A stretch of 58,224 nucleotides of DNA, taken from the NCBI GenBank assembly GCA_039738635.1, contig JBCLLN010000005.1, positions 1 to 58,224 of the forward strand, written 5' to 3'. Every line of letters begins with the position of its first letter. Within the stretch, counting starts at the first letter, position 1. The notes below the pieces were generated by a model, which was not told the DNA's origin, did no database searches, and saw nothing but the letters and a program-made list of their open reading frames with translations. This document shows, piece by piece, positions 1 through 58,224 of this stretch. The position numbers and the translations under genes were made by a program. Origin of the DNA: Candidatus Saccharimonadia bacterium. GTDB taxonomy: Bacteria > Patescibacteriota > Saccharimonadia > CAILAD01 > BJGX01.

Positions 1-366
1 GGAGATGACATTACTTCATTGCAAAACTTTGTCCAGTCATCACTGACGGCATACACAATGTACTTTAATAAAAAGTACAAAAGGGTAGGTCCATTATTCC
101 AAGGTGTGTTTAAAGCCTCAAAAATATCAAGCGACGCATATTTAATCCATATCAGCAGGTATATTCATCTTAATCCCAGACGGTATAAGGCATATTACTA
201 TTCAAGCTTGCAATATTATGTATCAAAAGAATCGCCAGCTTGGCTAAAGCCTCAAAAGATAATATCATTGTTTACATCTCCCAAAGAATACATGAAGTTT
301 ATTGAAAAGTATGACGATACGACAATAACTCATGACGACTTCGAACCAGAACTTGCGAACAAATAA
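1..366 (+). CDS. Y1 tyrosine transposase (IS200/RAYT-like), copy A, 5' end cut by window edge
   Basis: nt 1-366 align gap-free with 1925-2290 (offset 1924). The translated tail differs from copy B at 3 residues, with the same TAA stop. Confidence 0.8.
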   Translation, partial: GDDITSLQNFVQSSLTAYTMYFNKKYKRVGPLFQGVFKASKISSDAYLIHISRYIHLNPRRYKAYYYSSLQYYVSKESPAWLKPQKIISLFTSPKEYMKFIEKYDDTTITHDDFEPELANK

Positions 367-371
367 CATTT

Positions 372-415
372 CATATGACACGAATCATCAGATGTAAAGG
401 TGAGACCTTATATTC
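372..415 (+). repeat. REP-like right-end sequence of transposase copy A
   Basis: catatgacacgaatcatcagatgtaaaggtgagaccttatatt also occurs at 2296-2338 and 4752-4797, and inverted at 1610-1651. Confidence 0.8.
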
Positions 416-492
416 CTTACTAAACCTCAATATTATGTGACACATTGAAGTAAGTAGAATGGGGCTTAGTATACAGGTGCTCCATAAAACTA

Positions 493-520
493 TTGACATT
501 TTATGTAATTGTAGTATAAT
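493..520 (+). promoter_or_regulatory. near-consensus sigma70-type promoter at the low-GC/high-GC junction
   Basis: TTGACA (493-498), 16-nt spacer, TATAAT (515-520), about 70 nt upstream of the 592 ATG. Confidence 0.55.
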
Positions 521-591
521 TACACGGTTATCACCAGATACCCCGTTTGCGCGACGGACTCGCGTTGCACCCTACATAAGGAGACCACCCG

Positions 592-1464
592 ATGAAACGG
601 CTTGTTAGCCTGATCATGGTGCTTGGCCTCGCGGTCGGCATCGTTCTTGTCACCAACATCAAGAAGGTTGAAGCGTGGATGACCTCGGCTATGGCCGATG
701 TCCGCTGCGCGGACAACCAAGTTCAGCTGTTCGGAACGTTTCTCAATGATGAGCCGGCAGTCCCAGCTGGTGCGATCAATGTCACGATTCGTGACACCGT
801 TACCGGCAATGCCGTCCAACTGACGGTCGCCGGCCAGACAACATCACCGTGGCAGATCAACACTGGTTTGCTAACCACAGCCGGGTCGGAAGTTACAGTC
901 GAGCAGCATTGGGCTGACGGAAGAGAGGATATCCATTCTTTCACCGTTCCCTACGGCGCGCTCGATTGCACTCCACCACCGCCCAAGCCGATGGGTGCAA
1001 CCAGTGCTACCCAGCGTTGCGACGCAACCACCGGCACCTACATCGGGGATGTGACACTCGAGAACCCCGGCGAGATGGACTTCACCGTCCAGTCATCGTC
1101 GGATTTCCCGAGCACAACTCCCTGGTTGGCACGATCAGGCACGGCCGAGCGCAAGAGCTTCGTCATCCCAGGCAATGTGTCACGGTCGAGCTACCAGCTC
1201 GTTGGTGTCACACCTGAGGGCGAAACGATCATATTGCGAGGGGACATTACTCCAGTTATGAACGGCGAATGCTTGTTCGTACCTGGCGAAGGTCTTCCTC
1301 CTGCCAACCCGATCAGCACACCACCTTCGGCACCTCCGGAGCTGGCGTACACCGGGTCAACGTCGGCACTGCTGGCCATGCTGGGCACCCTTGCCCTTCT
1401 GGTCGGTGGTATCTGCATTTGCAAGACGCGTCAGCGTCTCACGGAATCTACGCTCTTGAACTAG
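592..1464 (+). CDS. secreted cell-wall-anchored surface protein with LAxTG-type sorting signal (high-GC, foreign)
   Basis: aaggag RBS 8 nt upstream; N-terminal hydrophobic signal-like segment; C-terminal LAYTG + hydrophobic stretch + KTRQR. Line 1021-1080 counts 63% G+C. Confidence 0.75.
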   Translation: MKRLVSLIMVLGLAVGIVLVTNIKKVEAWMTSAMADVRCADNQVQLFGTFLNDEPAVPAGAINVTIRDTVTGNAVQLTVAGQTTSPWQINTGLLTTAGSEVTVEQHWADGREDIHSFTVPYGALDCTPPPPKPMGATSATQRCDATTGTYIGDVTLENPGEMDFTVQSSSDFPSTTPWLARSGTAERKSFVIPGNVSRSSYQLVGVTPEGETIILRGDITPVMNGECLFVPGEGLPPANPISTPPSAPPELAYTGSTSALLAMLGTLALLVGGICICKTRQRLTESTLLN

Positions 1465-1472
1465 GGTCCACA

Positions 1473-1522
1473 CCGCGGTTTTGGGAGGGGAGCTTTACAG
1501 CTCCCCTCCGCCGCGGTTTTTT
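1473..1522 (+). terminator. GC-rich nested hairpin plus T6, intrinsic terminator of the LAxTG gene
   Basis: ccgcgg..ggaggggagc tttac agctcccctcc..ccgcgg followed by tttttt. Confidence 0.75.
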
Positions 1523-1609
1523 AATTGCCTTAATTATCTACTAGTAATTTAAGCTCCTAATAATCCTAATATCCTAATAAGTCCTATTAAGTAAGTATTC
1601 TTAATAAGT

Positions 1610-2356
1610 TCTTAATAAGGTCTCACCTTTACACCTGTAATATCGTGTCATCTGTAGTACACTAACAGTATGCCTGCTAGAAACACAGTTAAACACTATT
1701 CTTCCAATGCTTATTATCATATATATAATCGGGGTGTTGCAAAGCAATCAATCTTCCTTGACTCAGAGGACAAGAAGTACTTTCTGAAAATAGTAGCTCG
1801 TCATCTTGATCCGTCGAACACAGACCAACGCTATGATGGGGTAGTCTATAAAAAATACAATGCCAGTCTCGAGCTACTCAGCTACTGCCTAATGGGTAAT
1901 CACTTTCATATGCTGTTTTACATGGGAGATGACATTACTTCATTGCAAAACTTTGTCCAGTCATCACTGACGGCATACACAATGTACTTTAATAAAAAGT
2001 ACAAAAGGGTAGGTCCATTATTCCAAGGTGTGTTTAAAGCCTCAAAAATATCAAGCGACGCATATTTAATCCATATCAGCAGGTATATTCATCTTAATCC
2101 CAGACGGTATAAGGCATATTACTATTCAAGCTTGCAATATTATGTATCAAAAGAATCGCCAGCTTGGCTAAAGCCTCAAAAGATAATATCATTGTTTACA
2201 TCTCCCAAAGAATACATGAAGTTTATTGAAGAGTATGACGATACGACAATAACTCAAGACGACTTCGAACAAGAACTTGCGAACAAATAACATCTCATAT
2301 GACACGAATCATCAGATGTAAAGGTGAGACCTTATATAAAGGTGAGACCTTATATA
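1610..2356 (+). mobile_element. complete Y1-transposase element (copy B) bounded by REP-like inverted repeats
   Basis: Imperfect ~40-nt inverted repeats at 1610-1651 and 2296-2338. The right-end 18-mer aaggtgagaccttatata is tandemly duplicated (2321-2356). Confidence 0.7.
1670..2290 (+). CDS. Y1 tyrosine transposase, IS200/REP-associated (RAYT)-like
   Basis: 206 aa with YHIYNRG and CLMGNHFHMLF (HUH-type) motifs and a C-terminal YSS..Y region typical of the Y1_Tnp family. Confidence 0.8.
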   Translation: MPARNTVKHYSSNAYYHIYNRGVAKQSIFLDSEDKKYFLKIVARHLDPSNTDQRYDGVVYKKYNASLELLSYCLMGNHFHMLFYMGDDITSLQNFVQSSLTAYTMYFNKKYKRVGPLFQGVFKASKISSDAYLIHISRYIHLNPRRYKAYYYSSLQYYVSKESPAWLKPQKIISLFTSPKEYMKFIEEYDDTTITQDDFEQELANK

Positions 2357-2505
2357 CCCCATTAAAGTCTTCTCCGCTCATTCATGCTCGAAGCTAGCTT
2401 CTGTGCCTGATTTCGCATGCGCCGAACCTTTCGCTTCGCTTTACGGTTCGACACACACATTCATAGCCATAGGTCGCTGCTCGACTTTCGTCAAGCAACA
2501 ACCTA

Positions 2506-2580
2506 TGGCTGGGACGGAAGGGGTCGAACCTTCGATCTCCTGCTCCAGAGGCAGGCGCCTTACCACTTGGCTACGTCCCA
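2506..2580 (-). tRNA. tRNA-Gln(CUG)
   Basis: Hand-folded cloverleaf: acceptor tgggacg/cgtccca, anticodon loop cuCUGga, T-arm gaagg ttcgacc ccttc, encoded CCA. Confidence 0.85.
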
Positions 2581-2813
2581 TCGTTATAAACTAAGCTTTA
2601 ATTTACAAACTAATCATGGCTGATTAGTTTTGGCATTTTTCGCTTAGTTACTGTTCTCGACAAAATAAACAACTCGCCAACGCTTTTTCGGATTTTTTGT
2701 CACCAGATAAATCTCAAAAGACATGTGTATTTTAGCAAAAAAAGGCAATATTTTCTAGGCTTCCATATCCTATAAGGCCAGAGTCTAGTAATCGGTTATC
2801 AAGGCAAATTATT

Positions 2814-2822
2814 TGCTATAAT
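2814..2822 (+). promoter_or_regulatory. extended -10 (TGcTATAAT) 6 nt before the murI ATG, leaderless-type
   Basis: tgctataat + tattaa + ATG(2829). Confidence 0.5.
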
Positions 2823-2828
2823 TATTAA

Positions 2829-3623
2829 ATGAAAATTGGTATCTTTGATTCGGGCCTTGGCGGGCTAGTGATAACCCACGCTTTGGTCAAAAAACTTAGC
2901 CAGTATGACTTTGTATATTTAGGGGACACCGCTAGAGCTCCATATGGGAATAGAACCAAGGCTGACATATACCAATATACCCAACAAGGCCTAGAGTTTT
3001 TATTTAAGCAGGGCTGCAAGCTAGTAATTGTAGCTTGCAATACAGCTTCCGCCGACGCCCTGCGTGTAATCCAGCAAAGCTACCTGCCTAGCACCTGGCC
3101 GGACAGAAAAGCATTGGGTGTGTTGATACCTTCGGCAGAGGTAGCAGTCCAGAAAGGCCGTAGAATTGGAATTATTGCTACCACTGCTACCATTAAATCA
3201 ATGGCCTTTGATAGAGAGATTAAGAAGCTTTTAGTTAGCGCAGTGATATACCATAAAGCCACCCCGCTATTGGTGCCTAATATTGAAGCCGATGAAATGG
3301 ACATCGCAGAAGCGAATCTCAAAATATACCTTAAGCAGTTACTCAAAAATAATATTGATACACTAGTATTAGGCTGTACGCACTACCCATTATTAAAAGC
3401 CAGAGTGGCCCAAATTGTAGGGCCAGGTATTAATATTATCAGCCAAGACGATATTATTCCAAGCAAATTATCTAAATATTTATCTCACCACCCCGAAATA
3501 TCATCATGCTTAACTCAAAATAGCACAATCCAATACTTTGTTACTAAGCACACTCCCACTATTGCCTCTTTAGCAATTAAGCTCTTTGGCTCAAAGGTCA
3601 TGCTTAAAGAAGTTATTATCTAA
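2829..3623 (+). CDS. murI: glutamate racemase
   Basis: Motifs FDSGLGGL, ACNTASA, GCTHYPLL. Confidence 0.9.
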   Translation: MKIGIFDSGLGGLVITHALVKKLSQYDFVYLGDTARAPYGNRTKADIYQYTQQGLEFLFKQGCKLVIVACNTASADALRVIQQSYLPSTWPDRKALGVLIPSAEVAVQKGRRIGIIATTATIKSMAFDREIKKLLVSAVIYHKATPLLVPNIEADEMDIAEANLKIYLKQLLKNNIDTLVLGCTHYPLLKARVAQIVGPGINIISQDDIIPSKLSKYLSHHPEISSCLTQNSTIQYFVTKHTPTIASLAIKLFGSKVMLKEVII

Positions 3624-3698
3624 ACACTAGCTATAATAAGCAATAAGTAATATATACTAGTAGTAGCACCTTTTCAATCGAGCTACAAGGAGAGGACC

Positions 3699-4583
3699 AT
3701 GGGCGTATTAAGCAAAACGGCCAAGGGCCGTCTCATTCTATCCGATAAAATACCTCGTTCTCCAGACGAGAAGATTAATAAAAAAGCTTCAATACCTTTC
3801 ATTTTAGTGCATATATTGCCATTTCTGGCAATCTTTGCCGGTATTACATGGAAGGCAGTTGCGCTGGCATTTGTCCTCACTTGGGGCAGATCGTTTTTTA
3901 TTACTGCCGGGTATCACAGGTATTTTGCTCACCGAGCCTATAGCCTCAATAGATTCTGGCAATTCGTTATGGCAGTCGGTGGCACCACAGCAGCCCAAAA
4001 AGGCCCGTTGTGGTGGGCGGCACATCATCGCGATCACCATCGCTATGCTGATACAGCACTAGATATCCACTCACCCCTAAAAGGTTTTTGGTGGAGTCAC
4101 CTAGGCTGGATTCTTTGCGATAAGTATAACGATACTAAGTTTGATAGAATCCGAGATTATGCTAAATACCCAGAGTTGAGATTTGTAAATAAATATCAAT
4201 GGGTTAGCCCCTGGGTTCTTGGCATAGCTTGCTTTCTATATGCAGGCTTGCCTGGTTTGCTAATCGGGTTTTTTGGATCTACTGTACTGCTTTGGCATTC
4301 TACTTTTTTGGTTAACTCATTGGCCCATGTTTGGGGAAGTCGCCGTTACGACACCAATGACACAAGCCGTAATAATATAGTCATAGCCCTACTAACTATG
4401 GGAGAAGGGTGGCACAATAACCACCACCATTTTTCAGGATCGGCTCGCCAGGGTTTTTATTGGTGGGAAATAGATGTGACATATTATGTCCTATTCCTCG
4501 CTCAAAAGCTCCACATCGTTCATGATCTGCATATAGTGCCTAGGGCCAAAAGAGAGTCCTGGAGGGCTAAAGTAGATTATTAA
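3699..4583 (+). CDS. membrane acyl-CoA/acyl-lipid (delta-9-type) fatty acid desaturase
   Basis: Three histidine boxes (HRYFAHR, HHRDHHRYAD, HNNHHHF), TM segments, SD aaggagagg. Confidence 0.9.
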   Translation: MGVLSKTAKGRLILSDKIPRSPDEKINKKASIPFILVHILPFLAIFAGITWKAVALAFVLTWGRSFFITAGYHRYFAHRAYSLNRFWQFVMAVGGTTAAQKGPLWWAAHHRDHHRYADTALDIHSPLKGFWWSHLGWILCDKYNDTKFDRIRDYAKYPELRFVNKYQWVSPWVLGIACFLYAGLPGLLIGFFGSTVLLWHSTFLVNSLAHVWGSRRYDTNDTSRNNIVIALLTMGEGWHNNHHHFSGSARQGFYWWEIDVTYYVLFLAQKLHIVHDLHIVPRAKRESWRAKVDY

Positions 4584-4586
4584 AAA

Positions 4587-4612
4587 AGCCTCGGAAAATT
4601 TCCGGGGCTTTC
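4587..4612 (+). terminator. intrinsic terminator after the desaturase gene
   Basis: agcctcgg aaaattt ccggggct followed by ttct. Confidence 0.55.
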
Positions 4613-4677
4613 TATTGCCTGCTACTAGACTCGCAAAGTAATACAATCATTTTATCCTTTTTGCATATTATACAATA

Positions 4678-4698
4678 TTCCAGGGAGACACCCTGGAA
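4678..4698. repeat. 8-bp-stem hairpin repeat ttccaggg-agaca-ccctggaa, copy 1
   Basis: Same 21-mer with one wobble-compatible change at 6137-6157. Confidence 0.8.
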
Positions 4699-4722
4699 CC
4701 AACCCTGGAATACGATGGAAGC

Positions 4723-4797
4723 AACCAGAACTTGCGAACAGATAACATTTCATATGACACGAATCATCAGATGTAAAGGTGAGACCTTATATTCCTT
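4723..4797 (+). mobile_element. solo right-end remnant of the Y1-transposase element
   Basis: Matches the last ~24 nt of the transposase CDS plus the REP-like end (compare 343-415 and 2267-2338). No ORF is attached. Confidence 0.8.
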
Positions 4798-4948
4798 CTT
4801 ATATTCCTTATCTTATATTCCTTATATTCTTAGAATAGTAGAATTATGAGTGGATGGTTGAGATAACACTCCGCCCGCCCCGCGTCTTAATTAGCAAAAA
4901 GATAGCTTTTAGGTAGCCCGACGAATATGCGGGGCAATCTATTATTTA

Positions 4949-4957
4949 TGCTAAAAT
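4949..4957 (+). promoter_or_regulatory. extended -10 (TGcTAAAAT) 7 nt before ATG, leaderless-type
   Basis: tgctaaaat + aattgtt + ATG(4965). Confidence 0.45.
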
Positions 4958-4964
4958 AATTGTT

Positions 4965-5675
4965 ATGGATCGTAAAATTGATAGACCCCTAAAGCTAGTA
5001 TTGGTACGCCACGCCGAATCCACCCGCAATGAGGCCAAGAAAGATGCAAGCTTCTTTGCAGATGAGTTTTCGCGTAATAAGGTTAAGGGTATAGCCGACG
5101 AAGCTGTGCCTCTAACTGAGGCAGGCAAAGCGCAGGCTAGGATTACTGGTCAGGTTCTCAAGCAAAGCTTTGGGCAATTTGACTATATATATCATTCGGG
5201 CTATCAAAGGACCGTTCAAACCGTGGACGAGATGCTTAAAAACTACACCGAAAGCGAGCAAGCCAGAATTAATGTTCGGATGAGTACATTTATTAGAGAG
5301 CGAGATGCTGGCTATGCCTACGATATGACTGAGGCTGAAGCTAGGCAAAACTTCCCATATATGGAAGAGTACTGGAAGACTTTTGGTGGTTTCTTTGCAG
5401 TTCCCCCTGGTGGCGAGAGTATTGCCCAAGTTTGCCAGAGAGTTTATTCATTCCTAGACACAATTTTTAGAGACAGGGCCGGCCAAACGGTGCTAGTTGT
5501 AACTCACGCTGGAGCCATAAGAAGCTTTAGGTTTATTCTAGAAAAATGGAACTACAATCAAGCCCTTAAATTTACTACTAATCAAAGCCCCTTAAATTGT
5601 GGCGTAACTGTCTATGATTATAATAAAGCCCAGCATCATCTTGAGCTAAAAACTTACAATACTATTTATTATTAA
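4965..5675 (+). CDS. histidine phosphatase family protein (phosphoglycerate-mutase-like)
   Basis: N-terminal LVLVRHAES catalytic RHxE motif and a later VVTHAG motif. Confidence 0.8.
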   Translation: MDRKIDRPLKLVLVRHAESTRNEAKKDASFFADEFSRNKVKGIADEAVPLTEAGKAQARITGQVLKQSFGQFDYIYHSGYQRTVQTVDEMLKNYTESEQARINVRMSTFIRERDAGYAYDMTEAEARQNFPYMEEYWKTFGGFFAVPPGGESIAQVCQRVYSFLDTIFRDRAGQTVLVVTHAGAIRSFRFILEKWNYNQALKFTTNQSPLNCGVTVYDYNKAQHHLELKTYNTIYY

Positions 5676-5705
5676 TATTATATTATTTTATTTATTATTA
5701 TTTAT

Positions 5706-5732
5706 GTTACTTTTAAATACCCTAAAAGTAAC
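5706..5732. repeat. hairpin gttactttt-N9-aaaagtaac
   Basis: The same stem sequence (tactttt/aaaagta) recurs at 6083-6104, 15910-15931 and loosely at 15965-16012. Confidence 0.7.
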
Positions 5733-5811
5733 TTTAAAGGGTTTCCGACTGCTAAACAATACCTTCACAACCAAATAATATTCTTCTATCTGTTTTTTCA
5801 GAACAATTCCC

Positions 5812-6105
5812 TAAGGAATTGGTCCAGCCGAGCTGGACTTGGCTGAAAATAACCAGAAGCTAAAAGTATATTTGATTTTTCTGATTGCTTAGATAGTCGT
5901 AGGGCTACACTTAATATCCCACCCCGACATCGAACATCAGAAAATGAGTAGATGTTTTAAGCTCATTACTTAAGAAGCTGTATGAGCTTGATGCGATAGT
6001 AATAAAGCGAGTTCTTCATAAATAAGGAAGTAAAATATCTATGAATGCTTATAGATGTGAGCCTTAGGAGGGCAGTTTTATATTACTTTTGCTGTCAAAA
6101 GTAAT
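5812..6105. repeat. conserved ~300-nt ORF-free element, copy 1 (candidate structured RNA or non-autonomous mobile element)
   Basis: Aligns with 15622-15931. Perfectly conserved blocks of 39, 29, 33, 25 and 36 nt are separated by variable blocks. No ORF is conserved between copies. Confidence 0.7.
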
Positions 6106-6136
6106 AGCTAAATAATAAAATAATAATTATATTTTA

Positions 6137-6157
6137 TTCTAGGGAGACACCCTGGAA
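6137..6157. repeat. hairpin repeat ttctaggg-agaca-ccctggaa, copy 2
   Basis: Matches 4678-4698; lies immediately 3' of the glycosylase stop codon. Confidence 0.8.
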
Positions 6158-6159
6158 TA

Positions 6160-6795
6160 CTAGTTATTATCTAGAGATTGCCAGATGTACCAGCAGCTCA
6201 CCGATTCATAGGGATGCCATTTGTTTTCTTGTGCCAATTTTTGGGTGTCTTGTGGCGAGGGGAGAGCTTTTAGACCATAAAGTTTTTGTATGCCGTTTTT
6301 TATGCCCAAATCACCATGGGCAAGTACGTCTAACCGCCCCATAGCAAACATCAAAAACATGTGGGCTGTCCATTCGCCTATGCCCTTAACTGCTGTTAAC
6401 TCTGCAATAATTTCATCATTACTTAACGTGTTAAGTATATCTAGCTTAAGACTACCATTCTGTATGTGGCTGGCAAGATCACGCACGTATCTGGCTTTGG
6501 CATTACTGAGGCCAGCTGTTCTGAGCTCTTCTACCGATTTTTCTAAAATTTGTTTTGGCGTGGGAAAATCTGAACCAAACAAATCACAAAATTTACCACG
6601 AATACTACGTGCGGATTTTACGCTGAGCTGTTGGCTAATAATGCTTTCTACCAACTCTTGGAAATAGTTTTGGTGTGGCACGATTGTACATGCCGGGCTA
6701 TTAGCAATAACTTTTGCAAGCACGACATCATGCTTGCTCAGATGCTTGGAGGCCAACTGCAAATTGGTTTTTGATGCAATTAACACAGGTATCAA
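6160..6795 (-). CDS. DNA-3-methyladenine glycosylase II-like (HhH-GPD family)
   Basis: HhH motif LTAVKGIGEWTAHMFLMF followed by a conserved Asp region (HGDLGIKNG). Confidence 0.8.
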   Translation of the reverse strand: MIPVLIASKTNLQLASKHLSKHDVVLAKVIANSPACTIVPHQNYFQELVESIISQQLSVKSARSIRGKFCDLFGSDFPTPKQILEKSVEELRTAGLSNAKARYVRDLASHIQNGSLKLDILNTLSNDEIIAELTAVKGIGEWTAHMFLMFAMGRLDVLAHGDLGIKNGIQKLYGLKALPSPQDTQKLAQENKWHPYESVSCWYIWQSLDNN

Positions 6796-6797
6796 TA

Positions 6798-7061
6798 CTA
6801 TTTATTATTAGCCTTTGGTTTGTTAGTTTTAGCCCCCCTGATCTTATCTAGGGTTTTTTGTTTTACGGTATGATAGTGGTCCTTGGCTTTATTATGTATT
6901 TTTTGAGCCCAAACATATTCAGTGGCTAGTATTGCCAGCCCCATTATAATAAATACCAATCCGGGCCCTGGGGCAACAAGCATTATGATTCCACCAATTA
7001 GTACGACGAAGCCAGCTATGGTGATTATTATTTTTTTCGCACTTCGCTTGAAAGTTTCCAT
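6798..7061 (-). CDS. small PGPGW-motif membrane protein
   Basis: VAPGPGLVFIIMGLAILATEY with two TM segments. Start placed at METFKRS because the longer ORF runs through a terminator and -10 box. Confidence 0.6.
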   Translation of the reverse strand: METFKRSAKKIIITIAGFVVLIGGIIMLVAPGPGLVFIIMGLAILATEYVWAQKIHNKAKDHYHTVKQKTLDKIRGAKTNKPKANNK

Positions 7062-7068
7062 AAAAACT

Positions 7069-7077
7069 ATTTTACCA
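7069..7077 (-). promoter_or_regulatory. extended -10 (TGgTAAAAT) 7 nt before ATG 7061, leaderless-type
   Basis: Minus strand reads tatggtaaaat agttttt ATG. Confidence 0.45.
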
Positions 7078-7078
7078 T

Positions 7079-7109
7079 AAAAAAAGCCCGCCTGCAATCT
7101 GTAGGCGGG
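7079..7109 (-). terminator. intrinsic terminator (minus strand)
   Basis: Minus strand: cccgcct acagattgc aggcggg followed by c + T7, directly after the stop of ORF 7129-7485. Confidence 0.7.
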
Positions 7110-7128
7110 GTAAGTAGGGATAAGCTGG

Positions 7129-7485
7129 TTAGCCCTGTGGTTGAGAAGAAAGTTTTAGTAAACTCTGATTGAGCGAGGTTGGTTCTGAGCCATTACAGAC
7201 CTCTGCTACAAGCACACTAATTTGGGTGGGACAGGCGTGAGTACCAGAGCAACACCTTGCGTTATGCAAGAATTGTCTGTAATTATTACTTCCCCCTTGC
7301 AAGCTTGCCTCTAAGATATCTAACCGCGCAAACTTGCTTTGCTTTTCTAATCTTTTCGACATCAAGCCTATCAAGCAGGGCTTCCCGTCCAAAACTCTTT
7401 TTAGAATTGAAACTTGCTGGGCAAATCTGCTCCTTCTAGGCTTTTGGTGAGATACTAGAATGCCAAAATTTGTACTTTGAGTCAA
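7129..7485 (-). CDS. unresolved transcription unit: hypothetical Cys-containing protein (or non-coding RNA)
   Basis: ORF with a TTG start and no convincing RBS or ATG, followed by its own clean terminator. Contains a CCSGTHACP motif and is divergent from the metal ATPase. Confidence 0.3.
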   Translation of the reverse strand: MTQSTNFGILVSHQKPRRSRFAQQVSILKRVLDGKPCLIGLMSKRLEKQSKFARLDILEASLQGGSNNYRQFLHNARCCSGTHACPTQISVLVAEVCNGSEPTSLNQSLLKLSSQPQG

Positions 7486-7534
7486 GAGTAAAATTAGGCT
7501 AGCTTAGTGATATTATTAGTATCATATAAGATGT

Positions 7535-9400
7535 ATGATAATGGTGATGCTTAAAAAAATAAGCTCTAATTTTAGATATTATAATTTTGCGCTAGTTTTA
7601 GCTGTACTGACTGGCTGTTTAGCTTTGGTGGTTGTTGGTCAGGCTAGGCTAGCCGAGATCGGAGTGATAGCAATTGCGCTTGTGGCCATTATTCCAGCTA
7701 TGCGCGATATGATTCGTACTTTAATGTCTGGGCAGGTAGGAATTGATGTTATTGCTATCGCTGCGATATTGGCATCACTACTGCTCAATCAATACGCCGC
7801 AGCTGCGGTTATTGTCATTATGCTAACTGGGGGAGAGGCGCTAGAGGATTTTGCCAAAAACAGAGCCAAGCAAGAGCTTGATAGCCTACTGAAACGAAAG
7901 CCAACTATAGCTCATATTATTATCCACTCCAAGCTTGAAGATAGGGCGGTCAATAGAGTTAAGGTGGGGGATGCAATCCTCGTTAAGCCAGGCGAGATGA
8001 TTCCAATGGACGGCAAGATATACAAAGGCAATACAGCAGTCGATGAGTCAGCCATAACGGGCGAAAGCTTGCCAGAAAATAAAAAGCCTGGCGAATCAGT
8101 ACTTTCTGGCTCAATTAACCTTGATGGCGTGATAGAACTCCATGTCGCACTTGTTAGTAAGGACAGTCAATACGAGCAAATAATTAAACTCGTAAGTGAA
8201 GCAACCACTAAGAAATCCCCATTAGTAAGGCTAGCTGATGTCTATAGCCTGCCTTTTACCATTATCACCTTTGGGCTGGCAACACTAGCCTGGGCAATTA
8301 GTGGGGATCCCTTGCGAGCTCTAGCAGTATTAGTGGTTGCCACGCCCTGCCCACTACTTATAGCTACCCCAGTCGCGATAGTCTCAGGCATGAGCCGAGC
8401 AGCTAGCCGTGGAATAATCATTAAGAGTGGTGGTGTCTTAGAACAGCTTAGTCGCCTTAAAGCAGTCGCCTTTGACAAGACCGGCACATTAACACAGGGC
8501 CGGCCAGTTGTTTCTAGCATCAATAACTGTGGCGTTACTAAGCACGAGCTTTTAAGGCTTACTGCTAGCGTTGAGCAGTTTTCTAATCATTCATTGGCTC
8601 AAGTAGTAGTTAGTGAAGCAAAAAGGCATAAGCTAGCGTTAATTAGAGTTAGTGGCTCCAGGGAGTATCCTGGCAAAGGGATTATGGCTCACCTCAGCAA
8701 AGAAAAAATAATCATTGGAAGCTTTGAGTTTTTAGGTGAGCAGGGCGTTAATTTATCAAGCCCTGTTTGTGTCGGCCATAGTGAACATAACAATACCTCG
8801 CTATATGTTGCCCTAGATAAAAAATACCTAGGCTCAATAAGCTTTGAAGATCCCCTGCGCACAGAAGCGCAGACAACCGTCCAAAAGCTTCGGCGCCTTG
8901 GTGTCAAAAAGTTTATAATACTAACAGGCGATAGGAAGCAAGTTGCGGAGAGTATCGCAAAAGAGCTAAATATCACTGCTATTCATGCTCAAATACTACC
9001 CGCCCAGAAGGTTAGCTTACTGCTAGACGAAAAAAAGCGTATTAGCCCAATTGCCATGGTGGGGGATGGTATTAACGATGCGCCTGTTTTGGCCGCTTCA
9101 GATGTGGGAATCGCTCTTGGAGCCAAGGGTTCCACGGCCGCCTCCGAGGCTGCCGATGCCGTCATTATGCATGATGATTTGGGAAGAGTCAGCGAGCTAG
9201 TGGCAATCTCTAAGCGCTCTGTAGTGATAGCCAAGCAGAGTATTTTTGCTGGGATTGGTTTAAGCTCTGTTCTAATGGTCTTTGCTGTGCTGGGCTTTAT
9301 TGCTCCTATTGCTGGGGCGTTTATGCAAGAGGCGATAGATGTGGTAGTAATATTAAACGCCCTTAGGGCCCGCTTTAGACCGAGGGGGATTAAGAGCTGA
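7535..9400 (+). CDS. heavy-metal-translocating P-type (P1B) ATPase lacking an N-terminal metal-binding domain
   Basis: Motifs TGES, TPCPLLIATP (CPx), DKTGTLT, GDGINDAP. Confidence 0.9.
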   Translation: MIMVMLKKISSNFRYYNFALVLAVLTGCLALVVVGQARLAEIGVIAIALVAIIPAMRDMIRTLMSGQVGIDVIAIAAILASLLLNQYAAAAVIVIMLTGGEALEDFAKNRAKQELDSLLKRKPTIAHIIIHSKLEDRAVNRVKVGDAILVKPGEMIPMDGKIYKGNTAVDESAITGESLPENKKPGESVLSGSINLDGVIELHVALVSKDSQYEQIIKLVSEATTKKSPLVRLADVYSLPFTIITFGLATLAWAISGDPLRALAVLVVATPCPLLIATPVAIVSGMSRAASRGIIIKSGGVLEQLSRLKAVAFDKTGTLTQGRPVVSSINNCGVTKHELLRLTASVEQFSNHSLAQVVVSEAKRHKLALIRVSGSREYPGKGIMAHLSKEKIIIGSFEFLGEQGVNLSSPVCVGHSEHNNTSLYVALDKKYLGSISFEDPLRTEAQTTVQKLRRLGVKKFIILTGDRKQVAESIAKELNITAIHAQILPAQKVSLLLDEKKRISPIAMVGDGINDAPVLAASDVGIALGAKGSTAASEAADAVIMHDDLGRVSELVAISKRSVVIAKQSIFAGIGLSSVLMVFAVLGFIAPIAGAFMQEAIDVVVILNALRARFRPRGIKS

Positions 9401-9445
9401 TGTATCTGCGGATATTTCTCCCTAAAGATAAAACAGTTTTCACTC

Positions 9446-9486
9446 GGCCAGATTCACCCTAGGAATGGGCGATTTTAAAGTAAGCC
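9446..9486. repeat. short MITE/REP-like element upstream of paralog 1
   Basis: ggccagattcaccctaggaatgggcgattttaaagtaagcc resembles 11608-11654 and, inverted, 17555-17587 and the end of the 48590 MITE. Confidence 0.6.
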
Positions 9487-9564
9487 ATAGTATAATAACG
9501 ATATATCAAGCATAATAACTATTATTAAAGACTGTAATATACTAACAAACCAAGGTTAGAACAA

Positions 9565-11583
9565 ATGCCAGAGCAGATTCCAGATCAAAACCCACAAGGC
9601 CCCTCCAGTCCTAGTTCTAGCCCTAGCCCTAGCAAAGAGGAGCTGGCTGGTGCTAGATTATTGCATACTAAATACTCAGATCTTCAAAAATCTCCTGTCG
9701 TAGAACACTCCGTCGAACAGCGGCGACACAATAAAGAAAGAATACCCAATGAACCTGCTCCAAGGATTGAAGCCTGGCTGCAAGACTTGGATCGTATCCA
9801 CACCGGCCGTGGAGCCAGCCCTGAACGCCAAGCTGCTCAGCCCGAAGTACTGGAACGCATCAAAGAAAGTTACCATCGCAACTACATCACAGGCACCGAT
9901 AACGATTCGGTGATGCGCAAACTCCGCCACGATGCCCAAATAGCCCAAAACCAAGGTCACGGTCTGGCCGCAGATATTATGCAACGCGTCAATGGCCAAG
10001 TTATTGAACAAACCCGCCAAACAATACACCAAGACCAAGCCAACAGCCTCGACAAATGGTTAGATTATCTCTCCAGCGACGATGCCAGCTATCCCATGTG
10101 GTTTAAATACTATGTATTTCGTAATATCACTAAGCTGGCTGAATTTGATAAAGAAAAAGGCGAATTCCCCAGACGATCTAAAAGCACCACGGCCCCATTC
10201 CCGGACATCAATCGTGAAGCCTTGGCATATATGGAAGACAGCCTAGCCAAACACTATGGCTTACAGCAGCTTGACCCCAACCACCCCGAAGCCGCAATAG
10301 ATCCAGCAATCAAAGAACTATTAGATAAAGACTCTAACTTTGCTAGCCTCTACAAGCGCACTATAGCTTATGCCGCCCCTAAAACTGCCGAAAACCTAGC
10401 TGTCACCGACGGACAATGGGTTAAATTCGACCAAACCAATGATACCGAGCAAGCAATGAAGCTCGCCCATAGCCTGCATGGCTATGGCACCGGCTGGTGT
10501 ACAGCTGGCGAGGGCATGGCCGCCAGTCAGCTAGCTGCCGGAGACTTCTACGTCTATTACACTAAAAGTGAAGACGGGCAGTACAGTGTACCGAGGGTGG
10601 CGATACGAATGAACGGTAGAAGTATTGGTGAAGTAAGGGGCATTGAAGCTGACCAAAACATGGAAGGCCCGCTCCTACCAATTGCGGAGGCCAAGATGAA
10701 CGAGGTAGACCCCCAGGGCGCCGAGGCTTACAAGAAGAAGTCGGCCGACATGCAAAAGCTGACAGCTATCTATACCCGCCACACTACTAGCGCAGAACTT
10801 ACTAATCAAGATCTCCGATTCCTCTACGAACTAGATGGCAGAATAGAAGGCTTTGGCTACGAGCGAGACCCTAGAATAGAGCAGATCCTTGCTGATAGAA
10901 ATGATAAGGCTGATTTATCTCTGGCGCTGGGCATAGATGAAGCTAAAATAAGTATAACCATAGCAGAGGCCTTAAGTGGTGACATACTCTACCATTATGG
11001 TGACCTCGACCTCCACATCCTCACCAGCGCCCATGGCCCAACCCTCTCCACCATCGGTGGCGACCTCACCCTCCCCAGCCTCACCAGCGCCGAGGGCCTA
11101 ATAACCCTACCCACCACCATCGGTGGCTCCCTCAGCCTCAATAACCTCACCAGCGCCCATGGCCTAACCCTCCCCACCACCATCGGTGGCGACCTCAACC
11201 TCAGCAGCCTCACCAGCGCCAAGGACCTAATCCTCCCCACCACCATCGGTGGCTACCTCGACCTCAATAGCCTCACCAGCGCCAAGGACCTAATCCTCCC
11301 CACCACCATCGGTGGCGGCCTCGGCCTCAGTAGCCTCCCCAGCGCCAAGGACCTAATCCTCCCCACCACCATCAGTGGCGACCTCAACCTCGATAGCCTC
11401 CCCAGCGCCAAGGACCTAATCCTCCCCACCACCATCGGTGGCGGCCTCGTCCTCCACAGCCTCACCAGCGCCAAGGACCTCACCCTACCCACCACCATCG
11501 GTGGCTACCTCGACCTCGGTAGCCTCCCCAGCGCCGAAAGAGATGCCCTCTGCGCTAAATACCCTGATATATATATCATCTAG
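9565..11583 (+). CDS. large repeat protein, paralog 1: conserved N/central domain + nine 20-aa LRR-like repeats
   Basis: 672 aa, collinear with 17705-19654. Central motif HGYGTGWCTAGEGMAASQL..GDFYVYY..PRVAIRM.GRSIGEVRGIEADQN; C-terminal LTSA(K/E)(D/G)L(I/T)LPTTIGG.L.L repeats. No signal peptide seen. Confidence 0.85.
   Translation: MPEQIPDQNPQGPSSPSSSPSPSKEELAGARLLHTKYSDLQKSPVVEHSVEQRRHNKERIPNEPAPRIEAWLQDLDRIHTGRGASPERQAAQPEVLERIKESYHRNYITGTDNDSVMRKLRHDAQIAQNQGHGLAADIMQRVNGQVIEQTRQTIHQDQANSLDKWLDYLSSDDASYPMWFKYYVFRNITKLAEFDKEKGEFPRRSKSTTAPFPDINREALAYMEDSLAKHYGLQQLDPNHPEAAIDPAIKELLDKDSNFASLYKRTIAYAAPKTAENLAVTDGQWVKFDQTNDTEQAMKLAHSLHGYGTGWCTAGEGMAASQLAAGDFYVYYTKSEDGQYSVPRVAIRMNGRSIGEVRGIEADQNMEGPLLPIAEAKMNEVDPQGAEAYKKKSADMQKLTAIYTRHTTSAELTNQDLRFLYELDGRIEGFGYERDPRIEQILADRNDKADLSLALGIDEAKISITIAEALSGDILYHYGDLDLHILTSAHGPTLSTIGGDLTLPSLTSAEGLITLPTTIGGSLSLNNLTSAHGLTLPTTIGGDLNLSSLTSAKDLILPTTIGGYLDLNSLTSAKDLILPTTIGGGLGLSSLPSAKDLILPTTISGDLNLDSLPSAKDLILPTTIGGGLVLHSLTSAKDLTLPTTIGGYLDLGSLPSAERDALCAKYPDIYII
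10999..11538 (+). repeat. 9 x 60-bp in-frame tandem repeat array (C-rich strand)
   Basis: Period 60 nt, visible as repeated ctcaccagcgccaaggacctaatcctccccaccaccatcggtgg units. Confidence 0.9.
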
Positions 11584-11607
11584 TTAACAAAATATCTTTA
11601 GGCTAAT

Positions 11608-11654
11608 TTACTGGATTTACCCTAGGAATGAGTGATTTTGCATAAGTCCAGTTA
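11608..11654. repeat. short MITE/REP-like hairpin element downstream of paralog 1
   Basis: ttactggattta...taagtccagtta arms are complementary at 10/12 positions. The core matches the TIR region of the 48590 MITE. Confidence 0.6.
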
Positions 11655-11702
11655 GGTCCAATTAAGTTGCAGGATTCTTTGATTTACTAGATACTAATAA
11701 GT

Positions 11703-12971
11703 ATGAAAACATCACAGCTTTTTACTAAGACCACTAAAAGCGTTTCGGCCCAGACGGAGTCTATTAATGCTAAATTGCTCACTAGGGCGGGCTATATCTA
11801 CCAGGAGATGGCTGGTGTATACGCCTATCTTCCATTAGGGCTAAGGGTAATTAAAAAAATTGAAGCAATCATCAGGAGCGAGATGGATAAGATTGGACAG
11901 GAAATATTATTACCATCACTCTCTAGCAGGGACCGCTGGCATGCTACCGAGCGTCACGATAGTCTTGATGTTTTAATGAGCACTAAGGCAGCCAATGAAT
12001 TGGCACTTGTAAAACATAGCGCAGAGTATATTCTTAATCCCACCCACGAAGATATTATTACTCCGCTGGCTAAACATTTTCGCACTAGCTATAAGGACTT
12101 TCCTTACGCTATGTATCAATTCCAGACAAAGTTTCGTAATGAGCCTAGAGCAAAGTCTGGCTTAATGCGCTGTCGGGAGTTTATTATGAAAGACCTCTAT
12201 AGCTTTCATACCACAGAGGCTAGCTTGAACGAATTCTATGAAATAGCTAAAGAACACTATTTCGCTATCTATCAGCGGCTGGGCTTAGGAGATAAGACCT
12301 TTATTACAGTTGCCTCTGGTGGTGATTTTACCACCAATTACTCCCATGAGTTCCAAACAGTTCTTAGCAGTGGCGAGGATGATATATATTTAGATAGAAA
12401 AAACAAAATAGCCTATAACAAAGAGGTAGTAACTCCAGCCGATGCCAAAAAGCTAGGTGTGGATTTTGATAAGCTCGAGAAGGTTAGTGCTAGTGAGGTA
12501 GGTAATATATTCCCACTTGGCACTAAATTCTCCAAGCTACTTGACTATAAATATGCCAGCAAGGACAACAAGCAAGCTTTAGTATGGATGGGGAGTTATG
12601 GTATTGGTGTATCACGGCTAATGGGCGTGATGGCCGAGCTCTTTAGTGATGATAAGGGTTTGATGTGGCCAGAAGCTGTGGCACCATTTAGCTTTCATAT
12701 AGTGGCATTACCAGACGATAAGAATATGGAGGTTGCTGTTAAAATTTACCATGAGCTTGGTGAGGATAATTGTCTATATGACGATAGACCAGCTGCCAGC
12801 ACCGGAGAGAAATTCAGCGACGCTGATTTGATAGGCTGCCCGATACAAATCATTGTTAGCCGAAAAACCCTAGAGCAAAATAGCGTAGAGGTTATTAGTA
12901 GATCTGGTAAATTTGAGAGTTATATGTGTAGTATTGATGATGCCAGCTCAATATTAAAAAATCTTTCATAA
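11703..12971 (+). CDS. proS: prolyl-tRNA synthetase, short bacterial-type form without INS editing domain
   Basis: Class II motifs (FRNEPRAKSGLMRCREFIMKD, GIGVSRL). Only 422 aa, with no insertion between motifs 2 and 3. Confidence 0.9.
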   Translation: MKTSQLFTKTTKSVSAQTESINAKLLTRAGYIYQEMAGVYAYLPLGLRVIKKIEAIIRSEMDKIGQEILLPSLSSRDRWHATERHDSLDVLMSTKAANELALVKHSAEYILNPTHEDIITPLAKHFRTSYKDFPYAMYQFQTKFRNEPRAKSGLMRCREFIMKDLYSFHTTEASLNEFYEIAKEHYFAIYQRLGLGDKTFITVASGGDFTTNYSHEFQTVLSSGEDDIYLDRKNKIAYNKEVVTPADAKKLGVDFDKLEKVSASEVGNIFPLGTKFSKLLDYKYASKDNKQALVWMGSYGIGVSRLMGVMAELFSDDKGLMWPEAVAPFSFHIVALPDDKNMEVAVKIYHELGEDNCLYDDRPAASTGEKFSDADLIGCPIQIIVSRKTLEQNSVEVISRSGKFESYMCSIDDASSILKNLS

Positions 12972-13004
12972 ATCCAGTATAGCCACAAGCATGTTAAGTA
13001 TTTT

Positions 13005-14099
13005 TTAGTCTTTGAATTTGACGGTTACTACTTCTGGTTCCAGAAATATCCCAAATTTATTTTGGGCTAGTTGTTGTATTGTACCTACTAATCTATTGAG
13101 GTCTTTTTGGCTAGCCCCACCAACATTTTCTAATACTAGTGAATGGTTAGGGTCAATTCTAACTTTTTCGAAGTCTTTGGGCTGAATATTTAATAATTCT
13201 ATCAACCACCCTGCAGCAATTTTATATTTATTTTTATTAAGTGGTATTATTTTGGTATCATCGGGGTAAGCCTTGACATTGGGATATGCCAACATTAGCT
13301 GCTCGGCCTTTTGCCTAGATACTATTGGGTTTTTGAAAAACGATCCGGCATTGGGTGCTACAGATGGATCTACGAATTTCTTGCTTCTTATCTCTAATAC
13401 AGCCGAGCGTATCTGAGTAAGGCTTGGATTAGTAATGGATCTCTTTTCAAAATAATTTATTACATCCTTATAGCTAGGGATCGTGGGGGGCTTTTTGGAT
13501 AGCTTAAATATTACATTGGTAATTATATAGCGCCCCTTTTGAGATGATCTAAAAATACTATCTCTGTATTTGAGCTTACAATCCTTCGTGGTTAGGCTAG
13601 CTAGTGCTAGAGTGCTAGTATCAAAAACCCCTACCGATAACAGGGTGTCCTTAAGCTCTTGTCCGTAGGCGCCAATATTTTGTACCGGCGCTGCCCCTGT
13701 CGTACCGGCTATTCCAGATAATGCCTCTACTCCTGCCAGCCCCATATCTATCATCCTGCTGACAACCCTATCCCAGTTCTCGCCAGAACCAACACTAATA
13801 CATGTTTCATTCTGGTTACTAGAGACAATCTTGAAGCCCTTAATATTTATTTTAATAACTAGGCCCAGGTATAGCCCATCATCAAAAATGGTATTACTAC
13901 CACCGCTAAGTATTATATGTTCTAAATCATTATCCTTGAGCCACATAAAAATTTCTGGTAATTGGCTCTTATTAGTAACCTTCACAAAGTATTTAGCTCT
14001 ACCCCCAATCTTAAAGGTAGTTAGCTCGGAAAGGCTAACATTATTTTGCAACTTAAAATTCATAATAATTAATCTTACCGTATTATTTGCAAGTATCAT
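13005..14099 (-). CDS. murB: UDP-N-acetylenolpyruvoylglucosamine reductase
   Basis: FAD-binding TTFKIGGRAKYF and the MurB C-terminal domain. An alternative start is at 14063 (MNFKLQ). Confidence 0.9.
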   Translation of the reverse strand: MILANNTVRLIIMNFKLQNNVSLSELTTFKIGGRAKYFVKVTNKSQLPEIFMWLKDNDLEHIILSGGSNTIFDDGLYLGLVIKINIKGFKIVSSNQNETCISVGSGENWDRVVSRMIDMGLAGVEALSGIAGTTGAAPVQNIGAYGQELKDTLLSVGVFDTSTLALASLTTKDCKLKYRDSIFRSSQKGRYIITNVIFKLSKKPPTIPSYKDVINYFEKRSITNPSLTQIRSAVLEIRSKKFVDPSVAPNAGSFFKNPIVSRQKAEQLMLAYPNVKAYPDDTKIIPLNKNKYKIAAGWLIELLNIQPKDFEKVRIDPNHSLVLENVGGASQKDLNRLVGTIQQLAQNKFGIFLEPEVVTVKFKD

Positions 14100-14178
14100 A
14101 GTCTTGTAGTGAGCTGTAGGACTGTATTATAATGAGCTTAAAGAGCTGAATTGTTAATAAAAGTTAGGAGTAAGGCCA

Positions 14179-14505
14179 ATGAAGGATTTAGCAAGTAGAG
14201 TTTGTTCTGTATGCGAAGGGGGAACACCACCATTGACGCATTCCCAGATTGTCAAGTATAACGACCAGGTCAGTGAGCAGTGGGAAGTACTTAAAGACTA
14301 TAGTATCAAAAGAAAGTTTAGATTTAAGGACTTTAAGGAGGCGATGGTGTTTGTTAATAAGGTTGCCGATATCGCTAACCATGAAGATCACCACCCAGAT
14401 ATTTATATTTTTTATAATATCGTTGATATTGAGCTATACACGCATGCCGTAAAAGGCCTTAGTGAGAATGATTTTATCATGGCCGCCAAGATAGATAAGC
14501 TGTGA
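14179..14505 (+). CDS. 4a-hydroxytetrahydrobiopterin (pterin-4-alpha-carbinolamine) dehydratase
   Basis: HEDHHPDI motif, ~100-aa size, SD aggag. Confidence 0.85.
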   Translation: MKDLASRVCSVCEGGTPPLTHSQIVKYNDQVSEQWEVLKDYSIKRKFRFKDFKEAMVFVNKVADIANHEDHHPDIYIFYNIVDIELYTHAVKGLSENDFIMAAKIDKL

Positions 14506-14594
14506 TCATTTTCTAGACTATTGCTAATCAGCCAGCTAAGATAGCTTCTTTGCTTCCTATTCCCTCAATCCAGTCCTCTTCCAGCTATTGTTAT

Positions 14595-14759
14595 ATGAAT
14601 AATGACTTACCAGAAGTGGTAAACATATTAAAAGTATACTCAAATACTCTACGTAACTGGGACAAGGACGGTTCACTCAAAGCTATACGCATAGGTGAAC
14701 GCAATATACGCTGGTGGAAGAAATCGGACATTATAAAGCTCTTAGAGCTAGGCGAGTAA
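14595..14759 (+). CDS. small helix-turn-helix protein (excisionase/MerR-like HTH)
   Basis: VNILKVYSNTLRNWDKDGSLKAIRIGERNIRWWKKSDI resembles the HTH_17/excisionase family. Start chosen at the internal ATG. Confidence 0.45.
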   Translation: MNNDLPEVVNILKVYSNTLRNWDKDGSLKAIRIGERNIRWWKKSDIIKLLELGE

Positions 14760-14773
14760 TTATTACTAAAATA

Positions 14774-14803
14774 AAAACCACCCTTTTTATGGGTGGTTTT
14801 TAT
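14774..14803. terminator. bidirectional intrinsic terminator
   Basis: aaaaaccaccc tttttat gggtggttttt lies between convergent genes. Confidence 0.75.
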
Positions 14804-14823
14804 TGGAAATACCTTGAGTACTA

Positions 14824-15468
14824 TTATTTAGTAACTTCAAGAATCTTGAATGTAGCAGTCTTCAACGCCTCTAACTTGCCTGACTCAACATATTTAAAAG
14901 CTTTTTCTGACACGCTTTGTCCAGGTTTTAAGTCTGAGACATACACTGTATCATCAGCTATACGGGTACCATCAGCACCTACCGCTTCAATCTTTACGGT
15001 GTAGCTAGCCTTTTCTGATGACTTATTCTTGATAGTTACTGGTAATTCAGTAGTGTCGTCGTAATTAAAACCCGCTTCCGCACCAGGATTAAATACGAAC
15101 TCACCAAGCGTAACATCTACGCTAGTCTTTAACAGCTTATCTGTATTGGTGCCGTCAAAGTCATTGACCGTCTCTGTTACTGAGTTGCTAACCTTATCCG
15201 CAACTTTACCGTAAAATGATTGAGTTGCTAGGACTACGACGCCAGTAAGAATGGAGAGGATTATGGTTGCAATAGCCAAACCCTGACCGACTTTTTTGCC
15301 TTTTTTTATCGCTATGAAACCGATAATACCAAAGATCAACGAAATGATAGCAAAGAAAAAGGACACATTATTCAAAATTGGCACCCATGATCCTAGTATG
15401 GCTAGTATCGCTATTATGAAGCCCGCTATCGCAAGTCCCGATGTACGTTCTGTTTTGTCTTTACTCAC
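14824..15468 (-). CDS. membrane protein: N-terminal TM bundle + C-terminal extracellular beta-rich domain
   Basis: Three hydrophobic segments (DUF4190-like) followed by a soluble domain. Confidence 0.6.
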   Translation of the reverse strand: MSKDKTERTSGLAIAGFIIAILAILGSWVPILNNVSFFFAIISLIFGIIGFIAIKKGKKVGQGLAIATIILSILTGVVVLATQSFYGKVADKVSNSVTETVNDFDGTNTDKLLKTSVDVTLGEFVFNPGAEAGFNYDDTTELPVTIKNKSSEKASYTVKIEAVGADGTRIADDTVYVSDLKPGQSVSEKAFKYVESGKLEALKTATFKILEVTK

Positions 15469-15621
15469 AACAATCTCCTTTTTAGTTTATTCGTATTTAT
15501 ATACGATTGCTCATTTCTATAGCTTAGGTGTAAAAACAAACCTCCGTTGAATTGAAAAATATATACGAGGTTATTATAACATGACAATCCGTTAAATAAT
15601 ATCTTTTTTATTTTATTACTT

Positions 15622-15931
15622 TAAGGAATCGGTCCAGCCGAGCTGGACTTGGCTGAAAATAACCAGAAGTTAAGAACCTATTTGATCTTTAAAGATTGTT
15701 TAGATAGTCGGAGAGCTTCAATCACAGCTTGGGCCCTAGAAAATATCCCCCCGACATCGAACATCAGAAAATGAGTAGCTGCTTTAAGCTCCTTATTATG
15801 AAGTTGTCTAAAGCTTGATGCGATAGCAATAAAGCGAGTTCTTCATAAATAAGGAAGTAATACAGCTATGAATGCTTATAGATGTGAGCCAAGTCGGGCA
15901 GTTTTATATTACTTTTGCTGTCAAAAGTAAT
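15622..15931. repeat. conserved ~300-nt ORF-free element, copy 2
   Basis: Aligns with 5812-6105. Carries a ~15-nt larger variable block containing extra palindromes (agct, gggccc) and ends in the same acttttgctgtcaaaagt hairpin. Confidence 0.7.
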
Positions 15932-16150
15932 TAAATAATAATAAATAAATTAATTAACTCAGTGTTACTTTTAAATAATTTTAATTGTTTTATTACATTT
16001 GGCATCAAAAGTGGATATTAAACATAATAATTATATTATTTAGCTATTGCATATAAAACATAAGAATTTTGTCACAATAATATATGCAGGCTCGTTACAA
16101 AGGGTGTATAATGAAGATACACCGCTTTTATTGAAAGGAGGTGAAAGGAT

Positions 16151-16321
16151 ATGAAGAGACGCAAAACTTTGAAGCAGTTTCGCAGGATGCAACGCAACCT
16201 GTTGCATGATCGTCAAATTGTGGAAGACATCTTAGATGAAATGGCCACGGCATGGGCTATTCGCGCTGAGGCTCTACAAGCCAGCACATTAGCAACAAGA
16301 GCCACTAAAAAGTCAAGCTAA
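16151..16321 (+). CDS. small basic protein (56 aa), below the ORF-track threshold
   Basis: Strong SD aaaggaggtgaaaggat before the ATG, extended -10 tgtataat upstream, structured terminator downstream. Sequence MKRRKTLKQFRRMQRNLL... Confidence 0.55.
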   Translation: MKRRKTLKQFRRMQRNLLHDRQIVEDILDEMATAWAIRAEALQASTLATRATKKSS

Positions 16322-16357
16322 GCAAGGCTATAAAATCTTGTTAGATATAGAAGTGTG

Positions 16358-16424
16358 CATTTGGGTGATTCTTCACACGGGTATTATTAGAGCCCAAAGA
16401 ATCAATCGTCCAAATGTCGTTTTT
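16358..16424 (+). terminator. long interrupted hairpin + T-run after the 56-aa gene
   Basis: catttgg/ccaaatg and gattctt/aagaatc stems, then tcgttttt. Confidence 0.45.
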
Positions 16425-16477
16425 ATGGCAAAATCTAGCATACAATCAGCACTAACATATTCTGGTGGCAGTATTTT

Positions 16478-16486
16478 TGCTATAAT
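16478..16486 (+). promoter_or_regulatory. extended -10 (TGcTATAAT) 6 nt before ATG, leaderless-type
   Basis: tgctataat + tagttt + ATG(16493). Confidence 0.5.
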
Positions 16487-16492
16487 TAGTTT

Positions 16493-17296
16493 ATGATTAA
16501 TTTAATCTCATGGAATGTTAATGGTATTCGAGCAGTCATTAAAAAAGGTGAGTTTGCCAAATTAATACAAACCTATCATCCTGATATACTGTGCCTTCAA
16601 GAGATTAAGGCCAATAAAGAACAGGTTGAGATAGACCTAGCTGGGTATCACGCGTACTGGAACTCGGCCGATAAAAAAGGCTATAGTGGCACGGCAATCT
16701 TTAGTAAAGTTAAACCTCTCAGTGTGAGTTATGACTTCACCGATATTCTAGCCAAAAAGTATAATTTGATTGATACCCAAGACAGAGATAGTAGCATGGA
16801 GGGCAGGGTCATATCAGCGGAGTTTCAAAAATTCTATGTAGTCACGGCTTATACCCCAAACTCTAAAGACGATTTAAGTCGCCTAGAGCTACGCCATCAG
16901 CACTGGGACCCGGCTTTTCTAGAGCATTGCAAGGAGCTAGAAAAACACAAGCCAGTGTTGGCTTGTGGTGACTTTAATGTTGCCTATAGCGAGGACGATC
17001 TTGCTAGACCCAAAGCCAATATCGGTAAGCATGGCTTTACCAACGAAGAAAGAGCTGGCTTCCAAGCCCTCCTAGATGCTGGTTTTATTGATACATTTAG
17101 AATCTTTCATAAAGGCAATGGACATTATACCTGGTGGAGCCATTGGGGTAATGCTAGGGCTAACAATGTAGGGTGGCGCATAGACTACTGGCTCTCCAGC
17201 AAGGCCCTTAAACCCAGCATAAAAAAGGCCGACATTTTTGCCGATCAGCTCGGTAGCGACCACTGCCCTGTGGCACTCACAATAGATGAATTATAG
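16493..17296 (+). CDS. xth: exodeoxyribonuclease III (AP endonuclease)
   Basis: Motifs SWNVNGIRA, LQEIK, SDHCPV. Confidence 0.9.
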   Translation: MINLISWNVNGIRAVIKKGEFAKLIQTYHPDILCLQEIKANKEQVEIDLAGYHAYWNSADKKGYSGTAIFSKVKPLSVSYDFTDILAKKYNLIDTQDRDSSMEGRVISAEFQKFYVVTAYTPNSKDDLSRLELRHQHWDPAFLEHCKELEKHKPVLACGDFNVAYSEDDLARPKANIGKHGFTNEERAGFQALLDAGFIDTFRIFHKGNGHYTWWSHWGNARANNVGWRIDYWLSSKALKPSIKKADIFADQLGSDHCPVALTIDEL

Positions 17297-17369
17297 TTTT
17301 AGTTTAGCTACGCTATATAAAAAAGAGACTTGAAAATATACCACTTATAAGATATAATTTATACTCATT

Positions 17370-17543
17370 ATGGCAAAGAATACCAAGAGACAAATTACAA
17401 TCATCAAAAATAAAGCCACTGGAAGCAGATATTTTACTTCCAAGAATACTTTAAATACTCCAGACAAAATAGAATTTAAGAAGTTTGACCCTAAGACCCG
17501 CAAGGTTGAAACCTTTGTGGAAGTTAAGTCTAAACTTAGCTAA
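17370..17543 (+). CDS. rpmG: 50S ribosomal protein L33 (Cys-less form), missed by the ORF track
   Basis: MAKNTKRQITIIKNKATGSRYFTSKNTLNTPDKIEFKKFDPKTRKVETFVEVKSKLS has the L33 pattern without CxxC pairs. Confidence 0.8.
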   Translation: MAKNTKRQITIIKNKATGSRYFTSKNTLNTPDKIEFKKFDPKTRKVETFVEVKSKLS

Positions 17544-17612
17544 GTCCAGTTAGGGCTTACTTTAAAATTGCTCATTGCTATAAGGGGCAAAAGAGCTTTA
17601 ATGTAAGTCCGG
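17541..17612. repeat. MITE/REP-like elements upstream of paralog 2
   Basis: taagtccagtta, then ggcttactttaaaattgctcattgctataagggg (inverted relative to 9446-9486), then gtaagtccgg. Confidence 0.6.
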
Positions 17613-17704
17613 TATAATAACGGCGCATATAGTATAATAACAATACATATAAGCATAATAATGATTGTTAAAGACTGTAATATAGCTAACCAAGGTTAAA
17701 ACAA

Positions 17705-19654
17705 ATGCCAGAGCAGTTTCCAGACCAAAACCCCCAAGGCCCCTCCAGTCCTAGTTCTAACAAAGAGGAGCTGGCTGGTGCTAGATTACTGCATTCTAAA
17801 TACTCAGATCTTCAAAAATCTCCTGTCGTAGAACGCTCAGTCGAACAGCGACGACACAATAAAGAAAGTATACCCAACGAGCCATCCCCCAGAATTGAAG
17901 CCTGGCTGCAAGACCTAGAGCGTACCCACACCGGCCTTGGAGCCAGCCCCGAACGCCAAGAGGCTCAGCCCCAAGTGCTAGAACGCATCAAGGAAAGTTA
18001 CCATCGCACCTACATCACCGGCACCGATGATGGTTCGGTGGGGCGCAAACTCCACCATGAGGCCCAAATAGCCCAAAATCAAGGTCACGGTCTGGCCGAA
18101 GATATTATGCAACGCGTTAATCATGAAGTTATTGAACAAACCCGCCAAACCATTCGCCAAGACCAAGAACAAAGCCTTGATAGGTGGATAGATTATCTCA
18201 CTAGCGACGATGCCAGCTATCCTATGTGGTTTAAGTACTATCTATTTCGTAACATCACTAAGCTGGCCCAGTTCGACAAAGAAGCAGGTGAATTCCCCAA
18301 ACGATCCAAAAGCACCACGGCACCATTCCCAGACATTAATCGTGAAGCCCTAGCATATATGGAAGACAGCCTAGCCAAACACTATGGCTTAAAGCAGCTT
18401 GACCCCCACCACCCCGAAGCTGAAATAGATCCAGCAATGAAAGAACTATTGGATAAAGACTCTAACTTTGCTAGCCTTTATAAACGCACCATAGATTATG
18501 CCGCCCCTAAAACTGCTGAAAACCTAGCTGTGACAGACGGAGAGTGGGTTAAATTCGACCAAACTGATGATCCCGAGCAAGCCAAAGAGCTGGCCCATAG
18601 TCTGCACGGTTATGGAACCGGCTGGTGCACAGCTGGGGAGGGCATGGCAGCCAGTCAGTTATCGGCTGGAGACTTCTATGTCTATTATAGTAAAAGTGAA
18701 GATGGGAAGTACACCGTACCTAGGGTGGCGATACGAATGAAAGGCAGAAGCATTGGTGAAGTAAGGGGCATTGAAGCTGACCAAAACATGGAAGGCCCAC
18801 TGGTACCGATTGCTGAGGCCAAGATGAACGAGGTAGACCCCCAGGGTGCCGAGCCTTACAAGAAGAAGTCGGCCGACATGCAAAAGCTGACAGCTATCTA
18901 TACCCGCCACACTACTAGTGTAGAACTTACCAATCAAGATCTGAGATTCCTCTACGAACTAGACGGTACAATACAGGGCTTTGGATATCAGCGAGACCCT
19001 AGAATAGAGCAGATCCTTGCTGATAGAAATAAGAAAGCTGATTTATCTCTGGTGCTGGGCATAGATGAAGCTAAAATAAGTATAACCGCAGCAGAGGCCT
19101 TAAGTGGTGACATACTCTACCATCATGGCAACCTCAGACTCTACGGCCTCACTAGCACCGAGGGCCTAACTCTCCCCACCACTATCGGTGGCGACCTCAC
19201 CCTCCCCAGCCTCACCAGCGCCGAGGGCCTAACCCTACCTAACTCCATCGGTGGTGGCCTCGACCTCAGGAGCCTCACCAGCGCCGAGGGCCTAACCCTA
19301 CCTACTGCCATTGGTGGCTCCCTCAGCCTCAATAACCTCACCAGCGCCGAGGGCCTAACTCCCCCCACCACCATCAATGGCTACCTCTGGCTCAGCAGTC
19401 TCACCAACGCCGAGGGCCTAACTCTCCCCACCACCATCGGTGACTACCTCGTCCTCAGTAGCCTCACCAGCGCCGAGGGCCTAACCCTACCTAACTCCAT
19501 CGGTGGTGGCCTCTTCCTCGACGGCCTCATCAGCGCCGAGGGCCTAACTCTCCCCACCACCATTGGTGGTGACCTCGGCCTCGGCAGCCTCACTAGCGTC
19601 GACAAACAAGCCCTCAGAGACAAATACCCACAGTTAGCTAGTAAAATAATTTAA
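17705..19654 (+). CDS. large repeat protein, paralog 2
   Basis: 649 aa, collinear with paralog 1 including the GYGTGWCTAGEG core. Eight LTSAEGLTLPTTIGG.L.L repeats. Confidence 0.85.
   Translation: MPEQFPDQNPQGPSSPSSNKEELAGARLLHSKYSDLQKSPVVERSVEQRRHNKESIPNEPSPRIEAWLQDLERTHTGLGASPERQEAQPQVLERIKESYHRTYITGTDDGSVGRKLHHEAQIAQNQGHGLAEDIMQRVNHEVIEQTRQTIRQDQEQSLDRWIDYLTSDDASYPMWFKYYLFRNITKLAQFDKEAGEFPKRSKSTTAPFPDINREALAYMEDSLAKHYGLKQLDPHHPEAEIDPAMKELLDKDSNFASLYKRTIDYAAPKTAENLAVTDGEWVKFDQTDDPEQAKELAHSLHGYGTGWCTAGEGMAASQLSAGDFYVYYSKSEDGKYTVPRVAIRMKGRSIGEVRGIEADQNMEGPLVPIAEAKMNEVDPQGAEPYKKKSADMQKLTAIYTRHTTSVELTNQDLRFLYELDGTIQGFGYQRDPRIEQILADRNKKADLSLVLGIDEAKISITAAEALSGDILYHHGNLRLYGLTSTEGLTLPTTIGGDLTLPSLTSAEGLTLPNSIGGGLDLRSLTSAEGLTLPTAIGGSLSLNNLTSAEGLTPPTTINGYLWLSSLTNAEGLTLPTTIGDYLVLSSLTSAEGLTLPNSIGGGLFLDGLISAEGLTLPTTIGGDLGLGSLTSVDKQALRDKYPQLASKII
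19127..19603 (+). repeat. ~8 x 60-bp in-frame tandem repeat array
   Basis: Repeated ctcaccagcgccgagggcctaac(c/t)ct(a/c)cc...atcggtgg units. Confidence 0.9.
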
Positions 19655-19821
19655 GAGCCCAACCCAACAGCTAGTAATCCTAAAGTAAGTGTCATTACTA
19701 ACCCTAAAAGCCCCATATATAAGAGAGTTTATATATTTTGTAAATTTGCCATCTGATAAAGGCCTGGCCTTTTCCAGATGGGAGTTTTACAGATTTGTGA
19801 CTTCATAGCTTAGCTCATCCG

Positions 19822-19929
19822 TTATTTCTTGTGTTTTTCATAGTTAGCGATAAATTCCTGGTAAGCTTCTCTGCTGGAATAGTTGATCAAGTAGTTTTTC
19901 TGTCTGAAGCCACTCCGGCTCGCTGGCAT
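19822..19929 (-). pseudogene. possible C-terminal remnant of a diverged Y1/RAYT transposase
   Basis: The 35-aa ORF ..FRQKNYLINYSSREAYQEFIANYEK parallels ..LKPQKIISLFTSPKEYMKFIEEYDD of the 1670 protein. An in-frame stop lies upstream. Confidence 0.3.
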
Positions 19930-20021
19930 TTCTATAAAGCCCTAGCTTAAGTAACTTGAATCATTATCTCAAAAAGCATATAATTGTAAGTATTATTCTA
20001 ATTAAAATAAACGGAGGAAGT

Positions 20022-20357
20022 ATGGCAAAAAAGTATGGCCATGTAATTGAGTTTTATGGAGAGAACTGCCCACACTGTATGAGTATGAAGCCAATAGTCG
20101 CCGAGATAGAATCTAAGACGGGTACTGAAATTGAAAAGCTAGAGGTCTGGAATAACAAAGAAAACGCCCGCAAAATGGAGTCCTATAGTGATATTATTAG
20201 CGAGGCCTGTGGTGGATTCCCGGGAGTTCCATCATTTGTGAATGTAACTACCAAGCAGGCGCTATGTGGAGCCCACGACAAAAAAGACATTATTGAACTT
20301 ATGCAAGGAGCAGACTGTAAGGGTAATGTTTGCAAGCCGCATAGCAAGAACAAATAG
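20022..20357 (+). CDS. thioredoxin-fold protein (CPHC)
   Basis: CPHC redox motif, SD ggagg before the internal ATG. Confidence 0.6.
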   Translation: MAKKYGHVIEFYGENCPHCMSMKPIVAEIESKTGTEIEKLEVWNNKENARKMESYSDIISEACGGFPGVPSFVNVTTKQALCGAHDKKDIIELMQGADCKGNVCKPHSKNK

Positions 20358-20389
20358 GGTAGTGTAAAATAATAAGCATAAGATATATT

Positions 20390-22768
20390 ATGCTTAAATC
20401 AAATAGGCTCAGAGCTACTAAACATATGAAACATAATAGATTGGGCGCCCCCAAACCACCATCTAGGTTTCTTTGGCTGATGGAGGCAATGTTTGTTTGC
20501 CTAGGGGTGCTTATTGTCCTTTCTATCATTATTATGATTTACCTAGCAGTATCTAATCAGTTTAAAGCCCAGGACGCTGCTAGAATAATATCAGGCATTA
20601 TTCCTACAGAAGAAGCCAGTATGGATTATAAAAAGATCCACTCCACCCTTGGTTTTGAGCTCACCATCAACGATAAGCTCCAAGACGCTGAGGCCACTAT
20701 TGCTGGCAGTAAGGTGATAAAGAGTGGCAATACTGTGTTCAGCCCAGATAGCTACCTGGTCGTAGATGTTTATAAAGATACCTCAAATCAGCTATCGTCT
20801 AGCAAAACTGACCCCACCCACGCTCGCTCCATCTACTTGAGCATCCAGACAAATGACAAGAAGACCATCATAGAAGACCTTAGAAAAGAATACGGCCCTA
20901 ATATTAAAGATAATAATCTATTAGGTAAATATTATGCCCCAGTTAGCGATCAAAACAAAACTTATACCCTTACCAAGTCCGAGGAGGTAACTGTGGGGGG
21001 CAATGAATTTCTCAAAAATAGCTTTCAAGTATCTAATAACCAATCAATAAAATACATTTCTTATCGGACTGACTATATCACTGCTCAAAATGGTCGTCCC
21101 TACATAGCTACAATTTATTATAGTGCAGGAGCCGACCCTGACGATTTATTAGCCTTTAATGACATTATAGAATCGCTCAAGTTTTATCCACCAGAAAATA
21201 GCGCTAGCCTTACTAATTTAAATAACAAACCAGACAAGCCCACCCAGCAAGCTAGCTCAATACTCAGTGGCTTTATAGCTCACGCTGCCAGTAAGCCATT
21301 ATCTAAAGACCCAGCCATTCAGGTCGTGGCTAAGAATATGCCAGCAGTAGTTCGTATTGCTTCGACTAACTGCGTTGACTATGAATTAGCATTAGGTACA
21401 GCAAAGCAAGGTTTTACCGGTGGATGCTCGGGGGCATTTGGCTCGGGCTTTATTATTAGCCCCGATGGGTATGTGGCAACGAACGGCCATGTGGTGCATT
21501 CTTCTGCCGTTGATGTGCTCAGGGCCAACATTGAGTTTAGAAATCTGGCTACTATTAAGAGCTACTTGAGCTTTTTAGTAAAGACTACTTTTGTCACTCA
21601 GGATAGCGCTGATGCATTTTATGCTAGAGTAGTTAGCAATGACGATACGGCATTACAACCAATTTTAAACTCACTTGAATGGCAGGAATTGGAGGAAACA
21701 TCAATAACTGAGACAAAACAAGCAAGTTTCTATGCAGTCCAGCTGTCTAATCAGGTTGTCATCTTTGATGAGAAAAATTTACAGAATTTTAATTATGGGA
21801 GCACAATAGTAAGAGCCAAACTAATAGATAAAGATTATGATCCAAACATGACTGATGAGGGTGGTTTTAAGGGCTCTGATGTTGCAATCCTTAAAATGAA
21901 TGATCAAAAAAGCTACCCATTTGTTCAGCTTGGTAGTATTGACGGCTTAGGAGCCGGAAGCCCACTGACAGTTATAGGCTTCCCTGGAGTAGCCGAACAT
22001 AATTTAGTAGTAGATGAAAAGCAAAGTATCCCCACTGCTACGGTGGGGCAAGTTAGTGCCATTAGAGATGCCAAAGGCACCACTAATAAACTTATCCAGT
22101 CTGACGTTGCAATAGGCTATGGCAATTCAGGCGGCCCCGCCTTGAATCAGGATGGAGAGGTTGTAGGCTTAGCCACATATACCGTATCAGAAAATACCTC
22201 TGGAGATGGCGCGAAGGTAAATTATATGAGGGATATTGCAGATCTCAAGGCATTACTAAAAAAGAACCACATTACATTACCAGCAACTGCTGAGGGTGGT
22301 CAGAAATTATGGGAGCAAGGTCTAGAAAAATTCTCCAATGCCTATTATAGCTCTGCAATAGCGGACTTTAGTAAGCTTAAGTCTCAATATCCGCCACATA
22401 GGCTTGTTGATAGCTTTATAGCCAGGGCCGAAACTGCCAAAAAAGACGGTAAAGAAGCCACTCCACCAGAAGTATATTATATGATAATAATTGTAGCAGT
22501 GGTTGTGTCTGCTGCTGGCATAATTCTATTCTTTGTAATTCGCCACCATAGGGGGCGCAAGGTTGCTCATGAAGCGTATATGCAAAAGCTAGTAGGTATA
22601 TCTGCTAGGGCCCAGCAATCAGCTATAGAACCGGCTACTTTAATAGCAGAGCCAGCCATCAGACCTACTCAGACTAGGAATATAGATATGCTTTCCCTAT
22701 CGCCAGCTCCACCAAATACTAGAAACAATTTAAATAATCAGCCTCCACCCCCACCACCGAGGGGCTAA
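20390..22768 (+). CDS. membrane-anchored trypsin-like (S1/HtrA-type) serine protease with large N-terminal domain and C-terminal TM + Pro-rich tail
   Basis: Motifs ATNGHVV, DVAILK, GNSGGPAL. TM segments near both ends; tail PPPPPPRG. Confidence 0.8.
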   Translation: MLKSNRLRATKHMKHNRLGAPKPPSRFLWLMEAMFVCLGVLIVLSIIIMIYLAVSNQFKAQDAARIISGIIPTEEASMDYKKIHSTLGFELTINDKLQDAEATIAGSKVIKSGNTVFSPDSYLVVDVYKDTSNQLSSSKTDPTHARSIYLSIQTNDKKTIIEDLRKEYGPNIKDNNLLGKYYAPVSDQNKTYTLTKSEEVTVGGNEFLKNSFQVSNNQSIKYISYRTDYITAQNGRPYIATIYYSAGADPDDLLAFNDIIESLKFYPPENSASLTNLNNKPDKPTQQASSILSGFIAHAASKPLSKDPAIQVVAKNMPAVVRIASTNCVDYELALGTAKQGFTGGCSGAFGSGFIISPDGYVATNGHVVHSSAVDVLRANIEFRNLATIKSYLSFLVKTTFVTQDSADAFYARVVSNDDTALQPILNSLEWQELEETSITETKQASFYAVQLSNQVVIFDEKNLQNFNYGSTIVRAKLIDKDYDPNMTDEGGFKGSDVAILKMNDQKSYPFVQLGSIDGLGAGSPLTVIGFPGVAEHNLVVDEKQSIPTATVGQVSAIRDAKGTTNKLIQSDVAIGYGNSGGPALNQDGEVVGLATYTVSENTSGDGAKVNYMRDIADLKALLKKNHITLPATAEGGQKLWEQGLEKFSNAYYSSAIADFSKLKSQYPPHRLVDSFIARAETAKKDGKEATPPEVYYMIIIVAVVVSAAGIILFFVIRHHRGRKVAHEAYMQKLVGISARAQQSAIEPATLIAEPAIRPTQTRNIDMLSLSPAPPNTRNNLNNQPPPPPPRG

Positions 22769-22815
22769 AACTGCTATAATGAGAATAGCATAAGAACTAA
22801 GGGAGGAATAATTAA

Positions 22816-23832
22816 ATGATAAGAGTTGCAATTAATGGCTTTGGGCGAATAGGCCGTAACGCATTTAAGATTGCTAGTGCCAATCCCAAACTAGAGGTAG
22901 TCGCAATTAATGACCTAACTGACACCGCTACATTAGCCCACTTGCTAAAATACGATAGTAATTATGGAACTTACCATAAGCAAATTACTAACACCCCAGA
23001 TAGTATCATAGTAGATGGTCATAGCATCAAAGTTCTAACCGAGCGAGACCCCGCTAAATTACCGTGGGCTAAATTAAATATTGATGTAGTGATTGAATCT
23101 ACGGGATTCTTTACTTGTGTTGAGGATGCCAATTTGCACATCAAGGCCGGTGCCAAACGAGTAGTTGTATCATCTGCAATCAAGAATGATGAAGGCAACG
23201 CTAAGGCCGGTAATTTCTTGATAGGAGTTAATGAGCATGATATGTCTGACCAAGAAATTATCTCTAATCAATCATGCACCACCAACGCCATTACGCCCAT
23301 TGCATTCGTGATTGAAAAAGAGTTTGGAATTGAAAAATCTTTAATGACCACTGTCCACGCCTACACAGCTTCTCAGGCTCTTCAGGATGCACCCAGTAAG
23401 GATTTGCGTGAGGGTCGCAATGCAGCAGAGAATATTGTGCCCACCACCACCAATGCCACAGTGGCAGCTACCAAGATACTACCCAATCTCAAGGGTAATT
23501 TCCTGGGACTTAGCATTAGGGTTCCAGTACAAGTAGTTTCAATCGCTGATTTCACTATTGTCACCAAGCGTAATACAACAGCCGAGGAAGTCAATGCAGC
23601 ACTGAAGAAGGCCTCAGATTCACCCGCGATGAAGCATATTCTGGCTTATACCCAGGAAGAGTTAGTATCAAGTGATTTTATAGGGAATCCCCACTCAGCT
23701 ATTGTTGATTCTAAGCTTACTCAAGTTGTGGGTGGTAATCTGGTTAAGGTTGTTGCCTGGTATGATAACGAATGGGGTTATTCCAATAGACTGGTAGAAA
23801 TGGTTGAGCTGACGGGCGAGAAGATAAAATAG
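22816..23832 (+). CDS. gap: glyceraldehyde-3-phosphate dehydrogenase
   Basis: Motifs INGFGRIGR, SCTTNA, WYDNEWGYS; SD aagggagg. Confidence 0.95.
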   Translation: MIRVAINGFGRIGRNAFKIASANPKLEVVAINDLTDTATLAHLLKYDSNYGTYHKQITNTPDSIIVDGHSIKVLTERDPAKLPWAKLNIDVVIESTGFFTCVEDANLHIKAGAKRVVVSSAIKNDEGNAKAGNFLIGVNEHDMSDQEIISNQSCTTNAITPIAFVIEKEFGIEKSLMTTVHAYTASQALQDAPSKDLREGRNAAENIVPTTTNATVAATKILPNLKGNFLGLSIRVPVQVVSIADFTIVTKRNTTAEEVNAALKKASDSPAMKHILAYTQEELVSSDFIGNPHSAIVDSKLTQVVGGNLVKVVAWYDNEWGYSNRLVEMVELTGEKIK

Positions 23833-23833
23833 T

Positions 23834-24286
23834 ATGAAGGTCTTTATAGCTGCTGATCATGCTGGGTTTATTAAAAAGGATGAACTAGCCAAAAGACTAG
23901 AGGAAAATTATCAAGTATTTGATATGGGGCCATACAAACTAGACCCAAATGATGACTACCCAGTATATGCCAAGAAGGTTGCACTGGCAGTTGCCCAAAA
24001 CCCCGATTCGATGGGCATATTAATTTGCTTGAGTGGGGAAGGTATGGCTATTGTGGCAAATAAAATCAAAGGCATCAGAGCAGCAGTGGCCACCAATAAA
24101 ACGCATGCCACAGAAACTAGGGCAGATAATGATACTAATGTACTGAGCCTATCGGCTAATGAACTATCCTCTAGGGAGCAATTAGACATTGCTACCGCTT
24201 GGCTGGATACACCTTTCTCGGAGTTGGCACGCCACAAGCGAAGGCTAGAGCAAATAGAGGCAATTGAAAAAGAGACTGGGCTATGA
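23834..24286 (+). CDS. rpiB: ribose-5-phosphate isomerase B
   Basis: RpiB/LacAB pattern (IAADHAGF, C66-type loop ICLSGEGM). Confidence 0.9.
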   Translation: MKVFIAADHAGFIKKDELAKRLEENYQVFDMGPYKLDPNDDYPVYAKKVALAVAQNPDSMGILICLSGEGMAIVANKIKGIRAAVATNKTHATETRADNDTNVLSLSANELSSREQLDIATAWLDTPFSELARHKRRLEQIEAIEKETGL

Positions 24287-24912
24287 CCAAGATTGTACCT
24301 GTTGTGCTTGTACATGATAAGAACCAGTACCAAGCTCGCCTAGCAATTATAAGGCAACTCACTAACAGGTTTCAGCTAGATATTATAGATGGCGAATATG
24401 TGGATAATAAAACCATCAACCTTAATGAAGTCGGCAGGCTAACCGATATTAAAATGGATGTTCATCTGATGGTTAAGGAGCCAAAAGCGTATATTGAGCA
24501 GGCCGTAGCCCTAAATGTTAATAAAATTATAATCCAATACGAGTGTGGGCAAGACATAACACCATATTTGGAACGGATTAGAAAAGCTGGCTTTAAGGCT
24601 GGAGTGGCATTTAACCCAGAAACCCAGCTCAGTAAAATTAAACCATTCAAAGAAATTGTTAGCCATGTTTTAATTATGGGCTACCCAGCTGGGTTTGCTG
24701 GCCAAAAGCTTGACCCTATGGTTTTTGATAGGCTACCAGAAGTCCGAGCCATGTTTCCACTGGCTGAGGTTGGGCTCGATGGAGGAGTTAACCTAAAAAA
24801 TGCTAAAAAAGTCCTTCAGGCTGGCTTTGATGTGGTCAACATCAACACAGCAATTTTTGATAGTCCTGATCCATTAAGCCAATACTCTGAATTTTTGGGG
24901 TACTTGATATGA
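24283..24912 (+). CDS. rpe: ribulose-phosphate 3-epimerase-like
   Basis: DIIDGEYVDN, HLMV, NPET, GYPAGFAGQK and LDGGV parallel the Rpe motifs. ATGA overlap with rpiB. Confidence 0.7.
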   Translation: MTKIVPVVLVHDKNQYQARLAIIRQLTNRFQLDIIDGEYVDNKTINLNEVGRLTDIKMDVHLMVKEPKAYIEQAVALNVNKIIIQYECGQDITPYLERIRKAGFKAGVAFNPETQLSKIKPFKEIVSHVLIMGYPAGFAGQKLDPMVFDRLPEVRAMFPLAEVGLDGGVNLKNAKKVLQAGFDVVNINTAIFDSPDPLSQYSEFLGYLI

Positions 24913-25790
24913 TTCATACCACCCAAGAACTAGAGCTAATAGCTAATCAGATAAGACAAGATATTATTCATATGCTGGTAGAGGCGGGCAGTGGACACAC
25001 TGCCGGCCCGCTAGGTATGGCAGATATCTTTACGGCGCTATATTTTGAAGTACTACGCCACCAGCCCAAAAATCCTAATTGGCCAGAGCGCGATAGGATG
25101 ATATTGAGTAATGGGCATATTAATCCTGTACTTTATGCCACTATGGCTAATGCGGGGTATTTCCCTCGCTCGGAGCTTAAGACACTTCGCAAGTTTGGTT
25201 CTAGGCTTCAAGGCCACCCCGAGCGCACTAGACTACCCGGGCTAGAAACTACTAGTGGGCCACTTGGCAGTGGTATTAGCCAGGCATCAGGGATGGCCTA
25301 TGGTTTGCGGATGGATTCTAAAAAGCAACAAAGAGTCTGGTGCTTGACTAGTGATGGTGAGCACCAAGAGGGTAATACCTGGGAGGCAATAATGTTTGCT
25401 GGTAAGAATCGCCTCAGTAATCTAACTGTAGTAGTAGATAGGAATAACATTCAAATCGATGGCATGACAGAAGATATTATGCCCCTAGAGCCTTTTGCTA
25501 TGAAGTATCAAGCTTTTAATTGGCATGTCATAGAGATAGATGGCCATAATTTTCAGGAGATAATTTCGGCTATGGAGCAGAGTAAGGCGATTTTTGAAAA
25601 GCCGACTTGTATCATAGCCCACACAATTCCTGGCAGAGGCGTTGATTTTATGGAATTTGATTTTAGATGGCATGGTGTGCCACCAGGATCTAAAGACTTT
25701 TCTGGAGAGCCACCTAGGGCAGTGCAGGCCAAGGCCGCACTAGAGAGGCTACGAACGCTTAATGGCAAGATACGGAGTGAGCATGAATAG
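24909..25790 (+). CDS. transketolase, N-terminal (TPP-binding) subunit
   Basis: Motifs GSGHTAGPLGMADI, GDGEHQEGNTWEA. Confidence 0.9.
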   Translation: MIHTTQELELIANQIRQDIIHMLVEAGSGHTAGPLGMADIFTALYFEVLRHQPKNPNWPERDRMILSNGHINPVLYATMANAGYFPRSELKTLRKFGSRLQGHPERTRLPGLETTSGPLGSGISQASGMAYGLRMDSKKQQRVWCLTSDGEHQEGNTWEAIMFAGKNRLSNLTVVVDRNNIQIDGMTEDIMPLEPFAMKYQAFNWHVIEIDGHNFQEIISAMEQSKAIFEKPTCIIAHTIPGRGVDFMEFDFRWHGVPPGSKDFSGEPPRAVQAKAALERLRTLNGKIRSEHE

Positions 25791-26769
25791 TAGTGCTAAA
25801 TTAAATCCAGATTTATTCACTGCCAAACTTGAGCTAGTACCTATTCGTAAAGGTTTTGGTGAAGGCTTGGTGGAGGCCGGCAAAAATGATGACTCAGTTG
25901 TGGCACTTACGGCTGATCTGATAGAATCTACTCAGGTAGAGCCCTTTGCAAAAGCATTTCCAGATAGGTTTATAGAGGTTGGGGTAGCTGAACAAAATAT
26001 GGTTACACTCGCCAGTGGCCTAGCGGCTGTCGGGAAAAAGCCATTTACCACTAGCTATGCGAGCTTTAGCCCCGGACGTAATTGGGAACAAATAAGAACA
26101 ACAATTTGCCTCAATGACAGGAATGTCAAGATTATTGGCCATCATTCTGGTGTCTCTGTTGGCCCAGATGGTGCCACCCACCAAATGCTGGAAGACATTG
26201 CTTTAATGCGCGTTATGCCCAATATGACAGTAATTGTGCCTTGTGATAGTATTGAAGCCCGCAAAGCCACCATTGCCCTAGCTAAGACTACCGGCCCCGG
26301 CTATTTGAGAATAGCCCGCGAGAAAACAGCAGTAATTACAACCGATGCGACACCATTTGAGATAGGCCAGGCCCAGCTTCTGAGGGAGGGGAAGGATATT
26401 AGTATTATTGCCTGTGGCCCACTAGTGTATGAGGCGCTATTGGCAGCTAAAGAGCTCGATAAGCTTAACATTAGTACGGAAGTCATTAATTCCCCATCCA
26501 TCAAACCCCTAGACAGCGCGCTAATACTAAGCAGTGCTAAAAAAACCAATAAAGTCATAACTATCGAGGAGGCCCAGGTAGTTGGCGGTCTAGGGGGAGC
26601 AGTCGCTGAACTCCTTAGTGAGTATTCCACTGCCAAGCTTAGTAGGCTGGGCATCCAAGATCGTTTTGGTCAGTCTGGAACAATTCAAGAATTGTGGAAG
26701 GAATACGGCCTAGATAGTAAAGCCATTATTAAGCTGGCTAAATCAATGCATATGGGCCAGAGCAAATGA
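25783..26769 (+). CDS. transketolase, C-terminal (pyrimidine-binding) subunit
   Basis: EVGVAEQNMV and GPDGATHQ motifs. Start set at the ATGA overlap with the N-subunit stop. Confidence 0.9.
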   Translation: MNSSAKLNPDLFTAKLELVPIRKGFGEGLVEAGKNDDSVVALTADLIESTQVEPFAKAFPDRFIEVGVAEQNMVTLASGLAAVGKKPFTTSYASFSPGRNWEQIRTTICLNDRNVKIIGHHSGVSVGPDGATHQMLEDIALMRVMPNMTVIVPCDSIEARKATIALAKTTGPGYLRIAREKTAVITTDATPFEIGQAQLLREGKDISIIACGPLVYEALLAAKELDKLNISTEVINSPSIKPLDSALILSSAKKTNKVITIEEAQVVGGLGGAVAELLSEYSTAKLSRLGIQDRFGQSGTIQELWKEYGLDSKAIIKLAKSMHMGQSK

Positions 26770-27728
26770 ACCTAGATATTATATCGGTCGGGACGGTGGG
26801 CTTTGATATATTCTTTAATAGTAAGAGCCTGAAGCCTAGTATAGTCGCCAAAGATGGCGCTATTGTATTAAATAATGGCAGCACTTACCCAGTAGAGCAC
26901 GCCGTTTACGAAGCTGGCGGGGCAGGGCTTAATTCTGCCATTACCTTTGCTCGTCAGGGTATTAAGACTGGCTGTATAGCTAGGACCGGCAAGGACCATA
27001 TAGCCAACCAAATTAAAATAATAGCCCGCCACGAGGGCCTTGTGTATGAGCTACTTATCAATAATCCAGAGCATCATACAGATATGACCGTCCATATCAT
27101 TACTGATAGAGCCAAAGAGATAGATTTGCGATATAGTAACTCAATTAATTCTATTAGAAGGGCAGATATTAAATTCCCAGGGCTTAGTACCAGATTACTT
27201 TACTTAGCCGAGATACCAGTAGATTTTAAGCTACTTAAGTTTTTCGTGAGTTGGGCAAAGGTCAATGGCATAGAGATTGCAGCTAATATTTGTGATTTTA
27301 AGGGGTATAAGCAAAGGCAAATTAACTATGTCTTATCCAGTCTGGATAGAGTAATGATGCCAATAGCGTCTGCCAGTAAGATATTTAATGATGTCTCTGA
27401 CCATCTTGAAATTATGCGCCAGCTTAATGCACTTGGACCTAAATCAATTTTATTGTATGATGTAGGTAAAGAAGCTTATGCTTTTGAGGATAAAACAGTC
27501 TATAGTTGCGAAACCTATAAGGCAGTTAATCCGCTTGATATGACCGGAGCAGAAGATGTTTTTGCGGCGGGGTATACATCGGCTATGTTTCAAAAGCGTA
27601 GTGTTGCTGAGGCATTGACCATAGCCAGCGCCAATGCTTGCTCAGTAATGGAAGTATACGGAACGCGCTCTGGTATATTAAGAAAGCCCGCATTAGTAAC
27701 AATGAAAGTAACTACAGGAGAAATATAA
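26766..27728 (+). CDS. PfkB-family carbohydrate kinase (divergent)
   Basis: Ribokinase-like fold cues and a degenerate DMTGAEDVF motif. Confidence 0.65.
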   Translation: MNLDIISVGTVGFDIFFNSKSLKPSIVAKDGAIVLNNGSTYPVEHAVYEAGGAGLNSAITFARQGIKTGCIARTGKDHIANQIKIIARHEGLVYELLINNPEHHTDMTVHIITDRAKEIDLRYSNSINSIRRADIKFPGLSTRLLYLAEIPVDFKLLKFFVSWAKVNGIEIAANICDFKGYKQRQINYVLSSLDRVMMPIASASKIFNDVSDHLEIMRQLNALGPKSILLYDVGKEAYAFEDKTVYSCETYKAVNPLDMTGAEDVFAAGYTSAMFQKRSVAEALTIASANACSVMEVYGTRSGILRKPALVTMKVTTGEI

Positions 27729-27733
27729 TAATT

Positions 27734-28750
27734 ATGAATCATAGAGTGGATATACTAAGTATTGGTGATGTTGTAACAGATGCATTTATAGAGTTGCTTG
27801 CTAATGAAGCTAGGGTAGATATTGACTCTAAGACACATCATCCTTTACTGTGCATGACTTTTGGTACTAAAATACCTTTCAATAAAGCCGTAATAGTAGA
27901 TGGAGTAGGCAATAGCCCTAATGCAGCCGTGTGTTTTGCTAAGCTGGGGCTTAATTCTAGCCTTTATGCTAATATTGGCGATGATAAGGTTGGCGAGGAA
28001 ATACTGTTAAGCCTTAGGGCACATAAGGTTTCCACGGAGTATGTTCGTATCAATAAGGGCATGGCTAGTAATTATCATTATGTGCTGTGGTATGGAGCTG
28101 ATCGCACAATACTAATTAGACATGAGCCCTATCCATATATTTGGCCTAACATCTCTCAAGCCAGCGCACCTAGGTGGATTTATCTTAGCTCAATTGGCGA
28201 GAAAGCCCACCACATCCACGATGACATTGTGAAGTATTTATCTGCTAACCCAGATGTTAAGCTGGCCTTCCAGCCAGGTACATTCCAAATCCGTGAAGGC
28301 GTAACAAAGCTCAAGGCGCTCTACCAAAAGGCAGAGCTATTTGCGGTAAATTTGGAGGAAGCGCAGATTATTACAGGCTCACAGTCCAGTGATATCCCAA
28401 CTCTTGTAAGGATTTTACATAGCTATGGCCCTAAAATTGTTGTAATTACCGACGGCCCTAATGGTAGCTTCGCTAGCGATGGAACTATAATACAAAGCAT
28501 GCGGAATTATCCAGACCCCAAGAAGCCATATGATCGCACCGGCTGTGGTGATGCCTATACCGCTACCTTTGTAGCAGCCTTGGCGTGCGGTGAAGATATT
28601 GAGACTGCTCTTCGCTGGGCACCAATAAATCCAATGAGTGTCGTACAGCAACTTGGTGCTCAGGCCGGGTTATTATCAAAGTCTAAACTTCTCAATCTTC
28701 TCGCCCACGCACCCCATAATTATCAGCCCCAGGAAATTGCAAAGGTATGA
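27734..28750 (+). CDS. PfkB-family carbohydrate kinase
   Basis: DRTGCGDAYTATF and GPNG motifs. Start moved to MNHRVDIL, because the longer ORF overlaps the upstream gene. Confidence 0.8.
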   Translation: MNHRVDILSIGDVVTDAFIELLANEARVDIDSKTHHPLLCMTFGTKIPFNKAVIVDGVGNSPNAAVCFAKLGLNSSLYANIGDDKVGEEILLSLRAHKVSTEYVRINKGMASNYHYVLWYGADRTILIRHEPYPYIWPNISQASAPRWIYLSSIGEKAHHIHDDIVKYLSANPDVKLAFQPGTFQIREGVTKLKALYQKAELFAVNLEEAQIITGSQSSDIPTLVRILHSYGPKIVVITDGPNGSFASDGTIIQSMRNYPDPKKPYDRTGCGDAYTATFVAALACGEDIETALRWAPINPMSVVQQLGAQAGLLSKSKLLNLLAHAPHNYQPQEIAKV

Positions 28751-29676
28751 ATAAAATATATGATCTTATTATTATTGGAGCAGGGCCAGCTGGTATGACT
28801 GCAGGGATTTATGCGGCTCGCAAAAAGCTCAAGACATTAATTATAAGCAAGGATATTGGTGGCCAGGCCGGATGGAGTAGTGATATTGAGAATTATCCTG
28901 GCTTTAGTATGGTTACAGGCCCAGACCTAGTTAGTAAATTTGAGCATCATTTGGAGGAGTTCAAGGACGATGTAGAGTTAAGAGTCAGTATCTCTGGTAT
29001 TAAGCAAATATCAAAGAAGGATAATAAATTTATAGTTATCTCAGGCGATGGCAAAAAGGAGCATGCCCGAGCAATTATTATAGCTGGAGGCAGACTACCC
29101 AGAGAGCTTGGTATTCCCGGAGAGAAGCAGTTCCTAAATAAAGGCGTAGCGTATTGCGCCTGGTGTGATGGACCGATATTTAAAGGTAAAGATGTTGTTG
29201 TAGTCGGGGGAGGTAACTCCGCGCTAGATGCAGCTCTTAATTTAAGTAGGTTAGTGAATCAGATATATATTATCAATGTCACCAAAGAACTCACAGGCGA
29301 CCCAGTAATGATAGATAAGGTTATGGCACTTGCTCACATAAGAATAATCAACAACGCCGAGATATTAGCAATTGAAGGGGAGCGAGTGGTTGAGTCAGTG
29401 CGGATAAAGTCTGGCGATGGCGGGCTAGAGAAGGACCTACCGGTTTCGGGGGTGTTTATAGAAGTCGGCTCAATTTCAGCTACCGACTACCTTAAAGATT
29501 TGCTAAAGCTCAATAAGCAAGGCGAAATAATTATAGATGAATATAATATGACCTCTGTAGCTGGTATTTTTGCCGCCGGAGATATTACAGATATAGTAGA
29601 GAAGCAAATAATAACTGCCGCAGGTGAGGGCGCAAAAGCCAGCATCCAGGCATCTCAGTATTTAGCTAAACAATAA
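28747..29676 (+). CDS. trxB: thioredoxin-disulfide reductase
   Basis: Motifs GAGPAG, CAWCDG redox pair, GGGNSALD. Confidence 0.85.
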   Translation: MNKIYDLIIIGAGPAGMTAGIYAARKKLKTLIISKDIGGQAGWSSDIENYPGFSMVTGPDLVSKFEHHLEEFKDDVELRVSISGIKQISKKDNKFIVISGDGKKEHARAIIIAGGRLPRELGIPGEKQFLNKGVAYCAWCDGPIFKGKDVVVVGGGNSALDAALNLSRLVNQIYIINVTKELTGDPVMIDKVMALAHIRIINNAEILAIEGERVVESVRIKSGDGGLEKDLPVSGVFIEVGSISATDYLKDLLKLNKQGEIIIDEYNMTSVAGIFAAGDITDIVEKQIITAAGEGAKASIQASQYLAKQ

Positions 29677-29713
29677 ATACTGCTATAATTAAAATAAGTA
29701 AAGGAGTATAAAC

Positions 29714-29959
29714 ATGGCCAACAATACAGATAAAAAAGTAATTCTATACACAACCCCTACTTGTATGTTTTGTAAGTCAGTTAAGGACTATTTTGCTGAA
29801 AATAACATAGACTATGAGCTGGTTGACCTCGGGGTAGATAGAGATAGAATTAAAGAGATGGTTGCTAAATCTGGACAGATGGGCGTTCCTGTGATTGATA
29901 TAGGTGGTGAAATCATCGTAGGCTTTGATAAGGGTAGGCTAGACGCTCTACTAGGGTAA
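29714..29959 (+). CDS. glutaredoxin-like protein
   Basis: CMFC motif, 81 aa, SD aaaggag. Confidence 0.8.
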   Translation: MANNTDKKVILYTTPTCMFCKSVKDYFAENNIDYELVDLGVDRDRIKEMVAKSGQMGVPVIDIGGEIIVGFDKGRLDALLG

Positions 29960-30053
29960 GAGAGTATTATATTTGATCTATTTTAATATTTGACATAAAG
30001 TACTTATGCTAGTAAGCTTATTAATAATAACAGATAAAAAAAGGAATAATATA

Positions 30054-30218
30054 ATGGCATCAAAAAAATCAGCTAAAAAAACAAAGTCGAAGAGTATTAA
30101 AACACTATTAACTACCGACAACAAAGTTATAGTTGTATTAATGTGCTCTCTTTTTGTAGTTGTTGCAGCTGCTCTAATGTTTACTGGCCTTGTAGGTCTT
30201 GCTGACATCTCTGGATAG
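30054..30218 (+). CDS. possible small Lys-rich single-TM protein
   Basis: MASKKSAKKTKSKS followed by one hydrophobic helix. No clear RBS. Confidence 0.3.
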   Translation: MASKKSAKKTKSKSIKTLLTTDNKVIVVLMCSLFVVVAAALMFTGLVGLADISG

Positions 30219-30439
30219 TTACTAAAGCTAAATATTTAAATAAATAATGCTTGACAATAACCATAAGCTGTTAGAATATAGATATAAGTATTAATTAAAA
30301 AATAAAAGAGATGCTTACAACAAAAAATAAAAAAATACGAATTAAATATTATAGTTCGGAAGCTGAAATTCAGATTTTAGCTATACCTAGACCAACGCTA
30401 TTAAGTGTTGTTCGTTCTATCCTTATTAGCCAATAATAT

Positions 30440-30448
30440 TGCTACAAT
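30440..30448 (+). promoter_or_regulatory. extended -10 (TGcTACAAT) 6 nt before uvrB ATG, leaderless-type
   Basis: tgctacaat + agtagt + ATG(30455). Confidence 0.5.
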
Positions 30449-30454
30449 AGTAGT

Positions 30455-32449
30455 ATGGGTGCTTTTAAGTTACATTCTAGGTTTTTACCTAGTGGAGATC
30501 AGCCTGAAGCCATCAAAAAGCTATCTGGCGGATTAATTGGAGCTAAAAAATCTGAACAAACATTGCTTGGGATCACTGGTTCTGGCAAAACTTTTACTAT
30601 GGCTAATGTCATAGCCAATTATAATAAGCCAACCCTTGTCTTGTGTCATAATAAGACTCTTGCTGCACAGCTCTATGGCGAGTTTAAGGAATTTTTCCCT
30701 GATAACGGCGTGCATTATTTTGTTAGCTACTTTGATTATTATCAGCCAGAGGCCTATATTGCCCGCAGCGATACATATATAGAAAAAGACAGCGCAATTA
30801 ATGAGGAAATAGACAGGTTGCGACACGCCGCCACCGCTAGCTTGCTGAGCCGTAAGGATGTAATAATTATCGCCTCAGTTAGCTGTATTTATGGCATCGG
30901 TAGCATTGATGACTATGCCAAGATGACAATTAAGCTCAAGCTTGGTGAAATGCGCCAGCGCGATAAACTTTTGCGCCAGCTTAATGATATTCAGTATTCC
31001 CGTAACGACATTAGTTTTGAGCGTGGTACATTTAGGGTTAGGGGAGAAAACCTAGATATTTTCCCGGTCGCAGAAGAATGTGCCTATCGCATAGAATTCT
31101 TTGGCGACGAAATAGCTACCATTAAACAAATTGACTATCTTACTGGCGAGGTCATAGGTCAGCTCAAGCAGTTAGATATTTTTCCGGCTAAGCACTATGT
31201 CACTCCTAGAGATCAGCTCCAAAAAACTATCCTAAAAATTCGCGCTGAGGCAACCGATAGAATCGCTTGGTTTAAAGACAATGCCAAGTTCCTTGAAGCC
31301 CAAAGGCTAGAGAGTAGAATTAAGTATGACATAGAGATAATGGAACAAACGGGCTATGTCAAAGGTATTGAAAACTATTCCCGCTACCTTACTAATCGTG
31401 AGCCTGGCGAACAGCCAGCGACACTAATGGACTACTTTCCGGACGACTTTCTAATGATAATAGATGAAAGCCACATGACTATCCCGCAGGTAGGGGGTAT
31501 GTATAGTGGTGATAGAGCTAGGAAGGAAAATCTTATTGAGCATGGTTTTAGATTACCCAGCGCTATAGACAATCGGCCTCTGAACTTCTCTGAATTTGAG
31601 CGACATATTAATAATGTTGTATATATGTCGGCCACACCCAGCACCTACGAGCTCAGCCGATCCGATAATATCACTAAGCAAATCATTCGCCCTACCGGCC
31701 TGCTAGATCCAGCTATTGAGGTCAGGCCTAGCGAGCACCAGGTAGATGACCTGATAGCCGAGATCCGCCAACGAGTAAAAAAACACCAACGAGTGCTGGT
31801 AACTACGCTCACCAAACGAATGTCCGAGGATCTTACCGACTATCTTGCGGAGCTTGATATTAAGGTTCAGTATTTACACTCCGATGTGGATACTTTGGAG
31901 CGCACAGATATATTGAGAGACCTGAGGGCTGGGGTCTATGATGTTTTAATTGGCATCAATTTATTACGCGAAGGATTGGACCTGCCAGAGGTCAGCTTGG
32001 TAGCTATTATAGATGCCGATAAGGAAGGCTTTTTGCGTTCCGAGACATCACTCATTCAGACCATCGGGCGGGCCTCTCGGCACCAGGAAGGCAAAGTTAT
32101 AATGTATGCCGACAATATGACCGGAAGTATGCAACGAGCCATAGAGGTTACCAAAAACCGTCGAGCATTACAAAAGCAATATAACGCCAAAAATAATATC
32201 ACCCCAACTTCTATTAAGAAAGCCATTGCCGAGAGTATGCGCGCCGAAGCTGAAGCCGAAATAACCGATATTGAAGCAATTGATTTTTATAAAGTGCCCA
32301 AAGACGAGTTGGCATATCTGCAAAGACAATTAACCGAGCAAATGGAGCTAGCCGCCGCCAACCTACAATTTGAAAAAGCCGCCGAGCTAAGAGATCAAAT
32401 AGAAGAAATAACAGATATAATAAAAAGTAAGAAGATAGCCAAAAAATGA
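30455..32449 (+). CDS. uvrB: excinuclease ABC subunit B
   Basis: GITGSGKTF Walker A, helicase motifs, C-terminal UVR domain. Confidence 0.95.
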   Translation: MGAFKLHSRFLPSGDQPEAIKKLSGGLIGAKKSEQTLLGITGSGKTFTMANVIANYNKPTLVLCHNKTLAAQLYGEFKEFFPDNGVHYFVSYFDYYQPEAYIARSDTYIEKDSAINEEIDRLRHAATASLLSRKDVIIIASVSCIYGIGSIDDYAKMTIKLKLGEMRQRDKLLRQLNDIQYSRNDISFERGTFRVRGENLDIFPVAEECAYRIEFFGDEIATIKQIDYLTGEVIGQLKQLDIFPAKHYVTPRDQLQKTILKIRAEATDRIAWFKDNAKFLEAQRLESRIKYDIEIMEQTGYVKGIENYSRYLTNREPGEQPATLMDYFPDDFLMIIDESHMTIPQVGGMYSGDRARKENLIEHGFRLPSAIDNRPLNFSEFERHINNVVYMSATPSTYELSRSDNITKQIIRPTGLLDPAIEVRPSEHQVDDLIAEIRQRVKKHQRVLVTTLTKRMSEDLTDYLAELDIKVQYLHSDVDTLERTDILRDLRAGVYDVLIGINLLREGLDLPEVSLVAIIDADKEGFLRSETSLIQTIGRASRHQEGKVIMYADNMTGSMQRAIEVTKNRRALQKQYNAKNNITPTSIKKAIAESMRAEAEAEITDIEAIDFYKVPKDELAYLQRQLTEQMELAAANLQFEKAAELRDQIEEITDIIKSKKIAKK

Positions 32450-33621
32450 GCATTGAAACAACCCCCACCACAGAGCCTACCAACCAAAAGGGTAGTAATA
32501 CTCTATATGATGAACTTGCTCAGATTGCCGCTAGCAATAGAGAGGAAATAGGTATGAAAGAAGAAGCTGAAAAACGCGACCAAGCCTTCCAGAAATATGC
32601 CCCCTATCAGTCAGAATATTATATAAGAGTCAACCAGGAAAGAGTCGATGCCGCCAACACGCCAGCTCACCAGAAAATCAAGGTTGATATTTTTGGAGAT
32701 GGGTCCGTTACCATGATTGCACAGATAAATACTGAAAAGCTCGATCCTGACACCGGCCTGCCGGCTAAAGATCAAATAGAAGAAGGTAAAGTTATAGATG
32801 GGCATGATTATAATCCCGAGGCACAGAGCCATCAGGAATTAGAGGCAGAATTTGCCAAGTGGTTTGCTGAAACTCCCCCCGAGCAGCGAGTGATAGTCTT
32901 TGAAGGCAATAAAGCAACAGCCGAACAACTCAGTACCAGAAAAAATGCTATTGAGGGGAGGGGAGACAGTGGCTTAATTCAGTTTTTAGCCAAAGAAGCT
33001 GGAGTTGAGGTTGTGCAAGCAGAGGTTGATAATACCATTCAGGCCCAAAGAATGGAAGCAGAAGGTATATCCAGAGAGACATCGGCATTGTTCCATACAT
33101 TGCGAAACTTCGCCGCGGCCTACAATGACGAGCCGGTGCCAGATGATCTTAGCATGGATCTTTACGCCGAACTAGCGAATTCATTAGTCAATGGAATTGA
33201 ACTAATACCAGAAGACCAAAAGCAATCATACCAGGATGATCCCGCCAAATTGAAACAACTTAAAGACAAGGTAGCAGCTTTTGTTCCTGGCTGGAACGAA
33301 ACCCTGCAAGCTTCTGGCCTGCCTGTGCTAGAAGTCCGGCCTGATGGCAGTATTGGTTTTGTGGAAGACGAGCGCTTTGCAGAAGGGGTAAGTAATAATC
33401 AAGTAGGCCGTGGAGCCAGCCCCGATGAAGAGTCTACTCCTTTGGAAGAAGTTGGTCGCACCAACATTATTTTGCGCGACCAGCAAATCTTCGAATCTAT
33501 TGCTGATGCAACAAAAGCCGGTAAAAAACCGTTTGTAGTGTATGGCGGCTCACACGTGGTGAGTCTTGAGCCGGTGCTCGAAGAGTATTATGGCTCAATG
33601 GAGTCGAGTATTTCCATGTAA
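32446..33621 (+). CDS. acidic hypothetical protein translationally coupled to uvrB
   Basis: ATGA start/stop overlap with uvrB; 391 aa with no motif I can name confidently. Confidence 0.6.
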   Translation: MSIETTPTTEPTNQKGSNTLYDELAQIAASNREEIGMKEEAEKRDQAFQKYAPYQSEYYIRVNQERVDAANTPAHQKIKVDIFGDGSVTMIAQINTEKLDPDTGLPAKDQIEEGKVIDGHDYNPEAQSHQELEAEFAKWFAETPPEQRVIVFEGNKATAEQLSTRKNAIEGRGDSGLIQFLAKEAGVEVVQAEVDNTIQAQRMEAEGISRETSALFHTLRNFAAAYNDEPVPDDLSMDLYAELANSLVNGIELIPEDQKQSYQDDPAKLKQLKDKVAAFVPGWNETLQASGLPVLEVRPDGSIGFVEDERFAEGVSNNQVGRGASPDEESTPLEEVGRTNIILRDQQIFESIADATKAGKKPFVVYGGSHVVSLEPVLEEYYGSMESSISM

Positions 33622-33673
33622 CTTAACCCTTGAATAATCTTGACATCTAGCGTAGAATTGATAGCTGATTTTG
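33621..33673 (+). repeat. 53-bp direct repeat, copy 1 (contains promoter TTGAAT-17-TAGAAT)
   Basis: Matches 34584-34636 with 3 mismatches. Confidence 0.9.
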
Positions 33674-33736
33674 TTTTAGAGGGACAACGGTGTTAATATA
33701 GTAGGTAATTATCTAAACATAAAGAATGGGGATTAT

Positions 33737-34477
33737 ATGGCGACAGAAGCTCAATTGCAAACGGTTAGAGACCGACTCAAAGACTACAAGAGAAAATACC
33801 TTCGCAAAGAGTTTTCTGTTTTAGACGAATCTGCTACTAGGATAATGACAAATAATTTCCTTACCGAAATTCTTGGCTATCAAGAGCTGGAAGAAATCAA
33901 GACAGAGTATCGCATCAGGTCCGAGTATGCAGATTATGTTATTCAGCTTAAACGAAAGAAACATTTCGTAGTTGAAGTTAAATCGATAGAGCTGGATTTA
34001 AATGACCGGCACTTAAGACAAAGCCTTAGTTATGCTGCAAATGAGGGAATAGACTGGATACTACTCTTGAATGGCCGTCAGATACAACTTTATCGAGTGA
34101 ACTTTGGTAAACCAGTAACTACAACCTTGATATACAAATTAGACCTTATGGATAATGAGGACTTTAAAAAAGCCCCGAGTCTATTATGGTACCTATCAAA
34201 AAGAGCGGTAGAAAGAGGCGAGCTGGAAACATTTTGGAAGAAGACTAATGCGTTAAACCCCGTTAATCTTGCAAAGTTACTTTATTCAGAAGAAATCGTT
34301 AAACGATTACGCAATGACCTCAAAGAGCAGACCGGTATCTATTTTCAGATTGAGGATGTGGTCGAGTCTCTACGAGAGATAATCGCTGAGAAAGTTGAGT
34401 TTCCTAAACCTCGCTTGAGGGTTAAGAAAAAAGTCGATGCACCGCAGGAAGCAGTTGCCGAAAAAATAGTGGAGTAG
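33737..34477 (+). CDS. PD-(D/E)xK nuclease-fold protein resembling the type I restriction HsdR N-terminal domain
   Basis: SEYADYVIQL..HFVVEVKS (D...E.K), then QSLSYA and WILLLNGRQIQLY, as in the HSDR_N family. Confidence 0.55.
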   Translation: MATEAQLQTVRDRLKDYKRKYLRKEFSVLDESATRIMTNNFLTEILGYQELEEIKTEYRIRSEYADYVIQLKRKKHFVVEVKSIELDLNDRHLRQSLSYAANEGIDWILLLNGRQIQLYRVNFGKPVTTTLIYKLDLMDNEDFKKAPSLLWYLSKRAVERGELETFWKKTNALNPVNLAKLLYSEEIVKRLRNDLKEQTGIYFQIEDVVESLREIIAEKVEFPKPRLRVKKKVDAPQEAVAEKIVE

Positions 34478-34492
34478 AGGGTTAGTATAAGT

Positions 34493-34515
34493 CTTCAATC
34501 TATTGAAGGTTTTTA
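34493..34515 (+). terminator. short hairpin + T-run after the inserted gene
   Basis: cttcaat ct attgaag followed by gttttt. Confidence 0.45.
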
Positions 34516-34583
34516 CAATGTAAAGCGTGTCCACTGCTCTAAGTCTGGTGTGTGCTTATCGCCTTAAAAAACAACTCCTCAGC

Positions 34584-34636
34584 ACTTAACCCTTGAATAA
34601 TCTTGACATACAGCGTACAATTGATAGCTGATTTTG
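34584..34636 (+). repeat. 53-bp direct repeat, copy 2 (uvrA promoter TTGAAT-17-TACAAT)
   Basis: Matches 33621-33673. Confidence 0.9.
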
Positions 34637-34671
34637 CGTCCTAATAATCGCTAAAGTCGAGGAGTTAACTA

Positions 34672-37503
34672 ATGCACGATAAGATCGTCATCAAGGGTGC
34701 CAGGGAACATAACCTCAAAAACATCAATGTCGATATACCACGCGATAAATTGGTGGTGATAACAGGACTCTCCGGAAGTGGTAAATCTTCACTTGCCTTT
34801 GATACAATTTATGCCGAAGGCCAGCGAAGGTATGTTGAGAGCCTCAGTGCTTATGCTAGGCAGTTTTTGGGACTAATGGAAAAGCCAGATGTTGACTCGA
34901 TAGACGGGCTAAGCCCAGCAATATCGATCGATCAAAAGTCAGCTAGCCGTAATCCTCGTAGTACGGTGGCAACAGTAACGGAAATATATGACTATTTAAG
35001 ATTGCTCTTTGCTAGAGTTGGCACCCCCCATCATCCCAAGACTGGTGAGGTACTAACCAAGCAGACACCACAGCAAATCGTTGATTTAATTTTAGAATAT
35101 CCTAAAGACGTCAAACTGATACTTTTGGCACCAATTGTTAAAGATAAAAAGGGCGAGCATAAGCATCTGCTCAGTGAAATCCAGAAGGCTGGCTATAGTA
35201 GGGTTAGGCTAGATGGTAATATTATCGCAATTGACGAGGTACCAAACCTAGACAAGCAAAAAAAGCACACCATAGAAGTAGTCACCGATAGACTGAGCGT
35301 AGACCCTCTAAGCCCCCAGAGGCTAGTAGAGTCTGTAGAGGCTGCCCTGCATCTGGGCGATGGCGTAATTAGTGTCTTAAATTATGATACCAACCAAGAA
35401 AAGCTTTATTCGGAGCATTATACTACTCCAGATTCAGACTTTGCCTTACCCGAAATAGAGCCCCGATTATTTAGCTTTAATTCTCCGCATGGTGCCTGCC
35501 CAAAATGTACTGGACTAGGAACGCTACTAGTGATTGACCCAGAGCTGATCATGCCCAATAAAAGCCTCTCAATTTTAGAGGGAGCTATTAGGCCCTGGAG
35601 CAGAACTACCCAACGGCTCACTTGGTACACTAAATTGCTCCAAGCTGTTGCTAAGGCTCATAAATTTGGTCTAGGTAAAGCCGTCAAAGACCTCACGCCA
35701 GATCAGCTTTACATCATTCTATATGGTACGGGAGATGAAGAGATAGGAGTGCCAGGGCCAGGATCAAGAACCTTCAAAACTAAGTTTGAGGGCATTATTC
35801 CAAACCTAGAAAGACGCTACCGTGAATCAGATAGCGATTTCGTGAAAAGAGAAATAGAAAAGTATATGACCAGCCAAATTTGTGGAGCGTGCAATGGCAA
35901 GAGGCTTAAGCCCGAAGTATTAGCCGTAACTATTAATGACAAATCTATTGCAGAAATTTCTGAGATGACCGTAGAAGACGCTCTAGAATACTACCAGAGT
36001 CTTACGCTAAATGCCCAGCAAAAAATTATAGCTAAGCAAATAATTATAGAAATCCTAGCTAGGCTAAAGTTTTTAAATGATGTTGGTCTGAGCTATTTGA
36101 GCTTGGGTAGGGGTGCAAACACCCTAGCTGGCGGGGAAGCTCAACGCATACGGTTAGCCACACAAATAGGCTCAAGCCTGATGGGCGTACTTTATATTTT
36201 AGACGAACCATCAATAGGCCTACATCAGCGAGATAACGACAGGCTTATTGCAACACTCATAAAACTCAAAAATCTTGGCAATACAGTGATAGTCGTAGAG
36301 CACGACGAAGAGACTATTCGGATGGCCGACTATGTGATTGATATTGGGCCAATGGCAGGTGAGCACGGAGGTAGGGTTGTAGCTGCCGGTACACCCGCCG
36401 AGGTAGCCAAGGTCAAGGAGTCTTTGACAGGCCAATATCTATCTGGCAAAAAATCTATTAAATTACCAGCTGAGCGAAGGAAGCTTACCGGCAAAACACT
36501 CAAAATAATTGGAGCTACCGAACATAATCTTCAAAATATCACCGTAGAAATACCACTGGCCGTTATGACTGTAGTCACAGGAGTATCGGGATCTGGTAAA
36601 AGCTCGCTTATTAATGATATTCTAGCTCGCAAATTAAGCCAGGAGTATCATAGAAGCCAAGTGCCAGCTGGTAAGTGTGATGCTATAGAAGGAACAGATA
36701 ATTTAGATAAAGTCATAGCTATTGACCAAAGTCCGATTGGGCGAACCCCAAGGAGTAATACTGCTACCTACACCGGTGCTTTTAATGATATTCGTGATTT
36801 ATTTGCGATGACATCTGAAGCTAGAATTAGGGGCTATAGCTCGGGGCGATTTAGTTTTAATGTCAAGGGTGGCAGATGCGAAAACTGCCGAGGCGATGGA
36901 ATTAATAAAATTGAGATGCATTTTTTACCAGATGTTTATGTGACCTGTGATGTTTGTAATGGTAAGCGCTATAATCGTGAGGCTCTAGAGATAGTTTATA
37001 AAACCAAGAACATTGCTAACATTCTCGAGATGACCGTTGAGATTGCCTGTGATTTCTTTTCCAATATCCCAGCAATTAGTAGAAAGCTAGAGACACTAAA
37101 AAGCGTTGGGCTGGGATATATTAAGCTTGGCCAGCCAGCCACTACACTCTCTGGTGGGGAGGCCCAACGCATTAAGCTTGCCTCAGAATTAAGCAAGCGA
37201 GCCACCGGTAGAACACTATATATCCTAGATGAACCTACCACGGGGTTACATTTTGAAGATGTTAAAAAGCTCTTGGAGGTCTTAAACGCACTAGTAGCTA
37301 TGGGCAATTCTGTGCTCATAATAGAGCACAACCTAGATGTTATTAAGTGTGCTGACTGGATTATTGATCTTGGTCCAGAAGGCGGAGGCAAGGGTGGGAA
37401 GATTGTGGCTCAAGGAAATCCTGAGACAGTGGCCAAAGTTGCCAAGTCATATACTGGTCAATATCTCGCCAAACTGCTGCACAAAAGTGTGAAAGTCCTA
37501 TAA
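34672..37503 (+). CDS. uvrA: excinuclease ABC subunit A
   Basis: Two ABC modules ([18 protein letters not shown]), zinc-finger CxxC pairs, SD gaggag. Confidence 0.95.
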
Positions 37504-37513
37504 AGAAAAGGGA

Positions 37514-37554
37514 AAGGAGTCAAGTATGCGGTTCAACCGCTCACTTAACTCCTT
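37514..37554. terminator. long hairpin between uvrA and the convergent high-GC gene
   Basis: aaggagtcaagt..gcgg ttcaa ccgc..acttaactcctt. A T-rich run follows on the minus strand only. Confidence 0.45.
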
Positions 37555-37603
37555 ATCCCAATCGTACTGTGTTATTTAATTTTGGACGGACCACACTGTC
37601 TCC

Positions 37604-37997
37604 TTAGCGATTTTCTGTGCCGGTCTTTGCCGAGTTAATGCAACTACCTAAGGCTGTGACACTGAATCCCGCCAAGGTGTCGATGAGCTCTTCAAGCAAG
37701 TCCGATGTTCGATAAGCCGTGATGATGGCATTCAGTCGGGCTAAGTTCAGCCCGGGAGAGCATTGCGCCAACTCATCGGTGGCCCCCGATAAAGCTGCGC
37801 TCACTCAGATCTGCTGCCTCACCGTAACTCACGCCTGGGCGTGTGGCCCATGCTGCCGCTTTCTGGCAGTATTGCGTTCGAACGATCGCTTTGGCCGCAT
37901 TCGGCACTCCGTCCTCGCCGACCATGACAAACAACTCTTGCTTGAGTTGGTCAATCCGACCAAAACTACGGTCTCGCAAAGTGAATGGTGTCGTCAT
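37604..37997 (-). pseudogene. high-GC gene split by a frameshift at a G5 run (about 130 aa if repaired), function unknown
   Basis: ORFs 37773-37997 and 37604-37804 overlap in adjacent frames around atcgggggccacc. Strong SD aagggggtgaaat before the ATG. Line 37741-37800 counts 62% G+C. Confidence 0.45.
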
Positions 37998-38090
37998 ATT
38001 TCACCCCCTTAGGGTAGTAGCAGGTACGATTGGTCTGCATATTATACATAAAATTACATAGAATTGCAAGCTTTTGAACATCAAATGAGC

Positions 38091-38096
38091 TATAAT
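38091..38096 (+). promoter_or_regulatory. -10 box TATAAT 6 nt before uvrC ATG, leaderless-type
   Basis: tataat + actgct + ATG(38103). Confidence 0.45.
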
Positions 38097-38102
38097 ACTG
38101 CT

Positions 38103-39542
38103 ATGAAAAAAGCTATCGAAGCGAAACTAAATAAATTGCCAACCAGCTCTGGCGTCTACTTTTTTAAAGATACGGCCGGAGAGATTATTTATATTGGCAA
38201 AGCCTCCATCTTAAAACGGCGAGTCAGCTCGTACTTTAGCAGGAACCACCAAGACTATAAGACACCATTATTAGTAAGCAACATATCCGATATTGATTGG
38301 GTAGTTACTGCCTCTGAGGTGGAGGCATTGTTTTTAGAGGCAGAATACATCAAGCGCTATAAACCACTATATAATGTTCGTGAGAGAGATGATAAAAATT
38401 TTATATTTATACGAATTACCACACAGGACGATTTCCCAACAGTAGGTTTAGTAAGGCGACCGACCGACGATAAGGCCAGGTATTTTGGGCCATTCATACA
38501 AAGCAATGGAGTCAGGCAGGCCCTACGGTATCTGCGCAAGGTGTTTCCATATTTTAGTCTAGATCACCAAAAGTATCACTCTAAGCTAGAATACCAAATT
38601 GGTGTCGTGCCAAAGCCCGATATTAGTAGAGCTCAATATCGCCAGCAAATTAGAAAGCTAACTTTAGTTCTAGAGGGTCAGAGCACTCAGCTTATTGATC
38701 GGTTAGCTAAGGATATTGTTAAACTATCCAAGCTTCGCAAGTATGAAGAGGCAGTAGAGTTGCGCAACCAGTACTTAGCCCTGAAGGCACTCAATAGCAG
38801 AGTTGTGTTTGGAGGAGAAGAAAATATTGCCGTTGGTATAGACGAGGCCTTATCTGGCTTAGCTAAGCTGTTGAGTCTCGAAAAGCCCCCTAGAAGAATT
38901 GAATGCTACGATATAAGTAATTTTGCAGGCGGGGATAGTGTTAGCTCGATGGTTGTATTCACCGATGGGCTTCCAGATAGTATGGCATATCGACATTTTA
39001 AGATGCGCACTAAAGGGCCGAATGATTTTGCTATGATGCAAGAAACGATTACGAGACGATTTAGTGATAAGAACAAGGCTTGGCCTAGGCCGGATTTGAT
39101 TATCATCGATGGCGGCAAAGGCCAGCTTTCTAGCGTTAAAAAAGTTCTTGCAGACCTAGGGATAGCAACCCTCACGGTAGGGCTGGCTAAAAAACACGAA
39201 ACGCTTGTTATTAGTGCGGTTGATATTAAAGCCAGCCCAGAGTTTAGATTAGAAGGAGATTATTACCAAATAAATTTTGATTATGATTCGGCAGTACTGC
39301 ATTTGCTCCAAAGGGTTAGGGACGAGGCCCATCGTTTTGCCCTTAGCTACCACACCATAGTGCGAGCTAAGAGAGTTAGTAAATCTCGGCTAGAGGATAT
39401 TACTGGTGTCGGCCCCATGGCTCGCAAAAAACTTATTAAATCATTTGGAAGTTATGCTGGAGTTCAAAAAGCCAGCCTACAAGAAATATCTGTAGTAGTA
39501 GGTAGCAAGTTAGCAGAGAAAGTATACTATAACCTTGGCTAA
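38103..39542 (+). CDS. uvrC: excinuclease ABC subunit C
   Basis: GIY-YIG (SGVYFFKD..IYIGKA), UVR, endonuclease and HhH regions. Start set at MKKAIEAKL. Confidence 0.9.
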   Translation: MKKAIEAKLNKLPTSSGVYFFKDTAGEIIYIGKASILKRRVSSYFSRNHQDYKTPLLVSNISDIDWVVTASEVEALFLEAEYIKRYKPLYNVRERDDKNFIFIRITTQDDFPTVGLVRRPTDDKARYFGPFIQSNGVRQALRYLRKVFPYFSLDHQKYHSKLEYQIGVVPKPDISRAQYRQQIRKLTLVLEGQSTQLIDRLAKDIVKLSKLRKYEEAVELRNQYLALKALNSRVVFGGEENIAVGIDEALSGLAKLLSLEKPPRRIECYDISNFAGGDSVSSMVVFTDGLPDSMAYRHFKMRTKGPNDFAMMQETITRRFSDKNKAWPRPDLIIIDGGKGQLSSVKKVLADLGIATLTVGLAKKHETLVISAVDIKASPEFRLEGDYYQINFDYDSAVLHLLQRVRDEAHRFALSYHTIVRAKRVSKSRLEDITGVGPMARKKLIKSFGSYAGVQKASLQEISVVVGSKLAEKVYYNLG

Positions 39543-39567
39543 ATAATTATATTCCTACCAGACAATA

Positions 39568-39576
39568 TGGTAAAAT
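39568..39576 (+). promoter_or_regulatory. extended -10 (TGgTAAAAT) 7 nt before ATG, leaderless-type
   Basis: tggtaaaat + atagcgc + ATG(39584). Confidence 0.45.
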
Positions 39577-39583
39577 ATAGCGC

Positions 39584-39937
39584 ATGGTAAGAAGGTTTTT
39601 AATAACATGGCTAGCTAACTTTATTGGGTTACTACTAGCCTCAATATTTTTCAGCGGTATAAATGCCAGCGGGTTTTGGGTAATCGCTATTGCTAGTTTG
39701 ATTTTTGGGATAGTCAATGCTGTCTTGAGACCTGTGCTGGTAATATTAAGCCTGCCCGCAATAGTAATAACGCTAGGCTTTTTTAGTTTGATTATTAATG
39801 CCCTCCTACTCTACATTACCAGCTTGCTTTATAGGCCATTTCAGGTAAACTCTATAGGGTCTGCTATAGCCACAGTAATTGTGGTGTGGATTGCTAACTA
39901 TGCTATGAGCTTTATAATAGACAAGGAAGATAAATGA
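39584..39937 (+). CDS. four-TM membrane protein (phage-holin-4_2/YvlD-like family)
   Basis: Hydrophobic pattern and the VNAVLRPVLVILSLP motif. Confidence 0.55.
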   Translation: MVRRFLITWLANFIGLLLASIFFSGINASGFWVIAIASLIFGIVNAVLRPVLVILSLPAIVITLGFFSLIINALLLYITSLLYRPFQVNSIGSAIATVIVVWIANYAMSFIIDKEDK

Positions 39938-40152
39938 AAAGTTTTTTACAGTATTTATTAGTAAGTATCTCAGTGCTTATCACTATGTCTGTGTTAATGC
40001 AAAATCAAGGCTCCGGGCTAGGTGCTGCATTCGGAGGTGAGTCTAATATTTATAGAACCAAACGGGGAACTGAAAAGTTTTTATTTTATGGAACAATCGT
40101 GCTAATAGTAGCCTTTGTAGCTAGCATTCTAGGGTTATTAATTACTAAGTAA
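39934..40152 (+). CDS. secG: preprotein translocase subunit SecG
   Basis: Two TM segments flanking QGSGLGAAFGG. Confidence 0.7.
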   Translation: MKSFLQYLLVSISVLITMSVLMQNQGSGLGAAFGGESNIYRTKRGTEKFLFYGTIVLIVAFVASILGLLITK

Positions 40153-41858
40153 TGAGTTCATACTCTGGATTTACACTTCATAGGAAATTGCGTCGATGGA
40201 GGCGAGATACTAAGCTTTGGCGTTCTTGGTCGGTCAATTATCTTAATCGTCATGTATTTGGTAGCTGGCAAAAGCTTGGAAGTTTTCGCTGGGTGTTTGC
40301 GTCATGGGTATTTATCGTACTCATATCGCTGTGGGGCCTAGTAGCTCAAATTCAAGACCTAGGAGCAATAAATCGTATTAGCGGTCCTGAGCGAGGTGGA
40401 ATTTACCGTGAGGCGATTCTTGGTCAAGTAAAGAGTGTCAATCCGTTATATCCCGATAATTCTGCCTCAGGAGATATTGCTAGCCTAGTATTTAGTGGTC
40501 TAACTAAGATAAATGGTAATAGAGAGCTAGTCCCTGATTTAGCCCAAAAATGGGAGATATCTGCCGATCGTAAAAGCTATACATTCTCTCTAAAACCAAA
40601 TCTTAGCTGGCAAGACGGCACCAAGCTAACTACCAAAGATATTGCCTTTACCATTAATAGGGTTCAGAATCCCGATACCCGTAGCCCATACGCAGTGAAT
40701 TGGAATGGCGTAAAATATGAAGTCATCGATGATAATACTATAAAGTTTAATTTGCCCAGTAGTTATGGAAATTTTTTAGTCAATACAACACTAGGGATAC
40801 TACCTATACACATACTTGAGAGTGTTAAGCCAGCTAGCTTAAGATCTTATGAGTTTAACCAGCGACCAGTAGGAAGCGGGCCATACAAGCTTGATCTTCT
40901 AGAGGTTGATAGTACAGTCATTAACTTAGTCGCTAATGACAAATATTATATCCACGAGCCTTATATACCTAAAATTCGCATTGAGCTATTTCAGTCATCC
41001 CAAGAAATGCAAGACGCACTATCGCGCAAACAAGTTGACGCTATCTCGCCTGTACCTCCAGGAGACGTCGCAACCATAGCTAGGATTGTGGGAGTCAATA
41101 ACTATAAATTAGGGTTGCCAGCCTATGTTGGCGCGTTTTTTAATTTACGTAGTCCAGCACTTGCCAACCCAAACCTTAGAAAAGCATTAGCGTATGCCAC
41201 TAATAGGCAGGCAATTATTGATAACATCTTGCATGGAGAGGCAGCGCAGGCCTATTTTCCGATACCCGCCGGCTATCCTGGATTTAACCCCAGCGCGCTC
41301 AAGTATCAGCCCAGCGAGACTAAGGCGCAGGAGTATTTTAATAAGTCGGCAGTAGGTAAAACTAATCTTAGGTTAGTAACCTTGGATAATTCCGTCTATG
41401 AGAATGTAGCTAATGCATTGGCAGATAGCTGGAGGAAGCTAGGATTAAATATTGAAGTCATAACCACTAATAGCGTAGAGCTACAGCAGAACTATATTAG
41501 AAGCCGTAACTATGACATATTACTCTACGGTCAAAACCTCGGCTTAGATTCTGATGTGTATAGCTTTTGGCATTCTAGCCAAGTTGACGACCCAGGGTTA
41601 AACATATCGTTATATAAAAACCCAGAAGCCGATAAATTACTCGAATCTGGTCGGCTGGCTAAAGACCCAGACTACAAGGCCACCAGATATTCAAGTTTTG
41701 TGGAGATTTGGGCTAAGGATGTCCCAGCAGTAATTATTTATAGCCCTTATTATAACTATGCCCAGCGTGATGTAGTCAAAGGATTTGATGCTAAAAAAGT
41801 CCTAGAGCCAAGTAATAGATTCTATAATATTTATGATTGGTATTTTTCTAATCTTTAG
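40152..41858 (+). CDS. ABC transporter substrate-binding protein, family 5 (peptide/nickel type), TM-anchored
   Basis: Length and motifs (PDLAQKWEIS, GSGPYKL); N-terminal TM helix. Confidence 0.75.
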   Translation: MSSYSGFTLHRKLRRWRRDTKLWRSWSVNYLNRHVFGSWQKLGSFRWVFASWVFIVLISLWGLVAQIQDLGAINRISGPERGGIYREAILGQVKSVNPLYPDNSASGDIASLVFSGLTKINGNRELVPDLAQKWEISADRKSYTFSLKPNLSWQDGTKLTTKDIAFTINRVQNPDTRSPYAVNWNGVKYEVIDDNTIKFNLPSSYGNFLVNTTLGILPIHILESVKPASLRSYEFNQRPVGSGPYKLDLLEVDSTVINLVANDKYYIHEPYIPKIRIELFQSSQEMQDALSRKQVDAISPVPPGDVATIARIVGVNNYKLGLPAYVGAFFNLRSPALANPNLRKALAYATNRQAIIDNILHGEAAQAYFPIPAGYPGFNPSALKYQPSETKAQEYFNKSAVGKTNLRLVTLDNSVYENVANALADSWRKLGLNIEVITTNSVELQQNYIRSRNYDILLYGQNLGLDSDVYSFWHSSQVDDPGLNISLYKNPEADKLLESGRLAKDPDYKATRYSSFVEIWAKDVPAVIIYSPYYNYAQRDVVKGFDAKKVLEPSNRFYNIYDWYFSNL

Positions 41859-42731
41859 CTACTTAGAATAATAAAAGTTGTTCCCGGTATCACTCTTACG
41901 ATCCCAATTAAATTCTGGGCGCAGTAGGTACCAGATGCTGTGATAAGCGTCAATGCCAGCTTTTTGGTATTCGTAAGTTGGCTGGTTAGTTGTTTCGATA
42001 TTATTATTTGTCCTAGTTAGCTTAGCTCCTTCTGGGACTCCCTCTATGGGCCTCAGGCAAAATGAAACATCTAGAGGGATAGCAATACTAAAACGCCCTT
42101 CGGCGTCAGTAGTAACAGTTCTATCCGAGACGCATGTTTGTATTTTAAGGTTGGCTAGTGGAAGATCGTTATAAGAGGCACGACCACTTACCAGTACATT
42201 GTAGGATTCTGAGGGGGTGCCAAATGGATTAGCTGGTAATGGCACGGCGGTAGGGAGCCTTGGCTGGCTCTTAATGTCGATAGTTTGGGATCCAGCTTCT
42301 GCAAAAGTAGTATTTTTAATCCAGCAACGGTAGCTGCCATTCCAGGGTTGAGTGCCCCTAGCAGCGAATGTATTATTAAAGGCCATTTCCTGTATATCGC
42401 CTGGCGCCTGGTAAGCCTGAGGGTACTGGGCGGCAAGTTCAGGCCCCACTGCTCCGCGCCATGTTCTAACATCGTATTGGTATTTACCCGTATGCCCACT
42501 TGGACTTGTACGGTCATAGCGCCCGCCAGATTCACAAAAGCCGATACGGTCTCGCCAATAGTCTGGGTCGGTATTAAAGACGGGTATGGCACTATAAGCA
42601 AAGCTCCTATAAACTAAAAATAGCCCAGCAATTACAAACAAAGCCAAAAACCCTATTACGGCAGGCTTGTTTTTAGAGAGCGAGAAATGTTTATTTGACG
42701 ATACTGATGATTTTAAATTTCTTTTATTCAT
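41859..42731 (-). CDS. secreted Rpf-like transglycosylase domain protein with C-terminal beta-sandwich-like domain
   Basis: N-terminal TM/signal; FCESGGRYD..GKYQYDVRTW resembles the resuscitation-promoting-factor transglycosylase motif. Confidence 0.55.
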   Translation of the reverse strand: MNKRNLKSSVSSNKHFSLSKNKPAVIGFLALFVIAGLFLVYRSFAYSAIPVFNTDPDYWRDRIGFCESGGRYDRTSPSGHTGKYQYDVRTWRGAVGPELAAQYPQAYQAPGDIQEMAFNNTFAARGTQPWNGSYRCWIKNTTFAEAGSQTIDIKSQPRLPTAVPLPANPFGTPSESYNVLVSGRASYNDLPLANLKIQTCVSDRTVTTDAEGRFSIAIPLDVSFCLRPIEGVPEGAKLTRTNNNIETTNQPTYEYQKAGIDAYHSIWYLLRPEFNWDRKSDTGNNFYYSK

Positions 42732-42819
42732 AACTACTATATATACATATTGTATATATCTTTTTTAATAAGTCAATTTAGGGGTATTTAATATGCCATA
42801 AAATTGCTATGCTATTGTT

Positions 42820-44457
42820 ATGGCTAATTTTTTAAAAGACTTAAAAGATAAAATTCAAGGTGATATAAAAATAGATAAGAAGACTCTAGATTATTTTTCT
42901 ACTGATGGTAGCGTGTTTATGCTTAATCCTAAGATAGTAATCTACCCACTCAATGAAATGGATGTCATCGAAACAGTCAGGGCTTTCCACTTTAGAGCTA
43001 GCGAGGGAAAGCCACTTGGTCTTACTAGTAGGGGAAAAGGTACAGACCAAGGTGGCGGATCTTTAAGTGAAGGAGGCCTACTGGTATTCCCAGCACACAT
43101 GAAAAAGATTATTAGTATTAATCAGGATTCCATATCAGTTCAGCCCGGCGTAATATATTCTCATCTTCAGTCAGTCTTACATAGCCACGGAAGGTTTTTG
43201 CCACCCTACCCAGCCAGTATCGATTTCTGTTCTATAGGTGGCGCAGTAGCTAATAATTCAGCTGGAGAAAAAACCATTAAATATGGTTCAACCAGAAATT
43301 ATCTTAAAAGTCTCAAAGTGGTATTGAGCAATGGTGACTTAATAGAAACTCGGCGATTGAATAAAAAAGAACTTAAAGCAAAGAAACAACAACAAGACTT
43401 TGAAGGTGAAATTTATCGCACCATTGATGAATTACTTGAAAATAACCATCAACTCTTGGTTAATAATAGGCCAGGAGTTAGTAAAAACTCGGCTGGGTAT
43501 GATTTGTGGGATATTAAAGCCAAAGATGGATCATTTGATTTGTCACAGTTATTTTGTGGGTCACAGGGCACGCTGGGAATTATAACAGAAATAACACTCT
43601 ATCATCAGCAGTATAATACTAATACTTTCCTTGGTGTTGGATATTTTGATTCCCTTGAGTCAATGACCCAAGCTACACAACAAATACTACCCCTGGTACC
43701 TAGCGCAATGGAGATAGTAGATAGGAATGTCCTGGAGTTCGTCCAAGATAAAAAGTCTACAATGCTAGAGGGGATATTGTCAGATAAAATGCCAGAAGTA
43801 ATTATGCTGGTAGAGTTTGATGATAAAAAACTAAAACTACAACACAAAAAAGGAGCAAAGGCCCAGGCAATCTTGGAGTCTTTGGCATTTGAAACTCGCA
43901 TTGCCCATAGCAAACACGAGCAGGATAGGCTCTGGATGCTCCGCAGGCGGGCAGCAGCTCTAATGTGGATGTCTGATACACCCAAAAGAAATCTGCCCAT
44001 CATTGAGGATGGTTCGGTTCCTGTCGAACATATGGCTGATTTTTTGAAAGAAGTATATGCACTTTTGGCTAAGCATAATGTCGGCGAGGCAATGTGGGGT
44101 CATGCTGGCAATGCCAATTTTCATATTCAGCCCCTACTAGACCTCTCTAATTTAAGAGACAGGCACAAGGTATATCAAATTACTGACGAATTCTATAAGC
44201 TTATTAATAAATATCATGGCAGTACATGTGCCGAACACAACGATGGTATCATGAGAGCACCCTACCTTAAAGGAATGTTTGGCACGGATGTATATAATAT
44301 TTTCAAAGATGTTAAGACTCTTTTTGATCCTAATAATTTTTTAAACCCACAGACCAAAATGGGCGCCACCAAGGAATTTGGCATGGTTCATTTGCGTAAG
44401 GAATACTCAATGCCACATTTGGGCGATCATTTGCCGGGGCTTGGATCTTTTCATTAG
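42820..44457 (+). CDS. FAD-linked oxidase (GlcD/D-lactate dehydrogenase-like)
   Basis: FAD_binding_4 pattern (RGKGTDQGGGS, IGGAVANNSAGEK) and C-terminal oxidase domain. Confidence 0.8.
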   Translation: MANFLKDLKDKIQGDIKIDKKTLDYFSTDGSVFMLNPKIVIYPLNEMDVIETVRAFHFRASEGKPLGLTSRGKGTDQGGGSLSEGGLLVFPAHMKKIISINQDSISVQPGVIYSHLQSVLHSHGRFLPPYPASIDFCSIGGAVANNSAGEKTIKYGSTRNYLKSLKVVLSNGDLIETRRLNKKELKAKKQQQDFEGEIYRTIDELLENNHQLLVNNRPGVSKNSAGYDLWDIKAKDGSFDLSQLFCGSQGTLGIITEITLYHQQYNTNTFLGVGYFDSLESMTQATQQILPLVPSAMEIVDRNVLEFVQDKKSTMLEGILSDKMPEVIMLVEFDDKKLKLQHKKGAKAQAILESLAFETRIAHSKHEQDRLWMLRRRAAALMWMSDTPKRNLPIIEDGSVPVEHMADFLKEVYALLAKHNVGEAMWGHAGNANFHIQPLLDLSNLRDRHKVYQITDEFYKLINKYHGSTCAEHNDGIMRAPYLKGMFGTDVYNIFKDVKTLFDPNNFLNPQTKMGATKEFGMVHLRKEYSMPHLGDHLPGLGSFH

Positions 44458-44496
44458 GCTATCAAAGGATACTAATTTAAGATATAATTACTCAGG

Positions 44497-44610
44497 TTGC
44501 TAGCCCCTCAAGATCTTATGGGGAGCTGATGAACTTAATAGTAGGCTGCGGTGGTGGTTCGCTGGCTAGCGAATGGTAATCGCGCTAGCTGTCGAGTGGC
44601 AACGAGCAAT
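44497..44610 (+). pseudogene. degenerate duplicate of the tRNA-Leu(GAG) leader plus 5' half
   Basis: The leader ctagcccctcaagatcttatggggagctgatgaacttaa repeats at 44625-44665. gctgcggtggtgg..cgcgctagc parallels gccgcgatggtgg..cacgctagc of the real tRNA. Confidence 0.5.
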
Positions 44611-44671
44611 AATATTTTGGCTAGTTTAGCCCCTCAAGATATTATGGGGAGCTAATAAACTTAAATATTAT

Positions 44672-44762
44672 GCCGCGATGGTGGAATTGGTAGACACGCT
44701 AGCTTGAGGGGCTAGTGCCTAATATATCAGGCGTGGAAGTTCGAGTCTTCTTCGCGGCACCA
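44672..44762 (+). tRNA. tRNA-Leu(GAG), long variable arm
   Basis: Acceptor gccgcga/tcgcggc, anticodon loop uuGAGgg, variable arm tgcctaatatatcaggcg, encoded CCA. Confidence 0.85.
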
Positions 44763-44777
44763 GCAATTATTTTTTTC

Positions 44778-45623
44778 TTACTTTGTATTAGAGTTTTTTG
44801 TTGCCTCTATCACATTTTGTAACAGGCTTACGACTGTGACTGGGCCAATCCCCCCAGGTACCCTAGATACCAGACTCGCAATTCCTTCAATGCTTTGGTA
44901 GTCAACATCTCCCACCAGCCTGCCATTAGCCTCACTGAGGCCAGCATCAAGCACTATCGTGTCTGGGCTAATCATAGAGCCAACAATAGTCTTAGGTTGT
45001 CCCGTAGCGCTAATAATAATGTCAGCAGACTTAATTAGCTTGGTAGTATCATTGGTGTCTTTATCGGCGGTATGTACATTATATCCCCGGCCTATTAGTA
45101 TGATAGCTAGCGGTAGCCCCACCAGCTTACCCTGGCCAATAATCAAAATATTTTTTTTATCAAGCTCAATACTAGATTCCTCCAAAATAGTAATAATTGC
45201 CTTAGGTGTAGCAGGTATTATTGGCGCGTTGCCCTCTCCTAGCATTACCAATGATTGAGAGCTAAGCCCATCAACATCCTTTGGTACTGGTATTAAGTCC
45301 AGCAATGGCTGAGGGTTATCCCATTTGCCGATTGGGAGCTGTACTATAATCCCATTTACGCTAGCATCACTAGCCAGTGCTTGCATCATCTTGTAGCATC
45401 TATCTGGCTTGCTACTACTCCAGTCAGCTAGCTCTACTTCAATGCCAAGTTGCTTCGCACGCTTTTGCTTGAGCCTAACATATGTCATCGCACTAGCACT
45501 AGGGTTAATAGTAATTATCATGAGCTTGGGGGTCAATCCTAGTGCATTTAGCTGAGCTATCTCTGTGCCCAAGGAGTAGGCTAGTTTGTCGGCTATTGCA
45601 TTACCATTAATAATTTTTGTCAT
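44778..45623 (-). CDS. folD: bifunctional methylenetetrahydrofolate dehydrogenase/cyclohydrolase
   Basis: Motifs VQLPIG, PATPKAII, GQGKLVGLPLA, PGGIGPVTV. Confidence 0.9.
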   Translation of the reverse strand: MTKIINGNAIADKLAYSLGTEIAQLNALGLTPKLMIITINPSASAMTYVRLKQKRAKQLGIEVELADWSSSKPDRCYKMMQALASDASVNGIIVQLPIGKWDNPQPLLDLIPVPKDVDGLSSQSLVMLGEGNAPIIPATPKAIITILEESSIELDKKNILIIGQGKLVGLPLAIILIGRGYNVHTADKDTNDTTKLIKSADIIISATGQPKTIVGSMISPDTIVLDAGLSEANGRLVGDVDYQSIEGIASLVSRVPGGIGPVTVVSLLQNVIEATKNSNTK

Positions 45624-45630
45624 TATTATA

Positions 45631-45639
45631 ATTCTACCA
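45631..45639 (-). promoter_or_regulatory. extended -10 (TGgTAGAAT) 7 nt before folD ATG, leaderless-type
   Basis: Minus strand reads ttggtagaat tataata ATG. Confidence 0.45.
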
Positions 45640-45721
45640 AATAGTCAGAGTCATTGACACTATTATTCTGGCGTGGTATAACTTTAGGACTTGTCCAAAA
45701 AACCTTACAGGGGGTTAATAG

Positions 45722-46264
45722 TTGAGCAAGAGCACCAAATCAGCCATAGAATCAACTACTACATTTACTGATGGATTTCTTATAGATATTCTCTCTAAAG
45801 AAGAATCGGATAGAGCCCAAGCTACACTCGATGAACTCTACGACATAGTTGGCAAGGAATCATTTGATTTGATAATAGATTATCTAATATCCCAAGTCGC
45901 TCATAAGCTATTGTCTGACGAAAACAGCCCACTTCTTAAAGCAGTCAATGGTGCTCTAGAAGTTATCGGTCAAGAATCTAGTCAACTCAATGAAGTAGCA
46001 AGAGCTCAGGTCCGAGAGCTCAAAGATATTAATCATGACTTAAGTCAGCAAGTAGTAAAGCTCTCAGCAAAAGTTAACTCGTGCGGTACATCTCTTGCCT
46101 CGGTTCGCCGAAGGCTCAAATGCCCCGATATAAAAGAAGCTTTAGATTTATCACAAATGCTTAATAAGCAAGCCAGCTTGACGCCAGCCGAGCAAGCAGT
46201 AGTCAATTTGGCTAGCGCTATTAAGGATGCTTGTACAAGCATCAAAAACTTAAATATAGAATAG
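45722..46264 (+). CDS. hypothetical helical protein (TTG start)
   Basis: aggggg 7 nt before TTG; followed by a terminator. Confidence 0.45.
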   Translation: MSKSTKSAIESTTTFTDGFLIDILSKEESDRAQATLDELYDIVGKESFDLIIDYLISQVAHKLLSDENSPLLKAVNGALEVIGQESSQLNEVARAQVRELKDINHDLSQQVVKLSAKVNSCGTSLASVRRRLKCPDIKEALDLSQMLNKQASLTPAEQAVVNLASAIKDACTSIKNLNIE

Positions 46265-46276
46265 CTCTTTTTATAA

Positions 46277-46315
46277 CCGGTGTGGTCTTAATTGATCACG
46301 CCGGCTTTTATTTTT
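46277..46315 (+). terminator. intrinsic terminator
   Basis: ccggtgtg..cacgccgg followed by cttttattttt. Confidence 0.6.
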
Positions 46316-46405
46316 ATCAAGATAGATTGCGTTTTATAAGTCAAGTATAGGTGGTAAATGCTCGATTTTTAGGTTATAATTGTGCCGTACTGGTTAGTAT
46401 TTTAA

Positions 46406-46846
<441 letters not shown>

Positions 46847-46895
46847 AATGCCCCTATCCTAATGCTCATCTTGATTTTAAGCTCCGCGTCAGCCA

Positions 46896-47849
46896 TCATT
46901 TGCTCATATGGGCTAGAATCATATGGCGGCTTTCTAGCTCAGGCCTGGGGGTGCCAGCTAGCAAGACGGCCCTGGAGTGCGAGGAATAGCCAGATTCTAA
47001 CGCAGCCGCATCAGACATATCCTGGTAAATTTGCCAATCTTCAATCCCAGCATCTTTCATTACCTTTCTAAAATATAAGGGCATATCTATATTGGCAGTG
47101 TATACAGGACTCCCATCCTCTTGGGATTGCTTTAGGCTAGTAAAGAGGTCTTTCAGTTCTCCATCTGGGTCAGGATTTATCCCATCTCTAAATGTAAATG
47201 GAAAGTTCTCTGGAGCTACACCTGCAGCAACATAGAACTTTGCAGTTGTTAAGTTCATGTTCAAACTTTTGCAGTGCTCTAGCATTTGCTGCATATATCC
47301 CGCCTTAGCCTGTCGCCAGGTTGTATGTGCTTGGGTCATTATTTTACCATCAGGGGTATCTGCCTCTATGGTCACCACTATACAGTCAGCAGCCCTAACT
47401 GCTAGCAAGGTATTTGGATTGCGCGTATAAATCATATCCGATTGCTCTGGTATCCAGGTTGCTAGGGTATTATCGCGAACAATGGAGGGGTCATTTACGC
47501 TAAGGCATTTAAGCTGTTCTGTTTTTTCATCTTGTCCGGGTCGCATAATTACTACATCTTTAGGCTCATATCCTAAGGATTCTATAAATTTATTAACATT
47601 TTCGTTTGCTACTACTGCCTTATCCTCGCTGCTAAGATGTGTAGATCCATAATTGGGGCTTAAGTTTCCAGCCAAATCAGTCCTATCGGTAGGCTCACCC
47701 GTTTCGGCATTTCTTGGTGGGCCAACACTTGTAACAGAAGTAGAAACTTCTGGGCCACTTTCGCCTTGCATGAGCCAGGAGTTTGCATTTAGAGCTTCAA
47801 TTACTTCAACTCTATTGGGTGTATTTTGGGATGGTAGATTTTCTGGCAT
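46896..47849 (-). CDS. YfiH/PgeF (DUF152, laccase-domain) family protein with ~130-aa N-terminal extension
   Basis: LLAVRAADCIVV..QAHTTWRQ parallels the family's ADC...H.GWRG pattern. Start moved to MPENLPS to avoid the divergent promoter. Confidence 0.5.
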   Translation of the reverse strand: MPENLPSQNTPNRVEVIEALNANSWLMQGESGPEVSTSVTSVGPPRNAETGEPTDRTDLAGNLSPNYGSTHLSSEDKAVVANENVNKFIESLGYEPKDVVIMRPGQDEKTEQLKCLSVNDPSIVRDNTLATWIPEQSDMIYTRNPNTLLAVRAADCIVVTIEADTPDGKIMTQAHTTWRQAKAGYMQQMLEHCKSLNMNLTTAKFYVAAGVAPENFPFTFRDGINPDPDGELKDLFTSLKQSQEDGSPVYTANIDMPLYFRKVMKDAGIEDWQIYQDMSDAAALESGYSSHSRAVLLAGTPRPELESRHMILAHMSK

Positions 47850-47882
47850 ATGTTCAATTATATTACAGATTTTAAGATAATT

Positions 47883-47891
47883 TGCTATAAT
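47883..47891 (+). promoter_or_regulatory. extended -10 (TGcTATAAT) 7 nt before ATG, leaderless-type
   Basis: tgctataat + tagagtt + ATG(47899). Confidence 0.45.
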
Positions 47892-47898
47892 TAGAGTT

Positions 47899-48183
47899 AT
47901 GAAAAAGATTGCCCTCATCGCTATTGGTGTATTGTTGCTCTTCTCTGTTTTTATAAGCACAGTACAATTCGAAGAGCAAATTTCTCAGTCTTGTGGAGAA
48001 CCATCGGAAACAATTCAACAAGTAAATTGGTTTTGGGAATGGTGGCCAAACCGTGATGAAGGGAAAGCTTGGATAATGTGCACCGGTCCAAGTATTTTCA
48101 TCGCTTATCGTCCCCTCGACTTATCAGGATTAGGTTTTATTGTATCTACAGTACTTATTTTAGCTATTCTTAGGAAGAAATAA
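47899..48183 (+). CDS. small membrane protein (signal/TM at both ends)
   Basis: N- and C-terminal hydrophobic segments; Trp-rich middle (WFWEWWP). Confidence 0.45.
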   Translation: MKKIALIAIGVLLLFSVFISTVQFEEQISQSCGEPSETIQQVNWFWEWWPNRDEGKAWIMCTGPSIFIAYRPLDLSGLGFIVSTVLILAILRKK

Positions 48184-48274
48184 TACAGCCTTATAAAATG
48201 GGCATAGACCTGGTTATCAGGGTCTCACCCCGTAAAAAGTGGTTATGTGTTGTTGTAGATTTCTCCGTGATCAG

Positions 48275-48502
48275 CTAAATCGTATTTAACAGTTGGTCGT
48301 ATTTCTTATTTAATTTTCTAAACTCCTCATCATGCTCAGATAATTTCGATTCAATCTTATTAAAACGACCGTCTACGTCATTAGCAAAATTGCTCATTAG
48401 CGCTGTCAGCTCATCGAACTGCTCATCTATTTTCTCAAAGCGTTCATCTATGTTCTCAAAGCGCTGGCCTAGTCGTTTTTCTAGATTTAGTATTTCACTC
48501 AT
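48275..48502 (-). CDS. 75-aa coiled-coil protein with RF..I(D/E) periodic motif
   Basis: QRFENIDERFEKIDEQFDEL..GRFNKIESKL. The -10 TACAAT lies 6 nt before the ATG. Confidence 0.55.
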   Translation of the reverse strand: MSEILNLEKRLGQRFENIDERFEKIDEQFDELTALMSNFANDVDGRFNKIESKLSEHDEEFRKLNKKYDQLLNTI

Positions 48503-48508
48503 ATAATT

Positions 48509-48517
48509 ATTGTATCA
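48509..48517 (-). promoter_or_regulatory. extended -10 (TGaTACAAT), leaderless-type
   Basis: Minus strand reads gtgatacaat aattat ATG(48502). Confidence 0.45.
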
Positions 48518-48589
48518 CATGCTCTATGGGTAAAACACATGACGATTTCTGGGTACATCAGCAAATTTGCATTTTACTAACCTAGTAAA

Positions 48590-48747
48590 CTGGACTTACG
48601 CAAAATCTCACCTTCCTGTACCAAATCTGAATGGCTGCAAACATCCATCTTTCTATCGGCGTAGCTATGGTTACTCCTCTAGAAATCTGAGAAGTTTTCG
48701 CTCGTTCAGATTTACCACAGAAAAAGCGTTATTTTGCGTAAGTCCAG
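48590..48747. mobile_element. 158-bp MITE with perfect 17-bp terminal inverted repeats and TAAA target-site duplication
   Basis: ctggacttacgcaaaat (48590-48606) and attttgcgtaagtccag (48731-48747), flanked by taaa on both sides. An uninterrupted paralogous site is at 49868-49880. Confidence 0.8.
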
Positions 48748-48802
48748 TAAAGGCCAGGCCTTTTTAGGCATTTGTTAACCAGGATAAGAGTTGGGAGTTA
48801 AA

Positions 48803-49138
48803 CTATGCAGGTTTTTTCTCTAGCCGACCAATTCGTAGCTCATGGTCTTTTAGTTGGGTATCGTTAGTCTCGTTGCTAGTATCCATTGCACCAGCTACAT
48901 ATTTTGATAGGTCATCTATTTTCGTACTCATCTTATTATCTAAGCTCTTGATGTCAGAACGAACATCAGAGATTTCAACACGAACATCAGAGATTTCAAC
49001 ACGAATACCAGAGATATCATCACGCATACCAGAGATATCGTGATGAATACCAGAGATATCATCACGAATTTCAGTGGTTTGTTGTGAAACTGTTGCGGAG
49101 ATAAATTGTTTTAAGTCTTGGATGGTGTCGTCATTCAT
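48803..49138 (-). CDS. 111-aa coiled-coil protein with 7-aa tandem repeats (DISG(I/M)R/H.)
   Basis: IRDDISGIHHDISGMRDDISGIRVEISDVRVEISDVRSDIKS. Start set at MNDDTIQ, 6 nt after TGtTATAAT. Confidence 0.55.
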   Translation of the reverse strand: MNDDTIQDLKQFISATVSQQTTEIRDDISGIHHDISGMRDDISGIRVEISDVRVEISDVRSDIKSLDNKMSTKIDDLSKYVAGAMDTSNETNDTQLKDHELRIGRLEKKPA

Positions 49139-49144
49139 ATGGCT

Positions 49145-49153
49145 ATTATAACA
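49145..49153 (-). promoter_or_regulatory. extended -10 (TGtTATAAT), leaderless-type
   Basis: Minus strand reads ttgttataat agccat ATG(49138). Confidence 0.45.
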
Positions 49154-49317
49154 AAAAGTAGAATACATTACGATTTTTTGGGTGCGGGATAGCAGACGCA
49201 TTACAAACAGCAGCAATAGTTGATATACATGACTATAAGCTAAAGCATTTGGTTGAAGTATTCGGTTTGTCTGGTGAATTAATATAAACCATATGCTGAG
49301 TTAAGGCATTTTTTTGG

Positions 49318-49737
49318 CTAAATCATTTCTACGGTTAGTGGTGGCAATTCAAATGGGTCACCAACATACTCAATATCATCTTTTTTATCAGTATAGCCAA
49401 TTAATATACAAATACATTGCCTCATCCCACATTCTCGATACATATAGTAGGCGTTATAATCATCGCTCATAATCAATTTGCCGCTCCTCTCATATATGTA
49501 CAGTGCTGGCGGGTTTCTATTTTCTAGCTTTGTAATGAAATGTTTACGGTAAGCAACAGATATTTGTGGTTGATAATCAGAATATGGTTGAATTTCTGCC
49601 AGATCTACTACTACACCCTGACACAAAATTCTACCCTGCATTGCCTGCCCAAGTAAATCAATAAAGTAGTCATCCTTTAGCTCATTATCTTCGCTGAAAT
49701 CAGCATTTATGTCTGATATGTTAATGGAGTTTTTCAT
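49318..49737 (-). CDS. 139-aa hypothetical protein, weakly ParB/Srx-fold-like
   Basis: PPALYIYERSGKLIMSDDYNAYYMYRECG loosely parallels the ParB N-domain core (P.i...g..y.ii.G.hR..A....G) but lacks GxxR. Confidence 0.5.
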   Translation of the reverse strand: MKNSINISDINADFSEDNELKDDYFIDLLGQAMQGRILCQGVVVDLAEIQPYSDYQPQISVAYRKHFITKLENRNPPALYIYERSGKLIMSDDYNAYYMYRECGMRQCICILIGYTDKKDDIEYVGDPFELPPLTVEMI

Positions 49738-49817
49738 AACTTATCTTTTCTTCTTCCAGAAATTGTTTTCATAACCCTTATTATAACAAAAAAAGAGCCC
49801 CTAAGGCTCTTTATTAA

Positions 49818-49890
49818 AATACATTACGATTTTTGGGGTGCGTCAGTAAATTTGTAATTCTCTAACCTGATAAAGGCCAGGCCTTTTTAG
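49818..49890. repeat. intergenic repeat unit (intact copy) ending in the hairpin aaaggccaggccttttt
   Basis: Matches 48533-48589 + 48748-48767 (the MITE-interrupted copy) and partially 49161-49187. The hairpin also occurs at 19755-19771. Confidence 0.75.
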
Positions 49891-49959
49891 TTGGTGATTG
49901 CCCAGTGTTTGCACTAGAAACATGCCGAGATGTATCATCGGCATTCACAAAAAGAACCT

Positions 49960-50439
49960 TCATTGTTGTACTCCTTTTTTTGTATTTTCAAGAGCGATGG
50001 ATATAAATGAACCTCTGAACGATTTTACGAACTCTGAGCCTGGCATCTTAATAAGTGTGTCATCTTTTCCACTTCCCATGATGAGTGAGCTGAGAGCCTG
50101 AACAGCTTGATCAGCGATCACATCTACCTTTCTAAGGCCAAAAGGGGAAACTGTGCCAACAGCGAAACCGGTGATGTTACTCACCTCTACTTTGTTAGCC
50201 ATACGAAGCGAATCATTACCCCGCACTTTTTTTAATTTCTCCAAGTCAACCTTTTTATCGCCAGTCATAAGCACCACAATGGGTTTCCGACCAACAATTA
50301 ACAAAGACTTGATAACCTCTGGTTTTGTACAATTACATACACGCTCAACATCCTCAACGGTATGTACACCATTAGGGATGACGATCGTTTCGAACGATGT
50401 ACCCATCTCTATTAGCTCTATTGTACTTTTTAGATTCAT
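49960..50439 (-). CDS. YbaK/ProX-type aminoacyl-tRNA trans-editing deacylase
   Basis: VIKSLLIVGRKPIVVLMTGDKKVDLEKLKK..GFAVGTVSPFG pattern; SD aaggag. Confidence 0.75.
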   Translation of the reverse strand: MNLKSTIELIEMGTSFETIVIPNGVHTVEDVERVCNCTKPEVIKSLLIVGRKPIVVLMTGDKKVDLEKLKKVRGNDSLRMANKVEVSNITGFAVGTVSPFGLRKVDVIADQAVQALSSLIMGSGKDDTLIKMPGSEFVKSFRGSFISIALENTKKGVQQ

Positions 50440-50694
50440 TTTCTACTCCTTGTTAGATTGTCAAAGAGCGACTTTGGTTTGTTGTTATCATACATCATTT
50501 TTACTTATATGCAAGCTCGCCAAAAACCTAAAATTGTTTTCATATAGCTCATATTATAGCAATAAAGAGCCTAGCTGGCTCTAATAATAACATTTGGTGC
50601 GGTATCTTTCGCTAATGTTACAGACTACCTTCCTATACCTTCGCCAAGGTAACGAACCATACTAGCTTTACTAGTCCGTAGCTTTCGCGAAGGA

Positions 50695-50717
50695 TGGTGC
50701 GGGTGAAGAGACTCTAA
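50695..50717 (-). repeat. 23-nt duplicate of the tRNA-Gly 3' end
   Basis: tggtgcgggtgaagagactctaa is identical to 50848-50870. Confidence 0.9.
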
Positions 50718-50847
50718 AAACCCTTGACCCAGCCGGTCTGGGTAGGGTTTTGGCTACACTCTCGACTATTTATTATTTTATTCGGCCGAGAGTTAGTGCC
50801 TAATCCATACCAAATCAAAAACCCCACTTTTCGTGGGGCTCTAGATT

Positions 50848-50924
50848 TGGTGCGGGTGAAGAGACTCTAACTCTCGACCTCTTCCTTGGCAAGGAAGCGC
50901 TCTAAACAACTGAGCTACACCCGC
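50848..50924 (-). tRNA. tRNA-Gly(GCC)
   Basis: Acceptor gcgggtg/cacccgc, anticodon loop ttGCCaa, CCA encoded. The T-loop reads ttagagt (A where C56 is usual). A terminator hairpin lies at 50817-50843. Confidence 0.8.
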
Positions 50925-51052
50925 GCAATTCATGTTTTATTCTTTTCTACCGAATAAGAAGCTTACTTCTTATTCGAAGAGGAAGGTTACTTACAGAAAC
51001 TAATCTAAAATAGTTACTACTGTTTTAGATAGGTGGTAGTAATAAGCTGACG

Positions 51053-51128
51053 TGGTGGCGAGACTCGGAATCGAACCGAGGACACGAGGCTCTTCAAGCC
51101 ACTGCTCTACCAACTGAGCTATCTCGCC
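51053..51128 (-). tRNA. tRNA-Phe(GAA)
   Basis: Acceptor ggcgaga/tctcgcc, anticodon loop ttGAAga, T-arm ctcgg ttcgatt ccgag, CCA. Confidence 0.85.
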
Positions 51129-51265
51129 AAATCTAAGACCATCTAAAGGTGTTATCTAACGCAAATAATCATACCAAAAAAACACCATAATTTCTACCCC
51201 TTTATAGGGTGGCCTAAAACAGGTATAATACATCTTGTTCCACTTGTTATTCGTAGCTAAAGTGG

Positions 51266-51339
51266 GGCGCGTTGGCCGAGTAGTTAGGCACGGGTCTGCA
51301 AAACCCGCCACGCCGGTGCGAATCCGGTACGCGCCTCCA
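51266..51339 (+). tRNA. tRNA-Cys(GCA)
   Basis: Acceptor ggcgcgt/acgcgcc, anticodon loop ctGCAaa, CCA. Confidence 0.85.
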
Positions 51340-51350
51340 TAAAAACCTTT

Positions 51351-51435
51351 GGGCGGGTGGTGGAACTGGTATACACGACGGACTTAAAATCCGTTGCCTT
51401 TCGGCTTGCGGGTTCAAGTCCCGCCCCGCCCACCA
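51351..51435 (+). tRNA. tRNA-Leu(UAA), long variable arm
   Basis: Acceptor gggcggg/cccgccc, anticodon loop ctTAAaa, T-arm gcggg ttcaagt cccgc, CCA. Confidence 0.85.
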
Positions 51436-51460
51436 AACAAATAGTCCTGCTAAGGCAGGG

Positions 51461-51601
51461 CAGATTATAAATCCAACGCATGATACACTAAAGAAAATAA
51501 CGAAAGCCCTTGGGGTTGGTTTAGATGAATTAACCGGCTATCAATTTCAGCTAAAATTTCAATACCTGTCTGCAGGCAGGCAGGAAAGTTTAACTAATTA
51601 A
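51461..51601 (+). pseudogene. 5'-truncated XRE-family HTH gene fragment
   Basis: The frame reads ..INPTHDTLKKITKALGVGLDELTGYQF.., the third helix and tail of an XRE HTH. There is no start codon, and the frame runs into the tRNA-Leu terminator. Confidence 0.5.
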
Positions 51602-51614
51602 GGAATTAAAAATT

Positions 51615-52640
51615 ATGGTCGCAGTCAAAAACGAGGGAATAATTTTAGAGAAAACAGATCTGGAATTCGAAAATAAGGGTGTTTTAAACCCGGCCTGCAT
51701 CCACACAGATGGTATTACCCACATGTTTTACCGGGCAATTAGCAACAATGATATTTCTTCTATAGGTTACTGCCAGCTGGTCGATAATAAAGTTATAAAA
51801 AGACTTGAAATGCCGGTTCTTTTCCCGGAATATGATTATGAAAGAAAGGGTGTAGAAGATCCAAGAATTACTTTTTTAGATGGAACATACTACCTTATCT
51901 ATACTTCCTATGATGGCAAAAACGCTCTCATTTCCTACGCCACTAGTAAAGATCTTGTCCATTTTGTAAAACAAGGCATTATCTCACCAAAAATTTCCTA
52001 CGATGAAGTGGAGGACATCTTTCGCGGGTCAAAAGTTGGCAAGCAATATATCATATCAGAGAGGCTTCACAAACAAAGATGGGGCAAGGACATTTTACTG
52101 TTTGAAAAAGACGCCTCCCTCTTTCCCCAAAAATTCGGAGGGAAGTTTGCTCTTCTACACCGTATTTTGCCCGGAATCCAAATTATTTACTTTAACAATT
52201 TCTCTGACTTGACCGCCGATCACTGGCGCGACTATCTCAAGAATTTAAATGATTTTATTGTGCTTGATCCACTCTTTTGGTTTGAAAACCGCAACATCGG
52301 TGGCGGTTGTCCTCCTATTAAAACAGAAGATGGGTGGCTTATGATCTATCATGCGGTAGAGAATACCCCTTCGGGGAATATCTATCATGCCACTGCTGCC
52401 CTTCTTGATCTCAAAAACCCCCTAAAAGTCCTGGGGCGGTTAAGGCAACCTTTGTTTTCACCAAAGGAACCCGAGGAAAAAAGTGGCGTTACAAATAATG
52501 TCGTCTTTCCTACCGGAGCGGTAGTAAGAGATAAAAGACTTCATATTTATTATGGGGCTGCCGACAAATTAATTGCCGCGAAATCTGTTGATCTCGCAGA
52601 ACTCTTGGTTGAACTCAAGAAAAACCCTTTAAAGCTATGA
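51615..52640 (+). CDS. GH130-family glycosidase/phosphorylase-like protein
   Basis: VLNPACI..THMFYRA and GVEDPRITFLDGTYYLIYTSYDG, beta-propeller family pattern. Confidence 0.7.
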   Translation: MVAVKNEGIILEKTDLEFENKGVLNPACIHTDGITHMFYRAISNNDISSIGYCQLVDNKVIKRLEMPVLFPEYDYERKGVEDPRITFLDGTYYLIYTSYDGKNALISYATSKDLVHFVKQGIISPKISYDEVEDIFRGSKVGKQYIISERLHKQRWGKDILLFEKDASLFPQKFGGKFALLHRILPGIQIIYFNNFSDLTADHWRDYLKNLNDFIVLDPLFWFENRNIGGGCPPIKTEDGWLMIYHAVENTPSGNIYHATAALLDLKNPLKVLGRLRQPLFSPKEPEEKSGVTNNVVFPTGAVVRDKRLHIYYGAADKLIAAKSVDLAELLVELKKNPLKL

Positions 52641-54853
52641 ACACTGATCGGCAAGATAAATCTTGGATAGTTTGCCTTTCCACCTTTCCACCGCGACAGT
52701 GCGGTATAGCTACCTTTACCACTGACCTTACCAATGCTATTGATAAAATGTTTGGACCGTCGGTTAAGTCAAAGATTGTCGCGATGAATCTTACCGAAGT
52801 AAGTTATTTGCCCTATCCCGACAAAGTAATTCTACAGATCAGCCAGCCTCGCGCGGAGGACTATGTTAATGTCGCGGGCAAGCTTAACAATATCAAAGAG
52901 GTAAAGCTTGTCAATATTCAACATGAATTCGGTCTCTTTGGAGGGGAGTATGGCTCACATCTACTTCTGCTTCTAGAAAAACTGCAGAAGCCGATTGTTA
53001 CTACCATGCACTCTGTTCTTCCTGCTCCGGATGAAAAAATGCGCAGTGTCGTTCAAGCTATCATGAAATATTCGAAAGGAATAATCGTCATGACTCGCTC
53101 CTCAAAGGAAATTCTCGTTGATGATTATGGGCTGGATCCTGATCGAATTCAAGTTATTCCTCATGGTATCCATCATGTTCCCTATAGAACCAGTGAGCGC
53201 GCCAAGTCTGCCTTCGGCCTACCACACAAACTAATTCTCTCAACCTTTGGGTTTCTTAGCCCCGGCAAAGGGGTCGAGTATGTAATTGAGGCTCTACCAG
53301 GGGTAGTAGCTAAATTTCCCAATATTCAATTCCTTATCGCTGGCGTCACTCACCCCGTCGTTCTGGCTCAGCAAGGCGAAACTTACCGTAATGCACTTAA
53401 TAAAAAAGTGCAGCAGCTTGGTTTGGGCAATTATGTTTCTTTTTATAATACTTATTTTGATATAAATAAACTGCTTCAATTTTTGGAGGCTACTGACATC
53501 TATCTTGCCACTTCCTTGGACCCAAACCAGGCCGTCTCCGGCACTTTATCTTATGCCCTGGGTAGCGGGCGTCCGGTCATCTCCACCGCCTTTGCTCAAG
53601 CCAAACAAGATATTACGAGCGAGGTCGGCAGATTAGTTGACTTCAAAAACTCGCAGGCTTTTACCGATGCCATCATTGAACTAGTAAGTAATCAAGAAGC
53701 CTGTTTACAGCTTGGCAAAAACGCTTATTTTCGCACCAGGCATATGACCTGGGAAAATGTTGCTCATTCCTACTTAAAATATTTCTCACAGTTGGCGCCG
53801 GAGCTAGCCCTAGGGCAAAGAAAACTTCCACCCATAAAACTTGAACATTTGGCTAAAATGACCGATGATTTTGGCATTATTCAGTTTGCCCGGCTGACCG
53901 AACCGGATCTTTCTTCTGGCTATACCCTGGATGATAATGCCCGAGCCTTAATTGCGGTCGCTCTTCATTATAAAAAATTTGGGACCCGCTCGGCGCTAAA
54001 GCTTGCCTCTATATATCTCGATTTTCTTTATCGGGTAGTCAAGCCTGACGGTTATTTTGATAATTATGTCAATTCCAACCGTACTATTGATAAGCAAAGA
54101 AATATCCGGAAAAGTTCAGAAGATCCCAGTGCTCGAGCCTTGTATGCTTTGGCCTTGGTTTCAACTATCGAAGAAATTCCTAAACATTTTAGAAAACAAG
54201 CCCATACTCTCTTTGAGCAAAGTTTTCAGAAGAACATTGCTTTTTCCTCGCCTCGCGCTATCGCTTTTTATATCAAGGCCCTCCATTGCTTGCTGGCTAA
54301 ACACAAAGAGCCCGATACTCTTGCTGCCTTAAGGTCCTGTTCGGAACAACTCATGATTATGTATGACAAGAGTTGCTCTCCGGACTGGGAATGGTTTGAG
54401 CATTATTTAACATATTCAAACGCCATCCTGCCAGAAGCGCTCCTCCTCGGGTACGAAATAACCGGAGTAAAAAGATATCTTGAAGTGTCCCGGAAAACCC
54501 TCGACTTCTTGATCAACCATACTTTTAAAGACAATATCTATATTCCTGTTGGCCAAAGCGGCTGGTTCCCCAAGGGAGGGGCAAGACAGTATTTTGACCA
54601 GCAGCCCGAGGACACCACTGCCACTGTAGAGGCTTTAAATACAATGTTTCGGTTAACAAACGAGAAAGAGTATAAGCAGTTAGCGTATAGCGCATTTAAT
54701 TGGTTTCTGGGAGATAATTTTCTCGGACAGGTTGTGTATGATCGGACCACCGGAGGATGCTATGATGGGGTTGGAAAAAAATTTATTAACCTCAACCAGG
54801 GCGCCGAATCCACTATTTCATATCTTTTTGCCCGCTTCTCTTTTGAGGACTAA
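52637..54853 (+). CDS. GT4-family glycosyltransferase fused to a ~350-aa C-terminal helical domain
   Basis: The N-terminal half has GT-B/GT4 features (GG.gsh, E..G....EA-like region). ATGA coupling to the GH130 gene. Confidence 0.7.
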   Translation: MNTDRQDKSWIVCLSTFPPRQCGIATFTTDLTNAIDKMFGPSVKSKIVAMNLTEVSYLPYPDKVILQISQPRAEDYVNVAGKLNNIKEVKLVNIQHEFGLFGGEYGSHLLLLLEKLQKPIVTTMHSVLPAPDEKMRSVVQAIMKYSKGIIVMTRSSKEILVDDYGLDPDRIQVIPHGIHHVPYRTSERAKSAFGLPHKLILSTFGFLSPGKGVEYVIEALPGVVAKFPNIQFLIAGVTHPVVLAQQGETYRNALNKKVQQLGLGNYVSFYNTYFDINKLLQFLEATDIYLATSLDPNQAVSGTLSYALGSGRPVISTAFAQAKQDITSEVGRLVDFKNSQAFTDAIIELVSNQEACLQLGKNAYFRTRHMTWENVAHSYLKYFSQLAPELALGQRKLPPIKLEHLAKMTDDFGIIQFARLTEPDLSSGYTLDDNARALIAVALHYKKFGTRSALKLASIYLDFLYRVVKPDGYFDNYVNSNRTIDKQRNIRKSSEDPSARALYALALVSTIEEIPKHFRKQAHTLFEQSFQKNIAFSSPRAIAFYIKALHCLLAKHKEPDTLAALRSCSEQLMIMYDKSCSPDWEWFEHYLTYSNAILPEALLLGYEITGVKRYLEVSRKTLDFLINHTFKDNIYIPVGQSGWFPKGGARQYFDQQPEDTTATVEALNTMFRLTNEKEYKQLAYSAFNWFLGDNFLGQVVYDRTTGGCYDGVGKKFINLNQGAESTISYLFARFSFED

Positions 54854-54920
54854 ACTCGGTGCTATCTGTTTTTGAAGGTTCGGCGCGCGAGGCGCGCAGA
54901 AATGGTGCGAATCAGTTTCA

Positions 54921-54929
54921 TGATATACT
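54921..54929 (+). promoter_or_regulatory. extended -10 (TGaTATACT) 6 nt before ATG, leaderless-type
   Basis: tgatatact + agatgt + ATG(54936). Confidence 0.4.
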
Positions 54930-54935
54930 AGATGT

Positions 54936-55583
54936 ATGAATGTTAAAAAAAAGTTGGGTAAGAAAAAGTTAGTCTTTATCGCAATAGTTTTACTGATAGC
55001 CACATTTGCTGGTTTAGTGTTTTGGATCCAAAGTAATGAGGAAGGATACTATAGGTCTACTGACAAGGCGGGCAAAAAATACCTCAAAGATAGTTTTCAT
55101 GATGGTTCCGATCTATGGTATTGCTCAAAAAAAATTGAAGTCGTATATAAAAGTGGCTCGCCAGAGACACCAGAGACAGTTGTTGTTTATAGCCCAGTTA
55201 ATCAAGAGGAGTTTGTAAAATATTGCAGGACAAAAACAGTACTTGAATACCGTGCAGTAATTGACATACTCAAACGGAAAGATGTTAGCAGCACAATCGC
55301 AAAGTACGATACCACTAAAGCATGGGTCAAGGCTCTAGGGCACACATACATTAATGATAAAGACTATCTAAAGCGCATATTGCCTGCATACAGCAGTATG
55401 AAAATTGATTGCGTTATCGTTGTGCATTCCCCAGAGGGAACGAGGTTCTTTATTGAAAATGGAGAAAAACACGAAAGCCATGACGACCATCGTTATATCG
55501 AAGTTCAGGCCGAGGAGTTCTTGGCTTCATTAAATAAAGCTCCGGATGCTGACGTAACCAATTTTTGGCTCGGGCTTCACTAG
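54936..55583 (+). CDS. hypothetical TM-anchored protein
   Basis: N-terminal Lys-rich segment plus one TM helix. No recognisable motif. Confidence 0.5.
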   Translation: MNVKKKLGKKKLVFIAIVLLIATFAGLVFWIQSNEEGYYRSTDKAGKKYLKDSFHDGSDLWYCSKKIEVVYKSGSPETPETVVVYSPVNQEEFVKYCRTKTVLEYRAVIDILKRKDVSSTIAKYDTTKAWVKALGHTYINDKDYLKRILPAYSSMKIDCVIVVHSPEGTRFFIENGEKHESHDDHRYIEVQAEEFLASLNKAPDADVTNFWLGLH

Positions 55584-55642
55584 TGAGGCAATTAAGAACT
55601 AAGGACAGCCGTACTATCGCTGTTGTAAGCTTGTATTTTTAG

Positions 55643-55686
55643 TATTTTACGAGCACCTTACGGAAAAGGCGTCAGCCGTTATCCCG
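55643..55686 (+). repeat. isolated copy of the distal 44 nt of the tRNA-Val-associated 166-bp unit
   Basis: tattttacgagcaccttacggaaaaggcgtcagccgttatccc matches 46593-46635 and 46759-46801 with one mismatch. Confidence 0.85.
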
Positions 55687-55818
55687 ACCCCCCATCAATA
55701 TAAACCTCCCACCCCAATCTGGCTATTTATATTACTCATAAATAAGCGTATAATTATATAAAGATTATTAAGGAGGATATAGCGATGATGGTTATTCTGA
55801 TTTTCGGAGTAATAAACT

Positions 55819-57171
55819 ATGGATAATATTCAACAACCGATACAACCTCAACAAAATAACAATCTACCACCAATAACTCCCATTACGCCTGAACCTCATA
55901 AATCCAAGCTTTGGATTTATGTACTTGCTGGAATTTTGATTGTCGGGGTGGTTGTAGTGGCAGGAGCATTTTTTTTCAAAGGAAGATTACCACAAACGGA
56001 ATTGACACCACCACCAAAGTTAGATGACACCGGTTCAACGAAACAGGGCATACAAGCTGTCGCTAATGCAAATAACAAATTTGCTTTCAATTTATATTCC
56101 CAACTAAATAAATCTGAAAAAGGAAATGTTTTTTATTCTCCATATAGTATTTCTGCCGCTTTAGCAATGACATATGAGGGTGCAAAAGAACAAACAGCAG
56201 ACGAAATGAAGTCCGTTTTTCATTTTCCAGAAAGCAATATTTTAAGACCAAATTTTGCCGCAATCTATAATGACATCAATAAAGGTGCTAAAGATTATGA
56301 ATTGAGAACGGGAAATGCTTTGTGGGTTCAACAGGACTCTCCTCTTCTTGCGGATTATACGGGCAGGGTTGAAAAGTATTATGGCGGGAAGGCGACTAAT
56401 CTAGATTTCGTCAAAGAAAGTGAAAAATCAAGACAAACAATAAATAGTTTTATAGAAGAACAGACAAATAATAAAATTAAAGATTTAATTCCTACTGGCT
56501 CTCTTGGCGAGATGACGCGACTTGTTTTGACTAATGCAATATATTTTAAGGGAACTTGGCAGTGGGAATTTGATACATCTGACACTCGCGAAGAAGATTT
56601 CAAGATAACTCCCACCAACATAGTAAAAACTCCGATGATGAACATGAATTCTGGAAATGATAGGTTGAATTATGTTGACACAGAAGATGCACAAATTTTA
56701 GAATTACCATACAAGGGCGATAAAATCTCAATGCTGGTATTACTGCCAACCAAAGACCTTGCTTCAATCGAATCCACTTTGACAGCAGAAAAACTTATTG
56801 AGTATAGATCTAAAATGAAAGAAACGCAGTTGGATTCAATATCGTTTCCTAAATTTGAATTTGATACCAAATATTTCATGAATGATACTTTGAAGGCGTT
56901 AGGCATGCCGACAGCTTTTTCGGGAAACACTGACTTTTCTGGAATGACTGGCAAAAAAGATTTGTTCATTAGCTCTGTCATTCATCAGGCATATGTCAAA
57001 GTTGATGAGAAAGGAACAGAGGCGGCCGCCGCAACTGCCGTGATTATTGGCCTTACATCTGTCGAGCCGAGAAATGATTTCAGAGCAGACCGCCCATTTA
57101 TATTCATAATTCAGGAGAAAGACACCGGAAACATTCTATTTTTAGGTAGAGTAGTCAATCCTGCAAGTTAA
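55819..57171 (+). CDS. serpin-family protease inhibitor with N-terminal TM anchor
   Basis: NAIYFKGTWQ, inhibitory-type hinge EKGTEAAAATAV, FRADRPFIFII. Confidence 0.9.
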   Translation: MDNIQQPIQPQQNNNLPPITPITPEPHKSKLWIYVLAGILIVGVVVVAGAFFFKGRLPQTELTPPPKLDDTGSTKQGIQAVANANNKFAFNLYSQLNKSEKGNVFYSPYSISAALAMTYEGAKEQTADEMKSVFHFPESNILRPNFAAIYNDINKGAKDYELRTGNALWVQQDSPLLADYTGRVEKYYGGKATNLDFVKESEKSRQTINSFIEEQTNNKIKDLIPTGSLGEMTRLVLTNAIYFKGTWQWEFDTSDTREEDFKITPTNIVKTPMMNMNSGNDRLNYVDTEDAQILELPYKGDKISMLVLLPTKDLASIESTLTAEKLIEYRSKMKETQLDSISFPKFEFDTKYFMNDTLKALGMPTAFSGNTDFSGMTGKKDLFISSVIHQAYVKVDEKGTEAAAATAVIIGLTSVEPRNDFRADRPFIFIIQEKDTGNILFLGRVVNPAS

Positions 57172-57182
57172 GAATTTTTGCC

Positions 57183-57244
57183 CCCCGGCTTGTCCGCCGA
57201 AGTTTCAACGAAGGCGGAGCGTCGGGGCTGAGCTTGTGTTTTTT
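57183..57244 (+). terminator. GC-rich nested hairpin followed by a T-run
   Basis: ccccg..tccgcc..ggcgga..cgggg, then gtgtttttt 11 nt later. Confidence 0.4.
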
Positions 57245-57339
57245 GGAAGTTTTCCTCAAAATGGGTTCTAGTCTTGTCGTATAAGGAAGTTAAATATTAA
57301 ATTAAGCCTAATAATACTATTTATTAAATTTGGTTAAAG

Positions 57340-57345
57340 TATAAT
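57340..57345 (+). promoter_or_regulatory. -10 TATAAT 7 nt before ATG, leaderless-type
   Basis: tataat + agctact + ATG(57353). Confidence 0.4.
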
Positions 57346-57352
57346 AGCTACT

Positions 57353-58102
57353 ATGAGCATCAAAACAAGCACTAAAAAACCACTGAAGCTTTTAAAAATA
57401 TATAATGCCACAAAAGTAGAGTGGCTAGCTAATATTTTAGCTTATTCCAAGATAGTCCTAGTGGTTGCTATTCCAGTTGCGATACTCAATATCATTCAGG
57501 CTAATGGTAGTATTGGTGACTATGTCATCACGAGCCTAGTGGCTTGGTCTTTTGTGGTGATGGCAATTATAACCCTCTCAACCCATAAAAAACAGCTAAC
57601 AAATTTTAAACTTAGCGCAATTTTTACTCTAGCTAGTGCTAGACTCCTACAATACCTTGCGGTGTGCGTGGTGCTTATTCTATGCTCCACGCCAGCCATA
57701 GTGGGAATTTTTAGCGTACTTTCGCCATTTATGTCTCCCCAAATGCCGATTTATGTTTTTGTACCCTTGGGACTAGTGAGCATTTTTATAGGGGCCTACT
57801 TACTGACTTCTTTTAGTGTGGCCCAGACAGCGGTACTTGCCACTAACCATACCACAGTTCAGGCCCTCAGGCTGAGTGCTAAATTAACAAAAGGCTATAA
57901 AATTAAAATATTTATTGGTTATATGACGCTAATTATTATTGCCCTACTGATCCTGTTTGTAATAATTACTATCCTAGCCACCAACAAGGATCTCAATGAA
58001 AACAAGAATATCAGCAATCTCATATACCTTATTGTGGTAACAATTATATTGCCTATAATATTTATATTCCAGACCAAGCTTTATGAGAGGCTTAGTGAAT
58101 AG
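57353..58102 (+). CDS. polytopic membrane protein
   Basis: About six hydrophobic helices. No named motif. Confidence 0.5.
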   Translation: MSIKTSTKKPLKLLKIYNATKVEWLANILAYSKIVLVVAIPVAILNIIQANGSIGDYVITSLVAWSFVVMAIITLSTHKKQLTNFKLSAIFTLASARLLQYLAVCVVLILCSTPAIVGIFSVLSPFMSPQMPIYVFVPLGLVSIFIGAYLLTSFSVAQTAVLATNHTTVQALRLSAKLTKGYKIKIFIGYMTLIIIALLILFVIITILATNKDLNENKNISNLIYLIVVTIILPIIFIFQTKLYERLSE

Positions 58103-58224
58103 GCCTCAAGCTCAAGCAAGAGCCCAAGAACTGAAGGCCGTAATAGACGACTATCGCTACAAATACCATGTCTTAGATGACCCCACAATAACTGACGAAA
58201 TATACGATAGCCTAACTCGCGAAT
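58083..58224 (+). CDS. ligA: NAD-dependent DNA ligase, N-terminal fragment running off the window
   Basis: ..AQELKAVIDDYRYKYHVLDDPTITDEIYDSLTRE matches the LigA Ia-domain pattern (YY..D.P.isD.eYD.L). The start is uncertain (ATG 58083 or GTG 58095). Confidence 0.7.
   Translation, partial: MRGLVNRPQAQARAQELKAVIDDYRYKYHVLDDPTITDEIYDSLTRE

Follow-up and report, generated by a model that had tools for sequence, protein, structure and literature searches.

The window analysed here is a stretch of 58,224 nucleotides from the start of a contig assigned to a Candidatus Saccharimonadia bacterium, and close to its left end lies a GC-rich island wholly occupied by a single intact open reading frame of 290 amino acids (592-1464, + strand, stop codon included). 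The features of the locus, with the sortase found elsewhere in the same genome, are the following:

1-366 (+): copy A of a Y1 (IS200-like/RAYT-like) transposase gene, 3′ part, truncated at the contig start
372-411 (+): right-hand terminal inverted repeat of copy A, 40 nt, with identical copies at 2296-2335 and 4751-4790; 83% complementary to 1615-1654
493-520 (+): sigma-70-type promoter TTGACA-16-TATAAT, 12 of 12 consensus matches, in AT-rich DNA, conserved at four homologous loci
527-591 (+): conserved 5′ leader, 69% mean column identity over 5 loci; the rise in GC begins here
549-554/560-565 (+): predicted 6-bp leader hairpin with loop CGGAC; a GCACC box also lies in the leader
578-583 (+): Shine-Dalgarno sequence AAGGAG, within the 5′ leader
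592-675 (+): predicted signal peptide, aa 1-28, predicted cleavage VEA/W; A28 and W29 invariant in the closest homologues; helix 2-23 at low pLDDT
685-954 (+): predicted Ig-like β-sandwich domain 1, aa 32-121, AF2 pLDDT 90-97, flanked by C39 and C126
997-1263 (+): predicted Ig-like β-sandwich domain 2, aa 136-224, AF2 pLDDT 92-96, flanked by the invariant C143 and C227
1264-1341 (+): Pro-rich stalk, aa 225-250, recognised from sequence; pLDDT 46-54 at residues 231-260
1342-1437 (+): cell-wall sorting signal recognised from sequence, with LAYTG (1342-1356), a 22-residue hydrophobic segment (1357-1422) and KTRQR (1423-1437)
1472-1523 (+): intrinsic terminator, a 19-pair GC-rich hairpin (1472-1517) and T-run, −37.7 kcal/mol, z = −5.98
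1615-2335 (+): complete Y1-transposase element, copy B, with inverted repeats 1615-1654 and 2296-2335 (40 nt, 83% complementary) and gene 1670-2290
2506-2580 (−): tRNA-Gln (CTG), marking the variable site
C21:2-736 (−): sortase, the sole one found in the genome, PF04203 82 bits (cut-off 26.6), with the catalytic LVTC motif and 42.7% GC

The island starts 535 nt from the contig start, which itself falls within the repeated transposase gene. GC content is 0.34-0.36 over positions 1-500, 0.55-0.62 between about 535 and 1525, and 0.34 thereafter, so that a preliminary description of this DNA was roughly right in its jump from about 42% to about 63%, and right in placing one gene in the island and a GC-rich terminator hairpin behind it. 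The gene has a GC content of 58.1%, compared with 42.6% for the genome and 34-36% for the flanks. It also stands out in codon composition from the rest of the genome, as had been suggested for a check, with a GC3 of 0.653 against 0.41 ± 0.065 among the 440 genome ORFs that reach 200 aa or more (z = 3.75, the third-highest value). Since this GC3 lies far above that of the genome, amino-acid composition alone is insufficient to explain the GC-richness, and that candidate explanation was ruled out. Compositionally, then, the gene looks foreign. About 20 further GC-rich stretches occur in the genome, mainly encoding repeat proteins, and GC-richness is thus not peculiar to the gene at 592-1464. The genome is small (0.77 Mb) and of the Saccharibacteria type, as had been supposed, with best UvrA matches of 68-78% to Saccharibacteria MAGs.

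The encoded protein begins with MKR and a 17-residue hydrophobic helix followed by the VEA/W site, which bears out the signal-like N-terminus described earlier. The AF2 model has a mean pLDDT of 82.7, with values above 90 in both globular domains, and on its basis we predict with confidence a protein of two disulfide-bearing Ig-like domains carried on a proline-rich stalk. Of the cysteines flanking domain 1, which is the portion common to most of the 44 relatives described below, C39 is nearly invariant and C126 invariant. A Foldseek search of the PDB returned generic tandem Ig-like sandwiches only, at TM ≤ 0.30, and a Pfam search of all family members gave nothing useful. The arrangement resembles that of sortase-anchored LPXTG/LAXTG surface proteins of Gram-positive bacteria (MSCRAMM-like adhesins; TIGR01167/PF00746) in its signal peptide, tandem Ig-like domains, proline-rich wall-spanning stalk, pentapeptide with hydrophobic segment and basic tail, and the presence of a sortase gene. 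It differs from them in that its domains match no family in Pfam, NCBIfam or (by profile) the PDB sequences, in the conserved cysteine pair that brackets each domain, in its ultra-small epibiont host, and in that the gene, like most of its relatives, is far GC-richer than the genome.

The C-terminus reads LAYTG, then STSALLAMLGTLALLVGGICIC, then KTRQR, confirming the sorting signal first noticed, and L251, T254, and G255 do not vary across the nearest homologues. PF00746, whose model is short and centred on LPxTG, did not match the 290-aa protein at E ≤ 0.01, and it matched 1 of 11 family members. The genome does encode a sortase. The class E enzyme proposed to act on LAYTG was not what the search found, however: the best model for this sortase is class F (NF033748, 109 bits, cut-off 166), with class E reaching 42.9 bits (NF033747, cut-off 160). 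Judged by sequence, the one sortase found resembles class F, and its composition is that of the genome; with the assembly 82% complete, a second could have been missed. Actinobacteria commonly anchor proteins by sortase and use LAxTG, examples of the class E system being SrtE1/SrtE2 of Streptomyces coelicolor and SrtF of Corynebacterium. LAxTG in place of LPxTG is what the present locus shares with that system, whereas its sortase scores far lower for class E than for class F and the protein family in Saccharibacteria uses both LAxTG and LPxTG. LAxTG had been taken as an actinobacterial hallmark. The genome holds two canonical sorting signals, both LAxTG, and relatives in other Saccharibacteria use the motif as well, so it does not identify the gene as actinobacterial. 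The 290-aa protein is in our view a credible sortase substrate.

The non-coding surroundings of the gene turned out to be conserved with it. Promoter, leader, and terminator are found in the window and at four relatives (L010, L011, L013, and G034), the terminator sequence being conserved in L011 and in the partial ends of L010 and L013. Between the window and L010 the non-coding frame and leader are 71% identical, the coding sequence 55%, and the protein 29%. The promoter is, as first described, of consensus type and set in AT-rich DNA, but it is not part of the resident DNA, being conserved with leader, gene, and terminator in other assemblies. These observations also bear on whether the island is an assembly or binning artefact, that is, a foreign high-GC fragment joined to a Saccharibacteria contig near its end. 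The suspicion is natural for an island so near a contig start that lies inside a repeat, yet both junctions coincide exactly with promoter and terminator, and the sequence to the left of the island matches the element deeper in the same contig at 99-100% identity (1-300 is 100% identical to 1925-2224, and 1-413 is 99% identical to the full copy B). Other, independent assemblies show the same succession of a promoter in low-GC DNA, a GC-rich gene, and a terminator, among them a complete genome in one contig and a contig of 384 kb. We regard an artefact as extremely improbable.

Two libraries that derive from about 15 billion proteins were searched for homologues. Against 1.84 billion cluster representatives, the best match other than the query itself reaches 32% identity; when 5.8 billion clusters formed at 90% identity were searched by a word index, the query alone was recovered, and a scan of the genome contigs for related loci with alignment A2 found none. 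The family is sparse, with 44 representatives at E ≤ 1e-3, and is present in 4 of 60 genomes of the window's order and 9 of 401 of its class. In a sample of 401 Actinomycetes genomes, with five candidates scored per genome and the class label taken from one MAG title, no domain-level match was found. DNA was read for 14 relatives; in about a dozen of them the gene forms a GC-rich island in lower-GC, mostly Saccharibacteria-like DNA: the gene of L010 has 62% GC in 42% surroundings, that of L011 62-68% against 40-53%, that of G045 64-71% against about 50%, that of G034 about 63% against about 44%, and that of G363, a complete 1.01-Mb genome, 59-65% against 40-52%, and L013, L103, L104, L105, G147, and G270 are alike. 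GC-richness is not obligatory in the family, because the member in G249 has ordinary GC. The cassette adjoins thrS in L011 and G034 and galU in G045 and L105. A thrS-adjacent position in the present genome was considered and rejected, its thrS lying on C13 without a cassette. The sole relative in actinomycete-like DNA is L012, on a contig with 64-76% GC throughout that also carries P450 and EryCIII-type glycosyltransferase genes; this locus is without the promoter-leader-terminator frame and its sorting signal is LARTG.

The preliminary description had read the gene as a recent acquisition from an actinobacterium. Its foreign-looking composition, its credible sorting signal, and the presence of a sortase all stand; the recent actinobacterial import is weakly supported. 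A direct transfer in which the present host, an actinobacterium such as Actinomyces or Schaalia, supplied the gene and it landed behind a resident promoter would fit GC and GC3 values far above those of the genome, the LAxTG motif, the patchy occurrence among relatives, the transposase genes and tRNA flanking the gene, and the one family member in actinomycete-like DNA. It is hard to reconcile with homologues that are all at most 32% identical in libraries of that size, with 0 of 401 Actinomycetes, with a frame that travels with the gene in other Saccharibacteria-type assemblies and is missing from the actinomycete locus, with a GC3 (0.65) below that of the relatives L010 (0.70) and L103 (0.73), and with a class F-like sortase of native composition. 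Such a transfer is very unlikely. Actinobacterial homologues had been expected, and one was found on the actinomycete-like contig, without any close donor. Best hits within CPR genomes had been named as the outcome that would speak against the import, and the results come near to it, the nearest relatives lying in low-GC, mostly Saccharibacteria-like DNA.

Since the family occurs mainly in Saccharibacteria, is mostly GC-rich, and in a subset shares the frame, we consider it reasonably probable that the gene is part of a cassette resident in the Saccharibacteria lineage and persistently rich in GC, which the Y1 copies may have relocated, rather than a recent import from a host. The cassette is probably old and fast-evolving within Saccharibacteria. 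Its arrival in this particular lineage could be fairly recent, from another Saccharibacterium, as the same-genus genome G001 is without the gene. An old actinobacterial origin of the whole family is possible because one member sits in an actinomycete-like contig. In its explicit form, this would be an ancient import from high-GC Gram-positives, once or a few times, after which the gene gained a Saccharibacteria promoter and leader and spread vertically or among Saccharibacteria, with selection or biased conversion blocking compositional drift. The actinomycete member with its LARTG signal, the commonness of sortase anchoring and LAxTG in Actinobacteria, and the GC-richness shared by deeply diverged copies are in keeping with it; the family is nevertheless rarer in sampled Actinomycetes than in Saccharibacteria, and the actinomycete copy is equally explicable as an export. 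A phylogeny of 12 two-domain members is a star with unresolved deep branches; it gives no direction of transfer and was left out of that question. We consider the ancient import unlikely but not negligible. It differs from the lineage-resident cassette solely in the origin of the family.

With regard to the genomic site, the two Y1-transposase copies are in direct orientation, bracket the cassette, and have the tRNA-Gln gene beside them. In a sister species of the same genus (G001), a different GC-rich gene lies next to tRNA-Gln and the cassette gene is absent; conversely, neither trmD nor the GC-rich gene of G001 was found in the present assembly. The site therefore resembles replacement-type variable loci next to tRNA genes (flexible genomic islands, polymorphic surface-antigen loci), with differing GC-rich genes at a tRNA-Gln site in two species of one genus and a coding sequence that diverges fast between conserved flanks. 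In contrast to those loci, the unit here is one gene with its own promoter, leader, and terminator, there is no integrase, and the bracketing elements are IS200/RAYT-like. The transposase of copy B matches Pfam Y1_Tnp (PF01797, 29.1 bits, cut-off 23), and it shares with RAYT and IS200/IS605 elements that domain (its HxH reads HFH), a small size (about 720 bp), inverted repeats on either side, and short gene-less derivatives elsewhere in the genome. It departs from RAYT in scoring 35.8 bits with the NCBIfam model of REP-associated tyrosine transposases (NF047646), below the cut-off of 80, and in having several full or partial gene copies instead of one; further copies or remnants of the element lie on C11, on C8, and at 4723-4792 of the window. 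Two direct copies bracketing a cargo gene are unusual for the IS200/IS605-RAYT family.

Taken as a lineage-resident cassette, the locus might work as follows. Transcription would be driven by the consensus promoter and leader and ended by the strong intrinsic terminator. The product would be secreted via the signal peptide, displaying two Ig-like domains each bracketed by a conserved cysteine pair, and the single class F-like sortase would join the LAYTG protein to peptidoglycan; covalent wall anchoring by this sortase is the most likely outcome. The family itself is sparse, very fast-diverging, and uncatalogued, living mainly in Saccharibacteria as far as the data reach; most members hold their GC 10-25 points above that of their genome, and a subset shares the frame. 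The two Y1-transposase copies may have moved the cassette into the variable tRNA-Gln site. How such GC-richness could last is a matter of speculation, recombination-linked GC-biased conversion or repeated exchange among Saccharibacteria being two candidates; if it is real, the family would be a natural test case for the forces that maintain local base composition in bacteria. Saccharibacteria grow attached to Actinobacteria, and to our knowledge few of the molecules responsible for the contact have been identified. A protein that diversifies rapidly, is presumably wall-anchored, and has a strong promoter makes a good candidate for such a contact or recognition molecule; speculatively, it may take part in contacts with the host cell or other partners. 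The locus is also a warning that in these genomes a sharp GC island with "actinobacterial" codons does not, taken alone, constitute evidence of recent host-to-epibiont transfer.

The leader deserves separate mention. Over the five loci, 93% of the hairpin cells are paired, with values reached by 29 to 56 of 500 shuffles. In 12 model-aligned sequences, 95% are paired, all six pairs show compensatory changes, and the covariation score was reached by 0 of 500 shuffles, the support for the hairpin coming solely from this larger alignment, which had been fitted to the leader model. Folded as a single sequence, the leader gives z-scores near 0, and it matches no Rfam family; such a hairpin, conserved in the leader, would count as a new regulatory element. 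G038 has the same leader, with the exact hairpin, upstream of an unrelated GC-rich gene. Tentatively, and with some doubt on our part, Saccharibacteria may possess a class of expression cassettes with one gene each, in which a consensus promoter, the leader hairpin, and a strong terminator serve a cargo, often a sortase-anchored surface protein, that changes very fast by evolution or exchange and remains GC-rich over very long times in genomes of low GC. The GC content could then be held by recombination-linked GC-biased gene conversion at exchange hot spots or, alternatively, could be selected because product or mRNA must resemble those of the actinobacterial host. If this holds true, compositional and antigenic evolution in an epibiont would follow a mode not described so far. 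Other small GC-rich genes of the genome (on C9, C10, C2, C16, and C30) were considered as further cassettes and set aside, the frame being absent from them. The hairpin proposed for the class has the stem CGCGA/UCGCG and the loop CGGAC or CGGUU, followed by the GCACC box.

The assembly of this genome (771.5 kb in 33 contigs, 42.6% GC) carries on contig C5, whose 58,224 nt are the whole window, a GC-rich island 535 nt from the contig start: in 200-nt windows the GC fraction is 0.34-0.36 at 1-500, 0.52-0.62 at 501-1500 and 0.34 at 1501-1700. The island is filled by a single ORF of 290 codons for amino acids, 592-1464(+), with a GC of 0.581 and with 0.577/0.512/0.653 at codon positions 1/2/3, compared with genome means of 0.507/0.380/0.410 (440 ORFs of at least 200 aa, GC3 standard deviation 0.065). 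Its GC3 lies at z = 3.75 and ranks third among these ORFs, so the anomaly is found mainly at silent positions and is not explained by amino-acid content. The elements listed in the preliminary description, from the GC jump around a single gene to the promoter, signal-like N-terminus, LAYTG signal and GC-rich terminator, were all found:

493-520 (+): promoter TTGACA-16-TATAAT, 12/12 matches
578-583 (+): Shine-Dalgarno sequence AAGGAG
protein N-terminus (from the ORF): MKR, hydrophobic helix, VEA followed by W
protein C-terminus (from the ORF and the sorting-signal scan): LAYTG, 22 hydrophobic residues, KTRQR
1472-1517 (+): terminator, 19-pair hairpin with T-run, -37.7 kcal/mol, z -5.98 vs shuffles

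GC above 55% also occurs in about 20 further stretches of the genome, mostly repeat proteins. The two genes above the target in GC3, C10:3428-4723(+) and C9:27632-28240(-) (0.75 and 0.665), do not use its leader frame, and the product of the latter has a signal peptide.

The composition had been read as a recent transfer from an actinobacterium to its epibiont. Among 5.8 billion clusters (90% identity), a word-indexed search recovered the query alone. When 1.84 billion representatives were searched in full with HMMER, 44 proteins were obtained at E<=1e-3, and the best match other than the query has 32% identity; there is no plausible recent donor on record. For UvrA from the same contig, the best matches (68-78% identity) come from MAGs with the label Candidatus Saccharibacteria, and both the size and the GC of the genome agree with this placement. 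The relatives share a signal peptide ending in A-x-A before W, beta-rich domains (one or two) whose cysteines are conserved (C39/C126 and C143/C227 in the target) and a Thr/Pro-rich linker. Most carry a sorting signal, which is LPxTG in many members; others have LAYTG, LACTG, LARTG or LALTG. The domains are matched by no family in Pfam or NCBIfam or among PDB sequences, and the tree of two-domain members is an unresolved star.

A profile built from 11 members detected the family in 4 of the 60 genomes from the window's order and in 9 of 401 from its class. The Actinomycetes sample (401 genomes from the class of one MAG so labelled, five candidates scored per genome) gave zero domain-level matches; its single match, at 26 bits, is to the segment with the sorting signal.

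GC of the family gene and of its flanks at loci of relatives
Locus L010 (protein P0002): gene 62%, flank 42%; GC3 0.70
Locus L011 (P0003): gene 62-68%, flank 40-53%; beside thrS
Locus L013 (P0005): gene 58-68%, flank 36%
Genome G045 (same order): gene 64-71%, flank about 50%; beside galU
Genome G034 (same order): gene about 63%, flank about 44%; beside thrS and a tRNA
Genome G363 (complete, 1.01 Mb): gene 59-65%, flank 40-52%
Locus L103 (P0009): gene 58-63%, flank 44-51%; GC3 0.73, sortase-like gene follows
Locus L104 (P0012): gene 57-60%, flank about 50%; 120-kb contig with ribosomal genes
Locus L105 (P0015): gene 65-67%, flank 41-53%; beside galU
Genomes G147 and G270: family gene is a GC-rich island

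Deviating loci occur in G059 (patchy GC), G158 (a small contig, GC-rich throughout) and G249 (ordinary GC). P0004 is the only relative in uniformly high-GC DNA (64-76%), with P450 and EryCIII-type glycosyltransferase genes, and this DNA looks like that of an actinomycete. In G045 a second, divergent ORF of 60-64% GC (L003 2350-2955, G045:C9) lies upstream of the family gene, making a two-gene GC-rich island.

The non-coding frame of the gene is conserved as well. Upstream of the gene, the window, L010, L011, L013 and G034 all carry both promoter boxes (-35 and -10). Behind the -10 box comes a shared block, which reads TTACACGGTTAT in three of the five; the leader contains CGCGA-CGGAC/CGGTT-TCGCG with G(C/T)ACC after it, and the Shine-Dalgarno sequence is likewise common to all. 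Column identity averages 69% across the five. The terminator, CACACC(C)GCGG...GGAGGGGAGC...GCTCCCCTCC...CCGCGGTTTTTT, is common to the window and L011, and the truncated ends of L010 and L013 agree with it as far as present. For the window and L010, identity is 71% in the 104-nt frame, 55% in the coding DNA and 29% in the proteins. At the actinomycete-like P0004 locus no part of the frame was found. The GC rise starts after the -10 box, within the leader. The island thus coincides with what is transcribed, and the AT-rich promoter is inherited with it as one cassette, instead of being resident DNA outside a junction as first supposed. Of the arguments available against a chimeric join, the strongest is that this arrangement recurs in independent assemblies.

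The LAxTG motif had been taken as an actinobacterial mark, served by a class E sortase. A single sortase, C21:2-736(-), of 42.7% GC (PF04203, 82 bits), is encoded in the genome, which is 82% complete; this sortase scores poorly on the class E model (43 bits) and best among NCBIfam models on class F (109 bits, below the cut-off of 166). A six-frame scan gave two canonical sorting signals only, the target LAYTG and an LAATG on contig C4, outside the window, in a 62-aa mini-ORF (C4:3130-3315(-), MGYTTAGSSAVMVGGAGGTLAATGGLSFFWLV...ARRRNHH) that is nearly all sorting signal and lies directly 3' of a family-2 glycosyltransferase-like gene. Since both are LAxTG, the motif appears to be served by the organism's own sortase and is no mark of a foreign gene. 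Same-family relatives have LPQTG or LPATG on other surface proteins. The sortase-like gene 3' of the L103 family gene (1344-2042; GC 56%, GC3 0.64, PF04203 25 bits, just below the cut-off) suggests that some cassettes carry their own sortase.

The AlphaFold2 model (11-row alignment, mean pLDDT 82.7, >90 in both domains) puts two beta-sandwich domains at residues 32-121 and 136-224 and shows the stalk as disordered, with a helix at the C-terminus; Foldseek returned generic tandem Ig-like modules only (adhesins, pilus chaperones, transglutaminase C-terminal domains, antibodies; TM <=0.30). Most likely, the protein would be exported by Sec and lose its signal peptide, its two domains would fold with disulfide stabilisation, and the class F-like sortase would cut LAYTG between T and G and attach the product to peptidoglycan, showing both domains on a short stalk. 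Because of this architecture and the very fast divergence, we infer that it may bind host cells, phage or other partners.

A small mobile element flanks the gene on both sides, its two copies in direct orientation, and a tRNA-Gln gene lies next to it:

372-411, 1615-1654 and 2296-2335: 40-nt inverted repeats bounding the transposase copies
2506-2580 (-): tRNA-Gln, adjoining the GC-rich gene region

The contig start falls within a Y1 (IS200-like/RAYT-like) transposase gene, and 1-300 is identical to 1925-2224, part of a full copy at 1670-2290 (Pfam Y1_Tnp 29.1 bits, cut-off 23; NCBIfam REP-associated tyrosine transposase 35.8 bits, below the cut-off of 80). Remnants and internally deleted, MITE-like derivatives with the 40-nt repeats lie at 4723-4797, C11:5942-6372 and C8:2932-3128; the element has been active in this genome. 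The AT-rich spacer between terminator and transposon end (1523-1614) has recurring CCTAATAA/TCTTAATAAG motifs.

The DNA flanking the tRNA-Gln site is 80-92% identical between the window and the same-genus genome G001, which has a different GC-rich gene there (257 aa, 57-61% GC; L111 2343-3116, G001:C5), so the site is a variable spot that accepts GC-rich cargo. No Pfam match or signal peptide was found for that gene, and no transposase at its site. After it come trmD, a gene with a KH domain, rpsP and smc; trmD was not found in the window's assembly (82% complete). The murI gene beside the 257-aa gene seems partly missing in G001 (query positions 498-891 unmatched).

A recent actinobacterial import thus retains the foreign-looking composition and one actinomycete-like family member, P0004, in its favour. 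Weighing against it are the absence of any close donor, the way the family is distributed, the conservation of the non-coding frame, the synteny that relatives share, and a sortase that is native and class F-like. Together these point to an old cassette, resident in Saccharibacteria and persistently GC-rich, which may have been relocated here to a variable site at tRNA-Gln, between Y1-transposase elements. Full-text literature searches turned up no account of GC-rich cassettes for sortase substrates in Saccharibacteria.

The leader hairpin of this cassette is probably real. Over five loci, pairing in its 6-bp stem reaches 93% and three of the pairs show compensation, but 29-56 of 500 shuffles do equally well; single-sequence folding is unremarkable, and Rfam has no matching family. 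Twelve model-aligned leaders have 95% of cells paired and compensatory changes in 6/6 pairs, with a covariation score reached by no shuffle, an outcome that the model-fitted alignment favours. As guesses for its role, the stem may stabilise the mRNA at its 5' end or may bind a protein. Searching with a covariance model built from promoter and leader gave a further solid match (42 bits) in G038, of the same order (L114 1501-2141, G038:C14), with the exact hairpin CGCGACGGTCTCGCG and the start context CACCCGATG as in the target. The gene behind it is unrelated (177 aa, without signal peptide, 53-60% GC vs 39-48% in the flanks) and ends in its own hairpin terminator. Weaker matches of the model lie upstream of other small genes.

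Follow-up and report, generated by a model that had tools for sequence, protein, structure and literature searches.

The two matching intergenic stretches at positions 5812-6105 and 15622-15931 of the DNA analysed here (the window, a stretch of 58,224 nucleotides from a Candidatus Saccharimonadia bacterium) are best read as copies of a low-copy, non-coding, interspersed mosaic hairpin repeat that is likely to be mobile DNA and belongs to a narrow group of Saccharimonadia; we give this reading a probability of roughly 0.6. Across the copies that we located, the unit has been gained, lost, flipped, permuted and recombined, and it is this flipping, permutation, truncation and presence or absence that make the element unlike a fixed RNA gene. 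The first-pass annotation of the window had presented the two stretches as a candidate novel structured RNA. The element is indeed non-coding, unmatched in Rfam, strongly structured and partly compensated in its pairing; what finds no support is the idea of an RNA gene with two copies at fixed positions, since inversion, circular permutation, truncation and presence or absence are all seen among close relatives.

Extent and modular build of the repeat unit

As first reported, the two stretches align end to end, with 250 of 311 columns identical, 43 mismatches and 18 gap columns. The alternation of conserved and variable blocks is real, with perfect runs of 39, 36, 33, 30 and 25 nt where 39, 29, 33, 25 and 36 nt had been given, and the length change described as ~15 nt measures 16 nt, accompanied by two 1-nt indels. 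The blocks are non-uniform, as claimed: none of 20,000 shuffles reached the sum of the five longest runs, and the sum of squared runs gives p=0.0002. Because the differences are clustered (p<=0.0002), the block pattern is unlike evenly spread divergence. The window contains exactly two occurrences of the 39-mer where 0 are expected, and neither nhmmer nor sensitive blastn found a third full copy in the window. The hairpins quoted in the first-pass annotation are present in the sequence, and its account of the context as intergenic is accurate: copy 1 lies between convergent genes (His_Phos on the plus strand, HhH-GPD on the minus strand) and copy 2 between divergent genes (DUF4190, minus; a 56-aa gene, plus). 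Its boundaries were too narrow. Homology to copies elsewhere defines a gene-free repeat unit of ~430 nt that extends past both ends and occupies 5702-6130 for copy 1; for copy 2, homology spans ~15585 to 15945, with further hairpin remnants up to ~16023. The features of the first locus are the following.

5657..5674, plus strand: left 18-bp direct repeat CAATACTATTTATTATTA, at the 3' end of the His_Phos gene; bounds a 1.14-kb insert
5675..5705, plus strand: AT-rich linker; in copy 1 it makes up, with the left hairpin, the left arm of an imperfect terminal inverted repeat (~60 nt)
5706..5732, plus strand: left hairpin GTTACTTTTA-aataccc-TAAAAGTAAC, kept in L001, L003, L005 and L010, generally with an n7 loop
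5733..5899, plus strand: module A, a long imperfect hairpin that ends at GATAGTCG; 85-91% identical to copies of other lineages
5733-5811, plus strand: module A leader, outside the interval first annotated; pairs with the segment after block 1
5821-5859, plus strand: block 1 of module A, which also contains the small covarying hairpin CAATTCC/GGAATTG
5900..5921, plus strand: variable A/B junction, also the end point of permuted and truncated copies
5922..6081, plus strand: module B, here of type I, with a long imperfect hairpin of ~125 nt and a short 3' hairpin; pairing maintained in the divergent type II
6082..6105, plus strand: right hairpin ATTACTTTTG-ctgt-CAAAAGTAAT (helix 9), with ATTA../..TAAT or TCCA../..TGGA compensated and wobble intermediates
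6106..6133, plus strand: AT-rich linker; in copy 1, the right arm of that imperfect terminal inverted repeat
6135..6159, no strand assigned: TATTCTAGGGAGACACCCTGGAATA, a short hairpin containing G+C that separates the element from the stop codon of HhH-GPD and has a related copy at 4667-4698
6160..6795, minus strand: HhH-GPD DNA glycosylase gene, cargo in the repeat-flanked insert; at other loci in more distant relatives
6793..6810, plus strand: right 18-bp direct repeat, a perfect match to the left copy

Those of the second locus are as follows.

14505..16060, no strand assigned: 1.55-kb segment missing in the sister genome; holds the DUF4190 gene, copy 2 and trailing hairpin remnants
14824-15468, minus strand: DUF4190 gene
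15585..15945, plus strand: copy 2, with module A lacking the left hairpin and most of the leader, a junction 16 nt longer, and module B of type I
15908-15931, plus strand: right hairpin of copy 2
15961..16023, plus strand: remnants of a following unit: part of a left hairpin (GTTACTTTTAAATA...) and a right-type hairpin, now degenerate, ACATTTGgcatCAAAAGT, then GGATATTAA

Alignment of all copies gives the order of the unit in copy 1 as left hairpin, module A, variable junction, module B and right hairpin. The stems of the two end hairpins are almost the same in sequence (TTACTTTT...AAAAGTAA). Module A (~170 nt) consists of a conserved leader, the small hairpin, block 1, a leader-complementary segment and GATAGTCGG at its end; the junction that follows varies from 17 to 45 nt across copies, and module B (~160 nt) opens with CCCGACATC. 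The right hairpin has the general form (ATTA/TCCA)CTTTTG-n4-CAAAAG(TAAT/TGGA), often with TATTAA after it, and GGATATTAA often follows the 3' end of the unit; its loop is either CTGT or the reverse complement ACAG, both of which are seen among copies. Module B occurs in two versions, type I and type II, that are barely alignable to each other in sequence. A stretch of 25 nt of CCCGACATCGAACATCAGAAAATGA is unchanged in five type I copies, block 1 is invariant across lineages, and the 16-nt extra segment of copy 2 is also present in L002 and L003. Judged from these alignments, the 39/36/33/30/25 block pattern would reflect, partly or even largely, a mosaic of alternative module versions common to subsets of the copies. 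The element is AT-rich (~35-36% GC) and intergenic. When the left end of copy 1 was compared with the reverse complement of its right end, the local score was 27, as compared to 13.2+-2.2 (maximum 20) for shuffles; the ends of L001, L003 and L010 score at chance level, so that the terminal inverted repeat is significant in copy 1 alone.

Copies in other genomes

The genes around the element point to a bacterium with a small genome, and homologues were retrieved from a sister genome and from three metagenome lineages. A genome scan with one 21-mer identified three contigs of Candidatus Saccharimonadia isolate SLM_LV1_0208-P14 (JBCLLP01), and a metagenome scan with a different block identified two short contigs; more copies are present in L004, L005, L010 and L011. 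JBCLLP01 is the sister genome of the window, with syntenic genes that are 93-98% identical in DNA. The window contains 2 units in 58 kb. In the sister genome, of which ~45 kb was covered, at least 4 occur on three contigs, and two of these come within 1.4 kb of contig ends. No element was found in 196 kb of relatives at 70-86% protein identity, orthologous loci included. In JBCLLP01 and the three metagenome lineages the copies occupy unrelated loci, with contexts that include VanW/MnmE, rplS/dnaE, KH/trmD, a deacetylase-like gene, His_Phos/HhH-GPD and DUF4190/ExoIII, and no neighbouring gene is conserved across these contexts. The co-occurrence with a particular protein gene that had been considered in the first-pass annotation is not seen.

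The arrangement of the unit differs from copy to copy. In the sister genome the orthologous locus has both flanks collinear with those in the window, and between them a reverse-complemented element that lacks most of module A. L005 and L010 have the circularly permuted order B-A, and in L004, L005 and L010 module A stops exactly at GATAGTCG(G/A)GG, adjoining the stop codon of a gene. L001 contains two tandem units, the second of which lacks most of module A, and in copy 2 and the sister copies the leader or block 1 is missing; truncated units break exactly at module borders. An element inserted alone is seen in the KH-trmD spacer, which measures 468 nt in L010 as compared to 102 nt in L012 and 42 nt in L020. 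No target-site duplication is evident at the KH-trmD or copy 2 indel, where the comparators are relatives at 76-86% identity and short duplications could be blurred. Copies within one genome are 84-94% identical; as they are not near-identical and their number appears low, there has been no recent burst.

Insert boundaries and gene content at the two loci

Copy 1 is part of a 1.14-kb insert that contains the element, the short hairpin and the HhH-GPD gene, and that is bounded by the 18-bp direct repeat. This repeat has exactly two copies in the window, and none of 100 shuffles gives two. In L019 and L023 a single 18-bp copy is present at an uninterrupted His_Phos/PGPGW junction, and in relatives at 76-81% identity the PGPGW gene begins ~20 nt after His_Phos. 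From ~6131 rightwards the sequence is nearly identical to that of the sister genome. No direct repeat was found flanking the 14505..16060 segment at the second locus.

These observations bear on the suggestion that the element is a cis-acting module of an integrative or replicative element with cargo, such as an attachment or recombination region or a transfer or single-strand origin, with the chromosomal copies as scars of repeated integrations of a small plasmid- or phage-like replicon. Both window copies lie in segments with a gene (HhH-GPD or DUF4190) that is missing in relatives, and the 18-bp direct repeat sits at the 3' end of a gene, where direct repeats are typical integrase att cores. 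The HhH-GPD gene is 97.5% identical between the window and the sister genome at 4-fold sites, as compared to 81-88% for neighbouring genes, which suggests recent transfer. A circular intermediate opened at different points would yield permuted orders, and long hairpins structured in single-stranded DNA may resemble single-strand origins. Against this, the KH-trmD element was inserted without cargo, and the element itself lies outside the 97%-identical HhH-GPD block, where it is inverted and 91% or 64% identical. No integrase, relaxase or Rep gene was revealed by Pfam scans of the sizeable window ORFs or seen beside any copy; blastn gave no match to phage or plasmid DNA, and pattern scans of viral contigs returned nothing or seed-only chance matches. 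We consider a cis-acting module of this kind improbable.

Coding potential and duplication

In a census of all six frames, taken in eight copies for ORFs of 12 codons or more, peptides resembled each other between copies only where the DNA is identical. The small ORFs of the two window copies are, as first noted, unconserved, with none common to both. The best candidate (MAENNQKL...), which begins with a TTG inside block 1, has lost its start in L010, is frameshifted in L004 and in L003 meets a stop after four codons. A hidden small protein, or a type I toxin encoded by a small hydrophobic ORF, was rejected as no frame is conserved on either strand. We conclude that the element is non-coding.

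The same census weighs on the idea that the two stretches are a decayed duplicated protein gene or a plain segmental duplication. Paralogous genes (9565-11583 and 17705-19654) lie downstream of each copy and likewise show ~88% DNA identity. Their distances from the element differ (3.5 kb vs 1.8 kb), the intervening genes are unrelated, no reading frame is common to the copies on either strand, the differences are clustered and the stems are compensated. Segmental duplication together with the paralogues was also rejected on the evidence of the sister genome, where the element occurs at four places and neither paralogue is present. Duplication or gene decay is thus very improbable.

Folding, compensatory changes and the case for an RNA

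Fold z-scores over all pieces and units range from -3.2 to -7.8. Pieces of the size first annotated score -3.2 to -4.0 on either strand, the full window unit scores -5.3 as plus-strand RNA, -4.7 as minus-strand RNA and -6.8 for the plus strand folded as DNA, and the L010 unit reaches -7.8. RNAalifold applied to six copies predicts a plus-strand structure with 78 pairs (-50.0 kcal/mol) and a minus-strand structure with 69 pairs (-42.4 kcal/mol). In the plus-strand structure 19 pairs show compensated double changes, whereas shuffles give 6.9+-1.9 (0/500 reach 19) and slid controls 1-4; this count comes from six sequences, on whose alignment the structure itself had been predicted, with the divergent L001a contributing most of the double changes. 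The covariation that the first-pass annotation had asked after is present, with most of the signal from one divergent copy. All of the 19-pair support sits in the long hairpin of module B and the right hairpin, and 16 pairs with compensatory change fall in helices 4, 5, 7 and 8; the 5' helices never vary. Within module A only the small hairpin covaries, at 3 pairs (CAATTCC/GGAATTG, CAAAACT/GGTTTTG, GACCC/GGGTT). For the core segment the plus strand folds better in 6/6 copies, and neither strand has the advantage once the full unit is folded, so the assignment of the element to the plus strand is weak. Compensatory changes are documented in REPINs, which are mobile DNA hairpins (PMC3116915), and hairpin covariation alone is for this reason no proof of RNA function. 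In its base pairs the element covaries as an RNA gene does; in location, orientation and length it is not stable.

Comparisons with RNA families gave no identification, in agreement with the first-pass annotation. Rfam 15 at gathering score, run on the window and on the complete unit, returns only tRNAs (seven in the window). At E<=10, for both regions and the complete unit of another genome, scores of 10-21 bits compare with thresholds of 40-440, and no family is common to them; the HEARO/omega-RNA, OLE, ROOL and GOLLD families give no match even at this permissive level. ARAGORN detects no tmRNA at the element. Hairpins of the form GTTAC...GTAAC or ATTAC...GTAAT do not, on inspection, fit the RYYYAAC...GTTRRRY cores of integron attC sites, which are imperfect palindromes of 57-141 nt close to an IntI integrase gene, and no integrase was found in the window. 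Consensus scans for a promoter or terminator common to the copies stay at chance level; a weak sigma-70-like motif, TAAACA-17-TAAnnT, was read by eye in the leader of several copies.

The element could belong to a structured non-coding RNA gene family, with a plus-strand RNA of ~300-430 nt that has two long hairpin domains, in which unpaired invariant blocks (block 1 and CGAACAUCAGAAAAUGAGUAG) would be putative binding or base-pairing sites; its several copies would be like those of multicopy bacterial sRNAs, and the RNA might be carried on mobile DNA. The lack of a conserved ORF, the strong structure, and the compensation in module B, the right hairpin and the small module A hairpin agree with this, as do consensus pairs that hold 40 G-U as compared to 3 A-C cells, the better folding of the plus-strand core, the placement of invariant blocks between covarying stems, conservation above the genome background and the weak leader motif. 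Several points oppose it. Inversion at an orthologous locus, circular permutation, truncation and presence or absence among close relatives do not suit an RNA gene, and, with the leader or block 1 missing from copy 2 and the sister copies, the copies do not share one transcript architecture. Since the putative -10 motif falls within the 5' arm of hairpin A, an RNA begun there would be unable to form that hairpin. Promoter and terminator scans are at chance and the strands of the full unit fold equally; the 5' helices show no covariation, and the two alternative pairings of block 1 are both broken, each in some lineage. The orthologous copies of L004 and L010, moreover, diverge at a neutral rate. 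We regard an RNA gene family as possible, though doubtful.

Search for an associated enzyme

A gene for a RAYT-type Y1 transposase is located at 1670-2290, 3.5 kb from the element. Its product contains the motifs NHFHML and RYIHLNP and scores 29 bits against Pfam Y1_Tnp (cutoff 23) and 36 bits against NCBIfam REP_Tyr_transpos (cutoff 80). The gene is flanked by a different repeat, of the AAGGT-GAG-ACCTT family, and a profile of the element finds no match around it. The presence of such a gene nearby agrees with mobility, but it is a doubtful partner of the element, as it has its own unrelated repeat and neither the gene nor that repeat is present at the sister element loci. No parent autonomous IS with matching ends was found among the sizeable window ORFs, the Y1 gene having different flanks.

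Divergence of the copies

The rate comparisons that follow rest on small samples (119-190 nt). Genes shared by the window and L010 are 62-75% identical in protein and 71-77% in DNA, and module A of the window, L010 and other lineages is 85-91% identical, similar to copies within one genome. At the same locus, module A of L004 and L010 is 89.9% identical, as compared to 86-92% at 4-fold sites of adjacent genes. The sister copy at the orthologous locus is 91.3% identical to copy 1 and 90.4% identical to copy 2. These values are indicative of copies that share a more recent ancestor than their hosts do, via horizontal spread, exchange between copies or both. They further indicate that copies may drift roughly neutrally once in place, and that the surrounding region would turn over quickly; the orthologous L004 and L010 copies are not nearly identical, which argues against purifying selection in place.

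A proposed model for the spread of the element

To account for the mosaic repeat as mobile DNA, we propose that the element moves as DNA, both inside a genome and from one related lineage to another (for example by natural transformation), and that copies may exchange segments through recombination. The palindromic end hairpins would be sites of cutting, joining or inversion. Both are palindromic and have the same stem, which makes one the inverted repeat of the other; through recombination between them, or through template switching, the unit would be inverted and the 4-nt loop flipped, and such a flip fits both the CTGT and the ACAG loops that are seen. The enzyme would most likely be an HUH/Y1-type transposase acting in trans on single-stranded DNA hairpins, or a site-specific recombinase, and pairing may be kept because the moving machinery, or the stability of the element, needs the hairpins. 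Like end hairpins, the lack of a regular terminal inverted repeat or target duplication, and single-stranded DNA folding may recall elements moved by HUH/Y1 enzymes (IS200/IS605, RAYT), an analogy that draws in part on published work (PMC3116915). Any effect on the host is probably secondary; most plausibly, stable stem-loop transcripts at convergent 3' ends would act as terminators or RNA stabilisers.

Some findings run counter to mobility. The 18-bp repeat brackets the element together with a gene, there is no regular target-site duplication, and no transposase or recombinase could be linked to the element. The invariant internal blocks, in addition, exceed what a mere mobility signal calls for and would be in keeping with a functional RNA. 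We hold it to be unlikely that the element is a structured RNA module that maintains itself and spreads horizontally, moving with its own DNA from one Saccharimonadia lineage to another. Such a non-coding RNA of ~430 nt would have two long hairpin domains and invariant blocks left single-stranded, and its function would depend on the fold; it might act as a guide or scaffold for a nuclease or transposase encoded elsewhere, or might protect or control neighbouring transcripts.

Significance

The genomes of Saccharimonadia and other CPR bacteria are very small and densely packed, and to our knowledge descriptions of repeats or mobile elements from them are few. The repeat described here is non-coding and is better conserved between lineages than protein genes. 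It marks sites of gene gain, loss and inversion, which involve the HhH-GPD glycosylase, the DUF4190 membrane protein and nearby LRR-like surface proteins, and thereby offers a handle on DNA exchange and rearrangement in reduced epibiont genomes. It also has practical consequences: short-read assemblies are broken by the element, with copies near contig ends, and, because its hairpins covary, it could pass for a novel RNA gene in covariation-based screens. If its transcript is functional, it would be among the larger structured RNAs specific to CPR bacteria, and if it spreads as a mobile RNA module, it would represent a new class of mobile non-coding RNA in these bacteria.

Comparison with known systems

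The element resembles REP/REPIN-RAYT systems in that both are non-coding, intergenic repeats with long hairpins, compensated pairing (PMC3116915) and a varying population of copies, and a RAYT-like gene is present in the window. A REPIN, however, is ~100 nt long, consists of two inverted REPs, usually occurs in tens to hundreds of copies and has a flanking RAYT gene. The element, at ~430 nt, is four times larger, contains two different long and two short hairpins and is apparently low in copy number; its long hairpins are compensated, but their arms are not two recognisable short REP copies. It also departs from REPIN/RAYT pairs in its flanks, as the RAYT-like gene at 1670-2290 has AAGGT-GAG-ACCTT repeats instead.

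MITEs are AT-rich and intergenic and give rise to transcripts with very stable stem-loops (PMC10969869). The ~430-nt unit agrees with them in size, AT content, stem-loops and the lack of a conserved ORF, and like the prokaryotic MITEs Correia/NEMIS, ERIC and QMITE2 it is shorter than 500 bp, is non-coding, lies in either orientation and is polymorphic for insertion between relatives. Canonical MITEs have defined terminal inverted repeats, short target-site duplications and an identifiable parent IS, whereas here terminal inverted repeats are significant in copy 1 only, no regular duplication or parent IS was found, and units are permuted. A combination of few module types, some of which are missing, repeated or alternative, also characterizes BIMEs of enterobacteria and BOX elements of Streptococcus pneumoniae. 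Their modules are 40-60 nt long, in contrast to the 170-215-nt long hairpins of the element, with which they share no sequence relationship or BOX-type Rfam match.

Derivatives of IS200/IS605 elements (PATEs) are similar in another respect, as they have like hairpins in the same orientation near both ends, no regular terminal inverted repeat or duplication, and an apparent dependence on single-stranded DNA folding. PATE hairpins are sub-terminal and recognised by a Y1 TnpA, and insertion takes place 3' of a fixed tetra- or pentanucleotide. The element has end hairpins of like sequence in fixed orientation; no fixed target or cognate TnpA could be shown for it. No tnpA or tnpB gene with matching ends and no conserved cleavage tetranucleotide were found, and the ends of the unit vary by lineage, being bounded by hairpins in some and by the A/B junction in others. 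The large RNAs HEARO/omega-RNA, OLE, ROOL and GOLLD are likewise several hundred nucleotides long, non-coding and strongly structured, and some classes are associated with mobile DNA; the element differs from them in having no adjacent IscB/TnpB-type protein gene and no Rfam match. We found no published description of a comparable repeat family in the literature, and we judge that the element represents a new family of mosaic hairpin interspersed repeats, one that shares traits with each of these systems and falls exactly within none of the described families.

The RAYT-like transposase gene and the ORF between its copies

One end of the window contains a RAYT-like gene, its repeat and partial copies of both:

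1670-2290: RAYT-like Y1/HUH transposase gene
1615-1654 (inverted) and 2268-2342: inverted copies of a repeat on both sides of this gene
1-366: second copy of the 3' part of the gene, 100% identical
4723-4797: third remnant, comprising the 3' end of the gene and its repeat
592-1464 (within 480-1520): ORF of 290 aa

The repeat that brackets the RAYT-like gene is ~40-75 nt long and contains the hairpin AAGGT-GAG-ACCTT. The two RAYT-like gene copies enclose the 290-aa ORF, whose GC content is 56-61% as compared to ~40% genome-wide, and whose product has no Pfam or NCBIfam match; it looks like foreign cargo. A consensus TTGACA-17-TATAAT promoter lies upstream of the ORF (~494-522), and a GC-rich terminator lies downstream (~1479-1512).

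Short hairpins around the element copies

A short hairpin, TTC(C/T)AGGGAGACACCCTGGAA, occurs twice in the window (4667-4698 and 6126-6157), with one copy adjoining the remnant of the RAYT repeat and the other adjoining copy 1 of the ~430-nt hairpin element. One element copy in L005, a sequence from another lineage, has two insertions (171-193 and 294-313) of a 20-nt GC-rich palindrome (CCTGCCT.CC.GCAGGCAGG), one interrupting the left hairpin and the other lying in the loop of the block 1 hairpin. This palindrome is a second repeat, a very small one, within the element. In the sister genome, isolate SLM_LV1_0208-P14, short hairpins of several variants (TTGCTTTTGCAAGCAA, ATTACTGATGTCAGTAAT and ATTACTTTTGCCATCAAAAGTGG) are arrayed ahead of complete element units (L001 2540-2680 and L003 1060-1150), as though end hairpins built up independently of the rest of the element. 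Another of its element copies has 13 consecutive C residues (G on the opposite strand; L002 5325-5340) in the variable A|B junction, a homopolymer whose length may be variable.

The HhH-GPD segment

At 4-fold sites, the HhH-GPD DNA glycosylase gene beside element copy 1 is 97.5% identical between the window and the sister genome (L009), whereas neighbouring genes reach 81-88%, a disparity which implies that this small segment (window 6131-6810) has recently undergone transfer or conversion.

Other repeats and a putative surface-protein system

Repeats linked to tRNA genes lie at 46406-46846, 51419-51467 and 55643-55685. Among them, the 3' end of tRNA-Val and the hairpin downstream of it form three repeats with a 166-nt spacing. 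A 43-nt piece recurs at 55643, and related sequence also follows tRNA-Leu; these tRNA-associated repeats may be traces left by successive integration events at tRNA genes. Separately, an ORF encoding a coiled-coil-like protein (48803-49216) contains five to six tandem copies of a 21-nt repeat (48950-49075).

Two paralogous genes encode products of 650-670 aa:

9404-11636: region of the first paralogue
17544-19933: region of the second paralogue

Both proteins carry arrays of a 21-aa (63-nt) LRR-like repeat at the C-terminal end, and short repeats (CCCTAGGAATGGGCGATTTT... and AAGTCCAGTTAGG) mark the gene borders. The sister genome has neither gene, and one of the border repeats is inverted there. 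Together, these features suggest that surface proteins have a cassette or inversion system of their own.

What the first reader, a model, noticed from the sequence alone, without database searches (positions are those of the whole stretch)
9401..11583. Paralogous ~650-aa proteins: conserved GYGTGWCTAGEG-core domain fused to variable 20-aa repeat solenoids, with a conserved promoter/leader
9565-11583 and 17705-19654 are collinear paralogs. The N-terminus is low-complexity and Pro/Ser-rich, with no signal peptide or TM segment. A ~470-aa conserved region contains HGYGTGWCTAGEGMAASQL..GDFYVYY..PRVAIRM.GRSIGEVRGIEADQN. Its layout (a Cys-containing motif, a beta-hairpin, then ..RG...N) reminds me of PcfJ-like domains, but that is recollection only. 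The C-terminus holds 8-9 LRR-like repeats, LTSA(E/K)(G/D)L(T/I)LPTTIGG.L.L, which differ systematically between paralogs (AKDLIL against AEGLTL). About 90 nt upstream of each ATG is conserved (tagtataataac...aagcataataa...ttaaagactgtaatata...ccaaggtta.aacaaATG). Both genes are flanked by MITE/REP-like elements, and paralog 2 is followed by a possible RAYT remnant. This is a lineage-specific, duplicating, repeat-variable family of unknown function, plausibly involved in host or surface interaction.
Basis: partly seen in the sequence, partly recalled or inferred. Interest (0 to 1): 0.7.

Follow-up and report, generated by a model that had tools for sequence, protein, structure and literature searches.

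The report
Repeat-variable relatives of DGR target proteins
Two duplicated genes belong to a very large, unnamed protein family of ultra-small symbiotic bacteria that joins one conserved core to a fast-changing binding module (21-residue repeats here, a retroelement-mutated domain in relatives), so they most likely recognise changing partners on other cells or viruses.

Summary
ORFs 9565-11583 (672 aa) and 17705-19654 (649 aa) are collinear paralogues, 82% identical. The core is under purifying selection (dN/dS 0.16) and the repeats are not (0.91).

Corrections:
- The repeat is 21 aa (63 nt), with 8.5 and 7.3 copies.
- The "RAYT remnant" is unsupported.
- The "MITE" is a ~35-nt element with four copies.
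- The family is not lineage-specific: at least 2,436 clusters at 50% identity, across Patescibacteria, gut Bacilli, Bdellovibrionota and one Nanoarchaeota MAG.

No Pfam, NCBIfam or PDB match exists. The Cys-containing alpha/beta domain resembles phage PcfJ-like models by fold (Foldseek E 5e-4). It resembles PcfJ only marginally by profile (P 0.005-0.02).

The same core is fused in relatives to a C-terminal domain rewritten by a diversity-generating retroelement. That cassette has a TR, an Avd and an RT, and the VR/TR mismatches fall almost only at TR adenines. One relative carries C-terminal TPR repeats.

Repeat positions 2, 4, 6 and 7 are hypervariable. Copy number steps by 21 aa among near-identical strains.

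Best reading: a constant module coupled to a diversifying recognition module. It is the repeat-based counterpart of CPR DGR variable proteins. The ligand, location and core activity are unknown.

The parts
9480..9564 (+). Upstream segment of paralogue 1 conserved with paralogue 2. Contains TATAAT at 9491-9496 and AAGG at 9552-9555. Probably the promoter and 5' UTR carried along in the duplication.
   Evidence: Alignment; 69 of 85 positions identical; sequence read. No canonical -35/-10 pair found by the scan.
9565..11583 (+). Paralogue 1 CDS, 672 aa (P0001).
   Evidence: AF2 mean pLDDT 87.6 and pTM 0.76.
9634..10374 (+). Helical N-terminal part of the conserved core (aa 24-270). Invariant residues include W165, Y168, W179, R204, T208, F259.
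10411..10659 (+). Small alpha/beta domain (aa 283-365), topology beta-alpha-alpha-beta-beta-beta. Carries invariant W311-C312, D327-F328, P343-R344, R358-G359 and Q364. PcfJ-like by fold.
   Evidence: (domain model pLDDT 88.5). dN/dS 0.08. No significant PDB match.
10666..10974 (+). Helical C-terminal part of the core (aa 368-470). Contains the GFGY..DPRI motif (aa 429-438; G431, D435, R437 and I438 invariant across 120 sequences, the rest nearly so).
10999..11529 (+). Array of eight 21-aa units plus a partial unit, consensus GxLxLxxLTSA(E/K)(G/D)LxLPTTIG. Predicted beta-solenoid with variable positions 2, 4, 6 and 7.
   Evidence: dN/dS 0.91 against paralogue 2.
11530..11580 (+). C-terminal capping helix and tail (..ERDALCAKYPDIYII). 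This tail, '..LR.KYP.L..', recurs in most repeat-type members inspected.
17623..17704 (+). Upstream segment of paralogue 2 homologous to 9480-9564. TATAAT at 17633-17638.
17705..19654 (+). Paralogue 2 CDS, 649 aa (P0003).
18539..18787 (+). Cys-containing alpha/beta domain of paralogue 2 (aa 279-361).
19127..19603 (+). Array of seven 21-aa units plus a partial unit in paralogue 2.
9455..9489 (+). Copy of a ~35-nt dispersed element (CCCTAGGAATGrGyGATTTT...TAAGyCC).
11618..11656 (+). Second copy of the short element, just downstream of paralogue 1.
17541..17585 (-). Inverted copy of the short element, between rpmG and paralogue 2. Its hairpin may also terminate rpmG.
48588..48617 (-). Fourth copy of the short element, not next to either paralogue.
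   Evidence: pair I7.

Best explanation
Both genes encode members of a very large, unnamed family built on one plan. A constant N-terminal module of about 450 aa is joined to an exchangeable C-terminal recognition module.

The constant module has three parts: a helical domain, a small Cys-containing alpha/beta domain with a PcfJ-like fold, and a helical GFGY-DPRI region.

In this window the recognition module is a beta-solenoid of 21-residue LRR/FNIP-like repeats. The residues flanking the conserved leucines (positions 2, 4, 6 and 7 of GxLxLxxL) and the number of units change quickly.

In relatives with the same core, the recognition module is a C-terminal domain rewritten by a diversity-generating retroelement. 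One relative also carries C-terminal TPR repeats.

The most likely function is therefore a variable-specificity binding protein. The solenoid recognises a changing ligand on a host or prey cell, or on a virus. The constant module supplies a fixed activity or attachment.

Shown:
- paralogy and selection pattern;
- family size and distribution;
- repeat hypervariability and copy-number variation;
- DGR cassettes next to homologues;
- absence of any DGR in the window.

Inferred:
- the solenoid binds a ligand;
- diversification here works by unequal recombination and gene conversion among the 63-bp units and between the paralogues;
- the cellular location;
- any catalytic role for Cys312.
For: - Selection. 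The core is under purifying selection (dN/dS 0.16; alpha/beta domain 0.08) and the repeats are not (0.91).
- Positional variability. In 2,049 repeat units from 176 proteins, within-protein entropy peaks at positions 2, 4, 6 and 7 (1.5-2.2 bits), which are rich in D, S, Y, N, W and R. At L3, L5, L8, L14 and P17 it is 0.1-0.2 bits.
- Strain-level divergence. Among same-length proteins of one lineage the cores are 96.6% identical but the arrays only 86.6%. Differences fall at the same four positions.
- Copy number. Lengths in that lineage run from 713 to 882 aa in steps of 21 aa, apart from a few 1-2-aa deviations.
- DGR relatives. Fourteen of about 80 genome loci, all with non-repeat C-termini, carry a TR 450-500 nt downstream, an inverted Avd-like ORF and a DGR-type RT. 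None of 32 repeat-type loci does.
- Adenine signature. VR/TR mismatches fall at TR adenines in 25/25, 21/22, 25/27, 18/21 and 21/28 cases.
- Independent annotation. Pfam calls bAvd and RVT_1 in locus L093.
- Further module. One member carries C-terminal TPR repeats.
- Module exchange. A rough NJ tree of the core needs at least 5 switches between repeat and non-repeat C-termini.
- Solenoid fold. The AF2 solenoid is confident and resembles FNIP-repeat proteins, E 4.4e-3.
- Export. About 5% of members, mostly repeat-type, have Sec or lipoprotein signal peptides placed before the conserved start.
- Literature. CPR DGR targets lack recognisable domains, and a few show a PcfJ-like motif upstream of the VR (PMC5758913; PMC8144416).
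Against: - No ligand, location or activity is shown.
- The window's proteins, like the CPR members inspected here, lack a signal peptide or TM segment. A surface role would need an unknown export route.
- dN/dS near 1 in the repeats fits relaxed constraint plus concerted evolution as well as positive selection. Repeat alignment between the paralogues is also ambiguous.
- Strain-level variation was demonstrated in a different lineage (gut MAGs), not in the window's organism.
- There is no conserved gene neighbourhood apart from the DGR cassettes.
- The core has no significant match in the PDB. Its sequence link to PcfJ is marginal.
Confidence: 0.55

Rival explanations
1. Cytoplasmic invader sensor. 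The variable C-terminal module (LRR-like, DGR-diversified or TPR) recognises phage or other foreign proteins inside the cell. The constant PcfJ-like module then acts as the effector. This would be a switch-less analogue of NLR/Avs-type conflict systems.
For: - The window's proteins, and the CPR members inspected, have no export signal.
- The set of C-terminal modules (LRR-like, DGR-mutated domain, TPR) resembles the sensor modules I recall being described for NTPase conflict systems. Those papers (PMC7159879, PMC10907252) were listed but only their abstracts were seen.
- CPR DGR targets are noted as possibly 'genuine non-membrane-bound' (PMC8144416).
- The core has many invariant charged residues.
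Against: - No NTPase or other switch domain is present.
- There is no PADLOC hit, apart from one weak match in one member.
- There is no defence-island context; the neighbours are housekeeping genes.
- Homologues in apparent diderm lineages are exported.
- No effector activity is known for PcfJ.
Confidence: 0.2
2. A domesticated phage or plasmid PcfJ-type protein that acts in mobile-element biology, for example as an anti-defence or entry factor. The repeats would be an accessory.
For: - Fold similarity to phage PcfJ-like models.
- pCF10 pcfJ lies next to an AcrIIA9-family gene and about 3.5 kb from an ArdC-like gene.
- Both paralogues are compositionally atypical: GC3 0.58 and 0.53 against 0.37-0.43 in neighbours.
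- One homologue with a DGR lies between two serine recombinase genes on an IMG/VR contig.
Against: - PF14284 does not match.
- Only one locus was found among 2.9 million viral contigs.
- Plasmids gave no match, and cultured phages gave a single match confined to the repeats.
- The genes sit among housekeeping genes in the window and in other genomes.
- The whole 450-aa core is under strong purifying selection.
Confidence: 0.1
3. A protein with a fixed structural or enzymatic role. Its repeat array varies only through neutral slippage and recombination, without functional consequence.
For: - dN/dS in the repeats is about 0.9, not clearly above 1.
- Tandem 63-bp units at 78-85% identity are prone to unequal recombination.
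Against: - Variation is strongly position-specific, at 2, 4, 6 and 7, with the scaffold positions nearly invariant.
- The same core is repeatedly coupled to a dedicated hypermutation system, which makes neutral variation unlikely.
Confidence: 0.1
4. A polymorphic toxin or effector with a constant delivery module and a variable toxic C-terminus.
For: The architecture has a constant N-terminus and a variable C-terminus. The gene occurs in multiple copies per genome.
Against: - The C-terminal modules are binding-type repeats or DGR-diversified domains, not toxin domains.
- There is no conserved adjacent immunity gene.
- No toxin family matches.
Confidence: 0.03

Closest known systems
DGR variable (target) proteins of CPR/Patescibacteria and DPANN (Wu et al. 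2018, PMC5758913, category g; Roux et al. 2021, PMC8144416)
   Same: - Homologues share the entire ~450-aa N-terminal core.
- The variable recognition module sits at the C-terminus.
- They have the same host range (CPR, one Nanoarchaeota MAG).
- CPR members generally lack TM segments and signal peptides.
- The literature notes a PcfJ-like motif in some CPR targets.
   Different: - The window's two proteins have no VR, TR, Avd or RT.
- Their variable module is a 21-aa repeat solenoid, not a DGR-mutated domain.
- Diversification must therefore rely on recombination among repeats, which is inferred.
- Whether Wu et al.'s PcfJ-like targets are this same family could not be checked.
PcfJ-like proteins (Pfam PF14284; pCF10 PcfJ and Herelleviridae phage proteins)
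   Same: - Fold-level similarity of the Cys-containing alpha/beta domain (Foldseek E 5e-4 to 7e-4).
- In-register Cys, Pro and xRG..N(Q/R) motifs.
- The function of PcfJ is also unknown.
   Different: - PF14284 does not score.
- The His before the Cys and the T.E motif of PcfJ are not conserved; the family has WC and PRxAIR.
- The domain is central rather than C-terminal.
- The genes are chromosomal in CPR rather than on phages or plasmids of Firmicutes.
Leucine-rich-repeat and FNIP-repeat solenoids. Lamprey VLRs are a functional analogy drawn from my own knowledge.
   Same: - Short tandem units with a conserved hydrophobic ladder.
- Variable residues alternate on a beta-strand (xLxLxx).
- Copy number is variable.
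- Foldseek matches FNIP-repeat proteins at E 4.4e-3.
- Pfam LRR_14 hits 3 of 21 members weakly.
   Different: - The 21-aa consensus GxLxLxxLTSAEGLxLPxxIG lacks the LxxLxLxxN/C signature and the Asn ladder.
- No LRR or FNIP Pfam model reached its curated cut-off on any member scanned.
- No cassette-assembly machinery is known for it.
NLR/Avs-like 'conflict system' sensors with LRR, TPR or DGR-diversified C-termini (PMC7159879, PMC10907252)
   Same: The repertoire of C-terminal sensor modules attached to a constant N-terminal part resembles what I recall of these systems. Only the abstracts of the two papers were seen.
   Different: - No STAND or AAA NTPase is present.
- No recognisable effector domain is present.
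- There is no defence-island context.

Membership tests
PcfJ-like (Pfam PF14284) | Match to the PF14284 HMM at or above its gathering score (25 bits) | tested here: not met
   PF14284 hit neither paralogue, none of 21 diverse members at E <= 1, and none of six DGR-type members at E <= 0.01. The model itself works: pCF10 PcfJ scores 148.9 bits.
PcfJ-like (Pfam PF14284) | Profile-profile similarity of the Cys-containing domain to a PcfJ-domain alignment | tested here: inconclusive
   hhalign P 0.01, 0.005 and 0.022 with 12- and 33-sequence PcfJ profiles. The alignment is always in the same register (Cys, Pro, xRG..N). One of 200 and 3 of 150 column shuffles reach the real score.
PcfJ-like (Pfam PF14284) | Fold similarity to PcfJ-like proteins | tested here: met
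   Foldseek against BFVD returned 'PcfJ-like protein' models at ranks 4, 5, 7, 16, 17 and 23. The best are E 5.2e-4 and 6.9e-4 with probability 1.00 and 0.99. These are predicted models, global rmsd is high, and no direct pairwise superposition was possible.
PcfJ-like (Pfam PF14284) | C-terminal position of the domain in phage or conjugative-plasmid proteins | tested here: not met
   The domain is central (aa 283-365 of 672). The genes are chromosomal among housekeeping genes. Plasmids gave no match and viral contigs gave one locus.
DGR variable (target) protein | A VR in the gene with a cognate TR differing at adenines, plus a DGR reverse transcriptase nearby | tested here: not met
   The window has no RT or Avd homologue (tblastn) and no TR-like copy of the gene's 3' end. 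The feature is met in homologues sharing the core: loci L048, L063, L069, L090, L092 and L093.
DGR variable (target) protein | C-type-lectin-like C-terminal domain carrying the variable residues | tested here: not met
   The window's C-termini are 21-aa repeat solenoids. The fold of the homologues' VR domain was not modelled.
Leucine-rich repeat superfamily | Tandem 20-30-aa units with the LxxLxLxxN/CxL signature, recognised by LRR models | tested here: inconclusive
   The consensus is GxLxLxxLTSAEGLxLPxxIG, with no Asn/Cys ladder. Pfam LRR_14 hit only 3 of 21 members, best E 9.3e-4.
Leucine-rich repeat superfamily | Solenoid with one turn per unit and a parallel beta-sheet bearing the variable residues | tested here: met
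   AF2 predicts two short strands per 21 aa with pLDDT about 90 across the array. Foldseek similarity to FNIP-repeat solenoids is E 4.4e-3 with TM 0.40 normalised to the target. Variable positions 2, 4 and 6 alternate with conserved L3 and L5.
REP/RAYT system | A Y1 (RAYT) transposase gene or recognisable remnant | tested here: not met
   The 35-aa ORF at 19825-19929 (minus strand) has no Pfam match at E <= 0.01.
REP/RAYT system | Many dispersed copies of a short palindromic element | tested here: inconclusive
   A ~35-nt element has four copies in 58 kb, three of them next to the paralogues. Genome-wide copy number is unknown.
Polymorphic toxin | C-terminal toxin domain with an adjacent immunity gene | tested here: not met
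   No toxin family matched. There is no recurrent small neighbour gene across about 80 loci.

The most novel reading that the evidence does not exclude
Patescibacteria, together with DPANN archaea, reduced gut Bacilli and Bdellovibrio-like predators, share a single recognition system. One conserved PcfJ-like module is coupled to interchangeable hypervariable receptors. Those receptors are diversified by two mechanistically different routes on the same scaffold: retroelement mutagenesis of a lectin-like domain, or shuffling and expansion of 21-residue LRR-like cassettes. This would be a prokaryotic parallel to antibody-type versus VLR-type diversification. It would also identify the long-unexplained domain-less DGR targets of CPR as one arm of a broader host, prey or virus recognition family.
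Probability: 0.25. Interest if true: 0.85.

Novelty: new variant of a known kind. Interest (0 to 1): 0.62.

Why it matters
CPR and DPANN organisms are the groups richest in DGRs. The proteins those DGRs diversify have had no recognisable domains, and their role is an acknowledged open question (PMC8144416).

This work links the window's repeat proteins to those targets through a shared 450-aa core. The link defines a very large family: at least 2,436 clusters at 50% identity, with no Pfam model.

It shows that the same constant module is served by at least two different diversification strategies. It also offers tractable handles for experiments:
- an invariant Cys-containing domain;
- a well-predicted solenoid with four defined variable positions per unit;
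- exported versions, apparently in diderm lineages.

If the recognition-module reading is right, the family is a prime candidate for how episymbionts recognise hosts or viruses.

Tried and rejected
- **Family libraries.** Pfam, NCBIfam, PHROGs and PADLOC scans gave only spurious repeat-driven hits such as Glutaredoxin2_C, HNH_5 and MoeA_C.
- **PDB by sequence.** A single sequence and a profile both found nothing.
- **PDB by fold.** Foldseek with the full model and with the 107-aa domain model gave no match at E <= 0.001 and a best E of 0.19. GCN5-type GNAT domains recur at TM 0.35-0.40, which I do not treat as evidence.
- **Collecting PcfJ relatives.** The word-indexed search returned mostly close Enterococcus fragments. 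A larger PcfJ profile did not improve the hhalign score.
- **Literature on PcfJ.** No functional study was found; most hits were C. elegans pCFJ plasmids.
- **Exact-sequence contig look-ups.** P0004 and the window protein were not on record. Cluster look-ups gave no names. The window's taxon is therefore only inferred from nearest homologues (Saccharibacteria-like).
- **Fused enzymatic domains.** Ten members with unusual lengths showed only TPR.
- **Conserved neighbourhood.** None exists apart from the DGR cassettes.
- **Rfam.** Only tRNAs in the window, and no known leader RNA upstream of the genes.
- **Rejected readings.** RAYT remnant, polymorphic toxin, and PD-(D/E)xK nuclease. The last was considered from a D...ExR pattern but has no fold support.
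Full report
**1. Observation**

The two ORFs exist exactly as described: 9565-11583 (672 aa) and 17705-19654 (649 aa), both on the + strand. They are collinear paralogues, 82% identical over 637 aa. tblastn finds no third copy in the window.

Neither protein has a hydrophobic N-terminal segment or a TM segment. The maximum Kyte-Doolittle value over 19 aa is 1.28 and 1.12. AlphaFold leaves residues 1-21 disordered.

The C-terminal repeats are real tandem arrays, but the unit is 63 nt, or 21 aa, not 20. TRF gives 8.5 copies at 85% matches (10998-11535) and 7.3 copies at 78% matches (19146-19602). Paralogue 1 has eight full units and paralogue 2 has seven. The AKDLIL form is confined to the later units of paralogue 1.

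About 85 nt upstream of each ATG are 81% identical. This segment includes a TATAAT hexamer and an AAGG about 10 nt before the start codon. The consensus promoter scan finds no -35/-10 pair there. The identity is no higher than in the duplicated coding DNA (89%). It therefore shows that the duplication carried the 5' region along, and it is not independent evidence of a regulatory leader. Rfam finds only tRNAs in the window.

The flanking "MITE/REP-like" sequence is a ~35-nt element with four copies, three of them beside the paralogues. The "RAYT remnant" is a 35-aa ORF with no Pfam match.

The neighbours are housekeeping genes: a P-type ATPase, ProRS, MurB, ExoIII, L33, a thioredoxin and a trypsin-like peptidase.

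**2. Selection and composition**

Between the paralogues the core has dN/dS 0.16, and the small alpha/beta domain has 0.08. The repeat region has 0.91, with dN 0.21 and dS 0.23. The repeat alignment is ambiguous, and within-array homogenisation inflates dN. I therefore read this as release from the core's constraint, not as proof of positive selection.

Both genes are compositionally unusual. GC3 is 0.58 and 0.53, against 0.37-0.43 in neighbouring genes.

**3. The family**

The family is not lineage-specific.
- The word-indexed search returned 2,389 hits among its 8,000 candidates.
- An exhaustive HMMER search with a core-only profile found 2,436 clusters at 50% identity (E <= 1e-3). Of these, 1,366 have E <= 1e-30.
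- A scan of GTDB species representatives confirmed at least 560 loci. They lie in many Patescibacteria classes, gut "Bacilli/Tenericutes" MAGs, Bdellovibrionales, one Nanoarchaeota MAG and other MAGs with less certain labels.
- Several genomes carry two copies.

Nothing is annotated for this family. Pfam, NCBIfam, PHROGs and PADLOC gave no genuine match for the paralogues or for 21 diverse members. PDB sequence searches with a single sequence and with a profile were empty.

Invariant residues across 120 sequences include W165, Y168, W179, R204, T208, W311, C312, D327, F328, P343, R344, R358, G359, Q364, G431, D435, R437, I438 and R445.

**4. Structure**

AF2 with a 120-sequence alignment gives a confident model, with pLDDT 87.6 and pTM 0.76. 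Its parts are:
- a helical region (aa 24-270);
- a beta-alpha-alpha-beta-beta-beta domain (aa 283-365) that carries the Cys;
- more helices (aa 368-470);
- a solenoid with two short strands per 21 aa (aa 479-655);
- a capping helix.

Foldseek against the PDB found nothing, best E 1.4. A separate model of the 107-aa domain (pLDDT 88.5) also found nothing significant, best E 0.19. GCN5-type GNAT domains recur at TM 0.35-0.40, which is below any threshold I would trust.

Against predicted viral structures the full model hit several groups:
- an uncharacterised 1,494-aa phage protein, E 7.6e-9;
- repeat fragments, one 44% identical with TM 0.77;
- several "PcfJ-like protein" models, E 5.2e-4 and 6.9e-4 at probability at least 0.99, with further ones at ranks 7, 16, 17 and 23;
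- FNIP-repeat proteins of giant viruses, E 4.4e-3, matching the solenoid.

**5. The PcfJ question**

PF14284 scores pCF10 PcfJ at 148.9 bits but does not score this family.

I built PcfJ-domain alignments from pCF10 and ten phages and later added 21 metagenomic fragments. hhalign always aligns the same elements:
- WC with HC;
- the glycine before the first long strand;
- the Pro;
- (I/V)x(E/Q)xRG..N.

The statistics are marginal. P is 0.01, 0.005 and 0.022, and 1 of 200 and 3 of 150 column shuffles reach the real score.

I conclude that the domain is plausibly a distant PcfJ-like fold, at roughly even odds or slightly better. It is not a member of PF14284 as defined. PcfJ itself has no known function.

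**6. The decisive context**

Many homologues lack the repeats. They end instead in a ~230-aa domain with a "...W...EFVFRLRK" terminus, or in other tails.

Clustering the neighbours of about 80 loci showed no conserved neighbourhood, with one exception. In 14 loci, all with non-repeat C-termini, the gene is followed by a reverse transcriptase with DGR hallmarks (LPLGNLTSQ, YADD). In eight of these there is also an inverted four-helix-bundle (Avd-like) ORF.

The last 133-151 nt of the family gene are repeated 450-500 nt downstream at 80-85% identity. The mismatches fall almost only at adenines of the downstream copy: 25/25, 21/22, 25/27, 18/21 and 21/28. That is the signature of DGR mutagenic retrohoming.

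On one IMG/VR contig, Pfam independently calls bAvd and RVT_1 next to the family gene.

None of 32 repeat-type loci has an RT. The window has no RT or Avd.

One member carries C-terminal TPR repeats. A rough NJ tree of the core needs at least five switches between repeat and non-repeat C-termini.

The literature is consistent with this picture. CPR DGR targets mostly lack recognisable domains, a few show a "PcfJ-like" motif upstream of the VR, and their lack of TM domains is flagged as an open question (PMC5758913; PMC8144416). I could not verify that those PcfJ-like targets are this same family.

**7. The repeats behave as a recognition surface**

In 2,049 units from 176 proteins, the unit count ranges from 1 to 21. 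Within-protein entropy peaks at positions 2, 4, 6 and 7 of GxLxLxxLTSAEGLxLPxxIG (1.5-2.2 bits), which are enriched in D, S, Y, N, W and R. The scaffold positions are nearly invariant.

Positions 15, 18 and 19 differ between proteins but are more uniform within a protein than across the family. That pattern points to concerted evolution.

In one gut lineage with cores 95-99% identical, lengths run 713, 734, 755 ... 882 aa, in steps of 21 aa apart from a few 1-2-aa deviations. Same-length pairs are 96.6% identical in the core but 86.6% in the array. The differences again fall at positions 2, 4, 6 and 7.

About 5% of members, mostly repeat-type, carry Sec or lipoprotein signal peptides placed before the conserved start. 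The two that can be placed come from Bdellovibrionales and Pseudobdellovibrionaceae MAGs. None of the CPR members inspected does.

**8. Interpretation**

The best-supported reading is a two-part protein: a constant module of unknown activity and an exchangeable, rapidly diversifying recognition module.

The window's paralogues are the repeat-based version. Diversification would come from unequal recombination and conversion among the 63-bp units, and possibly between the two genes. This mechanism is inferred, not shown.

Whether the ligand lies on a host or prey surface, or is a foreign protein inside the cell, is unresolved. Signal peptides in the apparently diderm homologues favour the first. 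Their absence in the CPR members inspected favours the second.

Mobile-element, neutral-repeat and toxin readings are less likely, for the reasons given under the rival explanations.

**9. Novelty and verdict**

The kinds of thing involved are known: DGR variable proteins, LRR-like variable repeats and PcfJ-like domains. I did not find the following described:
- that one ~450-aa core unites a very large unannotated family;
- that the domain-less CPR DGR targets and these repeat proteins are the same family with alternative variable modules.

I rate this as a new variant of a known kind, of moderately high interest. The main caveats are that function, location and the PcfJ homology remain unproven.

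Noticed in passing
window 55819-57171 (+): A full-length serpin gene (Pfam Serpin, E 1.6e-120) in what looks like a Patescibacteria-type genome.
   Followed up: no
window 1-300 and 1925-2224; also 344-418, 2268-2342, 4723-4797, and inverted at 1615-1654: A 100%-identical direct repeat of at least 300 nt at the window start. A 75-nt element is also present in three direct copies and one inverted partial copy.
   Followed up: no
window 5812-6124 and 15622-15950: An intergenic segment of about 310 nt is repeated about 9.8 kb apart at 88-95% identity. It is a larger dispersed repeat than the one beside the paralogues.
   Followed up: no
window 46466-46846; partial copies at 51419-51467 and 55643-55685: A 166-nt unit occurs in three near-identical tandem copies (the last only partly confirmed). 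The array begins inside the 3' end of a tRNA gene (46406-46479). One partial copy lies next to another tRNA. This could be an integration-site duplication.
   Followed up: no
window 48950-49075: A tandem array of 21-nt units, which would encode 7-aa repeats if coding.
   Followed up: no
window 9565-11583 and 17705-19654: Both paralogues are compositionally atypical. GC is 0.53 and 0.52 and GC3 is 0.58 and 0.53. The window GC is 0.42 and neighbouring genes have GC3 0.37-0.43. GC skew is strongly negative. This is compatible with horizontal acquisition or with biased gene conversion.
   Followed up: partly
window 17370-17543 (+): A 57-aa rpmG (ribosomal protein L33) gene lies immediately upstream of paralogue 2. 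Its stop codon is followed by the hairpin of the short repeated element.
   Followed up: partly
L093 3169-4581 and 12000-13613 (IMG/VR contig): A family gene with its DGR cassette (bAvd, RVT_1) lies between two large serine recombinase genes. The whole unit may therefore be mobile.
   Followed up: partly
L090, L092, L063, L069, L048 (downstream of the family gene): The DGR cassettes next to homologues have the Avd-like gene inverted relative to the target and the RT. Wu et al. describe a B3 subtype, differing in avd/TR order and orientation, as typical of CPR; this may be the same arrangement.
   Followed up: partly
P0244 (937 aa, metagenomic homologue): One member combines the core and 21-aa repeats with C-terminal TPR repeats.
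   Followed up: no
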